This document shows, in pieces, positions 1-64,000 of a stretch of 64,000 bases of DNA. Below the pieces are notes generated by a model that saw only the letters and a list, made by a program, of their open reading frames with translations, was not told the DNA's origin and searched no databases. This DNA is from Escherichia phage vB_EcoM_Kelasse. Numbering within the stretch: position 1 is the stretch's first letter; the number at the start of each line of letters is the position of its first letter. The stretch lies in sequence record MW749001.1, one strand, 5' to 3'. The position numbers and the translations under genes were made by a program.

Positions 1-1
1 T

Positions 2-271
2 TTATTTAAAACGAATAGTTGAATCCTTAAAGAACAGCCCAGAACATACTGTTCCTTCTACTTTCTGCCCGGTAGGTCCAATAGCACGAAATCCAGTATG
101 TTGGAAATCATTTTCAGAGCAACCGAACCAGTTATATCCAGTGATTTCAATATTCGTAAAACCACTTGATGATAAAATTTTAGTTGCATTATCAGCATCA
201 GTACATCCTACTAAAGATACTGCTAATACTAATGCTGCGATAGAACGATTAATATATTTCATAATTTTCAC
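2..271 (-). CDS. putative lipoprotein (89 aa)
   Basis: N-terminal signal peptide with lipobox LVGC; complete ORF. Confidence 0.55.
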   Translation of the reverse strand: MKIMKYINRSIAALVLAVSLVGCTDADNATKILSSSGFTNIEITGYNWFGCSENDFQHTGFRAIGPTGQKVEGTVCSGLFFKDSTIRFK

Positions 272-645
272 TTAAATTTAATAGCTTGAAGAAGACTAAT
301 AATTCTCAAGCGACTTCTTTCATCTTTAACTGTAAAGGAAAGAGGGTCGCCAGATTTCATGGTAATAGTGCATTCAAAATCAAAATCTTCTGTGACTTCT
401 TCGAAGAAGTCAAATTCTTCAGCATAAATTAGAACATTACTCTGCATACTGTGAAGAATTTTTCCGTTATTTCCAGACGCTGTACTAATCATCGTAACAT
501 TATGACCTTTCATATCTTCAACGATAAATTCGCTTGTAGATATTACAGCATTAATAGAACCATTCCTATAAATAGCAGACATTAGATATTTCTTTTCTTC
601 GCCTTCGCGAATACGATATTTCTTACCGATTTTAAACATAATCAC
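268..645 (-). CDS. hypothetical protein (about 123 aa)
   Basis: ORF track; track start is GTG, likely true start is ATG near 639 preceded by GGGTG. Confidence 0.5.
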   Translation of the reverse strand: MIMFKIGKKYRIREGEEKKYLMSAIYRNGSINAVISTSEFIVEDMKGHNVTMISTASGNNGKILHSMQSNVLIYAEEFDFFEEVTEDFDFECTITMKSGDPLSFTVKDERSRLRIISLLQAIKFK

Positions 646-818
646 CCTTTAAGTAAATCGTAAAAACCACCATTCACATGCTTAGGAGCAGAAGGCCGAC
701 GAGTAGACAAACGATGACATTTAGGGCAAACATCATTTTCTCGTTCAGAAATCTTTTTAATTTTTTCATATTCATGCCCGCAATCTTTAGATTGGCATTT
801 ATAATCATACATCGGCAT
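642..818 (-). CDS. small zinc-ribbon protein, FmdB-like (58 aa)
   Basis: Hand-translated, below ORF-track cutoff: MPMYDYKCQSKDCGHEYEKI...CPKCH; AAGGA Shine-Dalgarno 7 nt upstream; stop overlaps next start. Confidence 0.55.
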   Translation of the reverse strand: MPMYDYKCQSKDCGHEYEKIKKISERENDVCPKCHRLSTRRPSAPKHVNGGFYDLLKG

Positions 819-820
819 AA

Positions 821-1246
821 TTATTCCTTAAAATGTGCTTTCAACATCTGATACAAGGACCATGCCTGTTCATTATTTTCAATAGTAACTTTCATGACTG
901 GGAATTCTGTGAAATCTTCTATTTGTTCTTGCTCTTGCTCTTCCTGCTCTTGCTCTTCAGCTGCCTGATATGGATTTTCCACTTCATCAAAGAACTCGGC
1001 TTCGTTAGTAGAGAGCCAGATAAAGTTTTCGTCAAGGATATCACCATGTGTTGCATATCCAATTGTGCCAGTAAATGACATAATTTTAGTAGGACGACCA
1101 AGATGGTCAACATCTAAAATTTTAAAAGGATGCATACCTAAACGTCGTGCATAAATTCCGTTATCAGTATGGTCTTTAATAAAAGCTTCTTGAGCTTGTT
1201 TATTTTTAAATTGATACCATTTATTAACTTCAAATTTAATAGCCAT
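821..1246 (-). CDS. hypothetical protein with acidic EQ-repeat (141 aa)
   Basis: ORF track; low-complexity [12 protein letters not shown] segment. Confidence 0.5.
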
Positions 1247-1461
1247 TAATAAATTTCCTTCCAGTAAGTTGTGCCATCTTCAGTAATTTCACGAAATACA
1301 CCGTAAATTGGTTGTTTATCACCAACCTTTTCATACACATAAACCGAAGTCAAGTGAGTAAACTTGATGGTGTGTTCCTTTTGAACCACTACCAAATCTG
1401 GATCGAATAATACATCTTCAAATTCGTCATTAGTGCAATTCTGAACAATTTTACGTTTCAT
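1246..1461 (-). CDS. hypothetical protein (71 aa)
   Basis: ORF track; tightly packed with neighbours. Confidence 0.45.
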
Positions 1462-1474
1462 TACAATTTCCTCA

Positions 1475-1756
1475 TTAATTAAACAGTGGAGCGATACGTT
1501 TCAGAAGAGTAGCAGCACCTTTGGCGAATTTTACATCATGAAAAACAGTTTCTTCTTCCGTTACAACACGAGCTTTAATGTTTTCACAATCCCAATTTTT
1601 GCGAACAATCTTCAAAAGCTGCAGTAAATCTTTACATTCAGCAATATCGATAACACATCCACGAGAATCTTCCATTATAGCACGATAACCGTAAGCCATA
1701 CCATAATCGTTGAAAGATTGCTCGATGATAATTAAGTTTTCCATTTTATTCTCCAA
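1475..1756 (-). CDS. hypothetical protein (true start probably ATG near 1744)
   Basis: Track start is TTG; GGAG then ATG 4 codons downstream; leader shared with genes at 20204 and 62517. Confidence 0.5.
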   Translation of the reverse strand: MENKMENLIIIEQSFNDYGMAYGYRAIMEDSRGCVIDIAECKDLLQLLKIVRKNWDCENIKARVVTEEETVFHDVKFAKGAATLLKRIAPLFN

Positions 1757-1797
1757 GTTGTTTTCTGTATCAGTAGTTGATATTGATATAGTACCAT
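1741..1797 (-). repeat. promoter/leader repeat module, copy A
   Basis: About 55 nt near-identical to 62778..62834; contains 11-bp inverted repeat CAGTAGTTGAT / ATCAACTACTG. Confidence 0.7.
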
Positions 1798-1851
1798 AAT
1801 CAACTACTGATGTATATAGTTTTATGAAAAAATTTTAAACTTTATGCAAAT

Positions 1852-2304
1852 TTATGCTAAAGCTGCTTCGCACCATTTTTTAATTTGGAATTCAGGAACT
1901 ACCATGAACTGGCCTGCAAAAACAATATTGTAGAGCTTGACACCATCTTCTACCCAACGGTCCGAAATAAAACCAGCGACTTGATTCGTTGTCCATGGAG
2001 TTCCATCTGTTGCCGCCGCAATTGTGAATTTATGGTCTTTTACAACTAAAACTGAAGAACAAAGTTTCCATTTAAATGCGCTTTCTTCTGGCTCAATGAA
2101 CTGACTTGAGACATAACCAATGTTACCATCAGCGTCACGAACTTTAACCTCGTTACGACCAAAAACTGGATCACTTACAGAAAGAACTTCAACCAGCTTT
2201 CCTGCAACTTTAGAACGAGATGCAGACGATACACGCTTAATTTCACCGATAGTAATCATAATTTTTCTCTCTTTGTTGTTAAGATTTATACTCCGCAGGA
2301 CCAT
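1852..2304 (-). CDS. hypothetical protein, tandem paralog A (true start probably near 2259)
   Basis: C-terminus RWVEDGVKLYNIVFAGQFMVVP resembles neighbour; early promoter -10 lies inside track N-terminus. Confidence 0.55.
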   Translation of the reverse strand: MVLRSINLNNKERKIMITIGEIKRVSSASRSKVAGKLVEVLSVSDPVFGRNEVKVRDADGNIGYVSSQFIEPEESAFKWKLCSSVLVVKDHKFTIAAATDGTPWTTNQVAGFISDRWVEDGVKLYNIVFAGQFMVVPEFQIKKWCEAALA

Positions 2305-2332
2305 TATACTCTGGTCCCAAGAGTTTGTAAAC
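2303..2332 (-). promoter_or_regulatory. T4 early-type promoter
   Basis: Minus strand GTTTAC, 18-nt spacer, TATAAT. Confidence 0.5.
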
Positions 2333-2769
2333 TAGCTTACACGAACATTAATCACTGCGCTGCGAGGAACTACAGAGTACTCTCCAGCATGAACTACGTT
2401 CAGAAGTTCAACACCATCTTCAATCCACTGATCAGTCACCCATCCACCCACAGGATTCGCGAATGGACGACGAATATAAACTGCCTTACACAGCAGATCA
2501 GTTGGATCTTCAGGTTTTTCAATTTCTGTCAATAGACTAAAATCTTTTTCATAAATAATAAGCGGTGATACCATTCCATAATAGTTTCTAATTTCAATAT
2601 ACATCATACCGATAAGAATTCCGCTATTAACACTAATAACAGTAAAAGGATATCCGCCAGTTAAACCAAGAAGTTCACAAAACTTATTATAAGCTGCATT
2701 AGACAGTACCGAAAAATTCTTAATTTCATCAAATTTTTTCAATTGATAAACAGCATTATTTTTAATCAT
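2332..2769 (-). CDS. hypothetical protein, tandem paralog B (145 aa)
   Basis: C-terminus QWIEDGVELLNVVHAGEYSVVP similar to 1852..2304 product. Confidence 0.55.
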   Translation of the reverse strand: MIKNNAVYQLKKFDEIKNFSVLSNAAYNKFCELLGLTGGYPFTVISVNSGILIGMMYIEIRNYYGMVSPLIIYEKDFSLLTEIEKPEDPTDLLCKAVYIRRPFANPVGGWVTDQWIEDGVELLNVVHAGEYSVVPRSAVINVRVS

Positions 2770-2779
2770 AATTTTCTCT

Positions 2780-3322
2780 TTAATCTAAGGTAATAAAGCC
2801 TTTTAATTCGGCATGGGATTTACGGAACATTACTTGGTGCCCGCCAATGATAACTTGATCATCTGGAACTTCGTATACAGCGAGATAAAATCCTTTAGAA
2901 GCTAATTCTTCACGCTCTTCTCGTGTGAACCATCTCATCATATCATATTCGCTAGCGAAAGCAAAATGATAAAGAGCTATAAACCATCCTGGAATATAGT
3001 GATCTACGCCTACATATTCTTCTTTCTCAAAATTAGTATTAATTGCTATATTAGCATTTTTAACTAATAATTTGTCTTCATGCGGCACAGGAATTCTTTT
3101 ATTATCATTACTATGATGCATAAAATTGGGTCTGTCATAACCTACGCGTAATAACCACTCTTCACTCCATGAATCTATTATACTCCTGTACGGAGTTATT
3201 TGAACACAAAGATCTCGACGTATTGTTATAGCATCTTCATAATTAAGAATACTAAACGATGATTCAACACGATAAATTTTCATTTTATTATCCTCAGTAG
3301 CTATGGTGTTATAGTACCACAA
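2780..3322 (-). CDS. hypothetical protein (180 aa)
   Basis: ORF track. Confidence 0.5.
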   Translation of the reverse strand: MWYYNTIATEDNKMKIYRVESSFSILNYEDAITIRRDLCVQITPYRSIIDSWSEEWLLRVGYDRPNFMHHSNDNKRIPVPHEDKLLVKNANIAINTNFEKEEYVGVDHYIPGWFIALYHFAFASEYDMMRWFTREEREELASKGFYLAVYEVPDDQVIIGGHQVMFRKSHAELKGFITLD

Positions 3323-3346
3323 CTAACCGAGGAAGTAAACAACTTT

Positions 3347-4030
3347 TTATCGTTTTGTTGGAAGAGATAGAGGATCGCACTCTTCCTCTGACGGAGCATC
3401 TTCAAGACCCATAGCATAGCGTAAAGCGTACTTCATCATCAGGATGTCTTTCGCACAGTCATGAATAGAATCATGTGCAACGAATCCATCTAAAGTTCCC
3501 TTTGGAAGAGGACATGTGGTCATATCACGAACAAGCAGAAGTGCTTCAATTCTGGTACGAATATCACGCTGATTCCAGAATTTACATGGTTCTAACTTAA
3601 ATGTGTCAAGCTCATTCTCAGAAACGCCGTTAAGACGTTGAATATCGCGAATGAGATCGACTAAAATTGGAAAATCAAACGACATTCCACGGCACCAACC
3701 TTGAGATTTCCAAGGATCGATATTATGTGCATTGATGTAATCATTAAATTTTGCAATACCGTCAATAGTGCTTACATCTTCATCTGATGGTGCAATATTT
3801 TTTCTAGCTTCAGGAGATTGATTCTTCCACCATTCAATAGTGCTTTTAGTAAAAAGACGATGTCCTTTTTGGCTTTTTAAATCAAATTTGATTTTAATGC
3901 CACGTGAAACTAATTCATCAAATGTTTCAACCACTTCTGGATTAGGGTCAAAAGCAATTACAGCCAAATCAATAACAGCTGCTTTTTCACCGCTTCCCAT
4001 TGTTTCAAAATCTATAATAAAATCAAACAT
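3347..4030 (-). CDS. dexA: exonuclease A (DnaQ-like 3'-5' exonuclease)
   Basis: 227 aa; N-terminal DFETMG exo motif; size and position match T4 DexA. Confidence 0.85.
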   Translation of the reverse strand: MFDFIIDFETMGSGEKAAVIDLAVIAFDPNPEVVETFDELVSRGIKIKFDLKSQKGHRLFTKSTIEWWKNQSPEARKNIAPSDEDVSTIDGIAKFNDYINAHNIDPWKSQGWCRGMSFDFPILVDLIRDIQRLNGVSENELDTFKLEPCKFWNQRDIRTRIEALLLVRDMTTCPLPKGTLDGFVAHDSIHDCAKDILMMKYALRYAMGLEDAPSEEECDPLSLPTKR

Positions 4031-4287
4031 TAAACTTTCCTCGCTAAATCGCGAATTTGGCCTACAGTATAGTCTTGAATATAAACTTTATTAATAGGCT
4101 CATCAATAAATTTTGCCATAGATTCAATATCTTTTTGTATCTCTTTAAGACTGTATACTATCTTTGAAGCTTTTTCGCGAATAGTAATATTTTCAGGACC
4201 TGGATTTTCTTCAATGACAGCTTTAACATTTGTCATAAGAGATTTAAACTGGTACCAACTCAACTCAATCATTAATAATCGCCTCAT
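4030..4287 (-). CDS. hypothetical protein (85 aa)
   Basis: ORF track; one of three similar-sized small ORFs between dexA and dda. Confidence 0.5.
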   Translation of the reverse strand: MRRLLMIELSWYQFKSLMTNVKAVIEENPGPENITIREKASKIVYSLKEIQKDIESMAKFIDEPINKVYIQDYTVGQIRDLARKV

Positions 4288-4525
4288 AAAGATAGCTAAT
4301 TTCGCCTAAAACGTAATCATTGATTGTAACAGTTTTCACTTCACCGCAAAAGAATTCTAACGCAATTAAATCTCGTTCAATTTCTTCTAATTGAAGCATC
4401 AACTTATTAGATTCAATTTTTACAGTTTCACGATTTTTACCATGAGCAATTTCATAAATTTCGCTCACTTTATCTTGAAGCAGATAAAACTGGTCTTTAG
4501 TTATTTCCACGAATAGCTTCCTCAA
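4265..4525 (-). CDS. hypothetical protein (86 aa)
   Basis: ORF track. Confidence 0.5.
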   Translation of the reverse strand: MRKLFVEITKDQFYLLQDKVSEIYEIAHGKNRETVKIESNKLMLQLEEIERDLIALEFFCGEVKTVTINDYVLGEISYLYEAIIND

Positions 4526-4757
4526 ATTTAATTAGTAATTTACAGATACTTTCATCTAGTGTAATTACCGTATCTGTATTACTGTGATATGATTGTTTTT
4601 CAATTCGTTTAATTGCTAATATAGTATCACTTATAAGATAAAGCTTATGAAGGAGCTCAGCTCCTGTTACCATAACATCGAGATTATCTTGCTTATTAGT
4701 ATGCTTCCTTATACCATCTATTAGACGATTTAAATATTTTGAATTGATGTTAATCAT
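4497..4757 (-). CDS. hypothetical protein (86 aa)
   Basis: ORF track. Confidence 0.5.
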   Translation of the reverse strand: MININSKYLNRLIDGIRKHTNKQDNLDVMVTGAELLHKLYLISDTILAIKRIEKQSYHSNTDTVITLDESICKLLIKFEEAIRGNN

Positions 4758-4763
4758 ATAGCC

Positions 4764-6083
4764 TCACACATAAAACACATCATAACGACCACGTGTTACA
4801 CCAACATAAAGAAGTTGTTGAGCTAATTCAGCATCTGCATAATGAATACAAGGCGTATAAATGAAAGCACGGTCTACAGACATACCCTGAGCTTTATGGA
4901 ATGTTGATGCAGGAAGTGCTTTCACTTTACTAAACTGTGATTTAGCATCCCAAAAATCACTCCACGGAGCTTTTCCGCCTTTGTTCCAATTTTTATAAGT
5001 TTCTGCCGTTTTACCTAAAAACAGGTTAAACTTATATAGCTCTTCATCAGATGAAATTATTTTAATCTTTTCACGATAATATTCATCATCGCCATAAGTT
5101 TCTACTGTTAAATCCCAATGACGAATTAAGTATTCTCCAGGAACACCACGAGCTTTAACAAACGTTGATGTATACTCTGCTTCTATAATACGAACTAATT
5201 GTCCGTTATTAAAAATAATTTCTGACACAGGCTTTCCATCAATTTTATATGTTTTAATTAATGGTTCCTGCATTACAATAATTTCACCAACAATAAAATC
5301 TTTATCAGTTTCAAAAATCTTTTTACGAATAATGCTATTTAACTTGTCAACAGATTTATTCGTAAATGCCATTACGCGATTTTCAAACAAATCATCTAAT
5401 GATTTTACGATTGAAAAATAATTTACCATAAAATCGCGTAAAGCGGTATCACCAGTAAATCCACGTACTCCATGCCCGTCAACAACTTTATCATAAATCC
5501 ACTTACCGTTGCGAACATCAGTAGCTACATCAATAATAGGAGCATTACTGCGTTTAACTTCAGTAAGTTCACACTGATAAAAATCTTTGTGTGTAAAGAA
5601 TGGACTGATATAAGCAGTATTTTCTCCTGGATCAACAGGTCTAATTTGCTTATTATCACCTATTCCAATTATAGTACACCAAGGTGGAATAGTTGAAAGC
5701 AGAATTTTAAATAGCTTTCTATCATACATTGACACTTCGTCGCAGATTAATACCCTGCATTTAGCTAAATCTGGTACTTCCTTCTGTTCAAAAAGAACGT
5801 TTTCTTCATACGTAACTGGGTTAATTTTAAGAATACTGTGAATAGTACTCGCTTCTTTCCCCGACAGTTTTGAAAGAATCTTTTTAGCTGCATGTGTAGG
5901 AGCTGCCAAAATGATACCAGTTTCGCCTGTTGATATTAAAGCTTCAATGATGAACTTAGTAAGAGTAGTCTTACCAGTACCAGCAGGTCCATTAATAGTT
6001 ACATGATGTTTCTTTTCTTTAATAGCCCTCATAACGATGTTAAAGGCATTTTTCTGGCCTTCTGTCAAATCATCAAATGTCAT
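4764..6083 (-). CDS. dda: Dda DNA helicase (SF1B)
   Basis: 439 aa; Walker A GPAGTGKT; sequence recognised as T4 Dda. Confidence 0.95.
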   Translation of the reverse strand: MTFDDLTEGQKNAFNIVMRAIKEKKHHVTINGPAGTGKTTLTKFIIEALISTGETGIILAAPTHAAKKILSKLSGKEASTIHSILKINPVTYEENVLFEQKEVPDLAKCRVLICDEVSMYDRKLFKILLSTIPPWCTIIGIGDNKQIRPVDPGENTAYISPFFTHKDFYQCELTEVKRSNAPIIDVATDVRNGKWIYDKVVDGHGVRGFTGDTALRDFMVNYFSIVKSLDDLFENRVMAFTNKSVDKLNSIIRKKIFETDKDFIVGEIIVMQEPLIKTYKIDGKPVSEIIFNNGQLVRIIEAEYTSTFVKARGVPGEYLIRHWDLTVETYGDDEYYREKIKIISSDEELYKFNLFLGKTAETYKNWNKGGKAPWSDFWDAKSQFSKVKALPASTFHKAQGMSVDRAFIYTPCIHYADAELAQQLLYVGVTRGRYDVFYV

Positions 6084-6391
6084 CGGAAAGTCCCTGCAAT
6101 TGGAATACTAACAATACGCCCAGTATCTAGAATTCGTTGATATAATCTTTGTGTATCTACATCAGGCTTAACATGTTTAACTTCTATTTTATTAAACCAA
6201 AACTTGCGTGGAGTCTCAACTAGTCTTGGAATTCCCATATCTAAAGCTAGTTTATATTGGTCTTTGAGAGTAGTAAAAACTCTATCAGCAATCTCTCTTT
6301 CAAAAAACACAGCAGGACGATGTTCATCAAGCGGAACTGGCGCCGTAAATCCGTCTTTGTCTCGGTAAACTATCGCATATACATAAACCAT
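6080..6391 (-). CDS. hypothetical protein (dda.1 position)
   Basis: 103 aa ORF between dda and srd. Confidence 0.55.
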   Translation of the reverse strand: MVYVYAIVYRDKDGFTAPVPLDEHRPAVFFEREIADRVFTTLKDQYKLALDMGIPRLVETPRKFWFNKIEVKHVKPDVDTQRLYQRILDTGRIVSIPIAGTFR

Positions 6392-6392
6392 A

Positions 6393-7139
6393 TTATCCTC
6401 GGATAAGTTTAAAAATTGAACAATTTAGCGGGTATCCTCTTTTCAGTTTAAGTTTATCAATAAAAGACAAGTTTTGATACCGCTCTACACCTTGAATAAT
6501 TTTATCACACATATCATATTGCATTTCTGCTTCTGACAACTTTTTCACAGTTTTCCAATCCGAGCCTTTAAGAAGAACGTTCAATTTAACAACTTCAGCG
6601 CCTTCTGCTATGCGAGAACCATCAATACGAGCTTTAAGTGCTATAATCGTTAGCTTAACGTCAGAAGTTTGTTTTGATTTAGAAAGCTGAGAAATGTGTT
6701 CAATTCGATTTTCACGTTTTTTCTGTATAGCTTTAATTTGATTATAAGTCTTTTTGATTTTAGCCCATTTCTTTTCATCTAAATTTAGTTTATGAACTTT
6801 TTTCGCAGATGAACGACCAATTCGCAAAGCAAATAAATCACGCTTTTCAATCAACTCTTCTAAAGTATAATCAGAACGAAATGTATTATACTTTTTCTTT
6901 ACTGCAATAACATTCCCTTTAATGTATCCAATGTTATTATCAAAACGTTCTAATGATAATTTCTCTCCTTCAATACGATTATCAAAAGGTTCTCCCGAGT
7001 AAGCACAAACTTTCTGATCTAAAATGTTCTTAATGTAATTGAAGTCTAAGTTAAAATCTTTAGAACGTCTTTTTGCAGATGCCTGAGTATGCTCTAGACG
7101 ACGTTTAATTTTACGAATTTGATTATTAGTCAGTTTCAT
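6393..7139 (-). CDS. srd: Srd-position protein (248 aa)
   Basis: Size and position between dda.1 and modA; contains degenerate HNH-like segment CAYSGE...LERFDNNIGYIKGNVIAV. Confidence 0.5.
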   Translation of the reverse strand: MKLTNNQIRKIKRRLEHTQASAKRRSKDFNLDFNYIKNILDQKVCAYSGEPFDNRIEGEKLSLERFDNNIGYIKGNVIAVKKKYNTFRSDYTLEELIEKRDLFALRIGRSSAKKVHKLNLDEKKWAKIKKTYNQIKAIQKKRENRIEHISQLSKSKQTSDVKLTIIALKARIDGSRIAEGAEVVKLNVLLKGSDWKTVKKLSEAEMQYDMCDKIIQGVERYQNLSFIDKLKLKRGYPLNCSIFKLIRG

Positions 7140-7169
7140 ATTTTTCTCACGGACTGGTTAACTACTTAT

Positions 7170-7199
7170 ACTATAACATTTTTACTTTAACTTGTAAAC
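7170..7199 (-). promoter_or_regulatory. T4 early-type promoter upstream of srd
   Basis: Minus strand GTTTAC, 18 nt, TATAGT. Confidence 0.45.
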
Positions 7200-7256
7200 A
7201 ACTTTATGTAAAAATGCTTTAAAAATTTCATGGTATAATGAATCTAAGTCCTTCCA

Positions 7257-7859
7257 TTATAGATTAAATCCTTCAAAATCAAGAGTATAGATAGTGTATG
7301 TTGAATACTTTTTGTACTCATATCTATCTGCAATTCTAAATACACTTCCAGCTGGTATCATTACTTCTTGTTCATCTGAAACTAATTCCATATTACGATA
7401 ACGATGGCTATCCGGAAACTTAAAGTTTGGATTGTATTCTTTACAGCGTAGAGCTTTTATAGCATACTCCTGGAAATTGAATACCATAGGAGCTTTGAAT
7501 TCAAAAATAACTTGTGTGTTATACTCTAAACCAGAAGCAAAATGTAGAGCTATATTTTTATCATATGAAGCTGATACGACTTTATCAAATGTAATAATAT
7601 CAATTCCTTGATTTAACACCTGCTTAGTCTCAGCTGGAACACCTCTCCAAAGAGGTTTATCGTTTGGAACCAAACGAGATTTGATTATTTCATTTAACCA
7701 AGTATGGTCATCTGGTTTGTTGGTAATACAATGAATTAAAAGTTCAATTTCAGATAAATTAAACCCTTCAGAAAGTAATTCTTCACGAATAGAAGCACGC
7801 ACCGATGCATCCATTGATTTTATTTTAAAATCTTTTAGTTGCATTACTGAGTATTTCAT
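7257..7859 (-). CDS. modA: ADP-ribosyltransferase ModA
   Basis: 200 aa; size and position as T4 modA, adjacent paralog modB. Confidence 0.7.
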   Translation of the reverse strand: MKYSVMQLKDFKIKSMDASVRASIREELLSEGFNLSEIELLIHCITNKPDDHTWLNEIIKSRLVPNDKPLWRGVPAETKQVLNQGIDIITFDKVVSASYDKNIALHFASGLEYNTQVIFEFKAPMVFNFQEYAIKALRCKEYNPNFKFPDSHRYRNMELVSDEQEVMIPAGSVFRIADRYEYKKYSTYTIYTLDFEGFNL

Positions 7860-8479
7860 TCAATTACCTCAATATCATAAACTTTAAATGTTCCAAATGA
7901 ATCGTGTAATTTTTCTTTTGAAATAGAAGTTATTTTATACTTTCCAATTGGAATCATCCATTCTTGTTCATGTACAATCATCATTAAGTTATCAGTTCTT
8001 TCTGAATCTAACCCATCAGTATCTTCATACGTGTACTTAAACTCAGTGTTAGGAGAAGAAAGTATAATATCGCTGATATGGTCAGAATAATTAAAAGCTT
8101 TATCAGTTTTTAAACGAAGTATTGTTTCAGTGAAATATTCAGCATAAGAAAAAGAACACGCTGTATGCAAACTAGTAGTAAATGAATCTACCCTGTTCGT
8201 TGAAAACACTTCTCCAACTTGTAAATCTTTAATAAGTTCTTTTGTCGATTTTGATATACCACGATATAATTGATAAGGCGATTTAGTTAAATGCTTTTTA
8301 ATGATTTTATTCAACTGCCTATGAATAGCTTCATTCTTTTTGGCTTCCATACATTGCCAAAGAACAGACTGCTCAAAGTCAGTAAATTTTTCACAGACTT
8401 TTTTATACATATCATATTGAAAATCAACGCTTTCAGCTTTTATAGATAACTGTTCAACATCTGCAGGATTAATAATCAT
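7856..8479 (-). CDS. modB: ADP-ribosyltransferase ModB
   Basis: 207 aa; size and position as T4 modB. Confidence 0.7.
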   Translation of the reverse strand: MIINPADVEQLSIKAESVDFQYDMYKKVCEKFTDFEQSVLWQCMEAKKNEAIHRQLNKIIKKHLTKSPYQLYRGISKSTKELIKDLQVGEVFSTNRVDSFTTSLHTACSFSYAEYFTETILRLKTDKAFNYSDHISDIILSSPNTEFKYTYEDTDGLDSERTDNLMMIVHEQEWMIPIGKYKITSISKEKLHDSFGTFKVYDIEVIE

Positions 8480-8546
8480 GATAGCCTCCGTATACTTCAG
8501 AAGCTATCATATCATCGTTAGAAAGGAAAGTAAACAACTTTTTGAA

Positions 8547-8729
8547 TTATTTTGCCCAGGGAGCCCAAGGCGGAGGGTCAAGATGGTATGAAGCTAGTTC
8601 TTCTAGAAGAGCATCTGGGGCTTCAATTCCATAATTCTGTAATACTATACGGTACTCTTTCTTATAATCACTAGAATCATTCTGGATATTCGTAGAATGA
8701 TTATCTTCTAACATCTCAAATAAATCCAT
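8547..8729 (-). CDS. hypothetical protein (60 aa)
   Basis: ORF track; acidic. Confidence 0.45.
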   Translation of the reverse strand: MDLFEMLEDNHSTNIQNDSSDYKKEYRIVLQNYGIEAPDALLEELASYHLDPPPWAPWAK

Positions 8730-8737
8730 ATTAATTC

Positions 8738-9208
8738 CTAGCGATAAAAACCAAATTTACGATTAGTTTCAATGATCTTTCTTTCTTCTTCGGACATTCT
8801 CCATCGTAGTCCAACATCAAAATGAGCCCAGACCATCTTAACAAATGCATTTATATCTTTAATATCTTCAATAATGAATGTTTTACTTTTAGAAGGTTGA
8901 CTCGCTAATTTAACTTTATCGTCTTCAAACATGTCAAAAAGACCATATTCATGAGCTCTTTTATAGCCTTTAATAGTTAAAGCTTCAGAAGAAGAAAATG
9001 GTGAATCTGTATTCTGCAAAATATCTTCAGTATGCTTTATAATTAGAATAACATTTTCTGGATATTTTCTTTCTTTTATATCTTTAATTAAAATATCCGG
9101 ATTTTCTGCTAAAGGAATAATTAACGAGCATTTTTTATCAAGTGTATTTACTGATTTACCTTCTTTAGACATAAATTCTATTGAATATAATTTTGCTACT
9201 TCAATCAT
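8738..9208 (-). CDS. hypothetical protein (156 aa)
   Basis: ORF track. Confidence 0.5.
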
Positions 9209-9365
9209 GTGATTTCCTTTTGCCTACTAATGGACCGTCAGGAATTTTGTTTTCCTGAATGTATTTCTCATTTTCTTCCATCATTTTACTACCGATTTTA
9301 AGAAGCAAATCCATTGCTTCATTTGCTTTTGCTTTGGCCTCTTCTAACGTCATATCTTTGCTCAT
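9201..9365 (-). CDS. small hypothetical protein (54 aa)
   Basis: Hand-translated [21 protein letters not shown]...; ATG overlaps upstream stop (ATGA). Confidence 0.45.
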
Positions 9366-9565
9366 GATTTATCACCGTAAATATCTCTCATTAATTTAAG
9401 AGCTGAGCGCTCTAATTTCTTTTCTTTCTCAGCACTAATCATTGATTTCATCCATTCTTCCGATTCGTTCTGCATTTCTTTATTTGCCTGTTCAACCCAA
9501 CCATCATCAATATACATTGAGTTTGGTCTATTGAACCATTCAAGCATTTTCTTCAGAACTTTCAT
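9362..9565 (-). CDS. hypothetical protein (67 aa)
   Basis: ORF track. Confidence 0.45.
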
Positions 9566-10037
9566 TTGTTTTACCTAAAACAATAGTAGGAGCATCGTCA
9601 AATTCATGAATTTTTAGCAATTTTGGATTTAAATTATTCCATACATAATAAATAAAGTATGATAAAGCATCTTCACTCGCAATTATAAATTTATTTCCTT
9701 CATTTATTTTCCAGTCATATACTGAATCGTACGAATAAAAAGATAAAGGATTACCATTATATTGTTCTGCGCTAACATTAATGTATTCGGATTTAGTAAA
9801 TGCTTCAATTGCTCTAAACGGACTATTTGGCACAGTTTCAATAATTCCGATCTTTTTAAGTTTTATTTCAACATCTTCTGGAACTGGCATTGAAACGAAA
9901 TTTTCTACGAGATACATAGGGTTACAATAACCCTTATCAATCACTACGGCTACAGTAATTGGAACATCTTTAGCAAACGACATGCTATTACTGCTAATAT
10001 ACATTTCAAACAAAATCGCTTCCATAATTTTCCTCAA
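9540..10037 (-). CDS. hypothetical protein (165 aa)
   Basis: ORF track. Confidence 0.5.
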
Positions 10038-10375
10038 TCACAAGATGTAGATGAACAACTAGAATCACAAGAACTTCCACATGAATCACCTGCCCATACA
10101 TGAACAGGAACATTGGTGTCATATGAATCAGAACTAGACTGTGTATTCTGTGCATTAGATGATGTAGTAGGTGTTGACCAACGCCAAGGATTTTTATAAT
10201 ATTCTTGGGCTTCTTCATAAGTCATAGTAACTGCTTCTACTGTTCCATCTCCCATATAAACATATTCAACTACAGTTAAAGGAAGGTAGTCATTTGAAAT
10301 AGGAACTACACCTTCTCCGGGAGTTGTAGAGAAAAAATCTGTAAAGAAATTTTTAAACCAATTAAAGATAAACAT
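10034..10375 (-). CDS. hypothetical protein with Cys/Ser-rich C-terminal tail
   Basis: 113 aa; tail [18 protein letters not shown]. Confidence 0.5.
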
Positions 10376-10581
10376 TACAAAAAGCCTCTTTTGAATTCGA
10401 CTTGCTTCTCGCCATAATCATATCGAATCTCTGCATTAAATTCGACAGAACCATCTGCGTACATCATAAATGAATGCACAACAACTTCTGTAGACCATGG
10501 CTGCAGTTCATATTTTTTCATTACATGCCGTGAAATGATAATATCTAAATCTTCATTTGGTTTAATCCAGCGATTTAACAT
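10375..10581 (-). CDS. hypothetical protein (68 aa)
   Basis: ORF track. Confidence 0.45.
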   Translation of the reverse strand: MLNRWIKPNEDLDIIISRHVMKKYELQPWSTEVVVHSFMMYADGSVEFNAEIRYDYGEKQVEFKRGFL

Positions 10582-10645
10582 AGTGCTCTCCTCTATAAGA
10601 TAATTCTATTATACCATACTCATTTTGGAAAGTAAACCGGTAAAA

Positions 10646-10673
10646 TGAAAAAAGGACTCCTTCAGGAGTCCTT
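10646..10673 (-). terminator. rho-independent terminator downstream of soc
   Basis: Stem AAGGACUCC / GGAGUCCUU with 4-nt loop followed by U-tract. Confidence 0.65.
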
Positions 10674-10679
10674 GAATTA

Positions 10680-10916
10680 TTAACCACCTATTTCTGTAGG
10701 CGTAAACATTGCAGCATTCTTAGTTTTCCAAGTTGCTGCATCGGAAACTACATCAGAATAAGCTGCTTTTTCTGACGGAAAGATTTGATAATGAGAATCT
10801 GCGATACGGTGTTCATTTGAATATACATCAAATGCTACAGAAACTTCCATACCTTTAACTTCTTTGCCTTCACCCGCTGGATGAGTAAAGGTCTTGATGT
10901 TAACGAAACCACCCAT
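10680..10916 (-). CDS. soc: small outer capsid protein Soc
   Basis: 78 aa; motifs NIKTF, SVAF, HYQxFPSEKAAYS as in T4 Soc; late promoter upstream, hairpin downstream. Confidence 0.8.
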   Translation of the reverse strand: MGGFVNIKTFTHPAGEGKEVKGMEVSVAFDVYSNEHRIADSHYQIFPSEKAAYSDVVSDAATWKTKNAAMFTPTEIGG

Positions 10917-10947
10917 AATAAACTCCTTTATTGTTTAATTACAGGTG

Positions 10948-10955
10948 TATTTATA
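10948..10955 (-). promoter_or_regulatory. T4 late promoter motif TATAAATA upstream of soc
   Basis: Exact TATAAATA on minus strand about 32 nt upstream of soc ATG. Confidence 0.6.
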
Positions 10956-11129
10956 TCAGTCTTCAATGAAAACTTGTGCTAGGAATTCGTGTTCATCATG
11001 AATTTGTTTATATAAAGCCATTACAGCATTTATATTAGAGCTATCTACTTTAAGCTGATAAGCATACCACTCGTGTAAATTAATTAAAGCTTTTTGTCGT
11101 CTAATAAATTCTTCTTTGGATATTTTCAT
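10956..11129 (-). CDS. small hypothetical protein (57 aa)
   Basis: Hand-translated MKISKEEFIRRQKALINLHEWYAYQ...; ATGA overlap with upstream ORF; occupies T4 segF position. Confidence 0.45.
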   Translation of the reverse strand: MKISKEEFIRRQKALINLHEWYAYQLKVDSSNINAVMALYKQIHDEHEFLAQVFIED

Positions 11130-11326
11130 TTTGAATGCTCTATAATTAATTTTAAAGCTTCTTCACTGACAAAAATTTCATCAGGACCTTCTTCTACAAC
11201 CCAATCAACCACACGAAGCTGATTAGATAAGAGCTCACATACGAGCTCCTTGTCATAATTTTTAAATAGCTGGTCAATATGTTTCTTGTGGGCTTTCTTA
11301 AGCTGTCGTTTATTTAAACGAGCCAT
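11126..11326 (-). CDS. hypothetical protein (66 aa)
   Basis: ORF track; between soc and 56. Confidence 0.5.
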   Translation of the reverse strand: MARLNKRQLKKAHKKHIDQLFKNYDKELVCELLSNQLRVVDWVVEEGPDEIFVSEEALKLIIEHSK

Positions 11327-11844
11327 TAGTAACCTCGGTCTTGGCGAGCGAAGTTTTCAGCATTTTTCAGATAATAAAGTTTAAAGATTTCTTCAGCCGT
11401 AAGACCGAGACCTTGGAACATGTTCAGAACGAAATGAAGAATATCAATCATTTCGAATTTAATTTCCAACTGGTCTTGTGGAGACAAATCAGTAATCAGA
11501 GTTTCACGACGTTCACCATGTTGAGCTTTCCATGGCTTCCATACAGCAGATGCATCTTTTTCACCATTGCTCATACCACCAAGAGAAGTCAGAAGTTCGC
11601 GGAATTCATCATCAATATAATCTTTCTGATTGCGCAGCCAATCAACAACTTCACCTGCAGTAGCCAAATCATCAGGATGACGGTTATATTCAGGTTTATC
11701 TTTAGCTAAACGAACCTGCAGAGATTTCTGCATATCAAGCATAACCTGCAGCGGGTCTTTTTCATCACCGAGAATATCCCAGTATTCATTTTGAGCTTTA
11801 TCAGCGCCTTCGATCAGTTGTGAACATTCATTAAAGTAAGCCAT
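11326..11844 (-). CDS. 56: dCTP/dCDP pyrophosphatase gp56
   Basis: 172 aa; recognised as T4 gp56. Confidence 0.9.
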   Translation of the reverse strand: MAYFNECSQLIEGADKAQNEYWDILGDEKDPLQVMLDMQKSLQVRLAKDKPEYNRHPDDLATAGEVVDWLRNQKDYIDDEFRELLTSLGGMSNGEKDASAVWKPWKAQHGERRETLITDLSPQDQLEIKFEMIDILHFVLNMFQGLGLTAEEIFKLYYLKNAENFARQDRGY

Positions 11845-11916
11845 TATTTTTTCCTTTCAATTCATGGGTTAGTAGATTAATTATACAATAAATATATAAA
11901 GCAATAAGGAGGACAT

Positions 11917-12117
11917 ATGGTACAAAAATTAATGGCACTTGTTAATGCCATAAAAGGTAATAAAAAACGTATAGCTTTTACTATTTCTGCTATGGTAGGA
12001 ATTTTACTCTGGAACTTTATTCTATCACCTGTTGCAATTGCACATGGTATTAATATTCCAGTAGTTACTCTTGATACATTCGTAGATTTAGCATTTGCTT
12101 TAGTTGGGTTAATTTAA
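11917..12117 (+). CDS. small hydrophobic membrane protein (66 aa), plus strand
   Basis: Strong AAGGAGG Shine-Dalgarno 5 nt upstream; only plus-strand ORF not shadowed by a minus-strand gene. Confidence 0.5.
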   Translation: MVQKLMALVNAIKGNKKRIAFTISAMVGILLWNFILSPVAIAHGINIPVVTLDTFVDLAFALVGLI

Positions 12118-13142
12118 ATCTTAGCATATTTAGATAACCTCATTTTAGCCATCAACCCCTGGGCAATATTATTTTTCATATATTTCATAATTTGTTCAGG
12201 GGTTGCACCTTCCTTTCTAATCATATCATTGACATCTTTTGATTTCCAGGGAGATTTATCCCAAAACATAACCCTTTCTCCTGCATCAACTAATTTAGTC
12301 ATTCGTTTGATAGTGTCAGGGTGACGAGGTTCATTATCTAAAACCCACACTCGTCTATCTTTAAATGGAACAACTTCTAGGTCTAATTGACCACCCGTAA
12401 TAGCTATACCATTTTCAATAAAAAGTGAATCTATAGGTCCTTCTAGAACATATACATCACCATCTTTAACTCGTTCAACACCGTAAATTTTTGTTGCCTC
12501 AGGATAAGCTTTAATGGTGATATATTTTTGAGGAGCATCTTTCTTTAATGCACGTCCTTGAAAAGACTCAGCTTTTCCATTAGCATTATAAATTGGAATA
12601 ACAAGACGAGGCTCAGGTATTTCCTTTTTATATGTTCCCGGTGCTATGCTATTAACTAATTTAGGCCATTCAGTTGTAAACCAAAGATATTTCCATTTAT
12701 CCTTTGGAATACAACGAGCTTTTACATATTTTATAATTGCATGGTCTTCCGCCAGTTTATCTAATCGAACACATGACGGAAGAGATTTAATTATTTTCTT
12801 CTCAGGTTGTTTAGGAAGTTCTTTAGGTTTTTCTACTGGACGACTTTTACCTTTTTCTTTTCTTATTTCAAAGATATACTCACGATATAAATCAGGTTCA
12901 AACTCCTTTAAATATATTCCGATTGGTGCATGATAGTTACAGTTATAACAATGAATATTTCCTTCATTATTATCACCATAATACCATCCACGAGCTTTAT
13001 TCTGGTCGGTTTTTGAATCTCCACAAACAGGACATCTAAACCGTAATTTAAAAGTTGAACTATTATTTACTTGTGTGAATTTAGGTAAATGAGCTAATGC
13101 ACGGTATGCAAACTCATTATCAATCCAAGGTATTGATGACAT
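12114..13142 (-). CDS. 61: DNA primase gp61
   Basis: 342 aa; N-terminal zinc ribbon CPVCGDS...CYNCNYH; TOPRIM-like core. Confidence 0.9.
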   Translation of the reverse strand: MSSIPWIDNEFAYRALAHLPKFTQVNNSSTFKLRFRCPVCGDSKTDQNKARGWYYGDNNEGNIHCYNCNYHAPIGIYLKEFEPDLYREYIFEIRKEKGKSRPVEKPKELPKQPEKKIIKSLPSCVRLDKLAEDHAIIKYVKARCIPKDKWKYLWFTTEWPKLVNSIAPGTYKKEIPEPRLVIPIYNANGKAESFQGRALKKDAPQKYITIKAYPEATKIYGVERVKDGDVYVLEGPIDSLFIENGIAITGGQLDLEVVPFKDRRVWVLDNEPRHPDTIKRMTKLVDAGERVMFWDKSPWKSKDVNDMIRKEGATPEQIMKYMKNNIAQGLMAKMRLSKYAKI

Positions 13143-13144
13143 TT

Positions 13145-13309
13145 TTACTCTTCTTTTTCTTTAGATTCCTCTTTTTTCTTTTTAGGAATCTGTTCAGGGC
13201 CTTTATTTACTACAGCGCCTGACGTTGTTCCAGTAGAGATATTTTCAGGATTACCACCTGAATCTCCAGCGACCATATCTTCTTTGATAAATTCTTTATA
13301 TGTTTTCAT
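13145..13309 (-). CDS. small protein with capsid-targeting-like N-terminus (54 aa, 61.1 position)
   Basis: Hand-translated MKTYKEFIKEDMVAGDSGG...; GAGG Shine-Dalgarno; Lys/Glu-rich tail. Confidence 0.5.
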   Translation of the reverse strand: MKTYKEFIKEDMVAGDSGGNPENISTGTTSGAVVNKGPEQIPKKKKEESKEKEE

Positions 13310-13310
13310 A

Positions 13311-13937
13311 TTAACCTCTATTCATAAAAGCATTAAAAATTTGGTCATCAATAGAAACATTTACTTTAGACTGTTTTTCAGATGGTAATTCGTATCCACA
13401 TATTACAATTTTATGATCAATATTAAAATACACAGAAGCAATATGATTAATGATGTTTTCAGTAAAGTCTAAATCAACATCAATATCTTTTTGACCACAG
13501 CCCAAAGGATAAATAATGCGAGTAATTCGATTATCTTTAACAAAGATTCCACCGACATACTCTGTACTGCGTTTAAAGTCTACACGCCGACGAAATGAAA
13601 AATATTCAGGCTCTTTATGAGCTCGGCTCATAGGACACAACGAATAACTAGAATAAGAGATGTCAAATCCTACGCCTTCGATATGAGCCAAAGTGTCATG
13701 ATTAAACCAATTATAATCGTACGCCAAATCCATTAGATTATAATATGTAAAAGGCACCGGATTAACATCATTAGTCACAAGCATGTAATTAGCAACTGCT
13801 ATAATTTCATTGTTTTTAACGAATACAAACCGTGATTGATGCGAATGACCTGGACCCGCGTTTTCACGATTAATGATATAACACTGGGCACCTTTATATT
13901 TGTATGTATCTTTGCACTTGTGCATTTGATAGAGCAT
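13311..13937 (-). CDS. hypothetical protein (208 aa, 61.2 position)
   Basis: ORF track; position between 61 and sp. Confidence 0.55.
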   Translation of the reverse strand: MLYQMHKCKDTYKYKGAQCYIINRENAGPGHSHQSRFVFVKNNEIIAVANYMLVTNDVNPVPFTYYNLMDLAYDYNWFNHDTLAHIEGVGFDISYSSYSLCPMSRAHKEPEYFSFRRRVDFKRSTEYVGGIFVKDNRITRIIYPLGCGQKDIDVDLDFTENIINHIASVYFNIDHKIVICGYELPSEKQSKVNVSIDDQIFNAFMNRG

Positions 13938-14230
13938 TATTCACCTACCACTTCAGCGATGATATTTTTGTTATTAAAGTTTTTATCGCAATACAGAACA
14001 TAATTATACTGCATTACACCACCAGACTTAAGTTGTTTTTGCACTTCAGCTTTCATTTCAGGACGATCGCGCTCAACGATATTCATAATATCCGCTTCAA
14101 TTTGAGTTTCAACTTCAGTCTGATCCGCAGTCATAGACCATTCACACAAATCTTTATCATAACCTGCCATAGCAGGCTGAGCAGCACAAGAAGCTAAAGC
14201 AAAAATTGTGGCAAAGATAAATTTTTTCAT
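13937..14230 (-). CDS. sp: spackle periplasmic protein Sp
   Basis: 97 aa with signal peptide; size and position as T4 sp. Confidence 0.75.
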   Translation of the reverse strand: MKKFIFATIFALASCAAQPAMAGYDKDLCEWSMTADQTEVETQIEADIMNIVERDRPEMKAEVQKQLKSGGVMQYNYVLYCDKNFNNKNIIAEVVGE

Positions 14231-14290
14231 GATAATCTCCTCAGTAGTTTATGTTTATATAGTATCTCAATTTCCAACAAAAGTAAACAG

Positions 14291-14590
14291 TTATTTTAAA
14301 ACTTCTGCGTAATCACATGTTACAAACTGTTTCTCTAGCTTGACGATTTTACGAAAGTATCTTTTGCATTGGCGAATCTGTCGCTTCGTAGGACGTACAG
14401 CAAACTTAATAAATTCCACTCGACCAAATGGAGGACTTTCTTCTGCTGGAATATCTAACACCAATTCCCACGTATCTGCAATAAGTGCTTTGAATTGAGT
14501 ATTTTTCCTGATGTTATACGGTGTAGGTTTAAATAAAACAATATGCATATTATCCTCGGCAATCCACTTCACATACTTTCTTGTCATCAA
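14291..14590 (-). CDS. hypothetical protein (99 aa, 61.4 position)
   Basis: ORF track; basic protein. Confidence 0.5.
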   Translation of the reverse strand: MMTRKYVKWIAEDNMHIVLFKPTPYNIRKNTQFKALIADTWELVLDIPAEESPPFGRVEFIKFAVRPTKRQIRQCKRYFRKIVKLEKQFVTCDYAEVLK

Positions 14591-14732
14591 TGAAAGCTTT
14601 AACTAATGCTTTATTAACTTCAGCATATTGAGTAGTAGCCCATTGAACGTCATCTTTCATCATTGTGATTTCTTTAGTAAACATGCTTTCATTCTTAAAC
14701 CACCCCATAAAAACTACCTTTACCAATTCCAT
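14550..14732 (-). CDS. dmd: Dmd, inhibitor of RnlA/LsoA toxins
   Basis: 60 aa; size and position immediately downstream of gene 41. Confidence 0.75.
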   Translation of the reverse strand: MELVKVVFMGWFKNESMFTKEITMMKDDVQWATTQYAEVNKALVKAFIDDKKVCEVDCRG

Positions 14733-14761
14733 AACAATCTCCTCATTTAACCAACAAGACT

Positions 14762-14791
14762 ACTATACCATAGTCTTGTCAGCTTGTAAAC
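14762..14791 (-). promoter_or_regulatory. T4 early-type promoter upstream of dmd
   Basis: Minus strand GTTTAC, 18 nt, TGGTATAGT; -10 flanked by 7-bp inverted repeat. Confidence 0.5.
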
Positions 14792-16218
14792 TAAAATTTT
14801 AATTCATTTGCCAAAGCATCTAACTGAGCTCGAGTGGATTCATTTCTTTGATAGCGATTCTGCTCAGCCTGAATCTGTTGTGAACCTGCTACTTCGTTCA
14901 CTTCAGTTGGAGTAGAATCTTGTTCAATTTCTACCCATTTCTGATTTCCCTTTTGAACACCCATCAAAAACTTATTCCACTTATTCTTATCGCCATATCG
15001 TGATTTGATTTGCTTAATGAGTTGTTGTTCAGCAGCTGCTAGCTCCTCGGTTTCAATGACCGCAAGCATAAAATCAGCTGTTGCTGGAAGACCAGCAGAT
15101 TCTGCAATATCGCTCATGTTAACATCGGAAGAGTCCCAAGCTTGTTTACCGACCTGTGCTGCAGTCCAAAGAACAGTTTCGGTTTCAACAGCCAGAGCAC
15201 GCAATTCCTCTGCAATAGCTTTAACAGTTGTGTAACTATTTTCTGAATAAACTCTGATGCGGCAAGATTTACAAATACCTAGATAGTCGACAATAATGAT
15301 TGTTGGAACAAAATTCTTCTTGAGCTTCAATTCATTCAAGAGAGACCTGAATGTGTTAGCGTCTGCTCCACCAGTAGGATACTGTTTAACGATTAAACGA
15401 CCAAGGGTAGATTTCTCACGCCATTTTTCCATTTTTCCTTTATATTCAGCGTAAGAAATATGCCCATCATCAATGTCATCAAGAGAAACATCAAGCATGT
15501 TAGCGTCAATACGCTTAGCACAGACTTCTTCTGCCATTTCCATGGAAATGTAAAGAACATTATGTCCGAGCTGTAAATAATCTGCTGCTAATGAACACAG
15601 ACCTAATGATTTACCAACGTTAACGCCAGCCATTAAAACGTTCAGTGTTCCAGTCTCAGCTCCGCCTTTAGTAATTTTGTTTAGAATTCTGAGTTTAAAT
15701 GGAACTTTACGAGCTTTATTCATATAAGATAGCCAACGTGCTTCATAGTCATCCATCCAATCATGACCAACGTAACTATCAAATGAAATAGATAATGCTT
15801 GCCGCATGATGTCAGGAATAGCACCAACATCCGGCATTTTCTTATTTCGTTTTTCCGGAGGAAGCTCAGCATTAGTTTGAATTTCGATTATTTTAGACGT
15901 AGCATTAAACATCGCCCTTTGCTGAACATATTTTTCTGTTTCTTTTACTAACCAGCTGTGGTCTTCTGGAGAATCAGCCAGTTTTGAAATAAGTGTTTTT
16001 ACACCAGAATATTCTGTTTCAGTAAATGAACTATTTTCTAATGCAACATTTAACGCATTAATAGATGGAACGCTATGATACTCATTGACATGAGATTTAA
16101 TTAATTTGAATGTATTTTTAGCTGGACCACTTTCAAAATATTCTGAATCCATATATGGCCAAACTTTTGAAAAATAAGCTTGATCAAATATAAGATGAGA
16201 AAGAATAATTTCTACCAC
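14791..16218 (-). CDS. 41: replicative DNA helicase gp41
   Basis: 475 aa; DnaB-like, Walker A GVNVGKS. Confidence 0.92.
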   Translation of the reverse strand: MVEIILSHLIFDQAYFSKVWPYMDSEYFESGPAKNTFKLIKSHVNEYHSVPSINALNVALENSSFTETEYSGVKTLISKLADSPEDHSWLVKETEKYVQQRAMFNATSKIIEIQTNAELPPEKRNKKMPDVGAIPDIMRQALSISFDSYVGHDWMDDYEARWLSYMNKARKVPFKLRILNKITKGGAETGTLNVLMAGVNVGKSLGLCSLAADYLQLGHNVLYISMEMAEEVCAKRIDANMLDVSLDDIDDGHISYAEYKGKMEKWREKSTLGRLIVKQYPTGGADANTFRSLLNELKLKKNFVPTIIIVDYLGICKSCRIRVYSENSYTTVKAIAEELRALAVETETVLWTAAQVGKQAWDSSDVNMSDIAESAGLPATADFMLAVIETEELAAAEQQLIKQIKSRYGDKNKWNKFLMGVQKGNQKWVEIEQDSTPTEVNEVAGSQQIQAEQNRYQRNESTRAQLDALANELKF

Positions 16219-16227
16219 ACTTACTCC

Positions 16228-16587
16228 TTAAAAGAATTTAAACTTTTTCTTTGACCTTTTATTAAATGCATCTTGTAGTTGCATTGTAATACATTTTTCT
16301 ACATGAGGAGCTAACTCAGCTTTTCTTTCTTGGTCAAGAACAGCAAAGTCCATTACAACCTTTCCATCAACCCAATCCAGTTTAGTTACATACACTATAT
16401 GTGTAGAACCATCTTCTAGTTTAATGACAATCTCCTGGATAACATTTTCCATGGCAGATTTAATTATCTTAAGAGACTCGTTAAAAAGACGTTCTTTTCT
16501 TTCTTCCCCCTCCGAAGAGGGGGATTCATCGATAATTTCTAGATCTAAGTCTAAATCATCTTTATTCATTAAATTCTTCCATATCAC
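16228..16587 (-). CDS. 40: gp40 head vertex assembly protein
   Basis: 119 aa; position between 41 and uvsX. Confidence 0.6.
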   Translation of the reverse strand: MIWKNLMNKDDLDLDLEIIDESPSSEGEERKERLFNESLKIIKSAMENVIQEIVIKLEDGSTHIVYVTKLDWVDGKVVMDFAVLDQERKAELAPHVEKCITMQLQDAFNKRSKKKFKFF

Positions 16588-17743
16588 TTAACTGCTCGAG
16601 GTCAGTTTCTAAATCAGCTGCTGATTTACTTTTACTTTCTGGAGATTTAAATTTTTCAACCTTTGAGTTAATCAATTCATCAACTTCAGCTTCAACAATT
16701 TCATTACTATCAATAGCACCTAACTGATAAGCACGTTTAATAGCATCTCGGAATGGTTGATGCTTAAATAAAGGACCCCAGAATGTAGTGCAGTTGGTAT
16801 CTTTTGCACGCCAAGATTTTTCTTCGCGAATCATCTCGCCAGTTTCTTCGTCAAGAAATTCACGAGCATACCAACCATTCTTAGGTTTTACAACAAATCC
16901 TAATTCTAGAGCCATATCTAACAATCCAGAATAAGGATCGATACCACCGTCAAATTTAACATCAATAAAGAATTTACTTTTTTCTTTAACGGTACGAGAT
17001 TTTTCTACATTTAGAACAAATTGATACCCCTGAAGATCAGAACCATCTTTAATCTGGCGTTTACCGATAATGAATACAGTATCAGCCGAATACATTACGC
17101 CTGTACCACCTGTCATCACGGTTTTACTAAACATTTCAATTGTTTCAATTGTATGGTTAACCGCAACACATGGAATATTTTTAATGCTAAAATAAGGAGT
17201 AACAATACGGAATAATGACTTCAGTGATTTAGCACGAGTCATATCTGCCACAGATTTTTCATTCAAGGCATCTTCCGTTTCTTTCTTAGAAGCCATATTA
17301 CCGATTGAGTCGATGAATACAATAACCTTTTCACCACGCTCAATAGCTTCAAGCTGGTTCACCATATCAATTTTCAGCTGTTCAACTGACTGAATTGGCG
17401 TATGAATTACTCGTTCCGGGTCAACTCCCATGGATCGTAAATAAGCTGGAGTAATACCAAATTCGCTATCATAGAATAGACAAACCGCGTCAGGATATTT
17501 GTTCAAATATGCCGCAACCATAGTCAAAGACATATTTGATTTAAAGTGTTTAGAAGGCCCTGCGAAAATAGTTAAACCAGACTGCATGCCGCCATCAATC
17601 GCACCAGAAATAGCAATATTAAGCATTGGGATTTTTGTACGGATTACATCCTTTTCATTAAAGAATTTAGATGTAGTCAGTTCAGCAGTCATTTTAGAAG
17701 TGGAAGCTTTAATCAAACGGGATTTTAAATCTGCAATAGACAT
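16562..17743 (-). CDS. uvsX: UvsX recombinase (RecA-like)
   Basis: 393 aa; RecA fold with Walker A-like GPSKHFKS. Confidence 0.9.
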   Translation of the reverse strand: MSIADLKSRLIKASTSKMTAELTTSKFFNEKDVIRTKIPMLNIAISGAIDGGMQSGLTIFAGPSKHFKSNMSLTMVAAYLNKYPDAVCLFYDSEFGITPAYLRSMGVDPERVIHTPIQSVEQLKIDMVNQLEAIERGEKVIVFIDSIGNMASKKETEDALNEKSVADMTRAKSLKSLFRIVTPYFSIKNIPCVAVNHTIETIEMFSKTVMTGGTGVMYSADTVFIIGKRQIKDGSDLQGYQFVLNVEKSRTVKEKSKFFIDVKFDGGIDPYSGLLDMALELGFVVKPKNGWYAREFLDEETGEMIREEKSWRAKDTNCTTFWGPLFKHQPFRDAIKRAYQLGAIDSNEIVEAEVDELINSKVEKFKSPESKSKSAADLETDLEQLSDMEEFNE

Positions 17744-17820
17744 TCATTTTTTCCATAGGCATCATTATATTTTCCTCACTGGTTAAAGATAGAGTAATTA
17801 TAACACAATAAATTTAGGCA

Positions 17821-18669
17821 TTAATCAACTGCTATTGGATGAATAGCATTAAACTTATGAAATGCTTCTGATTTTTCTTTACGCGAAACACACATGCGAA
17901 GAACCTTTAATGGCTCGTCTTCTTCACCCAACGATTTTCGTTTTTCAATATTCGATGTTTTCCAACGAGCTTGCTCTGGAAACTCTCTATTGATTTGCTC
18001 AAGCGCTCTATTATGTTTAGAATTACTGCGAATTGAACTACACCCGCCAGGAGCTTGTGCTTTTCCAGATACAACCAGATATTTGAACAGGGCTAAATGC
18101 GGATAACCTTGATTAATTAAATTGAGAAATGCATACATATCTTCGCATAAATCAATTTTTCCATACCCAATTTGTTCTGTCGTAAGTTTTCCGAGGTCAT
18201 ACCATGTATTCGTGAATCCATATGAATTTTCACGATAATTACCCCAAGATGAAGTAATTTTAAAAATAGGTAGACGAGCATGGCCATGATAATACCCGCA
18301 ATCCATGGCATCCTCAACATATTGAATCAATTCATAGAACTGTTCACGAGTCAATTGATTGACTTTATCTACGCAACGACGATCATCTCTTTTTCGCATT
18401 GAACTCATACGAATAGTAGTATCATCGTCAATCATCCAGATTCGTTGACCTGCATACATATCGGTAATTGCTTTACGAGTACCGGCAATTCCGTTTACAT
18501 CATCAGGAATAGTTATAATTTTAGCTCTAGACCCATAAGCGTCATGATAAGCTTTTTCTTCATGTTCACGCACTACAATATGGGGTTCATAATCAGTCGG
18601 AAACATATCAAGGGCAGAAACTGCCCCGACACGCTGATAACTTGGAATTACGAATTGAATCATTTCCAC
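17821..18669 (-). CDS. DxD glycosyltransferase (GT-A like), probable beta-alpha-glucosyltransferase
   Basis: 282 aa; WMIDDD motif; sits at T4 segA/beta-gt position but is not T4 beta-gt. Confidence 0.55.
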   Translation of the reverse strand: MEMIQFVIPSYQRVGAVSALDMFPTDYEPHIVVREHEEKAYHDAYGSRAKIITIPDDVNGIAGTRKAITDMYAGQRIWMIDDDTTIRMSSMRKRDDRRCVDKVNQLTREQFYELIQYVEDAMDCGYYHGHARLPIFKITSSWGNYRENSYGFTNTWYDLGKLTTEQIGYGKIDLCEDMYAFLNLINQGYPHLALFKYLVVSGKAQAPGGCSSIRSNSKHNRALEQINREFPEQARWKTSNIEKRKSLGEEDEPLKVLRMCVSRKEKSEAFHKFNAIHPIAVD

Positions 18670-19400
18670 TCACCTTTATAGTCTTTTTTCACAATATGAG
18701 TTTCGCCAGTATTCCACCAATGATCAACCAAGTAAAAATGACGAGAATATACATGAAGACTTCCGACATTCCATATAATAGAACCCGCTTTATACTGACG
18801 AGTTGAATCGCCTGCATTCAAATCAGATACTAATTTATCTAATACGTATTTTTGCCATGCATAATCATTACGGAATCCGAAGACCACGTCATTTGAGCGC
18901 ATGCTTACTACTGCATTGACTTTCTTATCACGAATCAGGTACTGTACTGTATTAGTACACATGAAATCTGACATACCATCTTTATTGTAGTCAAATTGCA
19001 TGGATGGACGAGTATAAATCATGATACCACGTCGAGAATCAGGATTTTGACCAAGTTCAGCTAAACACATATCATACTGGGCATAGTTATCTTCTGACCA
19101 AATAGCCCAACCATAATTCGAGTTAATTTCGCCTTTAGAAGATGCTACCTGCTGCCAAATCTTTGGTGTTTCGCCTGGAATATCTTTAACAAACAAGCTC
19201 TTAGATTTATACCATTCAAGTTCACGCTGAATGTATTCATCATTAAGAGCGCCAAAAATAAAGGGTTCATCTGCTACAAATGATGCGCCAATAATTTCAA
19301 TAGTTTTAACGCCAGTTTTATCAACTACGAAATCTTTTTCCTTTAATGCAGTTCCCAAATAAAAACGGATTTCTTCAACTGTCATAGAGTCATTAATCAT
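18660..19400 (-). CDS. 42: dCMP hydroxymethylase gp42
   Basis: 246 aa; recognised as T4 gp42. Confidence 0.92.
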   Translation of the reverse strand: MINDSMTVEEIRFYLGTALKEKDFVVDKTGVKTIEIIGASFVADEPFIFGALNDEYIQRELEWYKSKSLFVKDIPGETPKIWQQVASSKGEINSNYGWAIWSEDNYAQYDMCLAELGQNPDSRRGIMIYTRPSMQFDYNKDGMSDFMCTNTVQYLIRDKKVNAVVSMRSNDVVFGFRNDYAWQKYVLDKLVSDLNAGDSTRQYKAGSIIWNVGSLHVYSRHFYLVDHWWNTGETHIVKKDYKGEWK

Positions 19401-19407
19401 TTAAACC

Positions 19408-19557
19408 TCAATTGATACATTCATATTTAACTTGTAACAGTAATAAACCCCAACCTAAAATAATAGTCGGAATCATAAGAGGAACCGTTACACTATAGTA
19501 TATACTTATTATAATCATCAAGATTAAAAGCAACACTTCTATAATTTTGCTTTTCAT
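19408..19557 (-). CDS. small hydrophobic peptide (49 aa)
   Basis: Hand-translated MKSKIIEVLLLILMIIISIYYSV...; ATGA overlap with imm stop. Confidence 0.4.
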   Translation of the reverse strand: MKSKIIEVLLLILMIIISIYYSVTVPLMIPTIILGWGLLLLQVKYECIN

Positions 19558-19805
19558 TCCTTCTCTCTGATGATAATTACTTGATTTGGCTGTGCAGACT
19601 TTTTAGTTTCACCCGCAATTGACCAAATAAATGTAATAAACCAACCAATAATTGACCAGTTAAACAGCAAAGACGTGAAAAAGATTCCTACTGTCGATTT
19701 TGACCCACGCATCAAGGCGATAAACCATGGAAGCATGTATATAATAATAGCCAACACACCTGAAACTAAAACCATAAAAATTGAACCTGCTACTAAAGTT
19801 TCCAT
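19554..19805 (-). CDS. imm: immunity (superinfection exclusion) membrane protein Imm
   Basis: 83 aa; two transmembrane segments; size and position as T4 imm. Confidence 0.75.
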   Translation of the reverse strand: METLVAGSIFMVLVSGVLAIIIYMLPWFIALMRGSKSTVGIFFTSLLFNWSIIGWFITFIWSIAGETKKSAQPNQVIIIREKE

Positions 19806-19812
19806 GTTTTCC

Positions 19813-20193
19813 TCACTTAGTCAAATTTTTTACGCATGAATTATAAGAATTCACTACATACTCCATCGGAGCATTTTTACCGGTACGCCATTGGTAATTA
19901 TTAGCCCAATTTGCCCAAAGCTCGGCGCAGTAGTTTTCAATTTTTTCTTCGCGTGTAATTACATCCGAATTACGATATGCTTGAGCAGATTCATCTGGAC
20001 GAATAGCTTCGTCAAAATTTGCCTGCATTTGTTCTACTGTTTGCTTTGGAGCTTCTTTATAACACTTGACATTAGGATTATAAAACTTGCTTGAACAGTT
20101 TACAATTTTTCCTACATCAGACTGATTTACTACCGGTCCTTGAGCTACACAACCAGTAAGACCTAATGCAATAACCAAAATAGCGATTTTCAT
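19813..20193 (-). CDS. putative lipoprotein (126 aa)
   Basis: Signal peptide with lipobox LTGC. Confidence 0.55.
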   Translation of the reverse strand: MKIAILVIALGLTGCVAQGPVVNQSDVGKIVNCSSKFYNPNVKCYKEAPKQTVEQMQANFDEAIRPDESAQAYRNSDVITREEKIENYCAELWANWANNYQWRTGKNAPMEYVVNSYNSCVKNLTK

Positions 20194-20203
20194 AATAATT
20201 TCC

Positions 20204-20452
20204 TCAAATGCAAGTAGTAATTACTCCAGTAGTGCTTATGCAGGTATTACCCATTTGCACACCTAAAGATCCATTTGTATTCACATGAAGATTATCATCA
20301 ATTTTAACTGATATTTTACCATTAGTGTGAATAACGGTGCTAGATTCAATCACAGGTTGAGTATCATTTTCAACACTAACAAATGGAACTGCTGCTAATG
20401 CAACTAAACAAACTGCTAAGCATCCCATAACAATTTTCATTTTATTCTCCAA
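20204..20452 (-). CDS. small secreted protein (true start probably ATG near 20440)
   Basis: Signal peptide MKIVMGCLAVCLVALAA; leader TTGGAGAATAAAATG shared with two other genes. Confidence 0.5.
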   Translation of the reverse strand: MENKMKIVMGCLAVCLVALAAVPFVSVENDTQPVIESSTVIHTNGKISVKIDDNLHVNTNGSLGVQMGNTCISTTGVITTCI

Positions 20453-20460
20453 ATCCGTAT

Positions 20461-20530
20461 TAGTTGATAGTTGTATAGTACCATGGAAGAACAGTCTTGT
20501 AAACAGTTTTGTGAAAATTTTTTAGGGAAT
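20461..20530 (-). repeat. promoter repeat module, copy C
   Basis: AGTTGATAGTTGTATAGTACCATGGAAGAACAG identical to 62811..62843. Confidence 0.7.
20475..20504 (-). promoter_or_regulatory. T4 early-type promoter downstream of gene 43
   Basis: Minus strand GTTTAC, 18 nt, TGGTACTAT; part of repeated module. Confidence 0.5.
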
Positions 20531-20586
20531 TCTAAAGGTCCAGAATCATCTGTTTTTCATAAGTATAGATTTATATTACTTGTATG

Positions 20587-20607
20587 AAAAAGGGACCCGG
20601 AGGTCCC
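20587..20607 (-). terminator. tetraloop hairpin/terminator downstream of gene 43
   Basis: GGGACC-UCCG-GGUCCC followed by U-tract. Confidence 0.55.
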
Positions 20608-20620
20608 TAGATTTATTCTA

Positions 20621-23317
20621 TCAGCCAAACAGGAAGTCTAACGAAGCTTTTTCTTCATAGTCCATACCAGCCGATTCACACATGCCTGCAAGCGGTTTAA
20701 CAAACGATTTTTGGAACAAAGTTGAGTAGTCAATCCAAGATAGTACATCAGAACGAATTTCTTTTGGAAGTTCTGTACCCGACGGCCAAGCAATGCACTT
20801 GTCGCCAAATGGATTTCCTTCACGTAATGGAAGAACCATTACCTTATTTCCATCCAAAATTGGAGCTACACCCAGACCACTAACAGCTCGACGATAAGTT
20901 AGCACACCACGAATATGGAACGGGCATTTAAATCCTGGCCAACCTTTATCATCATATTTCGCTATATCGTTCGCAGTTTTTACTTCAGCAATAACTTTAT
21001 AGTCAAGTTGACGATATTCTTTCTCGAAGTTCTTGTAATATTCTTGGACAGACTCTTCACCTTCCTGAAGAATACGACGAATACTTTCTTCAAGAGCTTC
21101 TTGAACTGCTTTAGGCGTTGAACTTTGCTGAGTTTCCATACCCATGATTTTTAGATGCGGTTCAGCAAAACGCTTATCTTCCATATCATATACGTTCAGA
21201 GCATAACGCTTTTTCGCTTTCCAAAATCCACCAACGCCCTTTGAACCAAGTGGAGGGCAAGAAATAGCTTCACGGTCCATATGCATCAGATGCTCGCGGT
21301 TATTCATATAATCACATAACTCACGATATGCAACATCAATCATAGGTTCCATCTTTTTCTTACCGAACTGATTCATGAATTCAACTAAATCGTTCTGCTC
21401 TTTGAATCGGTCAAGACCAACTTTTTCAATAACTTTATCTACACAAACATATACCGAATCAGTATCACCTGCTGCAATGAAATCTTCGCCATTAGTTCCG
21501 CACACTTTATTCAGATACTCATTAATTTTACGAGCAATCCACTGAATACCAACTTGGCCGAAAATTGTGATAGCAGTAGCATTTCGCAAATCATAGTAAC
21601 GGAAATGAATATTACCAAGAGCACCGTAAAGGCTGTTAATAAGAATTTTACGGTTCAGCTGATTTGTATTAGCAAGTGTAGCCGCTTTTTCACATTCTTC
21701 AATCAAACTATTGAGAACAGATTCAGTATAATTCGATAGTTCATTTAAGAAATCATCACTGAACTTAACATATCGTTCAACTTCAGGTTTAGTTGAACAA
21801 GACCCTGCGCCTTTCATAATAATCTTTTTAATAGCTTCGGCATTCATTTCTTCAGCGAACATTTTCTTTTTCCAATCTTTACGCTGGAAAAATACTTTAG
21901 CGATTTCCTTTGGAATGATACCTTCTTGATGCTTATCATACATCCATCCATTCGGAGAACAAGAATATTCATCACTCGGTTTAGGAGCTGTTCCTGCGAT
22001 ATATTCATGAATTGGATGAACTTTAAACTGCCCACGAATAGTCTCAGGACTAATGTTAACCTGACGAATAATGCTCGGATACAGAGACGTCAAGTCAAAA
22101 CTCATAATATATCGACGAGCAATTGGTTTAGGTTCAAACACAAATGCACCCGGAAAACTCTGTTTAACATGCGAACCTTGTTGAGGAATAACCTTATGTT
22201 CACCTTTCAATGAGTTAAAAATAATAGCATCCCAGGTTTTAATAGGACTCATTACACCGGAAAAAGGCATTTTAGCGTAATAAGACATACTTAAAACTAG
22301 ATCGATAAACCCGCGAATTTTATCAATTGCTTGAACTGATTCTACGTCAATGATGTTATAACTAATGTATCGTTGATGATTAGTCTCACGAAGTTTATTA
22401 ATAGGACCGTCGTATGGTAATTTACCTTTTTTGGTTTCATGTTGAGCAACTGATTCCAAAGAGAATGACGGCAAATTAGTAAAAGCGAATTTCTTGTACA
22501 AATCTAAATAATCAAGAATAGATACGCCATCAATAGAATAAATTTCTTTGCTACCGTACATATTTTGAATTAATTTAGATTTTACTCGACCGATTGGAGA
22601 GAAGCGTTTCATACTACGTTCACCGAGAACCATTTTAACGCGATTCATGATATACGGAACGTCAAATCCCTCAATATTCCAACCGGTAAAAATAGCAGGT
22701 CGTTTCTGTTCCCAAAGATTAATATATTCCATGAGCATATCACGCTCATTATCGAATGGCATATAAATTACTCGGTCAAGAATTTCTTGAGGAACTTCAT
22801 CACCACCTTCACAGTCAAGCTTAGCAGCTAACTTTGCATCCCATTTTGATACTGAACCATACATTGAATTCAAAAGGTCGAAAACATAAAAACGATCATC
22901 AATTGAATCGTAATGAGTGATAGCATCAATTTCATATTCAGCTTTCATTGGGTCAGGAAATTTATCACCAGTAACCTCAATGTCACAGTTAGCTACACGA
23001 ACAAATTTTCGGTCATAAACAATTTCTGAACCGTATGTATCACTGATATAAGCGAGTTTAAAATCGTTCATACCGAGAGCTTCGAGACCGATGTCTTCCA
23101 TTCGTTTCATCCAATCTCGAGCATCTTTCATTGATGGAAATTTTTGAGGAGCGCAATTTTTACCATAGATGTCTTTGTACTTTGACTCTTCCTTACAATG
23201 CCTAAACATAGTCGGAAGATATTCTACTTCACGAGTACGTTCCTTTCCGTTTTCATCAATATAACGTTCAACAATGTTATTTCCGACTGTTTCGATAGAG
23301 ATATAAAATTCTTTCAT
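20621..23317 (-). CDS. 43: DNA polymerase gp43 (family B)
   Basis: 898 aa; recognised as T4 gp43. Confidence 0.95.
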   Translation of the reverse strand: MKEFYISIETVGNNIVERYIDENGKERTREVEYLPTMFRHCKEESKYKDIYGKNCAPQKFPSMKDARDWMKRMEDIGLEALGMNDFKLAYISDTYGSEIVYDRKFVRVANCDIEVTGDKFPDPMKAEYEIDAITHYDSIDDRFYVFDLLNSMYGSVSKWDAKLAAKLDCEGGDEVPQEILDRVIYMPFDNERDMLMEYINLWEQKRPAIFTGWNIEGFDVPYIMNRVKMVLGERSMKRFSPIGRVKSKLIQNMYGSKEIYSIDGVSILDYLDLYKKFAFTNLPSFSLESVAQHETKKGKLPYDGPINKLRETNHQRYISYNIIDVESVQAIDKIRGFIDLVLSMSYYAKMPFSGVMSPIKTWDAIIFNSLKGEHKVIPQQGSHVKQSFPGAFVFEPKPIARRYIMSFDLTSLYPSIIRQVNISPETIRGQFKVHPIHEYIAGTAPKPSDEYSCSPNGWMYDKHQEGIIPKEIAKVFFQRKDWKKKMFAEEMNAEAIKKIIMKGAGSCSTKPEVERYVKFSDDFLNELSNYTESVLNSLIEECEKAATLANTNQLNRKILINSLYGALGNIHFRYYDLRNATAITIFGQVGIQWIARKINEYLNKVCGTNGEDFIAAGDTDSVYVCVDKVIEKVGLDRFKEQNDLVEFMNQFGKKKMEPMIDVAYRELCDYMNNREHLMHMDREAISCPPLGSKGVGGFWKAKKRYALNVYDMEDKRFAEPHLKIMGMETQQSSTPKAVQEALEESIRRILQEGEESVQEYYKNFEKEYRQLDYKVIAEVKTANDIAKYDDKGWPGFKCPFHIRGVLTYRRAVSGLGVAPILDGNKVMVLPLREGNPFGDKCIAWPSGTELPKEIRSDVLSWIDYSTLFQKSFVKPLAGMCESAGMDYEEKASLDFLFG

Positions 23318-23371
23318 AGATATTCCTTAGTTTATAGCCCGAGTTATTAGGCTCTTGATATATTATACTCC

Positions 23372-23393
23372 AAATAAGGGGCCGAAGCCCCTT
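23372..23393 (-). terminator. C(UUCG)G tetraloop hairpin downstream of regA
   Basis: AAGGGGC-UUCG-GCCCCUU. Confidence 0.5.
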
Positions 23394-23395
23394 GC

Positions 23396-23764
23396 TTAAT
23401 TACCAATCGTATATTTAGGAACGAGTTTCCATTCATGTTTTTGTTTAAAAGAAATAACTCGGAAGTTATTAGTTAAATCTTTCATAAAAGTTCTTTGACC
23501 AGGAACGATTTCAATCAGTCCCCAATCTTCTAACAACCATGCAATCGAATCACGACGAACTTCATCTTCTTCTGTCATTTCAACTTGACGGCCATCCATA
23601 CGAAGCATTTCTTTAAAATGAACGATATAGTATAGTCCTTTTTTCTGAAGAATATGACAGGACTGATACAGAACTTTATCTTTATTATTAGCAATTCCCA
23701 TACGAGTCAAAGTTTCTTTTACTTTCAGAAAATCTTCAGGTTTTTTAAGAGTAATTTCAATCAT
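23396..23764 (-). CDS. regA: translational repressor RegA
   Basis: 122 aa; size and position as T4 regA. Confidence 0.8.
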   Translation of the reverse strand: MIEITLKKPEDFLKVKETLTRMGIANNKDKVLYQSCHILQKKGLYYIVHFKEMLRMDGRQVEMTEEDEVRRDSIAWLLEDWGLIEIVPGQRTFMKDLTNNFRVISFKQKHEWKLVPKYTIGN

Positions 23765-23765
23765 T

Positions 23766-24350
23766 TTACCATTCCAATGCTAGTTTTTTGAGTTGTTTCT
23801 GTTCTTTTACGTTCTTAGTCACTTCTTTCAAAAAATCATCCGTGACTAATCCTTTAAGTTCTTTTAATACTAAAGGTAGTTTTCCATTTTTAGTAAGAAT
23901 TGATTTATAGTTAATTGCATCATTTGTATTAACTTGATAACGCTTAGCAAGTAACTTAATAATCAATACTTCGGTGGAATCTTCAACTAGTTTTGCCCAT
24001 TTACCATATCTTTTACCACGAGGAACTGCAGCCATTAGATAATTAAAATGAGCTTCATCACTTAATCCAGAACCGATTAAATTCATAGCATATACAGCTG
24101 GCATGCACTCTGGAAATTGTGATAATGCATTTTCAACCATGAATTTTGAATAATCTTTTTGAGCAATAGAGCATTTAGTTTTATTATTAATAGCTCCAAT
24201 TATTTCAAAAAACTCATTTTCAGCTTTTTCTTTAAAAGAATCAGCAGCGGATTGGACAGCTGTCCAATCTTTTGAATACCAAGCAACTTGATGCTCGTTT
24301 AATTGAATATCATCTTCAAATAAGCTCATATCACTTCCACTGCATTTCAC
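23766..24350 (-). CDS. 62: clamp loader subunit gp62
   Basis: 194 aa; immediately downstream of gene 44. Confidence 0.8.
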
Positions 24351-25305
24351 ATGCTAACTGAATGAAAAGATAAGCTAAATGCAATTCAGTATTAGCTGCA
24401 ATACCATGATACTGATTATTTTCGCCGACAATTTCGTACATACGAATAATACTCTGTGGAGTTACACGTGAATAGATTTCTTCGGCAAGTTTACCCACGA
24501 ACCACGAATAATCGGCTGCATATTTTGGTGCTAAAGCTCTGAGTTGTTTAACATCTTTATTTTTGAGAGACTCAAGAACATCATCAATAGCACCACGATC
24601 GTTAGTAACCAGTGATAAAATACCAGCATCCAAAACACCTTTAGATGAATAACTATCGAGCTCGCCAATAGTTTTACGAAAATCAGGAAAATTCTTTTTA
24701 ACCAAAGCTGCTACAACTTTCATATCAGCTATAGCAATTCCTTCATGTTTACAGATTTCAGTCAATCGACGAATCATCTGCTTCATCATTTCAATTTTAT
24801 CTTCATCGGTCGGTTGACCGAACGTAATAACTCGGCAGCGTGACTGAAGCGGTTTAATAATACCATCAATATTGTTAGCAGTAATAATAATACTACAGTT
24901 TGAACTATAAGCTTCCATAAAGGAACGAAGATGTCGCTGAGACTCTGCTAATCCTGAGCGGTCAAATTCATCAATAACGATTACTTTTTGACGACCATCA
25001 AATGAAGCGGCGCTGGCAAAATTAGTCAAAGGACCACGAACGAAATCAATTTTACAATCTGATCCATTCACAAACATCATATCAGCATTTACATCATGAC
25101 ACAATGCTTTTGCTACAGTTGTTTTACCTGTTCCTGGAGAAGGAGAATGAAGAATAATATGTGGAATCTTACCTTTACTTGTAATAGATTTAAAGGTTTC
25201 TTTATCAAAGGCGGGAAGAATACATTCATCGATAGTAGATGGACGATATTTCTGTTCAAGAATGTGTTCTTTTTCATTTACGGTAATCATAATTTCCTCA
25301 TTCAA
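24331..25305 (-). CDS. 44: clamp loader ATPase gp44
   Basis: 324 aa; AAA+ Walker [10 protein letters not shown]. Confidence 0.9.
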
Positions 25306-25320
25306 GTTTTAGTGTAAATT

Positions 25321-25340
25321 ATAAAGGGCCGAAGCCCTCT
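25321..25340 (-). terminator. C(UUCG)G tetraloop hairpin downstream of gene 45
   Basis: GGGC-UUCG-GCCC. Confidence 0.5.
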
Positions 25341-25341
25341 A

Positions 25342-26028
25342 TTAAAAATCGTGGGTAGAATCAGCTTCAAGAGCTACTACATAATTCGCGTGTTCACCTT
25401 CAAATTTAGCAGCACCTTGTTTACCTTTTGCCCAGAGCAGAAGTTTATAATTTCCTGGTTGCATTTTCATATTTGTCATATTGATAATGAAATTAAATGT
25501 ATTTTCACCATCATAATCACCAAGAGTCAAAGAATATTTAACACGGGTAAGAGCAGAATCTTCTACTTTATTAAAACCGTTAATTACGATTTTACCTTCT
25601 TTTACTGTGATAGCAATTGTATCAATCTGCAGACCACGAGATACACGCAACAGTTGTTGAAGGTCTTCAGCTTTAATTTCAGTAACAACAGATGCTACCG
25701 GGAATGGAATTGGTTTATTAGGAGCAACTACTGTACTCGGATCGGCTGCTGGCCAAAAAATTGTTGAACGGGCATCAGCAATTTTAATATTACCATCTTC
25801 TGACTGGGAAATTTCTGCATCGTCATTAACTAGAGACAGAATACCGAGAAAACCGTTCAAATCGTAAATCGCTACATCAAAATCAATAGTGTCAGAAATA
25901 TTTGCTTCCGCATAAGTTGTACCATTAACTGCGCGAGTCATAATAAATTGACCGGATTTAAGCATAATACCAGAGTTAATAGTAGCGAAATTTTTAAGCA
26001 GAGCAGTAGTATCTTTAGACAGTTTCAT
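25342..26028 (-). CDS. 45: sliding clamp gp45
   Basis: 228 aa; size and position as T4 gp45. Confidence 0.9.
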   Translation of the reverse strand: MKLSKDTTALLKNFATINSGIMLKSGQFIMTRAVNGTTYAEANISDTIDFDVAIYDLNGFLGILSLVNDDAEISQSEDGNIKIADARSTIFWPAADPSTVVAPNKPIPFPVASVVTEIKAEDLQQLLRVSRGLQIDTIAITVKEGKIVINGFNKVEDSALTRVKYSLTLGDYDGENTFNFIINMTNMKMQPGNYKLLLWAKGKQGAAKFEGEHANYVVALEADSTHDF

Positions 26029-26083
26029 GTAATTTCCTTCAATTCAAATGAGATTTAATTTTATAACTAATTTAATAAAGCAA

Positions 26084-26473
26084 TTAACGATTAAAATCAG
26101 CCGCAATTGTTTCCGCAACAATTTGTGCAGCAACAATTAGGCGTTCATCTGCATTACCGCAATAATCATCTTCAAGGCGTTCACCACATGAAGTCATAAT
26201 AAATTTAGCACCGGCGTTTAGAGATTCTGTAGTATGTTTGCGCATTAGTTCAATCCATTTATTACTTACTTCACGATCGATAGCTTCATAATACGCATGA
26301 CGAGCAGGTGCAGATTTAATTTTGTTCTGAATAACTTCCATTGCGTTATCAGAAAGAGACAAAACCCATGCTCGACGGATTTTATTTTGGTTTTGTGGAT
26401 TTGATTCAGAACGCACGTGTTTTGGCTGAATATCTTTTACATCAACAGTATAATTCACAGTAATTTTAGTCAT
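26084..26473 (-). CDS. rpbA: RNA polymerase binding protein RpbA
   Basis: 129 aa; size and position as T4 rpbA. Confidence 0.65.
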
Positions 26474-26482
26474 AATACACCT

Positions 26483-26671
26483 TTAGTCATAATAATCAGT
26501 AACAGTCCAAGCTTCATTTCTATTGGACATTATTTTTGTATATTCTGCTTTAAATGCATTCCTAAGCATATATTCAGTAACTATATGCTCTTCATTAGAA
26601 AAATTATTTCTCAGAATATATCGTTTTATTTCAGGAATAGTTAATAGATGCTGTCCAGTTGAATATTCCAT
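26483..26671 (-). CDS. hypothetical protein (62 aa, 45.2 position)
   Basis: ORF track. Confidence 0.5.
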   Translation of the reverse strand: MEYSTGQHLLTIPEIKRYILRNNFSNEEHIVTEYMLRNAFKAEYTKIMSNRNEAWTVTDYYD

Positions 26672-26726
26672 GTTTTTCCTCCATAGAGATTATACTCTAA
26701 TAAATTAAAGCATAATCTCTTATAAA

Positions 26727-28409
26727 TTAAACCATTACAGTAAATCGACCAACTTTCTTCATTTGAAGATGCTGACCATATTCTTGTGGGTCATGGTCTT
26801 TATGTGAAATTATAAAGACATTAGTGTTTTTCATTGAATTTATAATATTAGCTACACCTTTAATACCTTCGGCATCAAATGACCCGTCAAACACTTCATC
26901 GAGTATTAATGTACTAATACTAACACCAGATACAATAGAAGCAATATCACGCCAAGTAAATAAAAGAGCAATATCAATTCGCGCTTTTTCACCTTCACTA
27001 AATGAAGCATAACTAAAATCTTCACGACCACGGGATTTAATTGTCTCATTAAATTCTTCATCTAATGTAAACACATAATCCGCTTCCATTATTTTAAGAT
27101 AATGGTTAATCTGTTTATTAAATAATGGAATGTACTTTTTAATAATAGCACCTTTAATACCAGAATCTTTGAGCATGTCAGTCAAAATTCCTCTGTGGTA
27201 TTTTTCCATTACTAAATTAGTTTTTGTCTTAACAATTTTATCAAGTTCTTCTTGAAGCAGTGCTATTTCATCAGCATGGTCAATAAACTCAGAAGATGCT
27301 TTTTCTATAGCTGCTTTAACTTTTTTAGCTTTATCTACCGTCGTGATTAGAGATTGCTTTTTATTGCGAATATCATTTGCCAACGACTGCTGAGTTTTAA
27401 TATTATCTCGGTATTCATCAACAAGAACTTTTAAATTATCACGGTGTGTTGAAAGCTGTTCAAACGAATGCGTACATTCAGAAACTTTATCTTTAATTTT
27501 AGAAACAACTTTATCACCGGAACTTAATTGTGACAAGCAGGTTGGACATAATCCACCTTCGTGATACATATTAATGACTTTATTATACGAGTCAATTTTT
27601 GATTTAATTAAAAATGCTTCTTGACCGATTTTATTAAATGCATCAGTCGGGTCTTCATCTAAAACAATATTAACTAATCTTTCATTAGCTTCTTCTATTT
27701 CCGATTTTAGCGTTCTAGCTTCTTTTGCCAAATCATCATACATATTTTGTAGACGAGTAAGGTTGTCACCCGTTAATTTTTTCTGGCGTTCAACGTTATC
27801 ATTATATATTTTAATTTGTTGGATAATACTATCTTTTTTAACATCAAGCACTTGGTTTTGTGAATTTAATTCACGTATTAGTGCTTTATTAAGCTTATCC
27901 ATTTCAGCTAATGTTCCTACCTCAAGCAGGTCTTCCACAAGCTTTCTTCGCGCAGGGGTCGACAAACCCATGAAAGGGGTATACCCTGCTGTACCAAGGA
28001 CAACAATCTGCTTGAAACTGGCATATGACATTCCGATAAGCTGTTCAAATTCTGCTTGGAAATCTTTACTGCTGGCAGATTCATTAAGACGTGTACCGTT
28101 AACGGTGATTTCGAAAACGTTTGGTTTTTGTCCTCTTTTGATATAGTACTTTTTCTCATCATATTCCATCCACAGTTCAACTAAAAGTTCTTTCTTATTT
28201 GTGCTGTTTATTAATTGACCTTTCTTTACATCACGAAATGGCTTGCCAAAAAGCCCAAACGTGATGGCTTCTAACATAGTAGACTTACCACCGCCATTTC
28301 GTCCAGTAATAAGAGTTTTTTGAACCTTATCTAATTGAATGTCAATAGGATTTCCACCTACTGACATTATATTTTGATACCTAACTCGGTTTAGTTTAAA
28401 ATTCTTCAC
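26727..28409 (-). CDS. 46: recombination nuclease subunit gp46 (Rad50/SbcC-like)
   Basis: 560 aa; Walker A GRNGGGKST, central coiled coil with CPTC zinc hook, C-terminal ABC signature. Confidence 0.92.
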   Translation of the reverse strand: MKNFKLNRVRYQNIMSVGGNPIDIQLDKVQKTLITGRNGGGKSTMLEAITFGLFGKPFRDVKKGQLINSTNKKELLVELWMEYDEKKYYIKRGQKPNVFEITVNGTRLNESASSKDFQAEFEQLIGMSYASFKQIVVLGTAGYTPFMGLSTPARRKLVEDLLEVGTLAEMDKLNKALIRELNSQNQVLDVKKDSIIQQIKIYNDNVERQKKLTGDNLTRLQNMYDDLAKEARTLKSEIEEANERLVNIVLDEDPTDAFNKIGQEAFLIKSKIDSYNKVINMYHEGGLCPTCLSQLSSGDKVVSKIKDKVSECTHSFEQLSTHRDNLKVLVDEYRDNIKTQQSLANDIRNKKQSLITTVDKAKKVKAAIEKASSEFIDHADEIALLQEELDKIVKTKTNLVMEKYHRGILTDMLKDSGIKGAIIKKYIPLFNKQINHYLKIMEADYVFTLDEEFNETIKSRGREDFSYASFSEGEKARIDIALLFTWRDIASIVSGVSISTLILDEVFDGSFDAEGIKGVANIINSMKNTNVFIISHKDHDPQEYGQHLQMKKVGRFTVMV

Positions 28410-28669
28410 AAAAGATTCCTTTTAATGTATCTTTTAGACCATTCTATCATATCATCATAATCTAAAAAGTATTCATCAAATTCAGCCACGCAAACAACAC
28501 CTTGTGTTGTTTTTGATGTAATATAAATTATTCCAACATATCTAGAATCTTCTTCGGTATAATCAATATTTGCTATGAATTCATCATTAATGTCAAATGT
28601 CGAAAACTTCACAGTATGCATCCTTAATACAAGATACAGCCATATCTCGCAATGATTTAGGTGTGTCAT
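28406..28669 (-). CDS. hypothetical protein (87 aa)
   Basis: ORF track. Confidence 0.5.
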   Translation of the reverse strand: MTHLNHCEIWLYLVLRMHTVKFSTFDINDEFIANIDYTEEDSRYVGIIYITSKTTQGVVCVAEFDEYFLDYDDMIEWSKRYIKRNLL

Positions 28670-28856
28670 TATCTAAAATGTTGAAGTTAAAAGATACAGC
28701 CCAGTCAGTGCAGACTGTAACCTTTTTAATACAATTATCTTCAACCTCTAGCGGTTCAAACCAATATTCAATAATTTCTTTATGACCAATATCATCTTTT
28801 ACTTCGCATTCAAAATGCTGACTCATCATAACATTTTTAAATTCATCAAAAGTCAT
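28593..28856 (-). CDS. hypothetical protein (87 aa)
   Basis: ORF track. Confidence 0.5.
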   Translation of the reverse strand: MTFDEFKNVMMSQHFECEVKDDIGHKEIIEYWFEPLEVEDNCIKKVTVCTDWAVSFNFNILDNDTPKSLRDMAVSCIKDAYCEVFDI

Positions 28857-29872
28857 TGTGTTGCCTCTACATATAACTGATTTGCATATTGAATAAGTGC
28901 TTCACGATCAGAATCAGTGATGTCTGGAATTGCATTAATGTATTCTTCCATCAACGTCTGAAGAGATTGAACTTCAACTTCTTCACTGTCATCTGACTCG
29001 ACAGAGTTATCAATCTTTGACACAACTCGTAATGAATGCACAACTTTTTCTAGTTCAGATTCGAACTTCGTCAGATTTTTGTCTACTTCAGTTACTATAA
29101 CACGTACTGATAGATTTGTAAAATCTTTATAGTCAATTTTTCCTTTAAATGGATAATGAATTCTACGGTGCCAGGTAGTATTGTTTGGAATAAATTCCAT
29201 TCGTTCTGTTTCTGTATCAAACATCCAGAACCCACGAGGGTCATTCTCGTCACCTGCAGTTAGTGTCCATGGTGTCCCAATATATCTGACGTTAGCAGCC
29301 TCAGAGATAGTATGGAAGTGACCAGACCACACCTCTTTATAAGTCTTAAGGAAATCAGGTTCAAGACCGTGAGATTTCATTCCTTTATAAAAATAAAATC
29401 CATTCAGCTCCCAGTGACCAACACAAAAAGAAGCAGATGAAGTTTTGATGTGTTCAAGAATTTCACCAGTATTTTCTTCGCACATCCAAGGAATTAAATC
29501 AATCAAACACCCGTCAAAATCTACTGTAGTAGGCTTATCATATACTTTAACATTAGGATATTTAGCCAAAAGCTCAGTAGAGGCATTTGGATGCATTACA
29601 TTTTTGTAGTGGAGATCGTGATTTCCTACAATAGTATGTAATGTGATTCCAGCGTCATCAAGCATTTGAACTATTTCGCGAGCGAACTCCATAGTTTTAT
29701 GCGTGATTGCTTTTCGCACATCAAAAATATCGCCGTATTGAATCCATGTAGTAATTCCATTTTTCTTAGAATATTCTATTGCTTGTTTAATTCCATCAAT
29801 TTGAATACCGCGAATCCACTCATCATCAGCTTTAACGCCTAAATGCCAATCACCTAAATTTAAAATTTTCAT
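28853..29872 (-). CDS. 47: recombination nuclease subunit gp47 (Mre11/SbcD-like)
   Basis: 339 aa; calcineurin-like phosphoesterase motifs GDWH, GNHD. Confidence 0.9.
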   Translation of the reverse strand: MKILNLGDWHLGVKADDEWIRGIQIDGIKQAIEYSKKNGITTWIQYGDIFDVRKAITHKTMEFAREIVQMLDDAGITLHTIVGNHDLHYKNVMHPNASTELLAKYPNVKVYDKPTTVDFDGCLIDLIPWMCEENTGEILEHIKTSSASFCVGHWELNGFYFYKGMKSHGLEPDFLKTYKEVWSGHFHTISEAANVRYIGTPWTLTAGDENDPRGFWMFDTETERMEFIPNNTTWHRRIHYPFKGKIDYKDFTNLSVRVIVTEVDKNLTKFESELEKVVHSLRVVSKIDNSVESDDSEEVEVQSLQTLMEEYINAIPDITDSDREALIQYANQLYVEATQ

Positions 29873-30009
29873 ATATCAAGAACCGTCATTGAAATGCAAA
29901 ATAAAATTATTGAAATAAATCCATCTGGAGTGCTAAAGAACCCAATCCAACATGCTCTAGTGAATAGATAAAATGCAAGAAAAAGTATCACATATCCAAG
30001 AAATATCAT
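29869..30009 (-). CDS. small hydrophobic peptide (46 aa)
   Basis: Hand-translated MIFLGYVILFLAFYLF...; stop overlaps gp47 ATG. Confidence 0.4.
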   Translation of the reverse strand: MIFLGYVILFLAFYLFTRACWIGFFSTPDGFISIILFCISMTVLDI

Positions 30010-30029
30010 TATATCAAACTCCGTATAAA

Positions 30030-30050
30030 GCTAAAGGGCCGAAGCCCTTT
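30030..30050 (-). terminator. C(UUCG)G tetraloop hairpin downstream of alpha-gt
   Basis: AAGGGC-UUCG-GCCCUU. Confidence 0.5.
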
Positions 30051-31251
30051 ATTTTGTAATAATGTCAAATTGCTCTTTAAAGCAGAAGCTTGAATCTTGA
30101 TGCTGATACAAAAATTCATACGCTTTTTCTCGCTCACGGTCATAAAGAGCTCGGTCAGATGACAGTTCTTTAATACGCTCGAATGTTGATTCCATATCAT
30201 TTTCATCAAACCAAATGATACCGCTATCATGCGAAATTAGCGGAGTATTATCAACACGGAATTTTAAATTTTCGCCAGTAGATTTCCAAAATACCGGAAT
30301 TGTTCCACATGCACCAAGCTCGAGATGAGTATATTCTAAAGAACGTTGTAGATATTTTTTATCCAACTTACTCAACTGATAACCAAAACCGGATTTACTC
30401 ATACGTTCAAGCATTTCGCTATTTACATAACGGTCAAGAATTTGCGTTGGCAAATTAGGAGCAATTTTAATTTGGTCTACTTGATGAAGACGATAATACT
30501 CGTATGGAATTCCTTTTTCTTTAATAGGAATGAACGCTGGAGAACGTTCCAGACCTTCCATAATAGTACTTAGTCCTGCAGGTTTAAGATGTTTTTCATG
30601 AAAATCAAACATCTGATAAAAACCTTTCCATGTAGTCGTACGACCAATCCAACGGTTGATATTCATGTTAATTTCAGAAACATCTTTCCAGTAAGTTGAC
30701 CGAACCTTCGCAATATCCATAGGAGGCTGAAAGTTATATACTGTCGGTGCTTCTTCAATATCATCAAACAGAGAAACAGTTTCTGGATACCATTCTTTCA
30801 TCAGAACTTTATTAAAATCACCATTATCAGAATGGCTAAAAATAACATCAGCTCGACGAACAGTTTCTTCTAATCCCAAATTTCGACGCAAAGAAAGAGA
30901 AGAATGGTCATGCTGATAAACTACAACACGAACCGAAGGTTTAATGTTATCAATAATTTTTTTATAGTTATTAATAGTGTCTTCTTCAACCGAAGTAGCA
31001 GGAACTGAATTGATAATTAGAATATCACAATCATTTACCAGCTTAAGTGTTTTATCATATTCTTTTGCCAATAAAACCGGAATTGAAAATGATTTATAAT
31101 CATGCGCGCAATTACGAGTAAATGATTTATCTTTAGCATAAACCAAAGTTACTTCATGACCATTTTTAATAAACCAATCACGTTGCTCGAGTGAGAATTT
31201 TGTTACACCACAACCTTCAAGACCTCGAGCCATAAAAATACATACTTTCAT
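30049..31251 (-). CDS. a-gt: alpha-glucosyltransferase (hydroxymethylcytosine)
   Basis: 400 aa; recognised as close to T4 alpha-gt. Confidence 0.9.
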   Translation of the reverse strand: MKVCIFMARGLEGCGVTKFSLEQRDWFIKNGHEVTLVYAKDKSFTRNCAHDYKSFSIPVLLAKEYDKTLKLVNDCDILIINSVPATSVEEDTINNYKKIIDNIKPSVRVVVYQHDHSSLSLRRNLGLEETVRRADVIFSHSDNGDFNKVLMKEWYPETVSLFDDIEEAPTVYNFQPPMDIAKVRSTYWKDVSEINMNINRWIGRTTTWKGFYQMFDFHEKHLKPAGLSTIMEGLERSPAFIPIKEKGIPYEYYRLHQVDQIKIAPNLPTQILDRYVNSEMLERMSKSGFGYQLSKLDKKYLQRSLEYTHLELGACGTIPVFWKSTGENLKFRVDNTPLISHDSGIIWFDENDMESTFERIKELSSDRALYDREREKAYEFLYQHQDSSFCFKEQFDIITK

Positions 31252-31494
31252 TTAATATCCTCTTTGTTTTGGTTTATTTTACCAAAAATTTATAAAGCAA
31301 TATAGGAGCCGAAGCTCCTATCCACATAATACGCCATACAGAGGCTCATTAGAACTTTTAAATTTTATGCGCTTATATGTTATAGTTCCTTCTGCTTTAG
31401 CTTTATCATGAGACTCTTTAAAGCGTCTCATCATTTCCTCTTTAGAGGAACGAATTTTATTATAATCTATTTCAGAAGTCTGGGTGTTCATCTT

Positions 31495-31701
31495 TCATAA
31501 TTGCCACCATTTTTTGACTTGATAAGAATCAACCCACACTTTCATATTAGGGTCTGCTCTTACAATAGGAGGATTAACTTCTTTAATTGAACTATCATGG
31601 TATTCTTTTTCAGAAATTTTCACACAAAGATGACCATTCAAAGATTCAGTAAATCCTGCATTAATTTTAAGACGCTTGAATTTTACGTGTGTAAGCATCA
31701 A
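31495..31701 (-). CDS. hypothetical protein (68 aa)
   Basis: ORF track. Confidence 0.45.
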   Translation of the reverse strand: MMLTHVKFKRLKINAGFTESLNGHLCVKISEKEYHDSSIKEVNPPIVRADPNMKVWVDSYQVKKWWQL

Positions 31702-31984
31702 TCATATCCTCAATCTGCGATCTAGTAGTCTTCCAAAGAATACTGATGAGTTCATCGTTATATGGCTGTTTTAGAATATCCCGACTTTTCTTGATAGCAT
31801 ATTCGTATTGAGCAAAATTATTATTTTCAGCTGCAATCTGAGCGTGCTTATAAAGACGATTCAGTTCGCGTTTGTTTTTAGACAATAACTTATTTGCTTT
31901 TCTTTCTGCTTCAAGACGGTTCTTTTCTTCAATAGAAGAAATAAGCTTTTCCACTTCATCATTAATTTCGGGTTTATCAGTCAT
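31667..31984 (-). CDS. hypothetical protein (105 aa)
   Basis: ORF track. Confidence 0.5.
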   Translation of the reverse strand: MTDKPEINDEVEKLISSIEEKNRLEAERKANKLLSKNKRELNRLYKHAQIAAENNNFAQYEYAIKKSRDILKQPYNDELISILWKTTRSQIEDMIDAYTRKIQAS

Positions 31985-31985
31985 A

Positions 31986-32204
31986 TTATTTCTCTAATAT
32001 AAAATAAAAATCATCATCTGTTAAATGATACCGATAGTTTAATTCTACACCATTAGATTTAAAAGCGGTATCATACGGATTTTCTGGATCAATATCAATG
32101 TCAAGAGCTAAAACTTCCCTGAGATACATTTTAAGTAAATAGGGAATAGCTTCAACTTCAGGTATTTCTTCCAAGAATCCGGAGAGGTTAATCGTTAGCC
32201 TCAT
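31986..32204 (-). CDS. hypothetical protein (72 aa)
   Basis: ORF track. Confidence 0.5.
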
Positions 32205-32751
32205 ATAAAAAATCCAAACTAGGAGAATCGTCTACAACACTTTTCTTTTCAGCCCCCGGTGTTCTATAGGTTGATTCTTCGTAATGCGTCATTTTATCGT
32301 AGATGTCTTGAATAAAAGTTTCATCCACTAACGCAACCATATCGTCGTCACGACTGTCATAGACATTGTGAACGAAGTAACTATATTTCTTTGCAACTTC
32401 CTTACGTTCTTTTTTAATACGCTGGACAAATGCATTAAAACAAGCTTGAGTTATATACGCATGTGGGTTTTTATATTTCGTTTCATCAAAATTATGAAGC
32501 CCCTTAATAGAAGCTTCTATACCATCTGCAATCATTTCTTGTTTCCAAGACTGGGTGTATCCTGAAAAGTTGAAACGTTTAGATAAGCCTTCTGCAATAA
32601 GCATAATGGCTAATCCGATAGTATCATTCTGACGAACTACTTTATTTGGGTCTTTATTATTTGCTAATTCTGTTTTCCAATCAATAATAGCTTGTAAAAG
32701 CTCTTTATTGTTTACGTAATTATATTTAGGCTTAGTTTCTGACATTTTCAC
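32188..32751 (-). CDS. 55: late sigma factor gp55
   Basis: 187 aa; recognised as T4 gp55. Confidence 0.9.
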
Positions 32752-32823
32752 CTCTTAGCTCAATTCATAGATCTATTATATCATAATATTTGAAGATCTA
32801 TCTTAAAGCATAGAGGATATCAG

Positions 32824-33093
32824 TTATCTAAGTAAACAGTATGCTTGGAATACTTTTTCCATCATCTTTTTAAATTCATGAATATCTATATAATGACTAG
32901 TTAGATCAGCATGATATAAAAAGTCTAAAAACTTTTCATGTGTACTAACATATTCACTTTCATTTAATTCAGAAACATGGCTTTCCCAATATCCAACACC
33001 AGTCTTATTTGGGAAAAATGAAATTTTCATGTATTGGTCAACATAGAAAATGCCATAATTTTCAATAGTAATAGAAATATTAATAAATTTCAT
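32824..33093 (-). CDS. hypothetical protein (89 aa)
   Basis: ORF track. Confidence 0.45.
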   Translation of the reverse strand: MKFINISITIENYGIFYVDQYMKISFFPNKTGVGYWESHVSELNESEYVSTHEKFLDFLYHADLTSHYIDIHEFKKMMEKVFQAYCLLR

Positions 33094-33305
33094 ACATTCA
33101 TCAACTTAGCCGCTTCAAGAGCTGCATCTAGTGAATCAAATTGGTCAACGTATTCAATCAATTCGCCATAATTGGCATATAACCACCATTGGCTAAATTC
33201 ATACTCAAGGATGAATCCGTTTCCTTCAATTTGAGTTAAACCAATGCCATTTGTATTTACTTCATATCCAGCAAGACGCAAATCGTTAATAAGAGCTTCG
33301 TTCAT
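33090..33305 (-). CDS. hypothetical protein (71 aa)
   Basis: ORF track. Confidence 0.45.
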   Translation of the reverse strand: MNEALINDLRLAGYEVNTNGIGLTQIEGNGFILEYEFSQWWLYANYGELIEYVDQFDSLDAALEAAKLMNV

Positions 33306-33307
33306 AA

Positions 33308-33634
33308 TTATACCTTAGTAATTTTCAGGTCTGCAAATTTTTTCTTGCGTTGATTTTTCATGCGACGAATAGTTTTATCGGAAATTTCATGCTTTTGATA
33401 AGCTTTAGATTCTACACCAAAAGCTTTAACATCAAATTCTGACAAGATATATTGAACCAACAATTCACGGACAGTATTGCGTCCAATCTTCTGATCATTC
33501 TGTTTCATCGTTTGATGAAGCTCTTTTTCCCATTTATCCAAACTTTGAGGAGTTACAATATCGCCTTTTTCTAGCAAAGAAACTACTTTATCATATGCGT
33601 AAGAATTAATGACGTTTTTAATTTGAATAGTCAT
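33308..33634 (-). CDS. hypothetical protein (108 aa)
   Basis: ORF track. Confidence 0.5.
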   Translation of the reverse strand: MTIQIKNVINSYAYDKVVSLLEKGDIVTPQSLDKWEKELHQTMKQNDQKIGRNTVRELLVQYILSEFDVKAFGVESKAYQKHEISDKTIRRMKNQRKKKFADLKITKV

Positions 33635-33668
33635 ACATTATCCTCAATTACGTTAAAATTTTATTATC

Positions 33669-33688
33669 CAAAAAGGGCCGAAGCCCTT
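33669..33688 (-). terminator. C(UUCG)G tetraloop hairpin
   Basis: AAGGGC-UUCG-GCCCUU followed by U-tract. Confidence 0.5.
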
Positions 33689-33887
33689 AGCTAAACTTTT
33701 TGGCACCCTTCCAGCCTTCGTACATCATTGCGGCTGATATTAATATTGCTCCTGAGCAACTTGAATATTTGTGATTCCAAAACCAGTTTAGAAAAACTTC
33801 ATCATCAATACCTTGTGCTATCATATTTTCAAAGAACTGACGACGAGCTTCGGCAATTCGTTGCGATAATTTAGATTCAGGATTCAT
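33687..33887 (-). CDS. hypothetical protein (66 aa)
   Basis: ORF track. Confidence 0.45.
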   Translation of the reverse strand: MNPESKLSQRIAEARRQFFENMIAQGIDDEVFLNWFWNHKYSSCSGAILISAAMMYEGWKGAKKFS

Positions 33888-34103
33888 TTAAATTTCCCAA
33901 TTACCATTTTCATCAATGAATTTAATCCAGTCATTTACTGACCACTTAGTTGTATCGCCTTTTGGAGTAACATTTAAAGTGTATAACCCCTGCTTAAAAA
34001 GCATTCGTTTGATATTCATATTTTCCTCAGCTGTAACGATAACACTCGTTTGATTTACGTTTAGCAACTCGTTGAGAAGTATTATAATCAAAATCATCGT
34101 CAA
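33888..34103 (-). CDS. hypothetical protein (71 aa)
   Basis: ORF track; overlaps next ORF by about 77 nt. Confidence 0.4.
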   Translation of the reverse strand: MTMILIIILLNELLNVNQTSVIVTAEENMNIKRMLFKQGLYTLNVTPKGDTTKWSVNDWIKFIDENGNWEI

Positions 34104-34359
34104 TGTAAACTGATTTTTTCAACTTTCTTACTTCACCACGTAATTGGCGATTTAGCTCATCTTTAACTTCTGAATCAATACCTTTCATTCTACGCCATTT
34201 ATCTGAGCGAAAAATGTTTTCAACCATATCTTTATGACTTACCCCATCAGGAGCTTTACGCTTTCCGAAATAGTCATAATCACGCACTTTTAAGTCTTTA
34301 CGACGATACGTTTTACCCATGGAGTTTAATTTCCTTAGCAACTGAACTAAATGCAGCAC
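34027..34359 (-). CDS. hypothetical basic protein (110 aa)
   Basis: ORF track. Confidence 0.45.
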   Translation of the reverse strand: MLHLVQLLRKLNSMGKTYRRKDLKVRDYDYFGKRKAPDGVSHKDMVENIFRSDKWRRMKGIDSEVKDELNRQLRGEVRKLKKSVYIDDDFDYNTSQRVAKRKSNECYRYS

Positions 34360-34495
34360 GATCGCAAATCATGCGTTTATGTAACTTGAGTATAATATAG
34401 CAAACTTCAAAACTATTTACATGAGTAACACGAACAGCATTACCATTAATGAGATAATACTGTCCCTTTTTAATTTCTTTATCAACCATAACCAT
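34313..34495 (-). CDS. hypothetical protein (60 aa)
   Basis: ORF track. Confidence 0.45.
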   Translation of the reverse strand: MVMVDKEIKKGQYYLINGNAVRVTHVNSFEVCYIILKLHKRMICDRAAFSSVAKEIKLHG

Positions 34496-34652
34496 ATCAA
34501 TTCCTCAAAGGTAATTCATATGTTAATAATACCACAGTTTGAACTTCTTGTAAACAACTTTGTGAAATTATTTTAGGGAACGATAAGAAGGGAACGATAG
34601 CTTAGAATGGTAATATACAGAATGCGAGAAAGAAAGGCCCAGAGGGCCCGTC

Positions 34653-34976
34653 TTAGTCTTCTATGATATCTCTATCATATCCAAGTGAAATGAGAGTTTC
34701 TTTGAAGTGTTTAATGTTCTTTTGTCTAGAATCATTGATGAAAATGACTGGATAACGAATATTAAGAGATGTGAATCCAGCGCGTTTAGCAAGAGATACA
34801 ATCAGTGGACGATCATACTCAATCTTACCATTATTTGTAAGAACTTTATAAAAAGTAAAAGGAGCATTGAGCTCCTTTAGAAGTTTTGTAACTGATTGAC
34901 ATCCAGGACAACGACCTACTTCATCTGGAATTCCATAGACTTCAATCTTATTCTTTAAGTTCGAGTTTTGTTCCAC
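34653..34976 (-). CDS. nrdH: glutaredoxin-like protein NrdH (probable GTG start)
   Basis: CPGC redox motif after KIEVYG strand; track N-terminal extension overlaps another gene and is probably not translated. Confidence 0.6.
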   Translation of the reverse strand: MEQNSNLKNKIEVYGIPDEVGRCPGCQSVTKLLKELNAPFTFYKVLTNNGKIEYDRPLIVSLAKRAGFTSLNIRYPVIFINDSRQKNIKHFKETLISLGYDRDIIED

Positions 34977-35259
34977 GAGAAATAATTCCTTGGTAAGCCC
35001 AATAAGGAGGATTAACAGAATCCTCACCAGAGTTTTCTTCAGGAAAATAAACCTGGATAACGAAGCCGGATTCATCAAAGGTGAAATAAGTAGTAGGCAG
35101 TTCACCTAACAAATCGGCACGAGCGTTGATTTCTTCGAGGTCTTGTTCACGTCCAGCCCAGAAGCTTGGGTTCAGACTACATTCATAGAAATAATAGTCA
35201 TTACCGAACATATCAAAACCATTCCAACTCTCTACTACATACCGCTCAAAACTAATCAT
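34948..35259 (-). CDS. hypothetical acidic protein (103 aa)
   Basis: ORF track. Confidence 0.5.
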   Translation of the reverse strand: MISFERYVVESWNGFDMFGNDYYFYECSLNPSFWAGREQDLEEINARADLLGELPTTYFTFDESGFVIQVYFPEENSGEDSVNPPYWAYQGIISRGTKLELKE

Positions 35260-35261
35260 AA

Positions 35262-35477
35262 TTAAGCCTTTTTATCAAGAACCGCATTCAGCTTGTTAGT
35301 AATTTTATCCAGACGCTCATTGAACTCACTAGAAGATAAGCCCTTTTCTGGAGAAATTAAACTAATCACGAAAAATATAGCAATAAAAGGAATAAGAAAA
35401 ATAGCTCCAACTGCCATAAACAGAAAGAACGTTACAGTTGTAAGAAAATCAGCTAAACCTTTACGAAATTTATACAT
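35262..35477 (-). CDS. small membrane protein (71 aa)
   Basis: One long hydrophobic segment FLTTVTFFLFMAVGAIFLIPFIAIFFVISLI. Confidence 0.5.
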   Translation of the reverse strand: MYKFRKGLADFLTTVTFFLFMAVGAIFLIPFIAIFFVISLISPEKGLSSSEFNERLDKITNKLNAVLDKKA

Positions 35478-35592
35478 ATTTTACCCTTAATTGATTAACC
35501 AAGCATTGATAAGCACTAAACTATATTGCGAATAAAATTCTGGACCAAAATGAAAAATCATATCATTTATAGTATCCATAATGTAATTCAAT

Positions 35593-36063
35593 TTAATCAT
35601 GTGTCCACACCCCATCGGTATTTGACCAAAGTCGCTGATTATCTGATCCTCGCCACAGCTTTTTAGTCGGAAGATTTTTCTCATACTTCCCATCAATAAT
35701 AACATCAACATATTTAAGCATTTCTAGTTGTTTAATATCTTCAAACTTATATCCTGTCCACAACCAAATGCTTTTATTGGGATAAAGATTTTTAATAGTT
35801 TGAACCACAGAGTGAATCACGTCTCTGTTATCAGGATAAAGAGGGTCACCTCCGGTTATAGTTAATCCTTCTATATAATCATTATTCAAACATTCAATCA
35901 ATTGTTCTAGTGTTTCACCAGTGAATGGAATACCATTTCTAGCATTCCATGTTGATTTATTATAACACCCTTCGCATTTATGCAAACAACCTGTAACGAA
36001 AAGAACGACCCTGCAACCAGGGCCATTAACAAAATCGCAAGGATAAAATCTATCATAATTCAT
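35593..36063 (-). CDS. nrdG: anaerobic ribonucleotide reductase activating protein NrdG (radical SAM)
   Basis: 156 aa; CLHKCEGC radical-SAM cysteine motif. Confidence 0.9.
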   Translation of the reverse strand: MNYDRFYPCDFVNGPGCRVVLFVTGCLHKCEGCYNKSTWNARNGIPFTGETLEQLIECLNNDYIEGLTITGGDPLYPDNRDVIHSVVQTIKNLYPNKSIWLWTGYKFEDIKQLEMLKYVDVIIDGKYEKNLPTKKLWRGSDNQRLWSNTDGVWTHD

Positions 36064-37877
36064 TGGTGTTTAACCCTATGCATGATTTCTTTATTTTTGC
36101 CAAGATTAAATCCGCGTTCGTTCGGATTTCCCAAATAACCACATGTTCTTCTTATGGTATTCATCTTTTTAGGATCAGTTTCTCCACAAATAGAACAAAC
36201 AAATCCGTTTTCAGTAGGAGTCATTTCATGGGTACTTCCACATGTAAAACATTTATCTACTGGCATATTAACACCAAAATAATCTAAATGTTGTGCAGCA
36301 TAATCCCATACGGCCTCAAGACCTTTTAAGTTATTTTTCATATCAGGAAGTTCAACATAAGAAATGTGACCACCTGTCGCAATGAAATGATATGGCGCTT
36401 CACGAGAAATCTTTTCAAACGGAGTAATATTTTCTTCTACTGAAACATGGAAACTGTTAGTGTACCAGCCTTTATCAGTGACATCCTTTACACTTCCATA
36501 TTTTTCTGTATCAAGTTTACAGAAGCGATAACAAAGGTTTTCAGCAGGAGTCGAATATAAACTAAAAGCAAATCCAGTTCTTTCAGTCCACTGTTTAAGA
36601 TGAGCATTCATTTTAGTTAAAATTTCTCGTCCAATATCACGACCGACAAGAATATTCAATTCGTGAATACCAATGTATCCTAAAGACACTGAACTTCTAC
36701 CGTTTTTAAATAACTCAATTATGTCGTCATCAGGTTTAAGACGAACCCCGAATGCACCTTCTTGGTAAAGAATAGGAGCAACAGTTGCTTTAACTCCTTT
36801 TAAGGAACTAATTCTACACATCAAAGCTTCAAAACATAAATCCATTCGTTCATTGAACAATTCAACAAATTTCTGTTCATTGAACTGTGTTCCAATATAA
36901 GAATCTAACGCGATGCGAGGAAGATTCAATGTTACAACACCAAGATTATTACGTCCATCAAGAATTTCATTGCCAGTCGAATCTTTCCATACGCTCAAGA
37001 AACTACGGCATCCCATCGGAGAAACAGGAACAGATGAACCAGTGATAGCTTTATTGTTCTTAGCTGAAATAATATCAGGATACATCCTTTTGCTTGCACA
37101 CTCTAGAGCAAGCTGCTTAATATCATAGTTCGGATCGTCTTTATAAAGATTAACACCTTCTTCAACGAACATAACAAGCTTAGGAAAAATAGGAGTTATC
37201 CCATCACGACCGAGACCTTTAATACGATTTTTCAGAATTGCTTTCTGAATCATTCGTTCAGTCCAGTCAGTTCCCGTACCAAATGTAATTGTTACAAAAG
37301 GTGTTTGCCCGTTTGAACTAAAGAGAGTATTTACTTCATATTCATAAGCTTGGAATGCATCGTATACGTCTTTTTCTGTTTTAGATTGAGCATAATTTAA
37401 CGCATCGGCGATTTGCCATTTTTCTGCATCCTCAATATGTTTTGCATAGGTGCGTTTAACATAAGGAGAAAGTACTTTATCTACATTCGCAAAAGTCGTT
37501 CCGCCGTATTGGTGAGAAGCAACCTGTGCAGTAATTTGTGCCATAATTGCAGTAGCAACACCGATTGATTTAGGAGTTTCAATCTGCGCATTACCAAGCT
37601 TAAATCCGTTCTCAAGCATTCCTTTTAAATCTACTAAACAACAATTAGTAAATGGAAGAGCAGGGGAATAATCAATATCGTGGAAATGGATAATTCCGCT
37701 TTCATGTGCTTTCATAATAAAAGACGGGACCATATTTTTGGCAATGTGTTTAGACACAATACCAGCCATAAGGTCCCGTTGAGTTGGAAAAACACGAGAA
37801 TCTTTATTAGCATTCTCGTTTAAAAGGTCTTTATTAGTTTTATGAATCAATCCTTCAATTTCTTTTTCAATTGTCAT
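36060..37877 (-). CDS. nrdD: anaerobic ribonucleoside-triphosphate reductase NrdD, intron-less
   Basis: 605 aa continuous ORF; C-terminal glycyl-radical motif RRTCGYLG and CxxC zinc site. Confidence 0.92.
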   Translation of the reverse strand: MTIEKEIEGLIHKTNKDLLNENANKDSRVFPTQRDLMAGIVSKHIAKNMVPSFIMKAHESGIIHFHDIDYSPALPFTNCCLVDLKGMLENGFKLGNAQIETPKSIGVATAIMAQITAQVASHQYGGTTFANVDKVLSPYVKRTYAKHIEDAEKWQIADALNYAQSKTEKDVYDAFQAYEYEVNTLFSSNGQTPFVTITFGTGTDWTERMIQKAILKNRIKGLGRDGITPIFPKLVMFVEEGVNLYKDDPNYDIKQLALECASKRMYPDIISAKNNKAITGSSVPVSPMGCRSFLSVWKDSTGNEILDGRNNLGVVTLNLPRIALDSYIGTQFNEQKFVELFNERMDLCFEALMCRISSLKGVKATVAPILYQEGAFGVRLKPDDDIIELFKNGRSSVSLGYIGIHELNILVGRDIGREILTKMNAHLKQWTERTGFAFSLYSTPAENLCYRFCKLDTEKYGSVKDVTDKGWYTNSFHVSVEENITPFEKISREAPYHFIATGGHISYVELPDMKNNLKGLEAVWDYAAQHLDYFGVNMPVDKCFTCGSTHEMTPTENGFVCSICGETDPKKMNTIRRTCGYLGNPNERGFNLGKNKEIMHRVKHQ

Positions 37878-38347
37878 TTTAAACTCTTTCTAAGCTGCTT
37901 CTTAAATGAAGCTATTAATTGTGTTTTAGTGTCAGATTCATTATATTCAAATCCTCTTTGAAGCATCTCAGCCATCATTTCCTCTTTTCCTAAACGAGAA
38001 AATTCCTTTGATTTATCTCCAACAAAGTTAGGGTGAATATTATTTTGGGTGTAATCGGATTTTAAATAAGTAAGTAAATTTTCTAACCATTCAAGATAAT
38101 CAACACCTTGCCCCTTTAAGCCAGAACGATTAAATTTATGTTTCATTTGACCTTCTGCGGCATTGCAGAGATTACAAAGCAATCCACGTACCTTTCCTGC
38201 TTTTGGTCCATTTAATTCATGGTCATGGTCGAGGTGATTAGCTTGAACGTCAGGATTTAGTTCTCGTTGGCAAATTAAGCATTTACCATTTTGTGCATCA
38301 TAAAATTTCTGTTTTTCTTCTTTATATAATTTGCCAGTCAATAACAT
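37874..38347 (-). CDS. 49: endonuclease VII gp49 (Holliday junction resolvase)
   Basis: 157 aa; recognised as T4 endo VII, CxxC zinc motifs. Confidence 0.9.
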   Translation of the reverse strand: MLLTGKLYKEEKQKFYDAQNGKCLICQRELNPDVQANHLDHDHELNGPKAGKVRGLLCNLCNAAEGQMKHKFNRSGLKGQGVDYLEWLENLLTYLKSDYTQNNIHPNFVGDKSKEFSRLGKEEMMAEMLQRGFEYNESDTKTQLIASFKKQLRKSLK

Positions 38348-38389
38348 AATAAAACCCTTACCTTAAATAGATAAGGGTATTTATTATTT

Positions 38390-38893
38390 TCAAGTATTGT
38401 AAAACATTTGATTCAATCGCTTATATTGCCGAATCTTTTGGTCAGAAAAAGAAATTTGGGTTTCAAGCCATTCAATATATTCTGCCGCAGCTTGCATCAA
38501 ATTTCCTTCATAGCCATCGTTATTTTCTTGTGCAGCTAATTTAGCTAATGCGTATGAAATACGTTCACCTTGAAAATCGGCTTTAGGCTTCTGAACAACT
38601 TGATTAGTTCTATCTACAACTTCTTCAATTTCGCCATTTTCTACTGATTCAGTATTCCACAAGCACCAATACGTAATTGGCTTATCGTAGATGTTAATAA
38701 TCTTTCCATCAGAAAGTTCAATTTCAATAATTCCAGTATCAGGCTCTATATCATCTTCACATTCTTTTGCAAGTTCACGAACTTTAAAGACAGTACCTGC
38801 ACTAAGTTCCGGCCAGTAATTACACAGCCCTGTATCAGCACGATTAATTCTAAACCACTTATCTACTGTAATCATGTCCCATCTCCATATCAA
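38390..38893 (-). CDS. pin: Pin-position protein (inhibitor of host Lon protease)
   Basis: 167 aa; position downstream of 49; called by position and size only. Confidence 0.5.
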   Translation of the reverse strand: MIWRWDMITVDKWFRINRADTGLCNYWPELSAGTVFKVRELAKECEDDIEPDTGIIEIELSDGKIINIYDKPITYWCLWNTESVENGEIEEVVDRTNQVVQKPKADFQGERISYALAKLAAQENNDGYEGNLMQAAAEYIEWLETQISFSDQKIRQYKRLNQMFYNT

Positions 38894-38998
38894 TTAAGTC
38901 ATTTATCGTTGGTTCATTATATACTGTTTCTTCATCAGTGTAAACCGGTTCTTCCGGCTCTGGCTCTACAGTTTCCCATCTAGCCGCCCACCAAGGTT

Positions 38999-39319
38999 TT
39001 ATAGCGTAATCCATTCTCGTACTGTCTGAGTTACTACACGTTCATGGGGCTCGACTAGTTCAACAGTCGGAACTGCATAATACCAGTCAGAATGATAAGA
39101 ACCTGACCGAGATTCATTTACAGCCACATGTACATTATGTTTTGGACTAAAGTAAACACACTGACGATATTGACATTTACCATCTTGCACCCAGTCTTCT
39201 ATTTCGACAGGTTTAAGATAATCGGAAAAATCGAAATCATAGTTTTCCGAAAATGCATCATGGTCTTCAATGATTTCGCTCAGAACTGCATCAACATCTA
39301 ATTTATTTTCAATAGTCAT
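38999..39319 (-). CDS. hypothetical protein (106 aa)
   Basis: ORF track. Confidence 0.5.
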   Translation of the reverse strand: MTIENKLDVDAVLSEIIEDHDAFSENYDFDFSDYLKPVEIEDWVQDGKCQYRQCVYFSPKHNVHVAVNESRSGSYHSDWYYAVPTVELVEPHERVVTQTVREWITL

Positions 39320-39329
39320 TTTTCACCAA

Positions 39330-39500
39330 TTAATTTCGCAATTTATTAAGTTCTTCATCATCAATCCAGGATTCTAGTCCTGATGGCAGGTCACATTCAA
39401 TTTCCCAAAGAAGTTCTTCAATTTTCTGAAGACGATCTAGTTCTTCGGCTGGAATAGTAACCATTGACGGAGCTCGTGATACATTAATATCGTAAATCAT
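39330..39500 (-). CDS. small acidic hypothetical protein (56 aa)
   Basis: Hand-translated MIYDINVSRAPSMVTIPAEELDRLQK... Confidence 0.45.
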   Translation of the reverse strand: MIYDINVSRAPSMVTIPAEELDRLQKIEELLWEIECDLPSGLESWIDDEELNKLRN

Positions 39501-39502
39501 AT

Positions 39503-39718
39503 TTACCCCAATTTAACCATACAATCGCCGTATTTCCACTTAGAAATAGACTTTTCACCATTAGAATAATAAACTTCGAGTTTAGCACGATTATTTTTAA
39601 TTTGAATAACCTTGGCTGTCATCAAAGTTCCATACCCATAATAAACTGCAACTTCATCACCTACATATACCGCGCTTCCGCGGTAATCATGAATATAGTC
39701 ATTTCCTTCGAGCATCAT
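39503..39718 (-). CDS. hypothetical protein (71 aa)
   Basis: ORF track. Confidence 0.5.
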   Translation of the reverse strand: MMLEGNDYIHDYRGSAVYVGDEVAVYYGYGTLMTAKVIQIKNNRAKLEVYYSNGEKSISKWKYGDCMVKLG

Positions 39719-39978
39719 TTAAAATATTCTCGCAGCTGGTCAAATCCACCAATATGACTTCCATCAGGAGCAAATACCTGGGGCATTGTCAAGCCGATTT
39801 GAGTATCACGACCTAGTTTAGTCAGAAGCTCAGCGATTTTCTCATCATCAAAAACACCTTTTTCCGGCATAATGTTGATAAATTCAAACGGCTGTTTCTT
39901 CACGGTCAAAAGACGTTTTGCATTATCGCAATACACACATTTATGAATGTTGCTATCATAACCATATACTTTAAACAT
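39715..39978 (-). CDS. nrdC: thioredoxin/glutaredoxin NrdC
   Basis: 87 aa; recognised as T4 thioredoxin, active site CVYC. Confidence 0.92.
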   Translation of the reverse strand: MFKVYGYDSNIHKCVYCDNAKRLLTVKKQPFEFINIMPEKGVFDDEKIAELLTKLGRDTQIGLTMPQVFAPDGSHIGGFDQLREYFK

Positions 39979-39979
39979 A

Positions 39980-40222
39980 TTATTCCTTAATTCCTAATAC
40001 TTGTTTAAAAGTCTCGTCGTAATCAAGACTTTGGCCCGTTTGTTCTTTATGTTTGTATATAATATCACTTACTTCTGATAGCATATTTTTATATGAACGA
40101 GTTAAAGCAGATTTAAGCACGCTGTATCTATCAGGAAATTTACCATGTTCATTATAATAAGCTATTGCTAATTCACGGACTGCCTTTTCAGCAGCCTCCA
40201 TATATTCTTTACGCTTGGTCAT
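39980..40222 (-). CDS. hypothetical protein (80 aa)
   Basis: ORF track. Confidence 0.5.
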
Positions 40223-40224
40223 TT

Positions 40225-40614
40225 TTAATCCAAAATATTATTAGGCATTGGTTGAACACTCACAAGTTCTTTAAAGAACTCAGTAGAGTCAGGCAATTTA
40301 ACCATTTCCGGAGCATGCTTACTGAATTTATGTTTACATTGACGGCATTTATATTCAAGCTCTGGTTTACGCCAGTTAATCAATTGAACTTGTTCAGTAC
40401 CGCATTCAGGGCAATTAGGAACGTTTTTAGAAGCTCTTTCACGTCGTTCAACCATAGCCATAATAGCATCCCATGCTGGAGGTTTAAAATCTAAATCGTC
40501 GCAGCCGTGAATCTTTCCACGCATTTCCATATCATCTTCCTCACCAGCCATAATAATTTTAATTAAACTGGAATTACTTGAAGCTGCAATGTCTTCTAAT
40601 AAACGCTTTTTCAT
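40225..40614 (-). CDS. zinc-ribbon protein (129 aa)
   Basis: CPECG...CRQCKHKF four-cysteine motif. Confidence 0.5.
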
Positions 40615-41540
40615 TTCAATACCTCAATAGCATTACGTAAACCATTTGCTTTTGCATTAAGAGCTTTTAACAATTTGGTGTGTTCTGCAATTTGGGCTTC
40701 AACTTCAATCAAACGGGCATTGAGATATTCACGTTCTTCACTCAGATTATCAACCTTTTCTACTTTAGGCTCTTTTACAACTGTCTTATATGTATTAGGG
40801 TTCTTCAGTTTAATTAGAATGCGTGAACTGTATAACATTGAACCATTATCTTCGGTTTCGTCATACATTTCCACTACGTCCATAATTTTTAACATCATGC
40901 GGAGTTTATAAGACAACGAACGAATAGTTTTGTTGTGCTTATTAATTTCTTTAGCTGTCATGGTGCCAAGATTACGTGAGTAATAATAAGGAACCTGGAT
41001 ATTAATTAATACTGATGAACCACCTGGCTTGTGTGTTACTTCATCAGCAATAACCCAGTCCTTAACATGAACTGTATTTGTACGGTCATCGCCCGCGGTA
41101 AATAGTTTGCGAGCATGCTTAAAAAGCATATTCACTTGGTCATTGAATTGACAAGCAAATTTATCAGCAAATTTAGTTTCAGGAATGGTAGAAAACCAAT
41201 CAGCCAAATGAGTCTTTTTAACATCATTAACAATAGTAAATTCAACCAAATCGGTTATAGATGTCTCAGATTTAATGAAGCTCGGCTTCATAAAGTTTTT
41301 AATGTTCTCATGAGCTACAGTAGAAGATAACATACGAGAACGTTTAAACCATTCAAGCAAATTGCCTAACGAATGAGAATAAGCGTTTTGAGTATCTTTA
41401 CAGATATGATTTTCCTGACCAACATATTGAAGGAAATCACGAAGAATATTATTGATTACTGCTCTGTGCCCGATCTGATAATTACGGTGTTTAGTAATAA
41501 GACTGTCAAAATAATCAATATAATGTTTACGAGTTTTCAT
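40611..41540 (-). CDS. hypothetical protein with C-terminal coiled coil (309 aa)
   Basis: N-terminus MKTRKHYIDYFDSLI resembles next gene; C-terminal heptad-rich 45 aa. Confidence 0.55.
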   Translation of the reverse strand: MKTRKHYIDYFDSLITKHRNYQIGHRAVINNILRDFLQYVGQENHICKDTQNAYSHSLGNLLEWFKRSRMLSSTVAHENIKNFMKPSFIKSETSITDLVEFTIVNDVKKTHLADWFSTIPETKFADKFACQFNDQVNMLFKHARKLFTAGDDRTNTVHVKDWVIADEVTHKPGGSSVLINIQVPYYYSRNLGTMTAKEINKHNKTIRSLSYKLRMMLKIMDVVEMYDETEDNGSMLYSSRILIKLKNPNTYKTVVKEPKVEKVDNLSEEREYLNARLIEVEAQIAEHTKLLKALNAKANGLRNAIEVLK

Positions 41541-41592
41541 ATTCTTCTCACTTGGTTAATGGTTTATACTCCGAGCCATCCTTGGCTTTAAA

Positions 41593-42645
41593 TTACTTAA
41601 TTAACTGTAAAGCTTGTTCAAGACGATCAAGACGATTAACGGATTCTTCCCAAATCTTTTTAGCCTGCTCATATTCTTTCTGCGCTTTATTAGAAATTTC
41701 TAGAACTTCTTTATAAGCTTTTTCTAATGCAATAACTTCTGGACGAATTTCTACCGGTTCAGGTGAATCATCAAGACATTCCATTAGTTCCTCAAGGGTA
41801 GTTTCTTCTTTAGGAGTATTCACAATTTCATCACATTTTTGTTGGTAAATTTCTTTACTAGTAGGTGAATAAGCACATTTCACTTCACGAAGACTAATTA
41901 CAATTTTATATCCTTCCCATCCGCATATATTCTTAAAAGGATATGTATGAATATTTTCTACTGTTTCCATACAAAGTAATGCAGTCTCTAACTGACGAGT
42001 TATAGTGCTAGCAATTGAGAAAAATTTATTAATGTTCTTTTGGTTAGTTTCTGGTGTAAAAAATCCATAATTCACAAAAATAGCTACTTTATTTTTATCA
42101 AGCTCATATTCTTTTATGATAATCATATCAGAAGCCAAAGGATGAATTTGACGATAATCGCCATAGCATAATTTAGAAGCTGATTTTAAAATTTGCTTTT
42201 TGAAAAGTCTGAAATTACTAATCCAACGACGAGTAAAAATATTCTCAGGGTCTTCTTTATTATTAAGATGATAAGAATTAACATCACCGAACCAATTATA
42301 TCCTACTACATCTTTAGTTCGTTTAATTTCTTTCCCAAAATTACCAAGAATATCCCGATTAACCAAATATGAAAGAAGACGAGACTCTTTAAAGGTTTTC
42401 TTGATAACATCTTTATCTACACGGCTAGAAATTTTACGAATTTCATGAATAAATTTAGTAGAAGAAACAATACTTGCATCAACACTATTGAGCCATTGAT
42501 TGATAATAGAAAGAACGATATTTTGACCAAACATCGGTATAGCTTTATCATCAATAACGCTATTGAATGATTTGATATATTCGTTACGAGTCATATTAAT
42601 CTCCTCAGTAGAAAGTAAGAACATTATACCACATCCTTGTGGCAA
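41593..42645 (-). CDS. hypothetical protein with C-terminal coiled coil (true start probably near 42594)
   Basis: Early promoter -10 lies inside track N-terminus; GAGGAG Shine-Dalgarno before internal MTRNEYIKSF. Confidence 0.55.
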   Translation of the reverse strand: MPQGCGIMFLLSTEEINMTRNEYIKSFNSVIDDKAIPMFGQNIVLSIINQWLNSVDASIVSSTKFIHEIRKISSRVDKDVIKKTFKESRLLSYLVNRDILGNFGKEIKRTKDVVGYNWFGDVNSYHLNNKEDPENIFTRRWISNFRLFKKQILKSASKLCYGDYRQIHPLASDMIIIKEYELDKNKVAIFVNYGFFTPETNQKNINKFFSIASTITRQLETALLCMETVENIHTYPFKNICGWEGYKIVISLREVKCAYSPTSKEIYQQKCDEIVNTPKEETTLEELMECLDDSPEPVEIRPEVIALEKAYKEVLEISNKAQKEYEQAKKIWEESVNRLDRLEQALQLIK

Positions 42646-42652
42646 AGTAAAC
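42624..42652 (-). promoter_or_regulatory. T4 early-type promoter
   Basis: Minus strand GTTTAC, 17 nt, TGGTATAAT. Confidence 0.55.
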
Positions 42653-43536
42653 TAGTTCAGTGCATTTAGTGCATTGTTCAGTTTAGAACGTTGCTTCGTG
42701 AGATTTTTGACTTTTTCTTGTGCTTTTTCTAGCATCTTTTCAGCTTCTAACACTTCATTGGTCGCTTTAACGAGTTCATCATCTACTGCCTTAAGGGACT
42801 TCTCAATCGCATCCGCGTGCCATTTTTCAACAGGTTTAAGACTCGGATTTTCAATAGGAAGAAAATTCACTTTATTGAATTTCCATGCATCTTTATTACC
42901 TGAACTATACATCCAAAATTTAGGATCATTTGACGAGTAATTAGATAAATTTAAGTTATCTTGCACTTCCTGCTTTTTCTCTTGCGGGACTTCGTCCTTT
43001 CTCAAAAAATCGTATTTAAATGAAACGATCATATCAAGTTCATATGTTGTCGTATCTAATTTAAATCGTTCGAAATGCTGCGAAATCTTAGATTGAACAG
43101 CAGCAACAACATCCATATACTTAAATGCTTCTGTCAGCTGTGATTTAAGACATTCACAAATTGAAAGAGAATTTTTTGTATTAGGTTTAAAGCTAATTCG
43201 TGCAGTTCTATTATTTTCTTTTAATGGTCTTACTTCCATCTGAAGAGTATAACCATCAAATTTCAGGTTCTTTAAGTTAATATCAGAACCTTTTAATCGA
43301 CTAGCCGTCGACAAAATTTGCTTTAATTGTTTACGGAATAGAGCAATAAATCTCCATTCAATACGATAATGATTTGGATTGAAAAATCCAGATGATAAAT
43401 CGACCTTACTCTGACCAACACCTTGAACAAATAGAGGATTTTTATAATCAATAGTTTTACAGAAATCGGTGAGCTGCTCACGAGCAGTCCATTTGAGTAA
43501 TATACCCTGCTTCATTAAAATGACGTAACCATTCAC
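42652..43536 (-). CDS. hypothetical protein with C-terminal coiled coil (294 aa)
   Basis: ORF track; 5' end overlaps 43478..43672 in another frame. Confidence 0.5.
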   Translation of the reverse strand: MNGYVILMKQGILLKWTAREQLTDFCKTIDYKNPLFVQGVGQSKVDLSSGFFNPNHYRIEWRFIALFRKQLKQILSTASRLKGSDINLKNLKFDGYTLQMEVRPLKENNRTARISFKPNTKNSLSICECLKSQLTEAFKYMDVVAAVQSKISQHFERFKLDTTTYELDMIVSFKYDFLRKDEVPQEKKQEVQDNLNLSNYSSNDPKFWMYSSGNKDAWKFNKVNFLPIENPSLKPVEKWHADAIEKSLKAVDDELVKATNEVLEAEKMLEKAQEKVKNLTKQRSKLNNALNALN

Positions 43537-43672
43537 TGCTATTCATATATTTAAAGTGAATATCACGATTAACTTTATCAGGGTCTAAATTATTTTGACA
43601 CAAAAATGTCATAACATCACGAGTATAGCTGGCATTACGAACCATATCTTCAATTTGAGAACGAGTTTTCAT
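43478..43672 (-). CDS. short ORF (64 aa), possible N-terminal fragment of the downstream gene
   Basis: Begins MKTRSQIEDMV like neighbouring paralogs; overlaps 42652..43536 by 59 nt. Confidence 0.4.
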   Translation of the reverse strand: MKTRSQIEDMVRNASYTRDVMTFLCQNNLDPDKVNRDIHFKYMNSSEWLRHFNEAGYITQMDCS

Positions 43673-43680
43673 GGTGTTCC

Positions 43681-44589
43681 TTAAGATTTAAGTAAATCGA
43701 CAATTTTAATTAACTTTTCACGCTCAGATTTAGCTTTACTACTCAATCCAGATAGTCTGAAAATTTCATCGTCATAATGTTGAATAGAAATATTCAGCTC
43801 TTCAATTTGCTTATTAAAATAATCAATTTGTTCAGAATGTTTTTCGTTACTACGAACTGGTACAGGTTTTGTAGGCAATTTAGTTAAACTGGATTCATCC
43901 GGGCGATAAATTAAAATGCAATTTGAACCAATCGGGCATTTAGCACCAGATGAATATTCTAACGTTCCAGCTTCTTTTAAAACTTCAAAAGCTAAACAGA
44001 GATGATGCCCCATATTAACATAATCTGTAGAGCGAGCTCTGACGTAATAATCATCGCCGCGAATACTAAATTTAAAGCATTTAAGGTCTTCTGTATTATT
44101 GGTCTTAAAAATCATTTGTTTATCTAGACCTTTAGCTAATCGAGCGCCTAATGCTAATAATCGTCGTTGATTTTCCCACAAATCTGCGATCATTTGGTCA
44201 AATGATAATTTCGGCATTAGTCGACCGTAAAGATCATAGCCTTTATTATAATTGCGAAGAATTTCACTTGCATTAATACGAGACAATGCTCCAATTTTAT
44301 TAAGGGCTTTCATAATGCGATTAGATAAACCCATTCCAGACCCGTTTGTTCGCTGTAAATGTTTTTCTAATCCAAATCCAATATCAACTTTAAACTTATC
44401 TAAAATTTCTGCATGAACATCTCTGTCAATAACATTCAAATCCAAAGTTGGGTTAAATCTATGAAAAAATTTATCTGGCTCTCCACGACGAAGTACAGTC
44501 CATTCATTCAATTTTTTATTAACTAAAGATTTAATTACTGCATTGACATTATTAATTACTACTGACATATTTTCCTCACTCAATTTCAA
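43681..44589 (-). CDS. hypothetical protein with C-terminal coiled coil (302 aa)
   Basis: ORF track; C-terminal heptad-rich region. Confidence 0.55.
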   Translation of the reverse strand: MKLSEENMSVVINNVNAVIKSLVNKKLNEWTVLRRGEPDKFFHRFNPTLDLNVIDRDVHAEILDKFKVDIGFGLEKHLQRTNGSGMGLSNRIMKALNKIGALSRINASEILRNYNKGYDLYGRLMPKLSFDQMIADLWENQRRLLALGARLAKGLDKQMIFKTNNTEDLKCFKFSIRGDDYYVRARSTDYVNMGHHLCLAFEVLKEAGTLEYSSGAKCPIGSNCILIYRPDESSLTKLPTKPVPVRSNEKHSEQIDYFNKQIEELNISIQHYDDEIFRLSGLSSKAKSEREKLIKIVDLLKS

Positions 44590-44983
44590 TTTTACTAAAT
44601 ATACAGAATATGATGGAAAAGACTATATAAGCACCGCATACAGATTGAACTAATACCATTCCAAAGAACCAAACAATATTATCAAACAATGTCTGTTTTA
44701 CGTCGAAAGGACGTAAACTTACAGTAATATTATCGCCTTTTTCTATTGATGAATACATCTCTGGGGAAATATATTCGCTAAATCTATAACCGTCTTTGAG
44801 TTCATATACGGCAATAAACGATAAACTAGACCCCTTTCCTTGAGTTCCTGTAAGGGTATTAACTACAGTAACATCATAATCTTTATAATGCATATAATCA
44901 TTAATTGCGTAATAACCATATGCAATTACTATACATAAACAACATATCAATAAATTCAATCTTTTAATTATCAACTGTTTCAT
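44576..44983 (-). CDS. membrane protein (135 aa)
   Basis: N- and C-terminal hydrophobic segments. Confidence 0.55.
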   Translation of the reverse strand: MKQLIIKRLNLLICCLCIVIAYGYYAINDYMHYKDYDVTVVNTLTGTQGKGSSLSFIAVYELKDGYRFSEYISPEMYSSIEKGDNITVSLRPFDVKQTLFDNIVWFFGMVLVQSVCGAYIVFSIIFCIFSKIEIE

Positions 44984-45038
44984 AATAATCTCAATTAAAA
45001 GGGCTTAGAACCATTATACCATCCTTGGTATAAAGCGG

Positions 45039-45626
45039 TTATGCGAGTACCGTCTTTAACCGTTCTTCAAACTTCCGAAGAGTATTCTGGCGTTCAGCTC
45101 TTTGCTTTTTGTAAGTTTCAATACGCTCTGAAATGAGAGTGTATCGTTCATTTACTGATTCTTTCATAAAATCAGGAATTTCACGAGAAGCTTTAATCTC
45201 GTCAAATTTATCAATAACAGCTTGCTCTTCAGCAATTAAGTTATCATACATCAAAATATCTTTCTTGATGAACTCAATATCTTCTTGAGTTACACGAGAT
45301 AATTTAGATGCTTTATCCTTTTTGTACTGTTCGTTAGTATCACGAGACCAGTGTAATGTACGATTTTTATTCGTATTTTTGTAAATTTCTACAATACCAA
45401 TCTCATCGATAATAACGATCCAATTCCAACGAGATTTGTAAATTTGTCCTCCATCAACCGTGATTTCACCTCCAATTGAGATGTCATTAAAGAACTTGCT
45501 TTGAGCTTCAGATTTAAATTTACCATCATTGTAGTTTACCAAGTTGAAAATATCTTTAGCATTCATTTTCTGTTCCTCCGTAGTTGATAGTTGTATAGTA
45601 CCACAGAGGAACGGTCTTGTAAACAA
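45039..45626 (-). CDS. hypothetical protein (true start probably near 45566, about 175 aa)
   Basis: Early promoter inside track N-terminus; GGAGGAA Shine-Dalgarno before internal MNAKDIF. Confidence 0.55.
   Translation of the reverse strand: MFTRPFLCGTIQLSTTEEQKMNAKDIFNLVNYNDGKFKSEAQSKFFNDISIGGEITVDGGQIYKSRWNWIVIIDEIGIVEIYKNTNKNRTLHWSRDTNEQYKKDKASKLSRVTQEDIEFIKKDILMYDNLIAEEQAVIDKFDEIKASREIPDFMKESVNERYTLISERIETYKKQRAERQNTLRKFEERLKTVLA
45595..45624 (-). promoter_or_regulatory. T4 early-type promoter
   Basis: Minus strand GTTTAC, 18 nt, TGGTACTAT. Confidence 0.5.
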
Positions 45627-45941
45627 CTAAAAGAAACTTCTTTCACAATTTTTTCCACTGAACCACGCGCTCACTGCTTTCTTAGTCTCAGGAGCAGTGT
45701 TATCCATAAACCATTCAAAGGCAGCCTTTTTATGATTCTGGAGGGCTTCTCGGGCTTTAATCTGCTCACGGTCTATTAACACTAACATATGAGCCTTTCT
45801 TGTCACCAAGGGCTTCTTATGATTTTTTGAATACTCCCAATCATTTGTCCATCGCATCGTTGTTGCGAACTGAAATACTGCTTCTTTAATTTTAGTTTCA
45901 TAAATTTCACGAGCCTTTGAGTATAACATCATTACCTCCAT
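45627..45941 (-). CDS. hypothetical protein (104 aa)
   Basis: ORF track. Confidence 0.5.
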   Translation of the reverse strand: MEVMMLYSKAREIYETKIKEAVFQFATTMRWTNDWEYSKNHKKPLVTRKAHMLVLIDREQIKAREALQNHKKAAFEWFMDNTAPETKKAVSAWFSGKNCERSFF

Positions 45942-46030
45942 TTACCAGTTTAATTCTAGTCATCTTTTTGATGGCAGTCCATATAATCTATTTCTGAACT
46001 GCCTTTTTGTCATAGAAGGCCTCTTATGAA

Positions 46031-46999
46031 TTATTTCAGAAGAGTAACCTCAGCGATTTCTTCCCAACCGTTTTTGTCGGTCATAATAAAGTCAGCAAGA
46101 TAAAGCGCAGTACGCAGTGAAACATTGCGTAAACGATTAACATTGACTTTCATCCATGATAATGCTTTATAAGTTTCTTCATCAGAAAGACCGCGCTTTT
46201 GCATCATGTCAGTTGAAAGAATAACATCTTCAACCCTAACCATAATTTCTTCATTAGTGTGAACACCCAAATCCAAATAAACTGAGCGGGACACTAATGC
46301 TTGTAAATGTGGAGCAAGTTTAGTACCACGATCTAATTCGCGGTCAATGTCAACGTTTGTGATAAAAACAATCGTTCCTTTAAATTCAAACTCACGCTCA
46401 ATGCCTTTTTCTTCTAAGTAAGAAGATGCGGTGCTCCAGCAGACTTTACGGGTCTCTCCGGTGTCCAGAGCAGCTTTCAGAAGATTAAGAATGTCCATAT
46501 CAGAGAAAACATCCACATCATCAATCAAAAGGACAGAATTCTCTTCACGATTATTCCAAAGCTGCTCATAAAGACCAATACCAGAGATTTTACCATTAAT
46601 GCTTTTATACTCAATGTATCCAATATCATTTGCTTTATTTAAAGCTTTATCTAAAGAATACGTTTTACCAATACCTGCTGCTCCCGAGATAATTAATGAA
46701 CGAATGTTTCCGTTAATAATACCATTCGTCATCATTCCCATAACATTAAATCTTTTATTAATGCGGGTTTTCATATCTTCATACGATTCTTTAACTTCTT
46801 CAACTTTTACACCATCATATGAAATGTCTGATTTGTAAACCCAAACACCGCGACGCTTACCGTCAATTTCAACAAAAACTTTACCATCTCCTTGTGCATC
46901 TACCGGAGCATTATCTGGGAACCATTCACCTAAGAGCTCAAAAGTTCCAGAGATTTCTTTGCCAAAGTAGATACCCTTATTGATAGTTACAGTTTTCAT
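46031..46999 (-). CDS. AAA+ ATPase with about 90-aa N-terminal domain
   Basis: Walker A GAAGIGKT, Walker B LLIDDVD, sensor-1-like FITN. Confidence 0.65.
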   Translation of the reverse strand: MKTVTINKGIYFGKEISGTFELLGEWFPDNAPVDAQGDGKVFVEIDGKRRGVWVYKSDISYDGVKVEEVKESYEDMKTRINKRFNVMGMMTNGIINGNIRSLIISGAAGIGKTYSLDKALNKANDIGYIEYKSINGKISGIGLYEQLWNNREENSVLLIDDVDVFSDMDILNLLKAALDTGETRKVCWSTASSYLEEKGIEREFEFKGTIVFITNVDIDRELDRGTKLAPHLQALVSRSVYLDLGVHTNEEIMVRVEDVILSTDMMQKRGLSDEETYKALSWMKVNVNRLRNVSLRTALYLADFIMTDKNGWEEIAEVTLLK

Positions 47000-47056
47000 T
47001 TTATTCTCCTTTGATTTGATAGGACTACTATAACATAATCCTATCAGTTTGTATAC

Positions 47057-47257
47057 TTATTTTGACATTTCTTCGATGTCACGACGATACCCGTCACGAA
47101 CTTCACGAAGAGCTTCAAGGCCACACATAGGCTCGATACCAGTAATGTGAACTTGATTAATCTGATACTCTACATCTTCTAACTGAGCGAAAACATAACG
47201 ACGTTCAGCTGCACAACCAGATTTAGCTTTACCGAAACGTTTATTCAAAGTAGTCAT
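47057..47257 (-). CDS. hypothetical protein (66 aa)
   Basis: ORF track. Confidence 0.45.
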   Translation of the reverse strand: MTTLNKRFGKAKSGCAAERRYVFAQLEDVEYQINQVHITGIEPMCGLEALREVRDGYRRDIEEMSK

Positions 47258-47344
47258 TTTGTATCTCCAATTTACTCATTTGTTTTGATAGTTGTATAGT
47301 ATACCATAAAGCTTTATGCTTGTAAACAACTTTGTGAAAAATTT

Positions 47345-47375
47345 TTGAAATAAAAAAGGGAGCCCGAAGGCCCCC
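47345..47375 (-). terminator. hairpin/terminator downstream of nucleotidyltransferase gene
   Basis: GGGGGCC-UUCG-GGCUCCC followed by U-tract. Confidence 0.55.
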
Positions 47376-47377
47376 TA

Positions 47378-48391
47378 TCATTTATAATAACTTCGGTGGT
47401 TTTCAAGATAAACCTGTTCGAGGAAATTATTCCAAAAGCTCATATCTACTGTTTTAGGCATACCATTCTTAGAAGCGTCAGTAGATGCTGCTTCTACTTG
47501 ATCGACCACATCTTCCAAAAACTCTTGAACTGTTTTAAATGGATGTTTACCCAACTTCACGTCGAGAATAAATGGAGCATCTTGGAGTGGATAAACCAAG
47601 TCACCAGTTTTGTAAATTTCCAATAGTTGAAGTCCACCACGACAAGCATGACTCAGAGCTTTCCAGTCAATACCTTCATTGGCTTCGGCCTTACGAGCAC
47701 GTTCACCATATTCAGCATCTAATTTGTTCAGTGACTGCTTAAGCTCAATAAGAGAAAGCGTTGTCTGATATTTACGACCCAATACAGTATAGAACGTTTG
47801 TGGACCTGTTTTCTCATGATTATGGAACACCCATTCACAGAATTCGTTTTCTGGAAGACGATGCTTAATATCTTCAACTTTAGTGCGACGCTGCTTAATA
47901 GAACCATCTTCTTGGTAATCAACCCATTGCTCGGGGATTTGATTAACTACTTTTAATACATCGCGTAATGCAGCCAAACGAGAACCCTTGACACCGTATT
48001 TAGAAGCTTGCTTGCGGACATATCCTAAATAGGATTTCATGTTAGTCGTATAAAAACGAGAACGGTTGTCTTGAATAAACTTCCACACGTCAGGCAAATC
48101 AGATTTAACCACTAGTTCAGGTGGAGTGTGAAGCATATCCAATGCTACAGTTTCACCATCTGCTGCTAATTTAAAGAAATATTTAAGACTGTATAGTTCA
48201 TGGTCAATATCATCTTTAGTGTTTTTAGATGATGTGTTGTTAGTGTTTTTACTCATGTGCTCTTTGACATTTCCGATAAGAATATCACGAGCAGGAGGAA
48301 CAAAAATTTCTTTAAAATCTACATCAGATTCTGGGGTAGAAGTTCCATAAAGATGACTACCAAAATAGCTTTTCATTACTGTTTTCATCAT
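47378..48391 (-). CDS. nucleotidyltransferase-fold protein (Pol-beta superfamily), 337 aa
   Basis: N-terminal FGSHLYGTSTPESDVDF matches the GS-x(9-13)-DxD nucleotidyltransferase signature; hairpin directly downstream. Confidence 0.6.
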   Translation of the reverse strand: MMKTVMKSYFGSHLYGTSTPESDVDFKEIFVPPARDILIGNVKEHMSKNTNNTSSKNTKDDIDHELYSLKYFFKLAADGETVALDMLHTPPELVVKSDLPDVWKFIQDNRSRFYTTNMKSYLGYVRKQASKYGVKGSRLAALRDVLKVVNQIPEQWVDYQEDGSIKQRRTKVEDIKHRLPENEFCEWVFHNHEKTGPQTFYTVLGRKYQTTLSLIELKQSLNKLDAEYGERARKAEANEGIDWKALSHACRGGLQLLEIYKTGDLVYPLQDAPFILDVKLGKHPFKTVQEFLEDVVDQVEAASTDASKNGMPKTVDMSFWNNFLEQVYLENHRSYYK

Positions 48392-48849
48392 TCAGCCTTA
48401 TATTCAATAACAGGACATACTTTAGCTTTACGAGCTTTTAAAAATTCAACGATAACCGATTTCTTGGGTTGAATAGGAGGTAAACCTTTATACGCCCTAT
48501 CAATATTTTCTACGTGTAAAGCATAATCCTTTTTCCATTTATAATCTTTATATTTTTCACGCAAATGTGCAGGAATAACAAATGAACCGATAATAAGTAA
48601 AACAACCAAAAGTGCAAGTATAAATGCCGATGGAAGAAGAGTCCATAAACTACCGAAAATAAGCCAACGTTGTAGGCTTTCTGCACAAATAATTGTTAGC
48701 CCTACGAGTATAGCACATCCAAAAATAGAAACGAAAAATGTAGGAATGGCAATAGACCAAAAATATGCGCATAGTGTCTTAGGTCGTTGCCATTCATCGT
48801 TAAACAATTTGAATAATTTATAGTGCCAAGAGTTTTCATTAATAATCAT
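48388..48849 (-). CDS. multi-pass membrane protein (153 aa)
   Basis: Three to four hydrophobic segments. Confidence 0.55.
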   Translation of the reverse strand: MIINENSWHYKLFKLFNDEWQRPKTLCAYFWSIAIPTFFVSIFGCAILVGLTIICAESLQRWLIFGSLWTLLPSAFILALLVVLLIIGSFVIPAHLREKYKDYKWKKDYALHVENIDRAYKGLPPIQPKKSVIVEFLKARKAKVCPVIEYKAE

Positions 48850-48851
48850 AA

Positions 48852-49373
48852 TTATCCTTTCATTGAAGGCGTAACAGTTGTTAAATACTTAATCATAGCT
48901 TCAGCTTCTGATTTTGATAATGAAATTTCTCCATTGTTTTGACGAATAGAAATAAAATCCGGATGACGGTCACCACCAGCTTTTAAAACACACATATAAG
49001 TATCAACTTCGCCTTCAATATTTGAAATGATTGAAGCAGTTCCACATGAATGCGGTTTTTGATAAATCAATACAGCTTTTCTTCCGCCATTTGACTGTTC
49101 ATAAACTTTTAATACATCAAACAAATCAGTTCTTTTATCAATAGCTAAAATGTTATTTTCATCTTCAATGTTAAATCCTTCGGATACTTCATAAAGTGTC
49201 ACCCATAAATCGCCAATATCAATAACAGCGTTCACTTTTCCATGACTTTCAAGAGCATGACAAATTTTCTTGATTTCGTCATAACTCATTTTAATAATAT
49301 CATCTCCTTGAATAAGAAAGATGTCATTTTTAAATTCAACACGAATTAAACCACTTCCACTTGAAATAAACAT
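48852..49373 (-). CDS. hypothetical protein, tandem paralog (173 aa)
   Basis: C-terminus SKSEAEAMIKYLTTVTPSM resembles neighbour. Confidence 0.55.
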   Translation of the reverse strand: MFISSGSGLIRVEFKNDIFLIQGDDIIKMSYDEIKKICHALESHGKVNAVIDIGDLWVTLYEVSEGFNIEDENNILAIDKRTDLFDVLKVYEQSNGGRKAVLIYQKPHSCGTASIISNIEGEVDTYMCVLKAGGDRHPDFISIRQNNGEISLSKSEAEAMIKYLTTVTPSMKG

Positions 49374-49379
49374 ATTTCC

Positions 49380-49934
49380 TCACTTTGAAATCATAGTTGG
49401 AATGACAGAATCAAGATAAGTCTTTAGTGCAATAGCTTCGTCTTTGGTAAATGTGACAATATGTGCTCGAGAATCATCAATTTGGCGAACAAGTACGACA
49501 TCGCCATCTTCATAAGAAGTCTTGACATCCAAAGTCGTAGTATAATTTGCAGCTACTGGATTAATAATGCTAGCACCGCGATCTTTAGCCCATTGAAGTT
49601 TAGCCTTTTCGGGTGTTTCGACTGTTTCAGATTCCAAGAATTCTTTCACCTTGGCAACGAATGTTGCCCAATTGTTGATAGAAAGACACATAAATTCAGT
49701 TTCAATATTACCGCCGTAAAGGCCACGATAAAAACGAACTTGGAGGTCGCCTGTAATATTAGTTACACCGGTAACTCCTGAGGGAGCATAAGATAAAATC
49801 GCAGCCAGTTCCATAGGAAGAATAGTAATACTATCGTCTTCCTGCGTCAGAACGTATACATTACCGCGTTTTTCGATAACTAGGTCACCGAACAAATCAG
49901 TTGTTTCAATTACAGCTTTCATATTATTTACCAA
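49380..49934 (-). CDS. hypothetical protein, tandem paralog (184 aa)
   Basis: C-terminus TKDEAIALKTYLDSVIPTM resembles neighbour. Confidence 0.55.
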   Translation of the reverse strand: MVNNMKAVIETTDLFGDLVIEKRGNVYVLTQEDDSITILPMELAAILSYAPSGVTGVTNITGDLQVRFYRGLYGGNIETEFMCLSINNWATFVAKVKEFLESETVETPEKAKLQWAKDRGASIINPVAANYTTTLDVKTSYEDGDVVLVRQIDDSRAHIVTFTKDEAIALKTYLDSVIPTMISK

Positions 49935-50109
49935 TTAAAGTTTCAATATAAGAATCAAGATTTACTTTAGCTTCTTCCATAAGAGTTTTGTATTTAATCT
50001 TGTTAGCATGTCCGGAGAAAGCTGATTCATCAATAATTGTTGATGTATGAACAGCTTTACTATACGTCTCAATTAATTCTCTTAATTTAAAAGCCTGCTC
50101 ACTTGTCAT
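49924..50109 (-). CDS. hypothetical protein (61 aa)
   Basis: ORF track. Confidence 0.45.
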   Translation of the reverse strand: MTSEQAFKLRELIETYSKAVHTSTIIDESAFSGHANKIKYKTLMEEAKVNLDSYIETLIGK

Positions 50110-50213
50110 TACATACTCCTCTGAATCATATCAATAATGTTGTTTACCAAATTATAAGTAAACATTGGGTAATTATATTGAATCATCACATACACAACAA
50201 ACAAAACTTTCAT
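50109..50213 (-). CDS. small hydrophobic peptide (34 aa)
   Basis: Hand-translated MKVLFVVYVMIQYNYPMF...; strong AAGGAG Shine-Dalgarno 7 nt upstream. Confidence 0.4.
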   Translation of the reverse strand: MKVLFVVYVMIQYNYPMFTYNLVNNIIDMIQRSM

Positions 50214-50241
50214 TCTCTTCTCCTTGGCAGTTGACAAGATT

Positions 50242-50271
50242 ACTATACCATAACCTTGCCAACTTGTAAAC
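50242..50271 (-). promoter_or_regulatory. T4 early-type promoter
   Basis: Minus strand GTTTAC, 18 nt, TGGTATAGT. Confidence 0.45.
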
Positions 50272-50273
50272 CA

Positions 50274-50447
50274 TTAAATGACGTTTTCAATAAAATTCTG
50301 AAGCTTTGTGTGAGCATCAACCATGATTTTCATTTCTTCTTTTGCGAAAGCTGTACCTCTTTCCCGAGCAGAATACTCATAGTCAGAAACTGCATTAGCA
50401 TATTCTTCAATTAGCTTCATTAAAAACATCTGCTTTTCAGTTTTCAT
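50274..50447 (-). CDS. small hypothetical protein (57 aa)
   Basis: Hand-translated MKTEKQMFLMKLIEEYANAVSDYEY... Confidence 0.4.
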   Translation of the reverse strand: MKTEKQMFLMKLIEEYANAVSDYEYSARERGTAFAKEEMKIMVDAHTKLQNFIENVI

Positions 50448-50631
50448 TATTCCACCTAATCATTTCAAGATATTGAACTAACTTAGCTTTGGATTTATCC
50501 AAATCTCTTTTAGCTGCTTCTATACCGTCGTATGAATATCCTTCACAATGCTCAACTGCTAATTGATATGAATCTATTTCAATATCACGTGCTAATTTAA
50601 TGATTTTTTCAAACTGTTCGCGTGTTAGCAT
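50437..50631 (-). CDS. hypothetical protein (64 aa)
   Basis: ORF track. Confidence 0.45.
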   Translation of the reverse strand: MLTREQFEKIIKLARDIEIDSYQLAVEHCEGYSYDGIEAAKRDLDKSKAKLVQYLEMIRWNNEN

Positions 50632-50633
50632 AC

Positions 50634-50873
50634 TTAAACTCTCGTATTATGATCGATAATTTCATCAAGAAACATATCTAACGCTTCTAAAGCATTATCC
50701 ACTTTAGTTTCAAAGTCTTTAATGCCTTTATTCGAAATACCCGATGAATACCAAGCAAAGTTAATGCGTTCCTCATCTGCTTTACGAATTAAAGCTACCA
50801 ATTCCTTAATTTTATCAGCTTGTTCGATACTAATCATTATTCCACCACATATGAAAGAGAGAATATTGCACAC
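50634..50873 (-). CDS. hypothetical protein (79 aa)
   Basis: ORF track. Confidence 0.45.
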
Positions 50874-51025
50874 GCCATGTGAGTTGCAACTTCATCACAC
50901 ATATTATAACGTTTCTTAAGAAATTCTACAAGTTCTTCACTAGTAACTTCATCCATGTCGACGAAAAAATCACCATTAATGATGACGTAGATATTTCCTT
51001 CTTGATTGAGTGCTTCAATTTTCAT
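50837..51025 (-). CDS. hypothetical protein (62 aa)
   Basis: ORF track. Confidence 0.45.
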
Positions 51026-51093
51026 GATGTTCTCCTCTTTATCCGATAGTTATATAGTACCACAGCTCAAACGGAAAGTAAACCGGTAAAATG

Positions 51094-51115
51094 AAAAAAG
51101 TCTCCCGAAGGAGAC
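51094..51115 (-). terminator. rho-independent terminator
   Basis: GUCUCC-UUCG-GGAGAC followed by U6. Confidence 0.6.
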
Positions 51116-51120
51116 TAATG

Positions 51121-51507
51121 TTATTCGAGGGAAAGAAGATACTTACTCTGGTAAAACATCCCAGTAATATCATCTATCGTGCTTTGAATGGCTGGAGGCA
51201 TTTCTTTATAAATGCTGTTAGATTGGTCTAGTATGCGATCAATCATTTTAATTGTGTCGGTAGGAAGTTTACTAGCATCTGGAATTGAAGGTGTGTATTT
51301 TCTACCAGAATACCCCAAATATTGCTCACCAAATTTATCAATCAAATCTGGCAACTCGGAGAAAATAAAATCGTATGCTTTGTGTCTAGCATAACTTTTA
51401 GTTTCAAAATGTGCAGAATGAAAATAAGCTTGTGCAGCCATTAATAAACCTAAGTATTCATCTGCCTTTGAAGGTTTTCCACTTTGTGAAAAGTCGCTGA
51501 ATTTCAT
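51121..51507 (-). CDS. hypothetical protein (128 aa, rI.-1 position)
   Basis: ORF track; hairpin downstream. Confidence 0.55.
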   Translation of the reverse strand: MKFSDFSQSGKPSKADEYLGLLMAAQAYFHSAHFETKSYARHKAYDFIFSELPDLIDKFGEQYLGYSGRKYTPSIPDASKLPTDTIKMIDRILDQSNSIYKEMPPAIQSTIDDITGMFYQSKYLLSLE

Positions 51508-51797
51508 TCAGTCTCCAATTTAATGTTCATAATTCTAGCGTATGATTGTGCCATCTCCGCGCCTCGTTCTATACATTCAAAATCAGAAGAGCACGGGTCA
51601 TTTTTATAGGTCGTTCTCATAAAACTATAGAATTGTTCAGACGATTCTACGCTTTTATTTTCAAAAAGCATATAAACGTGCCTAATACCAGATTCCATAA
51701 ATTTATCAAAATGAGGATCGACATTCGCTTCAATCGATGGAGATAAAACAAATGACAATCCTAGCATGGCAAATAGTGCCGTTGCTTTTAAGGCCAT
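51504..51797 (-). CDS. rI: lysis inhibition regulator RI
   Basis: 97 aa; signal-anchor N-terminus; recognised as T4 RI. Confidence 0.85.
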   Translation of the reverse strand: MALKATALFAMLGLSFVLSPSIEANVDPHFDKFMESGIRHVYMLFENKSVESSEQFYSFMRTTYKNDPCSSDFECIERGAEMAQSYARIMNIKLETE

Positions 51798-51809
51798 AAA
51801 GGCCTCCTA

Positions 51810-52022
51810 TCATTTTTGTCCTGTATTTACTTTATGCCGATGTACGGCCTTAACTTTATCAAGGTATTTTTCAAAATTTCGCAATCTAGTATAGTCTGCC
51901 GGAGATTGGTTGAGTGATACTTCTCGACGCAAAGCTGAAATAACATTTCCAACTTCCCTACGAATTTCATCTAATTGAAGAACAGTAAGATTGCGAAGTT
52001 GCTTTTCAGTTAATTGTAGCAT
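51810..52022 (-). CDS. hypothetical protein (70 aa, rI.1 position)
   Basis: ORF track. Confidence 0.5.
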
Positions 52023-52064
52023 ATATACCCCTTTAGTTAGATAAACCTATTTATAACTTTTGCA

Positions 52065-52646
52065 CTAACCGAGCTTTTTAGTTAATTCATTCCAATGTTT
52101 TCTACACAAAGAAACATAAATTTCATCACCAATACAGATTTGATTACCTTCTTTAACTGGTGTTCCATCTTCCATTAATCGAGCTGTCATAATCGCTTTT
52201 TTGCCACAATGACAAACTGCTTTTAGTTCAATAAGTTTATCAGCAATCGCTAAAAGTTCTTTAGAACCTTCAAATAATTTTCCGGCGAAATCAGTCCTTA
52301 ATCCATAAGCCATAACAGGAACATTATATGTATCAACAATTCGACTCAATTGATGCACTTGTTCAGTTTTTAAAAACTGAGCTTCATCTACAAATACACA
52401 ATGAATATCTTTTTGTGCTTCAGCCCATTTATAGAACTCGAAAATATCCATATCATCTGTAATAATATTCGCTTCCTGTTTAATTCCAATGCGAGAAACG
52501 ACTTCACAGACAGAATCGCGAGTATCAATAGCAGGCTTAAGAACTAATACACCCATTCCGCGTTCTTTATAATTATGCGCAGCAGTCAAAAGAGAAGCAG
52601 ATTTTCCAGCATTCATTGCTGCATAAGTAAAAATTAAACTCGCCAT
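52065..52646 (-). CDS. tk: thymidine kinase
   Basis: 193 aa; P-loop AAMNAGKS and C-terminal zinc site CHCG...C. Confidence 0.92.
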   Translation of the reverse strand: MASLIFTYAAMNAGKSASLLTAAHNYKERGMGVLVLKPAIDTRDSVCEVVSRIGIKQEANIITDDMDIFEFYKWAEAQKDIHCVFVDEAQFLKTEQVHQLSRIVDTYNVPVMAYGLRTDFAGKLFEGSKELLAIADKLIELKAVCHCGKKAIMTARLMEDGTPVKEGNQICIGDEIYVSLCRKHWNELTKKLG

Positions 52647-52655
52647 ATCACCTTC

Positions 52656-52841
52656 TTAAAGCGTATTCACATAAGCTATTAATTCATTTTCTTTCTTATC
52701 AAACCGATCAGCAAATTCTTCCTGCTGTTCAGGAGATAGCGGGCCGTATTCATCATAAAAGGTGTTTGCTTCTGTATGCTCATCTAGAAGTTCATGGATA
52801 AGCTCAAACAATTTATCTTTTTGTTCTTTGCTTAGGCTCAC
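52656..52841 (-). CDS. hypothetical acidic protein (61 aa, GTG start)
   Basis: ORF track. Confidence 0.45.
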   Translation of the reverse strand: MSLSKEQKDKLFELIHELLDEHTEANTFYDEYGPLSPEQQEEFADRFDKKENELIAYVNTL

Positions 52842-53014
52842 AGTATGTCAATCCCCAAAAGTTTTAAAATGACTCGTTTCTGATTCATAACCGCTACGAT
52901 TGAATGACCGTTGGGGTCTTTTTGACCTGATCCAATTATAAATCCTTTTTGCGTAGAAAGTTTAATCAAAACATCAAGTTCACGTAATAATTGATATTTT
53001 AAATCATCATTCAT
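52838..53014 (-). CDS. small hypothetical protein (58 aa)
   Basis: Hand-translated MNDDLKYQLLRELDVLIKLSTQKGF...; ATGA/GTGA overlaps at both ends. Confidence 0.4.
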   Translation of the reverse strand: MNDDLKYQLLRELDVLIKLSTQKGFIIGSGQKDPNGHSIVAVMNQKRVILKLLGIDIL

Positions 53015-53238
53015 TTTGGTTTACCTTCTTTAACGAAATCAGGATAAGGATAAAATCCTGAATAAAATCCTTCACCTTTATGATTGATGCATCCTTTATT
53101 AGAACAATAGCACCAATAATCGAAATCACAAGCCATTTCATCGTTGCATAAAGCAAAAACAACCGGCCACTTACACTTTTCACAGTGGGCATTTTTAAGA
53201 ATACTAGTTTGGCTCATAACCATGTAACCTTTAAGCAA
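53011..53238 (-). CDS. cysteine-rich small protein (75 aa)
   Basis: Nine Cys including CEKC and CxC pairs; probable zinc binding. Confidence 0.5.
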   Translation of the reverse strand: MLKGYMVMSQTSILKNAHCEKCKWPVVFALCNDEMACDFDYWCYCSNKGCINHKGEGFYSGFYPYPDFVKEGKPK

Positions 53239-53426
53239 TATTCTTCTACATGTTGTTTACGACCTTTCTTATCAATAAAGGTATATTCAACGAATGTCCC
53301 AATGTAGTCTTTATCTACATCATGTGGACTATTAATTGGACATTTAGTACGGCAAATGCGTTCCCATTGACGAATAATTACTGCTTTGTTTTTAGGATCA
53401 AACGGATGTGGGTAATGCACTTTCAT
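53214..53426 (-). CDS. hypothetical protein (70 aa)
   Basis: ORF track. Confidence 0.45.
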   Translation of the reverse strand: MKVHYPHPFDPKNKAVIIRQWERICRTKCPINSPHDVDKDYIGTFVEYTFIDKKGRKQHVEEYCLKVTWL

Positions 53427-53877
53427 AATCCACCACTATTAAATCAATATCAGGAGTAAACATGTCGATTAATTTAGAAACCTTATCCCAATCGCCGCCA
53501 GCAATACCACAACCTATGCGTGGAATGTAAATTACCGGTTTAAACAAAAGGGTTTCTGCCTGTAGATTTAATTCTATCATGCAGTTTACTAAAGCACCAT
53601 AATCAAGATTAGGACCTGGTTCGTATTGCGTATACAGGTTATAGCATATACCAAATCCCGTAGGACTATGTTTAAAAACAATAGACATATCGCCTAATTT
53701 ATCGCGAGAACCGTACTCAGTAGTGGTTTTATCTATTTCTAAAATTTTGGGATAGGCTCTGGCTAATTGACCCGCTACACCTGAACCCATAGTATGAAAA
53801 CAATTGCACCCGTGCGCAATAATATTACCTTGAAGAAATAGGGCGACAATATCGCCCTTGATATATTTTACAATCAT
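53398..53877 (-). CDS. macro-domain protein, TARG1/OARD1-like (159 aa)
   Basis: Pattern KGDI...AHGCNCFHTMGSGVAGQL...PRIGCGIAGGDW parallels the TARG1-type macro domain. Confidence 0.6.
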   Translation of the reverse strand: MIVKYIKGDIVALFLQGNIIAHGCNCFHTMGSGVAGQLARAYPKILEIDKTTTEYGSRDKLGDMSIVFKHSPTGFGICYNLYTQYEPGPNLDYGALVNCMIELNLQAETLLFKPVIYIPRIGCGIAGGDWDKVSKLIDMFTPDIDLIVVDYESALPTSV

Positions 53878-54215
53878 CTAGTACTCAATCCTCGATTATA
53901 AGAATCTACCAAACGGTCAACCATTGAATGACAAGCGGCTTTATCTTTTTCCTCCGCAACTGAACATTCTAAGGTATTCCACTTTTTAGCATATCGTTTT
54001 AACAATGTATCATTTTTGTATCTGCTTGATTTATCTCTTTCTCCGTCTTTATATGCATATATTAATTTCTGTGCAAATTCAGCTTGGCATGCTTTATTTT
54101 TCCCGCAATAATCCGCTGCAGTACGGTTTACATACTCTCTAATTTCAGTATATGATGTATCTGCTAACGCAGAAAATGAAATTAATCCTATACATAAAAC
54201 CAAAATTTTAGTCAT
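53874..54215 (-). CDS. secreted protein (113 aa, vs position)
   Basis: Signal peptide MTKILVLCIGLISFSALA. Confidence 0.5.
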   Translation of the reverse strand: MTKILVLCIGLISFSALADTSYTEIREYVNRTAADYCGKNKACQAEFAQKLIYAYKDGERDKSSRYKNDTLLKRYAKKWNTLECSVAEEKDKAACHSMVDRLVDSYNRGLSTR

Positions 54216-54753
54216 TTACTATTTCCAAAAGTTTATTATTTTTAAGGTAATTAGCCTTTTCTAGGACTTCAGAAGCATATTTAGAACCTGCTTTAACATT
54301 CCATCCCGAATTATAAGAGGATATTGCTTTTCTTATATCGCCCTTATGTATATTTAACCAATAAGAAAGTTCAATGTACGCCCAGGAAGCTGAATTGGAC
54401 CGTTTATTCAACATTCTTTTTATTTCAGCATCGGTCATATTATAACCAAGTTCCTTAACTCTTGCTCGCATAGTAGGCAAATAATTTTGGAACATTCCGT
54501 AGGCGTGATGCTTTGGTTTAGATTTTAAATTAACTCCGCCAGAGCTTTCTTGCCATAAAATAGCAGCCATTATATGACCTAATCCGCTCTTGTGGATATT
54601 TTTGTGTGTTTTATATTTTCCATCCTTAGAAAATTGTTCCCCGAATTGATACGCGTAACGCATGTTATCGAGTTGGACATTACTGAAAGTATGCTCGGAG
54701 CTATGCGCCATCATTGAAATGGCCAATAGACCAGCGAGTAGTGCTTTTCTCAT
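54208..54753 (-). CDS. periplasmic lytic transglycosylase-like protein (SLT domain)
   Basis: Signal peptide; WQESSGG and YGMFQ motifs typical of SLT domains. Confidence 0.6.
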   Translation of the reverse strand: MRKALLAGLLAISMMAHSSEHTFSNVQLDNMRYAYQFGEQFSKDGKYKTHKNIHKSGLGHIMAAILWQESSGGVNLKSKPKHHAYGMFQNYLPTMRARVKELGYNMTDAEIKRMLNKRSNSASWAYIELSYWLNIHKGDIRKAISSYNSGWNVKAGSKYASEVLEKANYLKNNKLLEIVND

Positions 54754-54760
54754 GCTTACC

Positions 54761-55222
54761 TCATTGAGTTTTAATTACTGCTTTAGAAGCCTTTCCTGGT
54801 AAACGACGACTGTTAATAATTGCCATCCTACATTGAAGTGACGGGTCTTTGAACTTCGCATTAGGTTTACAAACTGTAAATCCAAGCCAAAGATTTCCAT
54901 CTGTGATTTCTAAACGTCCAGGACGGTATTCAACCCCATCAATAAAATCCTCGTCAATGTCAGGACGCGGAGGCATACTCAGGAATTCATTAACTTCTAA
55001 AACATGGTCTTTTATTTTGTGGAATAATTCAAAAACATATGTCTCATCAATCTCCCGTTGAATTGCACGATCAAGAAGATGCTGAGAATATTTTAGATGA
55101 AACGATGAGACCCCTGCTGCTTTTGATGCCTCACGAATCTCATTGTTAATTTGACGAAACTCCGACTCAAAGTGACGACGAAGCTTATTTCGACGGATAA
55201 AAACTTCTGTGTTGATAGTCAT
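54761..55222 (-). CDS. regB: endoribonuclease RegB
   Basis: 153 aa; recognised as T4 RegB. Confidence 0.88.
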   Translation of the reverse strand: MTINTEVFIRRNKLRRHFESEFRQINNEIREASKAAGVSSFHLKYSQHLLDRAIQREIDETYVFELFHKIKDHVLEVNEFLSMPPRPDIDEDFIDGVEYRPGRLEITDGNLWLGFTVCKPNAKFKDPSLQCRMAIINSRRLPGKASKAVIKTQ

Positions 55223-55281
55223 GTTATTCTCCTCTTAACTGATAGAAAAATTATACCACAGTCAAGAGGAAAAGTAAACAG

Positions 55282-55602
55282 TTATTCTTTAAATCTAATC
55301 AATTTATTCATAGACTTTGAAACTTCTGCACGAACCTCATGTAGGTTTTTAAGCTGTTCAAGACGCTGCTCATAGTAAGCAATTTCATCTTCTTCGAGAC
55401 AGTCCTGCGAATCTTCTTTAAGATAACGTGCATAGTCCTGGAAAGCTTTACGGACTACTTCCTGGAAGTCATCAAGACTTTGAATTTTCTTAGGAGCAAC
55501 AGATACACGACGAGGGGCAGTATAATACTCATAACCAAACCCTGCGCTTAATTGAGCCATTAATATTTTTCCTCTGGTTGGAACACAGCACGACAAGCCC
55601 AC
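55282..55602 (-). CDS. hypothetical protein (106 aa)
   Basis: ORF track. Confidence 0.5.
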
Positions 55603-55862
55603 ATACTGGCTTCTTTGAGTTTCGTTTTAGCAATAGTTAACTGATCGAGGCTTTCAGCATAATTCTTCGCGAATTCACAGTCTTCACAATTATCTAGTGC
55701 TTCCCAGAATTCATCGTATAAAGCGTCAAAGATAAGTCCTAAACGAACTTCAGCGTCTTTAATAGCATTCACTTTACCTATTTTCTCTTCAGTATGTGGT
55801 TTATAACCCTTAATATCTTCAATCATATTTGACTTCCTCACCAGTACATAAATCATATTCAA
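55560..55862 (-). CDS. hypothetical protein (100 aa); candidate positional counterpart of T4 vs.4
   Basis: ORF track; position in the block after regB; no sequence confirmation. Confidence 0.4.
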
Positions 55863-56040
55863 CTAAACGAATAGGTTCATGAATGCCATATCCCTGAACA
55901 GAAATTTCTGTCGTAGGATAAATTCCACTAATATCACCCATGTTCCACGCTTCATTAAATTGCTGTTCGCCTGAATTACTAAACCATTTGGCGAAAGCAT
56001 TTAGCACATCTTTAGAACCTTCAATAATTATCTTTGCCAT
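55819..56040 (-). CDS. hypothetical protein (73 aa)
   Basis: ORF track. Confidence 0.5.
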   Translation of the reverse strand: MAKIIIEGSKDVLNAFAKWFSNSGEQQFNEAWNMGDISGIYPTTEISVQGYGIHEPIRLVEYDLCTGEEVKYD

Positions 56041-56402
56041 TACAAACTCTCAGTAAAGGTACGAGCGATAACGTCGCGCTGCTGTTCCGGAGTCAGAGAG
56101 TTAAAGCGAACTGCATAACCGGATACACGGATGGTCAGCTGCGGATATTTTTCCGGATGCTTAACTGCATCTTCCAGAGTTTCACGACGCAGAACGTTAA
56201 CGTTCAGGTGCTGACCACCTTCAATTTTAACTGTAGGCTGTGGTTCAATTTCAATTTCACGGGCATGCAAACCGTAGAAAATTTCTGGGTCTACAAAAGA
56301 GTCCTCTTTAAAGGTTTTAGAGACAATAATTCGTGCTTGAATACCATCTTCAAAATAAATAGTACCTTTATGTGTGCCTTCAAGAATTTGATATGCTTTC
56401 AT
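56040..56402 (-). CDS. autonomous glycyl radical cofactor GrcA/YfiD-like protein
   Basis: C-terminal [29 protein letters not shown] glycyl-radical domain; that half is visibly GC-richer than its surroundings. Confidence 0.85.
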
Positions 56403-56408
56403 ATAACC

Positions 56409-56789
56409 TCAATTAGAAAATAAATTTATCCAAGATTGTTCTTTAATTAAAAATGGCTCAGAATCATATGCCATTAAACTTTGGGTAATTAGTCCTTTAA
56501 AAGGCCCATCAATAAATTCCATGGTAAAATATGGAATTTTATTCATTAATCTTGCATTAGGAGCAGTACACAAAACTCTGCATCCTTTGAATACGCCTTT
56601 TTGTAATTTGTATTGCTTAGGATAAAATTCGCTCAAGACGTTGTTATTTGCCAAAATTTCAAAATGATTCACCAATTTATTTTTAATAGTTTTTGGCGAA
56701 AAATAAAGATATTCGAAAAGTTGCGTGTCTGTCATCATTGCATTCCGATTATGAAAAACTGTGGACGAGTAATACCACCAATGCAACAC
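56409..56789 (-). CDS. hypothetical protein (126 aa)
   Basis: ORF track. Confidence 0.5.
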   Translation of the reverse strand: MLHWWYYSSTVFHNRNAMMTDTQLFEYLYFSPKTIKNKLVNHFEILANNNVLSEFYPKQYKLQKGVFKGCRVLCTAPNARLMNKIPYFTMEFIDGPFKGLITQSLMAYDSEPFLIKEQSWINLFSN

Positions 56790-57322
56790 TTGCTATTACA
56801 ACAGTAATGTACAGTTTCAATATGAATATTGTAAATTTTATCCATATCAGGAGATTTAACAGGCTCATCAATTATATACAAAATCCGCGAAAGCGATAAA
56901 CCTCTGAACTTGCTTCCTTTATTACCGATAAAACTACGGACAGAATCGGTAAATAAGCGGAATCGAATATCATCGCTAGAATAACGAGAAAATTCTTTTT
57001 TAATGTGGCCCGCAGAAATTTTAGCGTAAGCTGAAGTATTAGAAAGAACAATAACTGTTCCACCATCATACAGCCAATTAGCAGCAAAGTTAGTCACAGC
57101 AGTTGATTTACCGGATTGTCTGCCACCATCTAATCGAAGTGTGCAATACTGCTTGAGTAAGTCTTCAAATGGTGGGATATAATCGTTTTTACAAATTTCT
57201 TCTACTCTAGCATCAGAATGGTGTGTAAAAGCATTCATCAGGGATAGATAAGGACCAGTTAAAAATGTTCTCATTTTATTCTCTCTAAATTTGGGCCATT
57301 CCATGGCGCATGAATTGTCCAT
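56735..57322 (-). CDS. P-loop NTPase (195 aa)
   Basis: Walker A GGRQSGKST, Walker B ILYIIDEP. Confidence 0.55.
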   Translation of the reverse strand: MDNSCAMEWPKFRENKMRTFLTGPYLSLMNAFTHHSDARVEEICKNDYIPPFEDLLKQYCTLRLDGGRQSGKSTAVTNFAANWLYDGGTVIVLSNTSAYAKISAGHIKKEFSRYSSDDIRFRLFTDSVRSFIGNKGSKFRGLSLSRILYIIDEPVKSPDMDKIYNIHIETVHYCCNSKCCIGGITRPQFFIIGMQ

Positions 57323-57427
57323 TTCTGTATTTACCCATTACCGCACTTGGGCTCGACCTTATTACAGGTTGGCGGGAATCCCTCATAGAATCATGAGGTC
57401 CAGCTTGTTCCCATATTTCTTATTTGC

Positions 57428-57901
57428 TTATTTGAATGATTTGACGTACTGAATAGAACCTTTACTATTCACGAAAGCGATTTTACCATTTTTATTATAC
57501 ATGGTAGCAGTACGCTGATAGCCATAAGTTTGTTTACCAGATTGATAACCAACTAATGCGAAATTATCTTCACCCATTTTATTCTGTTTAGCGCGAATAC
57601 GTTCATGACCGTGTGCCATAAGAACCTTAGCATCACCAGTTGAAATTGATCTACGAGTTTTTTCATCTTCAACTGTATTAACAAAGTCGTCAAATGAATC
57701 AAATTTAGCATGGGATTTATTATACAGTTTTCCATCTACTGCATAATTATATCCCTGTACATCCATCTCAACTTCTGTACCATCATCCAATACAGCAGTG
57801 ATTTTTTGACCTTTTTTAAATTTCAAAAGATCAGTAAAAGATTCAGCAATAATTTGAGAATTAATAGCTGCTTCAGTGATAAATTCTTGATATGTTTTCA
57901 T
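57428..57901 (-). CDS. internal-protein-like protein with capsid targeting sequence (157 aa)
   Basis: N-terminus MKTYQEFITEA matches the T4 internal-protein targeting motif. Confidence 0.6.
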   Translation of the reverse strand: MKTYQEFITEAAINSQIIAESFTDLLKFKKGQKITAVLDDGTEVEMDVQGYNYAVDGKLYNKSHAKFDSFDDFVNTVEDEKTRRSISTGDAKVLMAHGHERIRAKQNKMGEDNFALVGYQSGKQTYGYQRTATMYNKNGKIAFVNSKGSIQYVKSFK

Positions 57902-57910
57902 ATGTTTCCT

Positions 57911-58339
57911 TTAAATGTAAATATTTTTGCCGTAATACTTGTACCAGTGTGGCTTCATTAAAATTTTTTCATCGAGTCGTTGTTGACTCAATTTAATAGC
58001 TGATTTGCATGGATTATAATCATTTTTCCATTCTGCTGGAATATCGCTGATGTCAGGAACTTCAGTATCTTTTATACTAAACCCACGTTTTAAGCATTCC
58101 GTTATAATGTCTGATTGACGCTTTCGCAAAAATTCTAACTTATCGTAAAAGAACGTAACATGACCAGAGCCTAAAATAAACTCGGAAGATATTTTAAAAT
58201 CTTTAACCCGCTTACCATTTGCCACATGTTTACGAACTATACCAAAAACACGCGGCAATTCACGATACTCAGCCATAAGATGTTGGTCGGTCAGTTCAGA
58301 AACAAGTGTTAAATTGATACGAGTCATAATTTCCTCCAA
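57911..58339 (-). CDS. denV: endonuclease V (pyrimidine dimer DNA glycosylase) DenV
   Basis: Recognised as T4 DenV; true start probably internal MTRINLTLV. Confidence 0.88.
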
Positions 58340-58385
58340 GTAGTTGATGAATGTATAGTATCAAAGTCCTTGGAGGAAGTAAACA

Positions 58386-59188
<803 letters not shown>

Positions 59189-59644
59189 TTAAAAGAGGCT
59201 GTTCATTATTCGGTAAAGTGAAGGACCCATCACATATTGCCACTGAGTACGAGGAATAAGAGCAAAAGCATCCATCTCTGGAATCATAACACCATCTTTA
59301 TTTTCAAAATAAGACTCGCAATGGCAATTTCTAAACATCTCATGCTCTACTGGAATCGTATAATAAAACAGCTGTAAGTCTTTATTACTAGAATATTTAA
59401 ATACACCTAGGTCTTCTAGAAGGTCTGGATTATAATTGCTAAAACCGGTCTCTTCTAAGCATTCTCTTCGTGCTGCATCTAGTGCGCTCAAATCAGAATT
59501 TTCTACACGGCCTTTTGGAATATCCCAGCGATGTGCCATCATTCCAGGCTTACGAGAACCAGTAACCCGTCCCATGAATAAATCTTTATCTTCTGTCATA
59601 AAGATAATACCAGCTGATAATGTTTTCATTTTAATTTCCTGCAT
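59189..59644 (-). CDS. nudE: Nudix hydrolase NudE
   Basis: 151 aa; Nudix box region RRECLEETGF. Confidence 0.8.
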   Translation of the reverse strand: MQEIKMKTLSAGIIFMTEDKDLFMGRVTGSRKPGMMAHRWDIPKGRVENSDLSALDAARRECLEETGFSNYNPDLLEDLGVFKYSSNKDLQLFYYTIPVEHEMFRNCHCESYFENKDGVMIPEMDAFALIPRTQWQYVMGPSLYRIMNSLF

Positions 59645-60114
59645 TCGGTGATAAAATTATTTAAATTTTGAGTATATTTCTTTTCATCAAAAATCTTTTG
59701 CTGCCTACGTAAACGCCATGGCATTTCAATGAACGTGTACCATATCCCAGATAATATTGCTGCTGTAAAAATATTAACAAGTATGGTTAAAATAATCCAA
59801 TCTCCCGTTCTGTCTACTGGACTTTCTCCAAAGAAGCAAAATACAAATGATGTCACAGGAAAACTAATAATATACCACAGAATCATAATCTTATCTGTGA
59901 ACCAATCAGTGTTCGTTAATTTAGCGCGACCATTATGAATACACACGAATTTATCATCTGTTGCAGTAGATGGCTTAACTGGTTGATATCCCATTCTAAA
60001 CTCCCTAATCAGCAAATTTTTCATATCTTCGGAACAGCCATTCCAGTCAACTCTATCAACTGAAATGCCATCATCCCCATCATCTAAATCATACCAGCGA
60101 GTTTTTAAAATCAT
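59626..60114 (-). CDS. membrane protein, tandem paralog 1 (162 aa)
   Basis: Two hydrophobic segments; C-terminus NFITECRKLK. Confidence 0.55.
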   Translation of the reverse strand: MILKTRWYDLDDGDDGISVDRVDWNGCSEDMKNLLIREFRMGYQPVKPSTATDDKFVCIHNGRAKLTNTDWFTDKIMILWYIISFPVTSFVFCFFGESPVDRTGDWIILTILVNIFTAAILSGIWYTFIEMPWRLRRQQKIFDEKKYTQNLNNFITECRKLK

Positions 60115-60485
60115 TTGATTTTCCTACAATCATTCACGAATTCTTTCATTGATTCATTTTCAATATAAGACATGTAGTTATTATATTCTTTTAATTGTAT
60201 TTTGTAATCCTTTTTTCTTTGCCAATTTATTTTAAAATTATCATAATGAAAATATAAAATAATACCAAAGAATGAAAATAATGAAATCGCTATAGTATAA
60301 TGAAGTTCACTCCAAACTTCTATTATATCTACTATACCGCTGACATTACTGCGGATGTTTAAAATAATACAGTCAATCATTAATCCAATAAGACTACCAG
60401 CAAGAGCTGCAGCCAACGCCACAGCAAAAATTAAAAATGACTCAGAAAAAGAATATTTGACTTTATTTAGTTTTGGCTTTTGCAT
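60111..60485 (-). CDS. membrane protein, tandem paralog 2 (124 aa)
   Basis: Hydrophobic segments; C-terminus EFVNDCRKIK. Confidence 0.55.
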   Translation of the reverse strand: MQKPKLNKVKYSFSESFLIFAVALAAALAGSLIGLMIDCIILNIRSNVSGIVDIIEVWSELHYTIAISLFSFFGIILYFHYDNFKINWQRKKDYKIQLKEYNNYMSYIENESMKEFVNDCRKIK

Positions 60486-60880
60486 CGTGATTCCTTAACA
60501 AATTTCATAATTTCGTTAAATTCATGCATATCTAATTTAAGCTGGTGTTCCTTTTTAATCTTTTTACACTGAGCTTTCCATTCACGTACACGTTTACGAT
60601 AATGCCTTCCTTGATACCAATATCCTACCCAATTTACAGGTACCAATAAAAATGGAACTACTAATGGAAGAATTAATACTAACAAAAATATTACGCCAGA
60701 TTCAATATCAGTCATAAAGTCTATAACCATTCCAACAACCAATAGAATTACAAATGATATAGCTGTCACAGGACCTATTAATACATCAGTAGGAATTAGC
60801 TGACGCTTTAGTTCATACTTCACAGGTTTACTTGGAAGGTATAGTGATGGCTTTGACATATTCTCTACATTCCTTAACAA
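60467..60880 (-). CDS. membrane protein, tandem paralog 3 (137 aa)
   Basis: Hydrophobic segments; C-terminus KFVKESRCKSQN. Confidence 0.55.
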   Translation of the reverse strand: MLRNVENMSKPSLYLPSKPVKYELKRQLIPTDVLIGPVTAISFVILLVVGMVIDFMTDIESGVIFLLVLILPLVVPFLLVPVNWVGYWYQGRHYRKRVREWKAQCKKIKKEHQLKLDMHEFNEIMKFVKESRCKSQN

Positions 60881-61433
60881 ATTTTTCTAATAATAAATCG
60901 CTTTCAAAATTAGGATTTTCCACGAATTTATCAAAAAGATCATCAACGATAGTTAAGATATTCTTTTTATTAAGAATACGCTTATTTTCATATTTTGTTT
61001 CAGAGTCAACTATAAGAGTAAAGAAATATTTCTTTCCCTGAAATTTTACCGTAGTATCAATATATAACAAATTTGACTTTTGTAAATTACGTTTAAACCA
61101 TGCGTCACTTAAACTGTAAACGCCAAGATAATCATAATCGTCATTTAAATAACAAACTGTCCATTCAGGAGAAATGAAATCAGTAAATTCAACATCAAAA
61201 TCACACGTCAATGAATGAATTGATTCAATACTTTTAATGAGTATTCCAGGACGTATTAAAGACTTTTTACCTTTATAAAATCCAGAAAGACTTTCATCAG
61301 TTTCGTATGAAGACCCCCAATAGTAATTACGTCCTTCTGCCATACGTTTAAGAGCATTTAGTAATTGATCTGGAACATCAACCTGTCTTTGGAACTCTTC
61401 AAACATTGAATTGAAATCACTTTGCATTTTCAT
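60828..61433 (-). CDS. hypothetical protein (201 aa)
   Basis: ORF track. Confidence 0.5.
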   Translation of the reverse strand: MKMQSDFNSMFEEFQRQVDVPDQLLNALKRMAEGRNYYWGSSYETDESLSGFYKGKKSLIRPGILIKSIESIHSLTCDFDVEFTDFISPEWTVCYLNDDYDYLGVYSLSDAWFKRNLQKSNLLYIDTTVKFQGKKYFFTLIVDSETKYENKRILNKKNILTIVDDLFDKFVENPNFESDLLLEKFVKECREYVKAITIPSK

Positions 61434-61450
61434 TCCTATTTACTCCAAGT

Positions 61451-61470
61451 AATAGGGGCCGAAGCCCCTT
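61451..61470 (-). terminator. C(UUCG)G tetraloop hairpin without clear U-tract
   Basis: AGGGGC-UUCG-GCCCCU. Confidence 0.4.
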
Positions 61471-61474
61471 ATCA

Positions 61475-62068
61475 TTATTTCAGAGAATTAATATATTCCT
61501 GGACATCGGCAGAGGTAGTTTCAACCCCAGAAATATTGCCGTTAAAAGTTTCAACTCGAGCAAGGGTATCTTCAATATCAACCTTAGTCAGTGCTGCAAT
61601 TTCAACTACATCATCGGCAGTACTAATTCCAAGGGCATTTGCCGCACGAGTTTCACGAATATATTCCAATTTAACTGCAAGTTCTTGGCGAGCATCATCT
61701 AACTCAACTACTTTCTTGGCGATTTCAATTCGCATTTCAGCATAACCGTCAGCTTTAGTAGTCAACTGCTCAGCTGTTCGGCGATATAGTAAACCGAGTT
61801 TAGCATGCATTGTTACATCTTGACCTTCGGAAAGAAGTTTTCGAATTTCACGCTCTTTTGATTCGGCCTGTCGATTCTTTTCGATAACAAGTTCACGAAT
61901 ACGTTTTTCTTCATTAATAGATTTAATAGAAGCAGTTTTTAGATCTTTAATTTTATCAAGTAGTTTTGCTGCTGCAGCAGTATACTGTTCTTCAACAGAT
62001 AGATTTTTAGCCATAGCAGAACCAAGTTTAGTGCGAATAAACTCAACAATTTTCTTCAGTGTGTTCAT
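61475..62068 (-). CDS. coiled-coil protein (197 aa)
   Basis: Heptad-rich throughout; loosely PspA-like layout, unverified. Confidence 0.5.
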
Positions 62069-62125
62069 AGTATTTCCTTAGATTGATACAATTAGATAAT
62101 ATCACGTTTTTAATAGATTGTAAAC

Positions 62126-62461
62126 TTATTCTTCGTCTATCTCATCGATAAAGACGTCAATGGCCTCGATAACGGCATCATTGATAGCCAATAAAGTAAA
62201 ATCATCGTCAGTACCTTTATAAGATTCTGAAGCATTGATATATGCTTGATTGACGAGTTCCCAAGCCTTTTTAAAATAAGGAGTTTCATCATCAGGACAA
62301 ATATCCCGCACACCTTCAAAGATACGATTGGCATAATCTAACACCCATTGTACAGGCATGTTTTGAGAACGTTCGTTAAACTCTTTAAATTCCTTAGATT
62401 CAAAAAGCTCTTCAGGATAATAATTTCGATTACAAAAAGCTTTACTAAAGTTACGTTTCAT
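62126..62461 (-). CDS. hypothetical acidic protein (111 aa)
   Basis: ORF track. Confidence 0.5.
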   Translation of the reverse strand: MKRNFSKAFCNRNYYPEELFESKEFKEFNERSQNMPVQWVLDYANRIFEGVRDICPDDETPYFKKAWELVNQAYINASESYKGTDDDFTLLAINDAVIEAIDVFIDEIDEE

Positions 62462-62516
62462 AATGTTCTCCTCAAGCTACAGGCTCATAATATCTCAATC
62501 ATGAGCCTGTGTAAAC

Positions 62517-62792
62517 TTATTTCATATTATTGAAATATTCTTCTGCGATTTCGTCGTTATCATGGTAAACTTTAGAAGACAGTTTAACATAACCTTCAGC
62601 AGTGAACATGTTAATCACAACTTTTACAGTATACCACTGACCGTCTTCATTACCCATTACTGCGTAAGTTTCAAACATCGGATGGTCAGGACCGATAACT
62701 TTAATATCATTCACTGTACGACCGAAATCTTCTGAAACGCATTTCATAAAGAAGTTGAACAGTTCGCCGTAATTATCCATTTCATTCTCCAA
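62517..62792 (-). CDS. hypothetical protein (true start probably ATG near 62780)
   Basis: Track start is TTG; GGAG then ATG downstream; promoter and leader module shared with genes at 1475 and 20204. Confidence 0.5.
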   Translation of the reverse strand: MENEMDNYGELFNFFMKCVSEDFGRTVNDIKVIGPDHPMFETYAVMGNEDGQWYTVKVVINMFTAEGYVKLSSKVYHDNDEIAEEYFNNMK

Positions 62793-62880
62793 GTTGTTTT
62801 CTGTATCAGTAGTTGATAGTTGTATAGTACCATGGAAGAACAGGGATGTAAACCGTTTTGTGAAAAATTTTTTAAAAAGT
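62778..62880 (-). repeat. promoter/leader repeat module, copy B
   Basis: 5' part matches 1741..1797; 3' part matches 20461..20530; partial copies near 45581 and 47285. Confidence 0.7.
62825..62853 (-). promoter_or_regulatory. T4 early-type promoter
   Basis: Minus strand GTTTAC, 17 nt, TGGTACTAT; part of repeated module. Confidence 0.5.
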
Positions 62881-63019
62881 TTTAGAGAATTCTAGGGAGG
62901 GAAGGGGCAATTAAAGGATAGGATAATATATTATAAAGGGTAGAAACTAAATGATGCCTAGAGAGGTCCAGAAAGGCCTAGATGCCAAAAAGCCCTATCA
63001 TTTAGATAGGGATTTAAAA

Positions 63020-63583
63020 TTATTTATCTAGTTTAGTTATTATAGCTTCTGCGGCAGCTTTTAGCTTAGATGCGGTGTTAATACGATTTTTAATTTCAGT
63101 ATACGCATCGCCAAGAACATCAAGGCTATCAGAATAAACACTTACACTATTGCGTTCGCTATTTGAAATAGAACCTTTAGTTTTACGTTCAAAATCGGTG
63201 TACACGTCTTGAAGATCACGGGCTGCCTTCTTTGCATCATCCAATGCATCAAGAGCTTTATTCAAAGCATTAACATATTTTTTAGTGTCGAACATATTCT
63301 TAGAAATTTTAACAGGTGCACGTTCAGGAGTAGCTAAGGCAGATTTAGGAACCTGAGCGCCAGATGCCAATTTCTTAGAAATTTTGAAAAATGCTTTATT
63401 GAAACTATTTTCTTGACTCATCGTAAAAGAACTATTATCAATGTTATACATTTCAATAGCTTTAGCTTTCCACTTAAGAAAATCGCCACGGTCTTTTGGG
63501 TCCAAGTGGAAGAATACTTTAGTAAGATCTGCTTCAGATGGTAATTTTGCTGCTTCGGTTAAAAATTCGGCGTAGGTTTTCAT
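63020..63583 (-). CDS. internal-protein-like protein with capsid targeting sequence (187 aa)
   Basis: N-terminus MKTYAEFLTEA; hairpin downstream. Confidence 0.6.
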   Translation of the reverse strand: MKTYAEFLTEAAKLPSEADLTKVFFHLDPKDRGDFLKWKAKAIEMYNIDNSSFTMSQENSFNKAFFKISKKLASGAQVPKSALATPERAPVKISKNMFDTKKYVNALNKALDALDDAKKAARDLQDVYTDFERKTKGSISNSERNSVSVYSDSLDVLGDAYTEIKNRINTASKLKAAAEAIITKLDK

Positions 63584-63660
63584 TTAAAATCCTTGAAATA
63601 ATTTATTGGTTATTAATTATTTATCACGTTGTTATATGTAACAGCATTCTCCGAGCGATT

Positions 63661-63700
63661 CAAACTAAAAAGCCCCAACCTTTCTGTCGGGGCTAAGAAT
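63661..63700 (-). terminator. rho-independent terminator downstream of 63702 ORF
   Basis: AGCCCC / GGGGCU stem with 12-nt loop followed by U5. Confidence 0.5.
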
Positions 63701-63701
63701 G

Positions 63702-63989
63702 TTATTTAATTTGCTTAGCAGACCAAATGCGGTCTTTGATAATTTTTTGGATGTCTTCAACATACTCAAGAGAGTGAACATGTGGGTTATCTTTGAAACT
63801 ATAAGCACGAGCTAGCTTTTGGCCTTCAGTTTTGATTACTAAAAGCTCTTTAAGGATAGCTTCATATTTGGAGATAATTCCTTTAACAATATTTTTCTCT
63901 TGTGCGACTTTAGGATCTGCTTTAGGAGCAGGTTTACCAGAAGCCTTTGCAAAAGCAGCGCCAGTAGCAACTAAACTTTTCCAGGCCAT
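63702..63989 (-). CDS. hypothetical basic protein (95 aa)
   Basis: ORF track; hairpin downstream. Confidence 0.5.
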   Translation of the reverse strand: MAWKSLVATGAAFAKASGKPAPKADPKVAQEKNIVKGIISKYEAILKELLVIKTEGQKLARAYSFKDNPHVHSLEYVEDIQKIIKDRIWSAKQIK

Positions 63990-64000
63990 ACTAACTGCAT

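Follow-up and report, generated by a model that had tools for sequence, protein, structure and literature searches.

A candidate internal-protein gene with a capsid targeting sequence between rnaC and e.8 in a Tequatrovirus

A 187-codon gene on the minus strand of Escherichia phage vB_EcoM_Kelasse (MW749001.1), a Tequatrovirus, probably encodes an internal protein (IP) of the T-even type that has so far gone without a name: a protein packaged in the capsid, processed by gp21 and injected into the host, most plausibly as an anti-defence factor. The class itself is known; what appears to be new, judging from the sequence, is an unannotated candidate member, a third locus for such genes and a distinctive cassette architecture. 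Coordinates are those of the window, the whole stretch of 64,000 nucleotides that was analysed, and are collected in Table 1. We refer to the 187-codon gene below as the candidate gene.

Table 1. Features of the candidate gene, its surroundings and the other leader-bearing genes of the window.
Feature	Coordinates	Strand	Basis and remarks
Predicted internal-protein precursor CDS (candidate gene)	63020..63583	minus	ORF listing; 187 aa, ATG start, begins MKTYAEFLTEAAKLPSE; leader match
Capsid targeting sequence (CTS), codons 1-10, MKTYAEFLTE	63554..63583	minus	ends in gp21 motif L-x-E
Shine-Dalgarno AAGGA	63590..63594	minus	direct sequence reading; 6 nt 5' of ATG
Late-promoter-like box GATAAATA	63618..63625	minus	7/8 match to T4 late promoter TATAAATA
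Intrinsic terminator of the upstream CTS gene, repeat copy 2	63661..63697	minus	stem-loop 63694..63671 and T run
Intrinsic terminator of the candidate gene, repeat copy 3; T4-type flank follows	62983..63011	minus	stem-loop 63011..62993 and T run
CTS gene A ('family A'), 3' part, cut by window end	63702..>64000	minus	PHROG match, relatives' sequences
Ip5-like internal head protein gene beside e; S after cleavage site	58386..58667	minus	93 aa; phrog_3499, leader scan
Ip4 internal virion protein gene 3' of denV; leader MKTYQEFITE/A	57428..57901	minus	157 aa; DUF7412, phrog_3155, RB14 annotation; leader match
61.1-like ORF; leader MKTYKEFIKE/D, I-K-E motif	13145..13309	minus	54 aa; homologous to T4-type 61.1; leader match

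A first-pass annotation of the DNA had described this open reading frame as IP-like, leaving its strand unstated, and as a capsid-targeting-sequence protein; both descriptions hold. The reading frame stands in the ORF listing and is preceded by a Shine-Dalgarno sequence. Comparison of three alleles (the window, Shigella phage vB_SsoM_113 and RB14) gave 16-18 nucleotide differences and dN/dS values of 0.03-0.11. Such values show strong purifying selection on a gene that is clearly functional and, together with hundreds of intact homologues, rule out a chance ORF. Its leader has Tyr4, Phe7, Leu8 and Glu10, the complete set of CTS determinants defined by mutagenesis (PMC9026906); in IPIII, amber suppressors at residues 4 and 7 affected targeting, and those at residues 8 and 10 affected processing (PMC9026906). 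The gp21 prohead protease recognizes L/I-x-E (PMC9026906), and a motif scan showed that Leu8-Thr9-Glu10/Ala11 is the sole [LI]xE in the 187-residue protein, with the predicted cut after Glu10 and before a small residue, Ala11. The leader thus reads MKTYAEFLTE/A, compared with MKTYQEFIAE/A in T4 IPII and IPIII. The computed mature form has 177 residues, a mass of 19.7 kDa and a pI of 9.4, near the 20.4 kDa and pI 9.65 of T4 IPIII*, to which it is unrelated in sequence.

Database comparisons placed the protein in phrog_2280, a group of 'unknown function' (E=1e-53). Pfam contained no family for it, returning only sub-threshold helical matches to cytochrome b562 and ALIX, and a PDB sequence search gave no match. 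In every database record examined the gene is called 'hypothetical'; this includes RB14, where it is listed as 'RB14ncORF136c', though the same annotation names Ip4, Ip5 and ipI.

We scanned the entire 64-kb window in six frames for the leader, using the expression MK[TS][YF].[EQDK]F[LIVMT].[ES]. There were four matches (the candidate gene, the Ip5-like gene, the Ip4 gene and the 61.1-like ORF), and since all four lie on the coding strand and each stands at the very start of an ORF, the leader is not a chance match. The leader codons differ synonymously among the CTS genes of the window. The gene next to e, previously taken to be IPII-like, turned out to be Ip5-like instead, its product being 48% identical to the Ip5 proteins of T2 and RB32. 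All three genes that had been named as a set of injected proteins do match the leader, but that tally missed gene A, which lies directly upstream of the candidate gene. The suggestion that this phage carries a distinct set of injected proteins is supported at the sequence level: Ip4, the Ip5-like protein, the candidate and gene A are found here, against IPII and IPIII in T4. The candidate gene is not peculiar to this phage, however, as its family is common to several Tevenvirinae genera. As side observations, denV lies here between two IP genes, the T4 order being e-ipIII-ipII-denV, and conserved counterparts of the 61.1-like ORF occur in 1,396 phage records, among them T4-like phages of Aeromonas and Acinetobacter; the weakest of these matches falls within gene 23 of the Acinetobacter phage 133.

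The order along the minus strand is: the tRNA cluster with rnaC and rnaD (beyond the end of the window), gene A, the candidate gene, e.8, e.7, e.6 and so on to nudE, e, the Ip5-like gene, denV and Ip4. As had been stated before, the candidate gene is not where T4 ipIII sits. Its slot, between rnaC/tRNA-Arg and e.8, lies outside both classical IP loci (ipI; ipII/ipIII), and in T4 this interval is 284 bp long, with no ORF and one terminator (TTAGCCCCGACCGAAAGGTTGGGGCTTTTT). In vB_SsoM_113, a terminator element of ~40 nt occurs three times: before gene A, between gene A and the candidate gene, and after the candidate gene. When the genomes are aligned, the left flank of T4 continues from terminator copy 1 and its right flank from copy 3. 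Gene A and the candidate gene are therefore terminator-bounded cassettes, with indel endpoints that map inside the terminator repeat, and the rnaC-e.8 locus holds zero, one or two cassettes across Tequatroviruses. The candidate gene, with its predicted promoter and its terminator, makes up one self-contained cassette. RB14, for instance, has the candidate gene and no gene A.

A tblastn search found the candidate gene intact in 164 phage records at >=85% amino acid identity, of which 163 are at >=95%. These 164 compare with ~580 records that share the flanks of the locus, and about two thirds of Tequatrovirus records are without the gene; the number of empty-site genomes is approximate, as BLAST pieces up to 590 nt apart were joined. 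The junction between gene A and the candidate gene occurs in ~127 records, and gene A is commoner on its own. The classical IP loci are flanked by an early promoter of ~70 bp with an overlapping inverted repeat (Repoila 1994, as related in PMC2839356 and PMC12373910). This GTTTAC... element, which T4 ipI, ipII and ipIII do have, is absent upstream of the candidate gene.

Gene A is complete in relatives (L001:1846-2319), where it encodes 157 residues beginning MKSYAQFLNE/AVLNE/A and has a perfect TATAAATA late promoter upstream and a terminator of its own. It is present in 511 phage records, where it is always 'hypothetical'; among phages of Klebsiella and Yersinia its C-terminal domain varies. 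Gene A resembles the candidate gene in its CTS leader, predicted late promoter and terminator-bounded arrangement, and in its predicted layout, with a helical domain at either end and a PA/K-rich linker between them; both fall in PHROG 2280. They differ in that hhalign aligns 12 leader columns alone, and BLASTP likewise the leader alone. Tandem duplication, by which the two genes would be paralogues, was considered on these grounds and left unproven as far as the bodies are concerned, and two possible chimeric intermediates, P0021 and P0022, gave no significant match.

Conserved signals suggest when the candidate gene is expressed. The ATAAATA core of its upstream box begins 41 nt before the ATG. 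This heptamer occurs only seven times on the minus strand of the 64 kb; the chance of finding one at this position is ~0.002. The same scan picks up a pair of perfect TATAAATA boxes a short way 5' of e, where T4 has known late promoters; their recovery serves as an internal positive control. In five orthologues checked outside Tequatrovirus and RB69, one of them on an unassigned metagenomic contig, a (T/G/A)ATAAATA box lies 33-48 nt 5' of the start codon. The box is a perfect TATAAATA (8/8) in Karamvirus KMB19 and the Mosigvirus-like JQD51, and (G/A)ATAAATA elsewhere. We infer from these conserved signals that the candidate gene may be transcribed late, from its own gp55-type promoter.

To find more distant relatives, we combined a word-indexed search with an exhaustive phmmer search of 1.84 billion representative proteins. 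Together these returned just close copies, fragments, one true distant homologue (P0029) and P0027, a protein of 2,561 residues with a weak match spread over several stretches (phmmer E=8.6e-7). P0029 is 30% identical from end to end and has the leader MITFNEFLNE; with P0029 as a stepping stone, tblastn reached 350 phage records. Homologues occupy the same slot, from the tRNA cluster to the e.x block, in Karamvirus KMB19, Mosigvirus-like JQD51, Winklervirus CHI14, Kagamiyamavirus EcS1, Jiaodavirus 15882-6 and RB69. In Tegunavirus fHe-Yen9-01 the locus tag of the homologue comes next after that of a family-A gene.

The bodies of the divergent homologues are only 21-26% identical to the candidate protein. 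Every homologue that was read nevertheless keeps M-x-x-[YF]-x-E-F-[LI]-x-E, with Phe7 invariant and Tyr or Phe at position 4, and in several of them another [LI]xE follows shortly after. In the divergent homologues, identity to the window protein is 58% over the leader and 21% over the body. A leader conserved amid diverged bodies, together with the synonymous codon differences, indicates that conservation acts on the peptide and not on the DNA. Several observations accompany the more remote members of the family. On the T4-like Logan contig that encodes P0029 (L004:2092-2526), a gene 30.3-like ORF comes before P0029 and the next gene has ART-PolyVal (ADP-ribosyltransferase) and DUF3990 domains, a neighbourhood that differs from those of cultured phages. 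The Jiaodavirus orthologue has 194 residues in 15882-6 (L011:1495-2079) but is truncated to 58 residues in Klebsiella phage ValerieMcCarty01 (VMC01; L010:2501-2677).

RB69, a Mosigvirus, offers a view of how this gene moves. Its sequence (L009:2880-4103) is 94% identical at the nucleotide level to window positions 63697-62482, which cover the candidate gene and e.8, but the adjacent e.6/e.5 genes are only ~70% identical. The 94% patch starts at the upstream repeated terminator. Other Mosigvirus-like phages have in this slot an allele that is 23% identical. The patch represents a localized exchange between genera. The RB69 copy of the candidate gene is frameshifted into ORF148c and ORF149c. Rapid divergence and transfer between genera fit a gene engaged in an arms race.

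Metagenomic sequences also contain in-frame chimeras of the candidate gene. In P0011 the middle of the gene is joined to the C-terminal part of NudE, which implies an e.8-e.2 deletion at an 'AAR' microhomology; in P0028 the N-terminus of e.8 is joined to the last ~28 residues of the candidate protein; and P0010 has a foreign N-terminus on the C-terminal half of the candidate protein. We regard these chimeras as signs of frequent illegitimate recombination around the gene.

An AlphaFold2 model of the candidate protein, built from a diverse alignment of 19 sequences, has a pLDDT of 79. Residues ~17-73 form a small N-terminal domain of helices, followed by a linker that is disordered and rich in Pro, Ala and Lys; residues 101-186 form a hairpin or bundle of helices at the C-terminus, modelled with confidence (pLDDT ~90). 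Comparison of this all-helical model with known folds gave no match. The modelled hairpin is generic and unlike IPI*, and the predicted structure thus lends no support to a role as a nuclease inhibitor.

The life history that we propose for the protein has four steps. Conserved signals suggest that the gene would be transcribed late from the gp55-type promoter GATAAATA, with terminators insulating it on both sides. The match to the defined CTS suggests that MKTYAEFLTE would then dock the precursor on the prohead's gp22 scaffolding core. There, gp21 is predicted to cut after Glu10 (L-T-E/A), exposing the neo-N-terminus AAKLPSEADLTK and leaving a basic, all-helical protein of 177 residues that would stay with the DNA in the head. 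Finally, the protein would be ejected with the DNA and would act ahead of all phage gene expression; if IPI*, Ip2, Ip3 and Bas37_0260 are a guide, its most likely role would be to neutralize a host defence directed against the incoming modified DNA.

An alternative that also assumes packaging by the CTS is a protein with no specific host target, structural or DNA-associated, contributing to charge neutralization or to scaffold and head assembly as has been proposed for IPIII. The basic, lysine-rich character of the 20-kDa mature protein, its Pro/Ala/Lys-rich linker and its helical hairpin are features generic to DNA- or scaffold-associated proteins. Loss of IPIII halves the rate of head assembly. 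Mutants in IPIII and IP0 have head-assembly defects, and IP lysines touch DNA (PMC9026906, PMC3012670). The gene keeps its synteny in six or more Tevenvirinae genera, which is not so typical of hypervariable IPs and would fit a structural role as well. Against this, the absence of the gene from T4 and from about two thirds of Tequatrovirus records means that it is not needed for assembly. Its body falls to 21-26% identity where IPIII keeps 62-90% across comparable genera, and the acquisition by RB69 of the Tequatrovirus allele in place of the Mosigvirus type suits a gene for host interaction better. A structural role seems unlikely to us. The related idea that the protein substitutes for IPIII, the two being mutually exclusive, was rejected, as a genuine ipIII coexists with the candidate gene in Shfl2, G3F10, EcNP1, PhAPEC2 and phiE142.

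The protein might instead stay unpackaged, a cytoplasmic product of late infection whose leader is an inherited or recombination-derived 5' module. Our literature search for virion proteomics of phages with an intact candidate gene found none, and so no detection of the protein in virions; the gene sits outside the classical IP loci; and the 61.1-like ORF, no known IP, begins MKTYKEFIKE, so that the motif alone is not proof of packaging. Mass spectrometry of virions of the Jiaodavirus ValerieMcCarty04 gave no peptides from the slot while IPII- and IPIII-like proteins were detected well, but the orthologue is truncated to 58 residues in the sister phage VMC01, so this result says little about packaging either way. 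(The same purified virions gave about eight confident peptide matches to an e.5-like hypothetical protein, WKM80657.) Weighing against a cytoplasmic protein are the conservation of the leader at the protein level where flanking DNA and codons have diverged, and a putative late promoter whose timing matches prohead assembly. Moreover, a 10-residue CTS packages unrelated proteins, so a late protein with such a leader should be packaged. We think this explanation improbable, more so than a structural role.

That the gene is T4 IPIII (or IPII or IPI) merely relocated, or a chance ORF, can be regarded as refuted. Length and pI do resemble those of IPIII. The alignment with T4 IPI, IPII and IPIII that the first-pass annotation had called for was run, however, and BLASTP matched IPIII over residues 1-12 only, IPII weakly over residues 1-32 and IPI not at all. 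Orthology to any of the three was rejected, as nothing beyond the leader aligns and the PHROG is a different one. A genuine ipIII stands beside the candidate gene in Shfl2, PhAPEC2 and others, and the low dN/dS and hundreds of intact homologues speak against a chance ORF. We favor an injected internal protein, probably one with an anti-defence role. Points that count against it are the late box in this phage, at 7/8 and not 8/8, a position at neither classical IP locus and the missing early-promoter element of T4 ipI, ipII and ipIII.

More tentatively, and with less confidence than we place in the protein's class, we suggest that rnaC-e.8 may be a third, unrecognized IP locus of the Tevenvirinae: one that ancestrally held one or two late CTS cassettes, lost them in T4, and exchanged them between genera at repeated terminators, with the candidate gene coding for an injected protein that inhibits some defence not targeted by Ip1-3. 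If this is so, the loss in T4 explains why the locus has gone unstudied, and the protein would be a ready probe for a new pair of defence and counter-defence. In every record examined, the candidate gene and its divergent homologues in the same slot, which together make up ~350 phage records, are 'hypothetical', as is gene A; all were overlooked because the model phage T4 lacks them. IPs are the only T-even anti-defence factors already there when the DNA enters the cell, and since 2025 all four with known targets are specific inhibitors of Type IV restriction enzymes. Recognition of the CTS in such genes adds candidate determinants of host range in therapeutic Tequatroviruses and gives concrete genes to set against orphan defence systems. 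Scanning for the leader is a cheap route to candidates for injected proteins, and the terminator-bounded cassettes and the RB69 transfer illustrate how such genes move.

Compared with the T-even IPs as a class, the candidate shares an N-terminal CTS with a gp21 L/I-x-E site and a small basic mature protein. It is likewise non-essential and polymorphic in presence and absence (absent in T4, present in 164 records), and as in that class the bodies are mutually unrelated and the surrounding region is plastic and bounded by repeated regulatory elements. The polymorphism and loci of the class are described in Repoila 1994 and Comeau et al. 2007, as cited in PMC2839356 and PMC12373910. The candidate differs in that its similarity to these proteins extends over the leader only, in its position at a third locus (rnaC to e.8) and not at ipI or ipII/ipIII, and in having repeated intrinsic terminators and a late-type promoter in place of the early promoter with inverted repeat. 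Its orthologues also keep the same slot across genera, and it has never been annotated as an IP in the records examined.

Packaging by the leader has a firm precedent, as the CTS alone suffices for packaging foreign proteins (PMC3012670, PMC9026906) and the first 10 residues of IPIII package GFP and beta-galactosidase (PMC9026906). Ip1, Ip2 and Ip3 of T4 block Type IV restriction enzymes of the GmrSD type, a different one in each case (PMC12373910), and a fourth CTS protein with a known target, Bas37_0260, inhibits McrBC (bioRxiv 10.1101/2025.11.20.689424). With IPI*, Ip2, Ip3 and Bas37_0260 the candidate shares the same leader and a fast-evolving accessory character and, by analogy, may share the delivery logic of a pre-made protein co-injected with glucosyl-hmC DNA. 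IPI* differs in its compact fold of two sheets and helix (PMC3012670), compared with the all-helical two-domain fold predicted here. As ip4-ip10 had no reproducible targets among GmrSD variants (Silas et al., PMC12373910), it is not a rule that a CTS protein is a Type IV restriction enzyme inhibitor.

The arrangement of the locus recalls the PeSL cassettes (Arbiol et al. 2010, PMC2839356), in which a single accessory ORF likewise lies between repeated stem-loop regulatory elements and a single copy of the element marks the empty site in a related phage, implying recombination between the repeats. The elements themselves differ, with a sigma-70 early promoter in the PeSL cassettes and, at the candidate gene, a Rho-independent terminator followed by a late promoter of the TATAAATA type.
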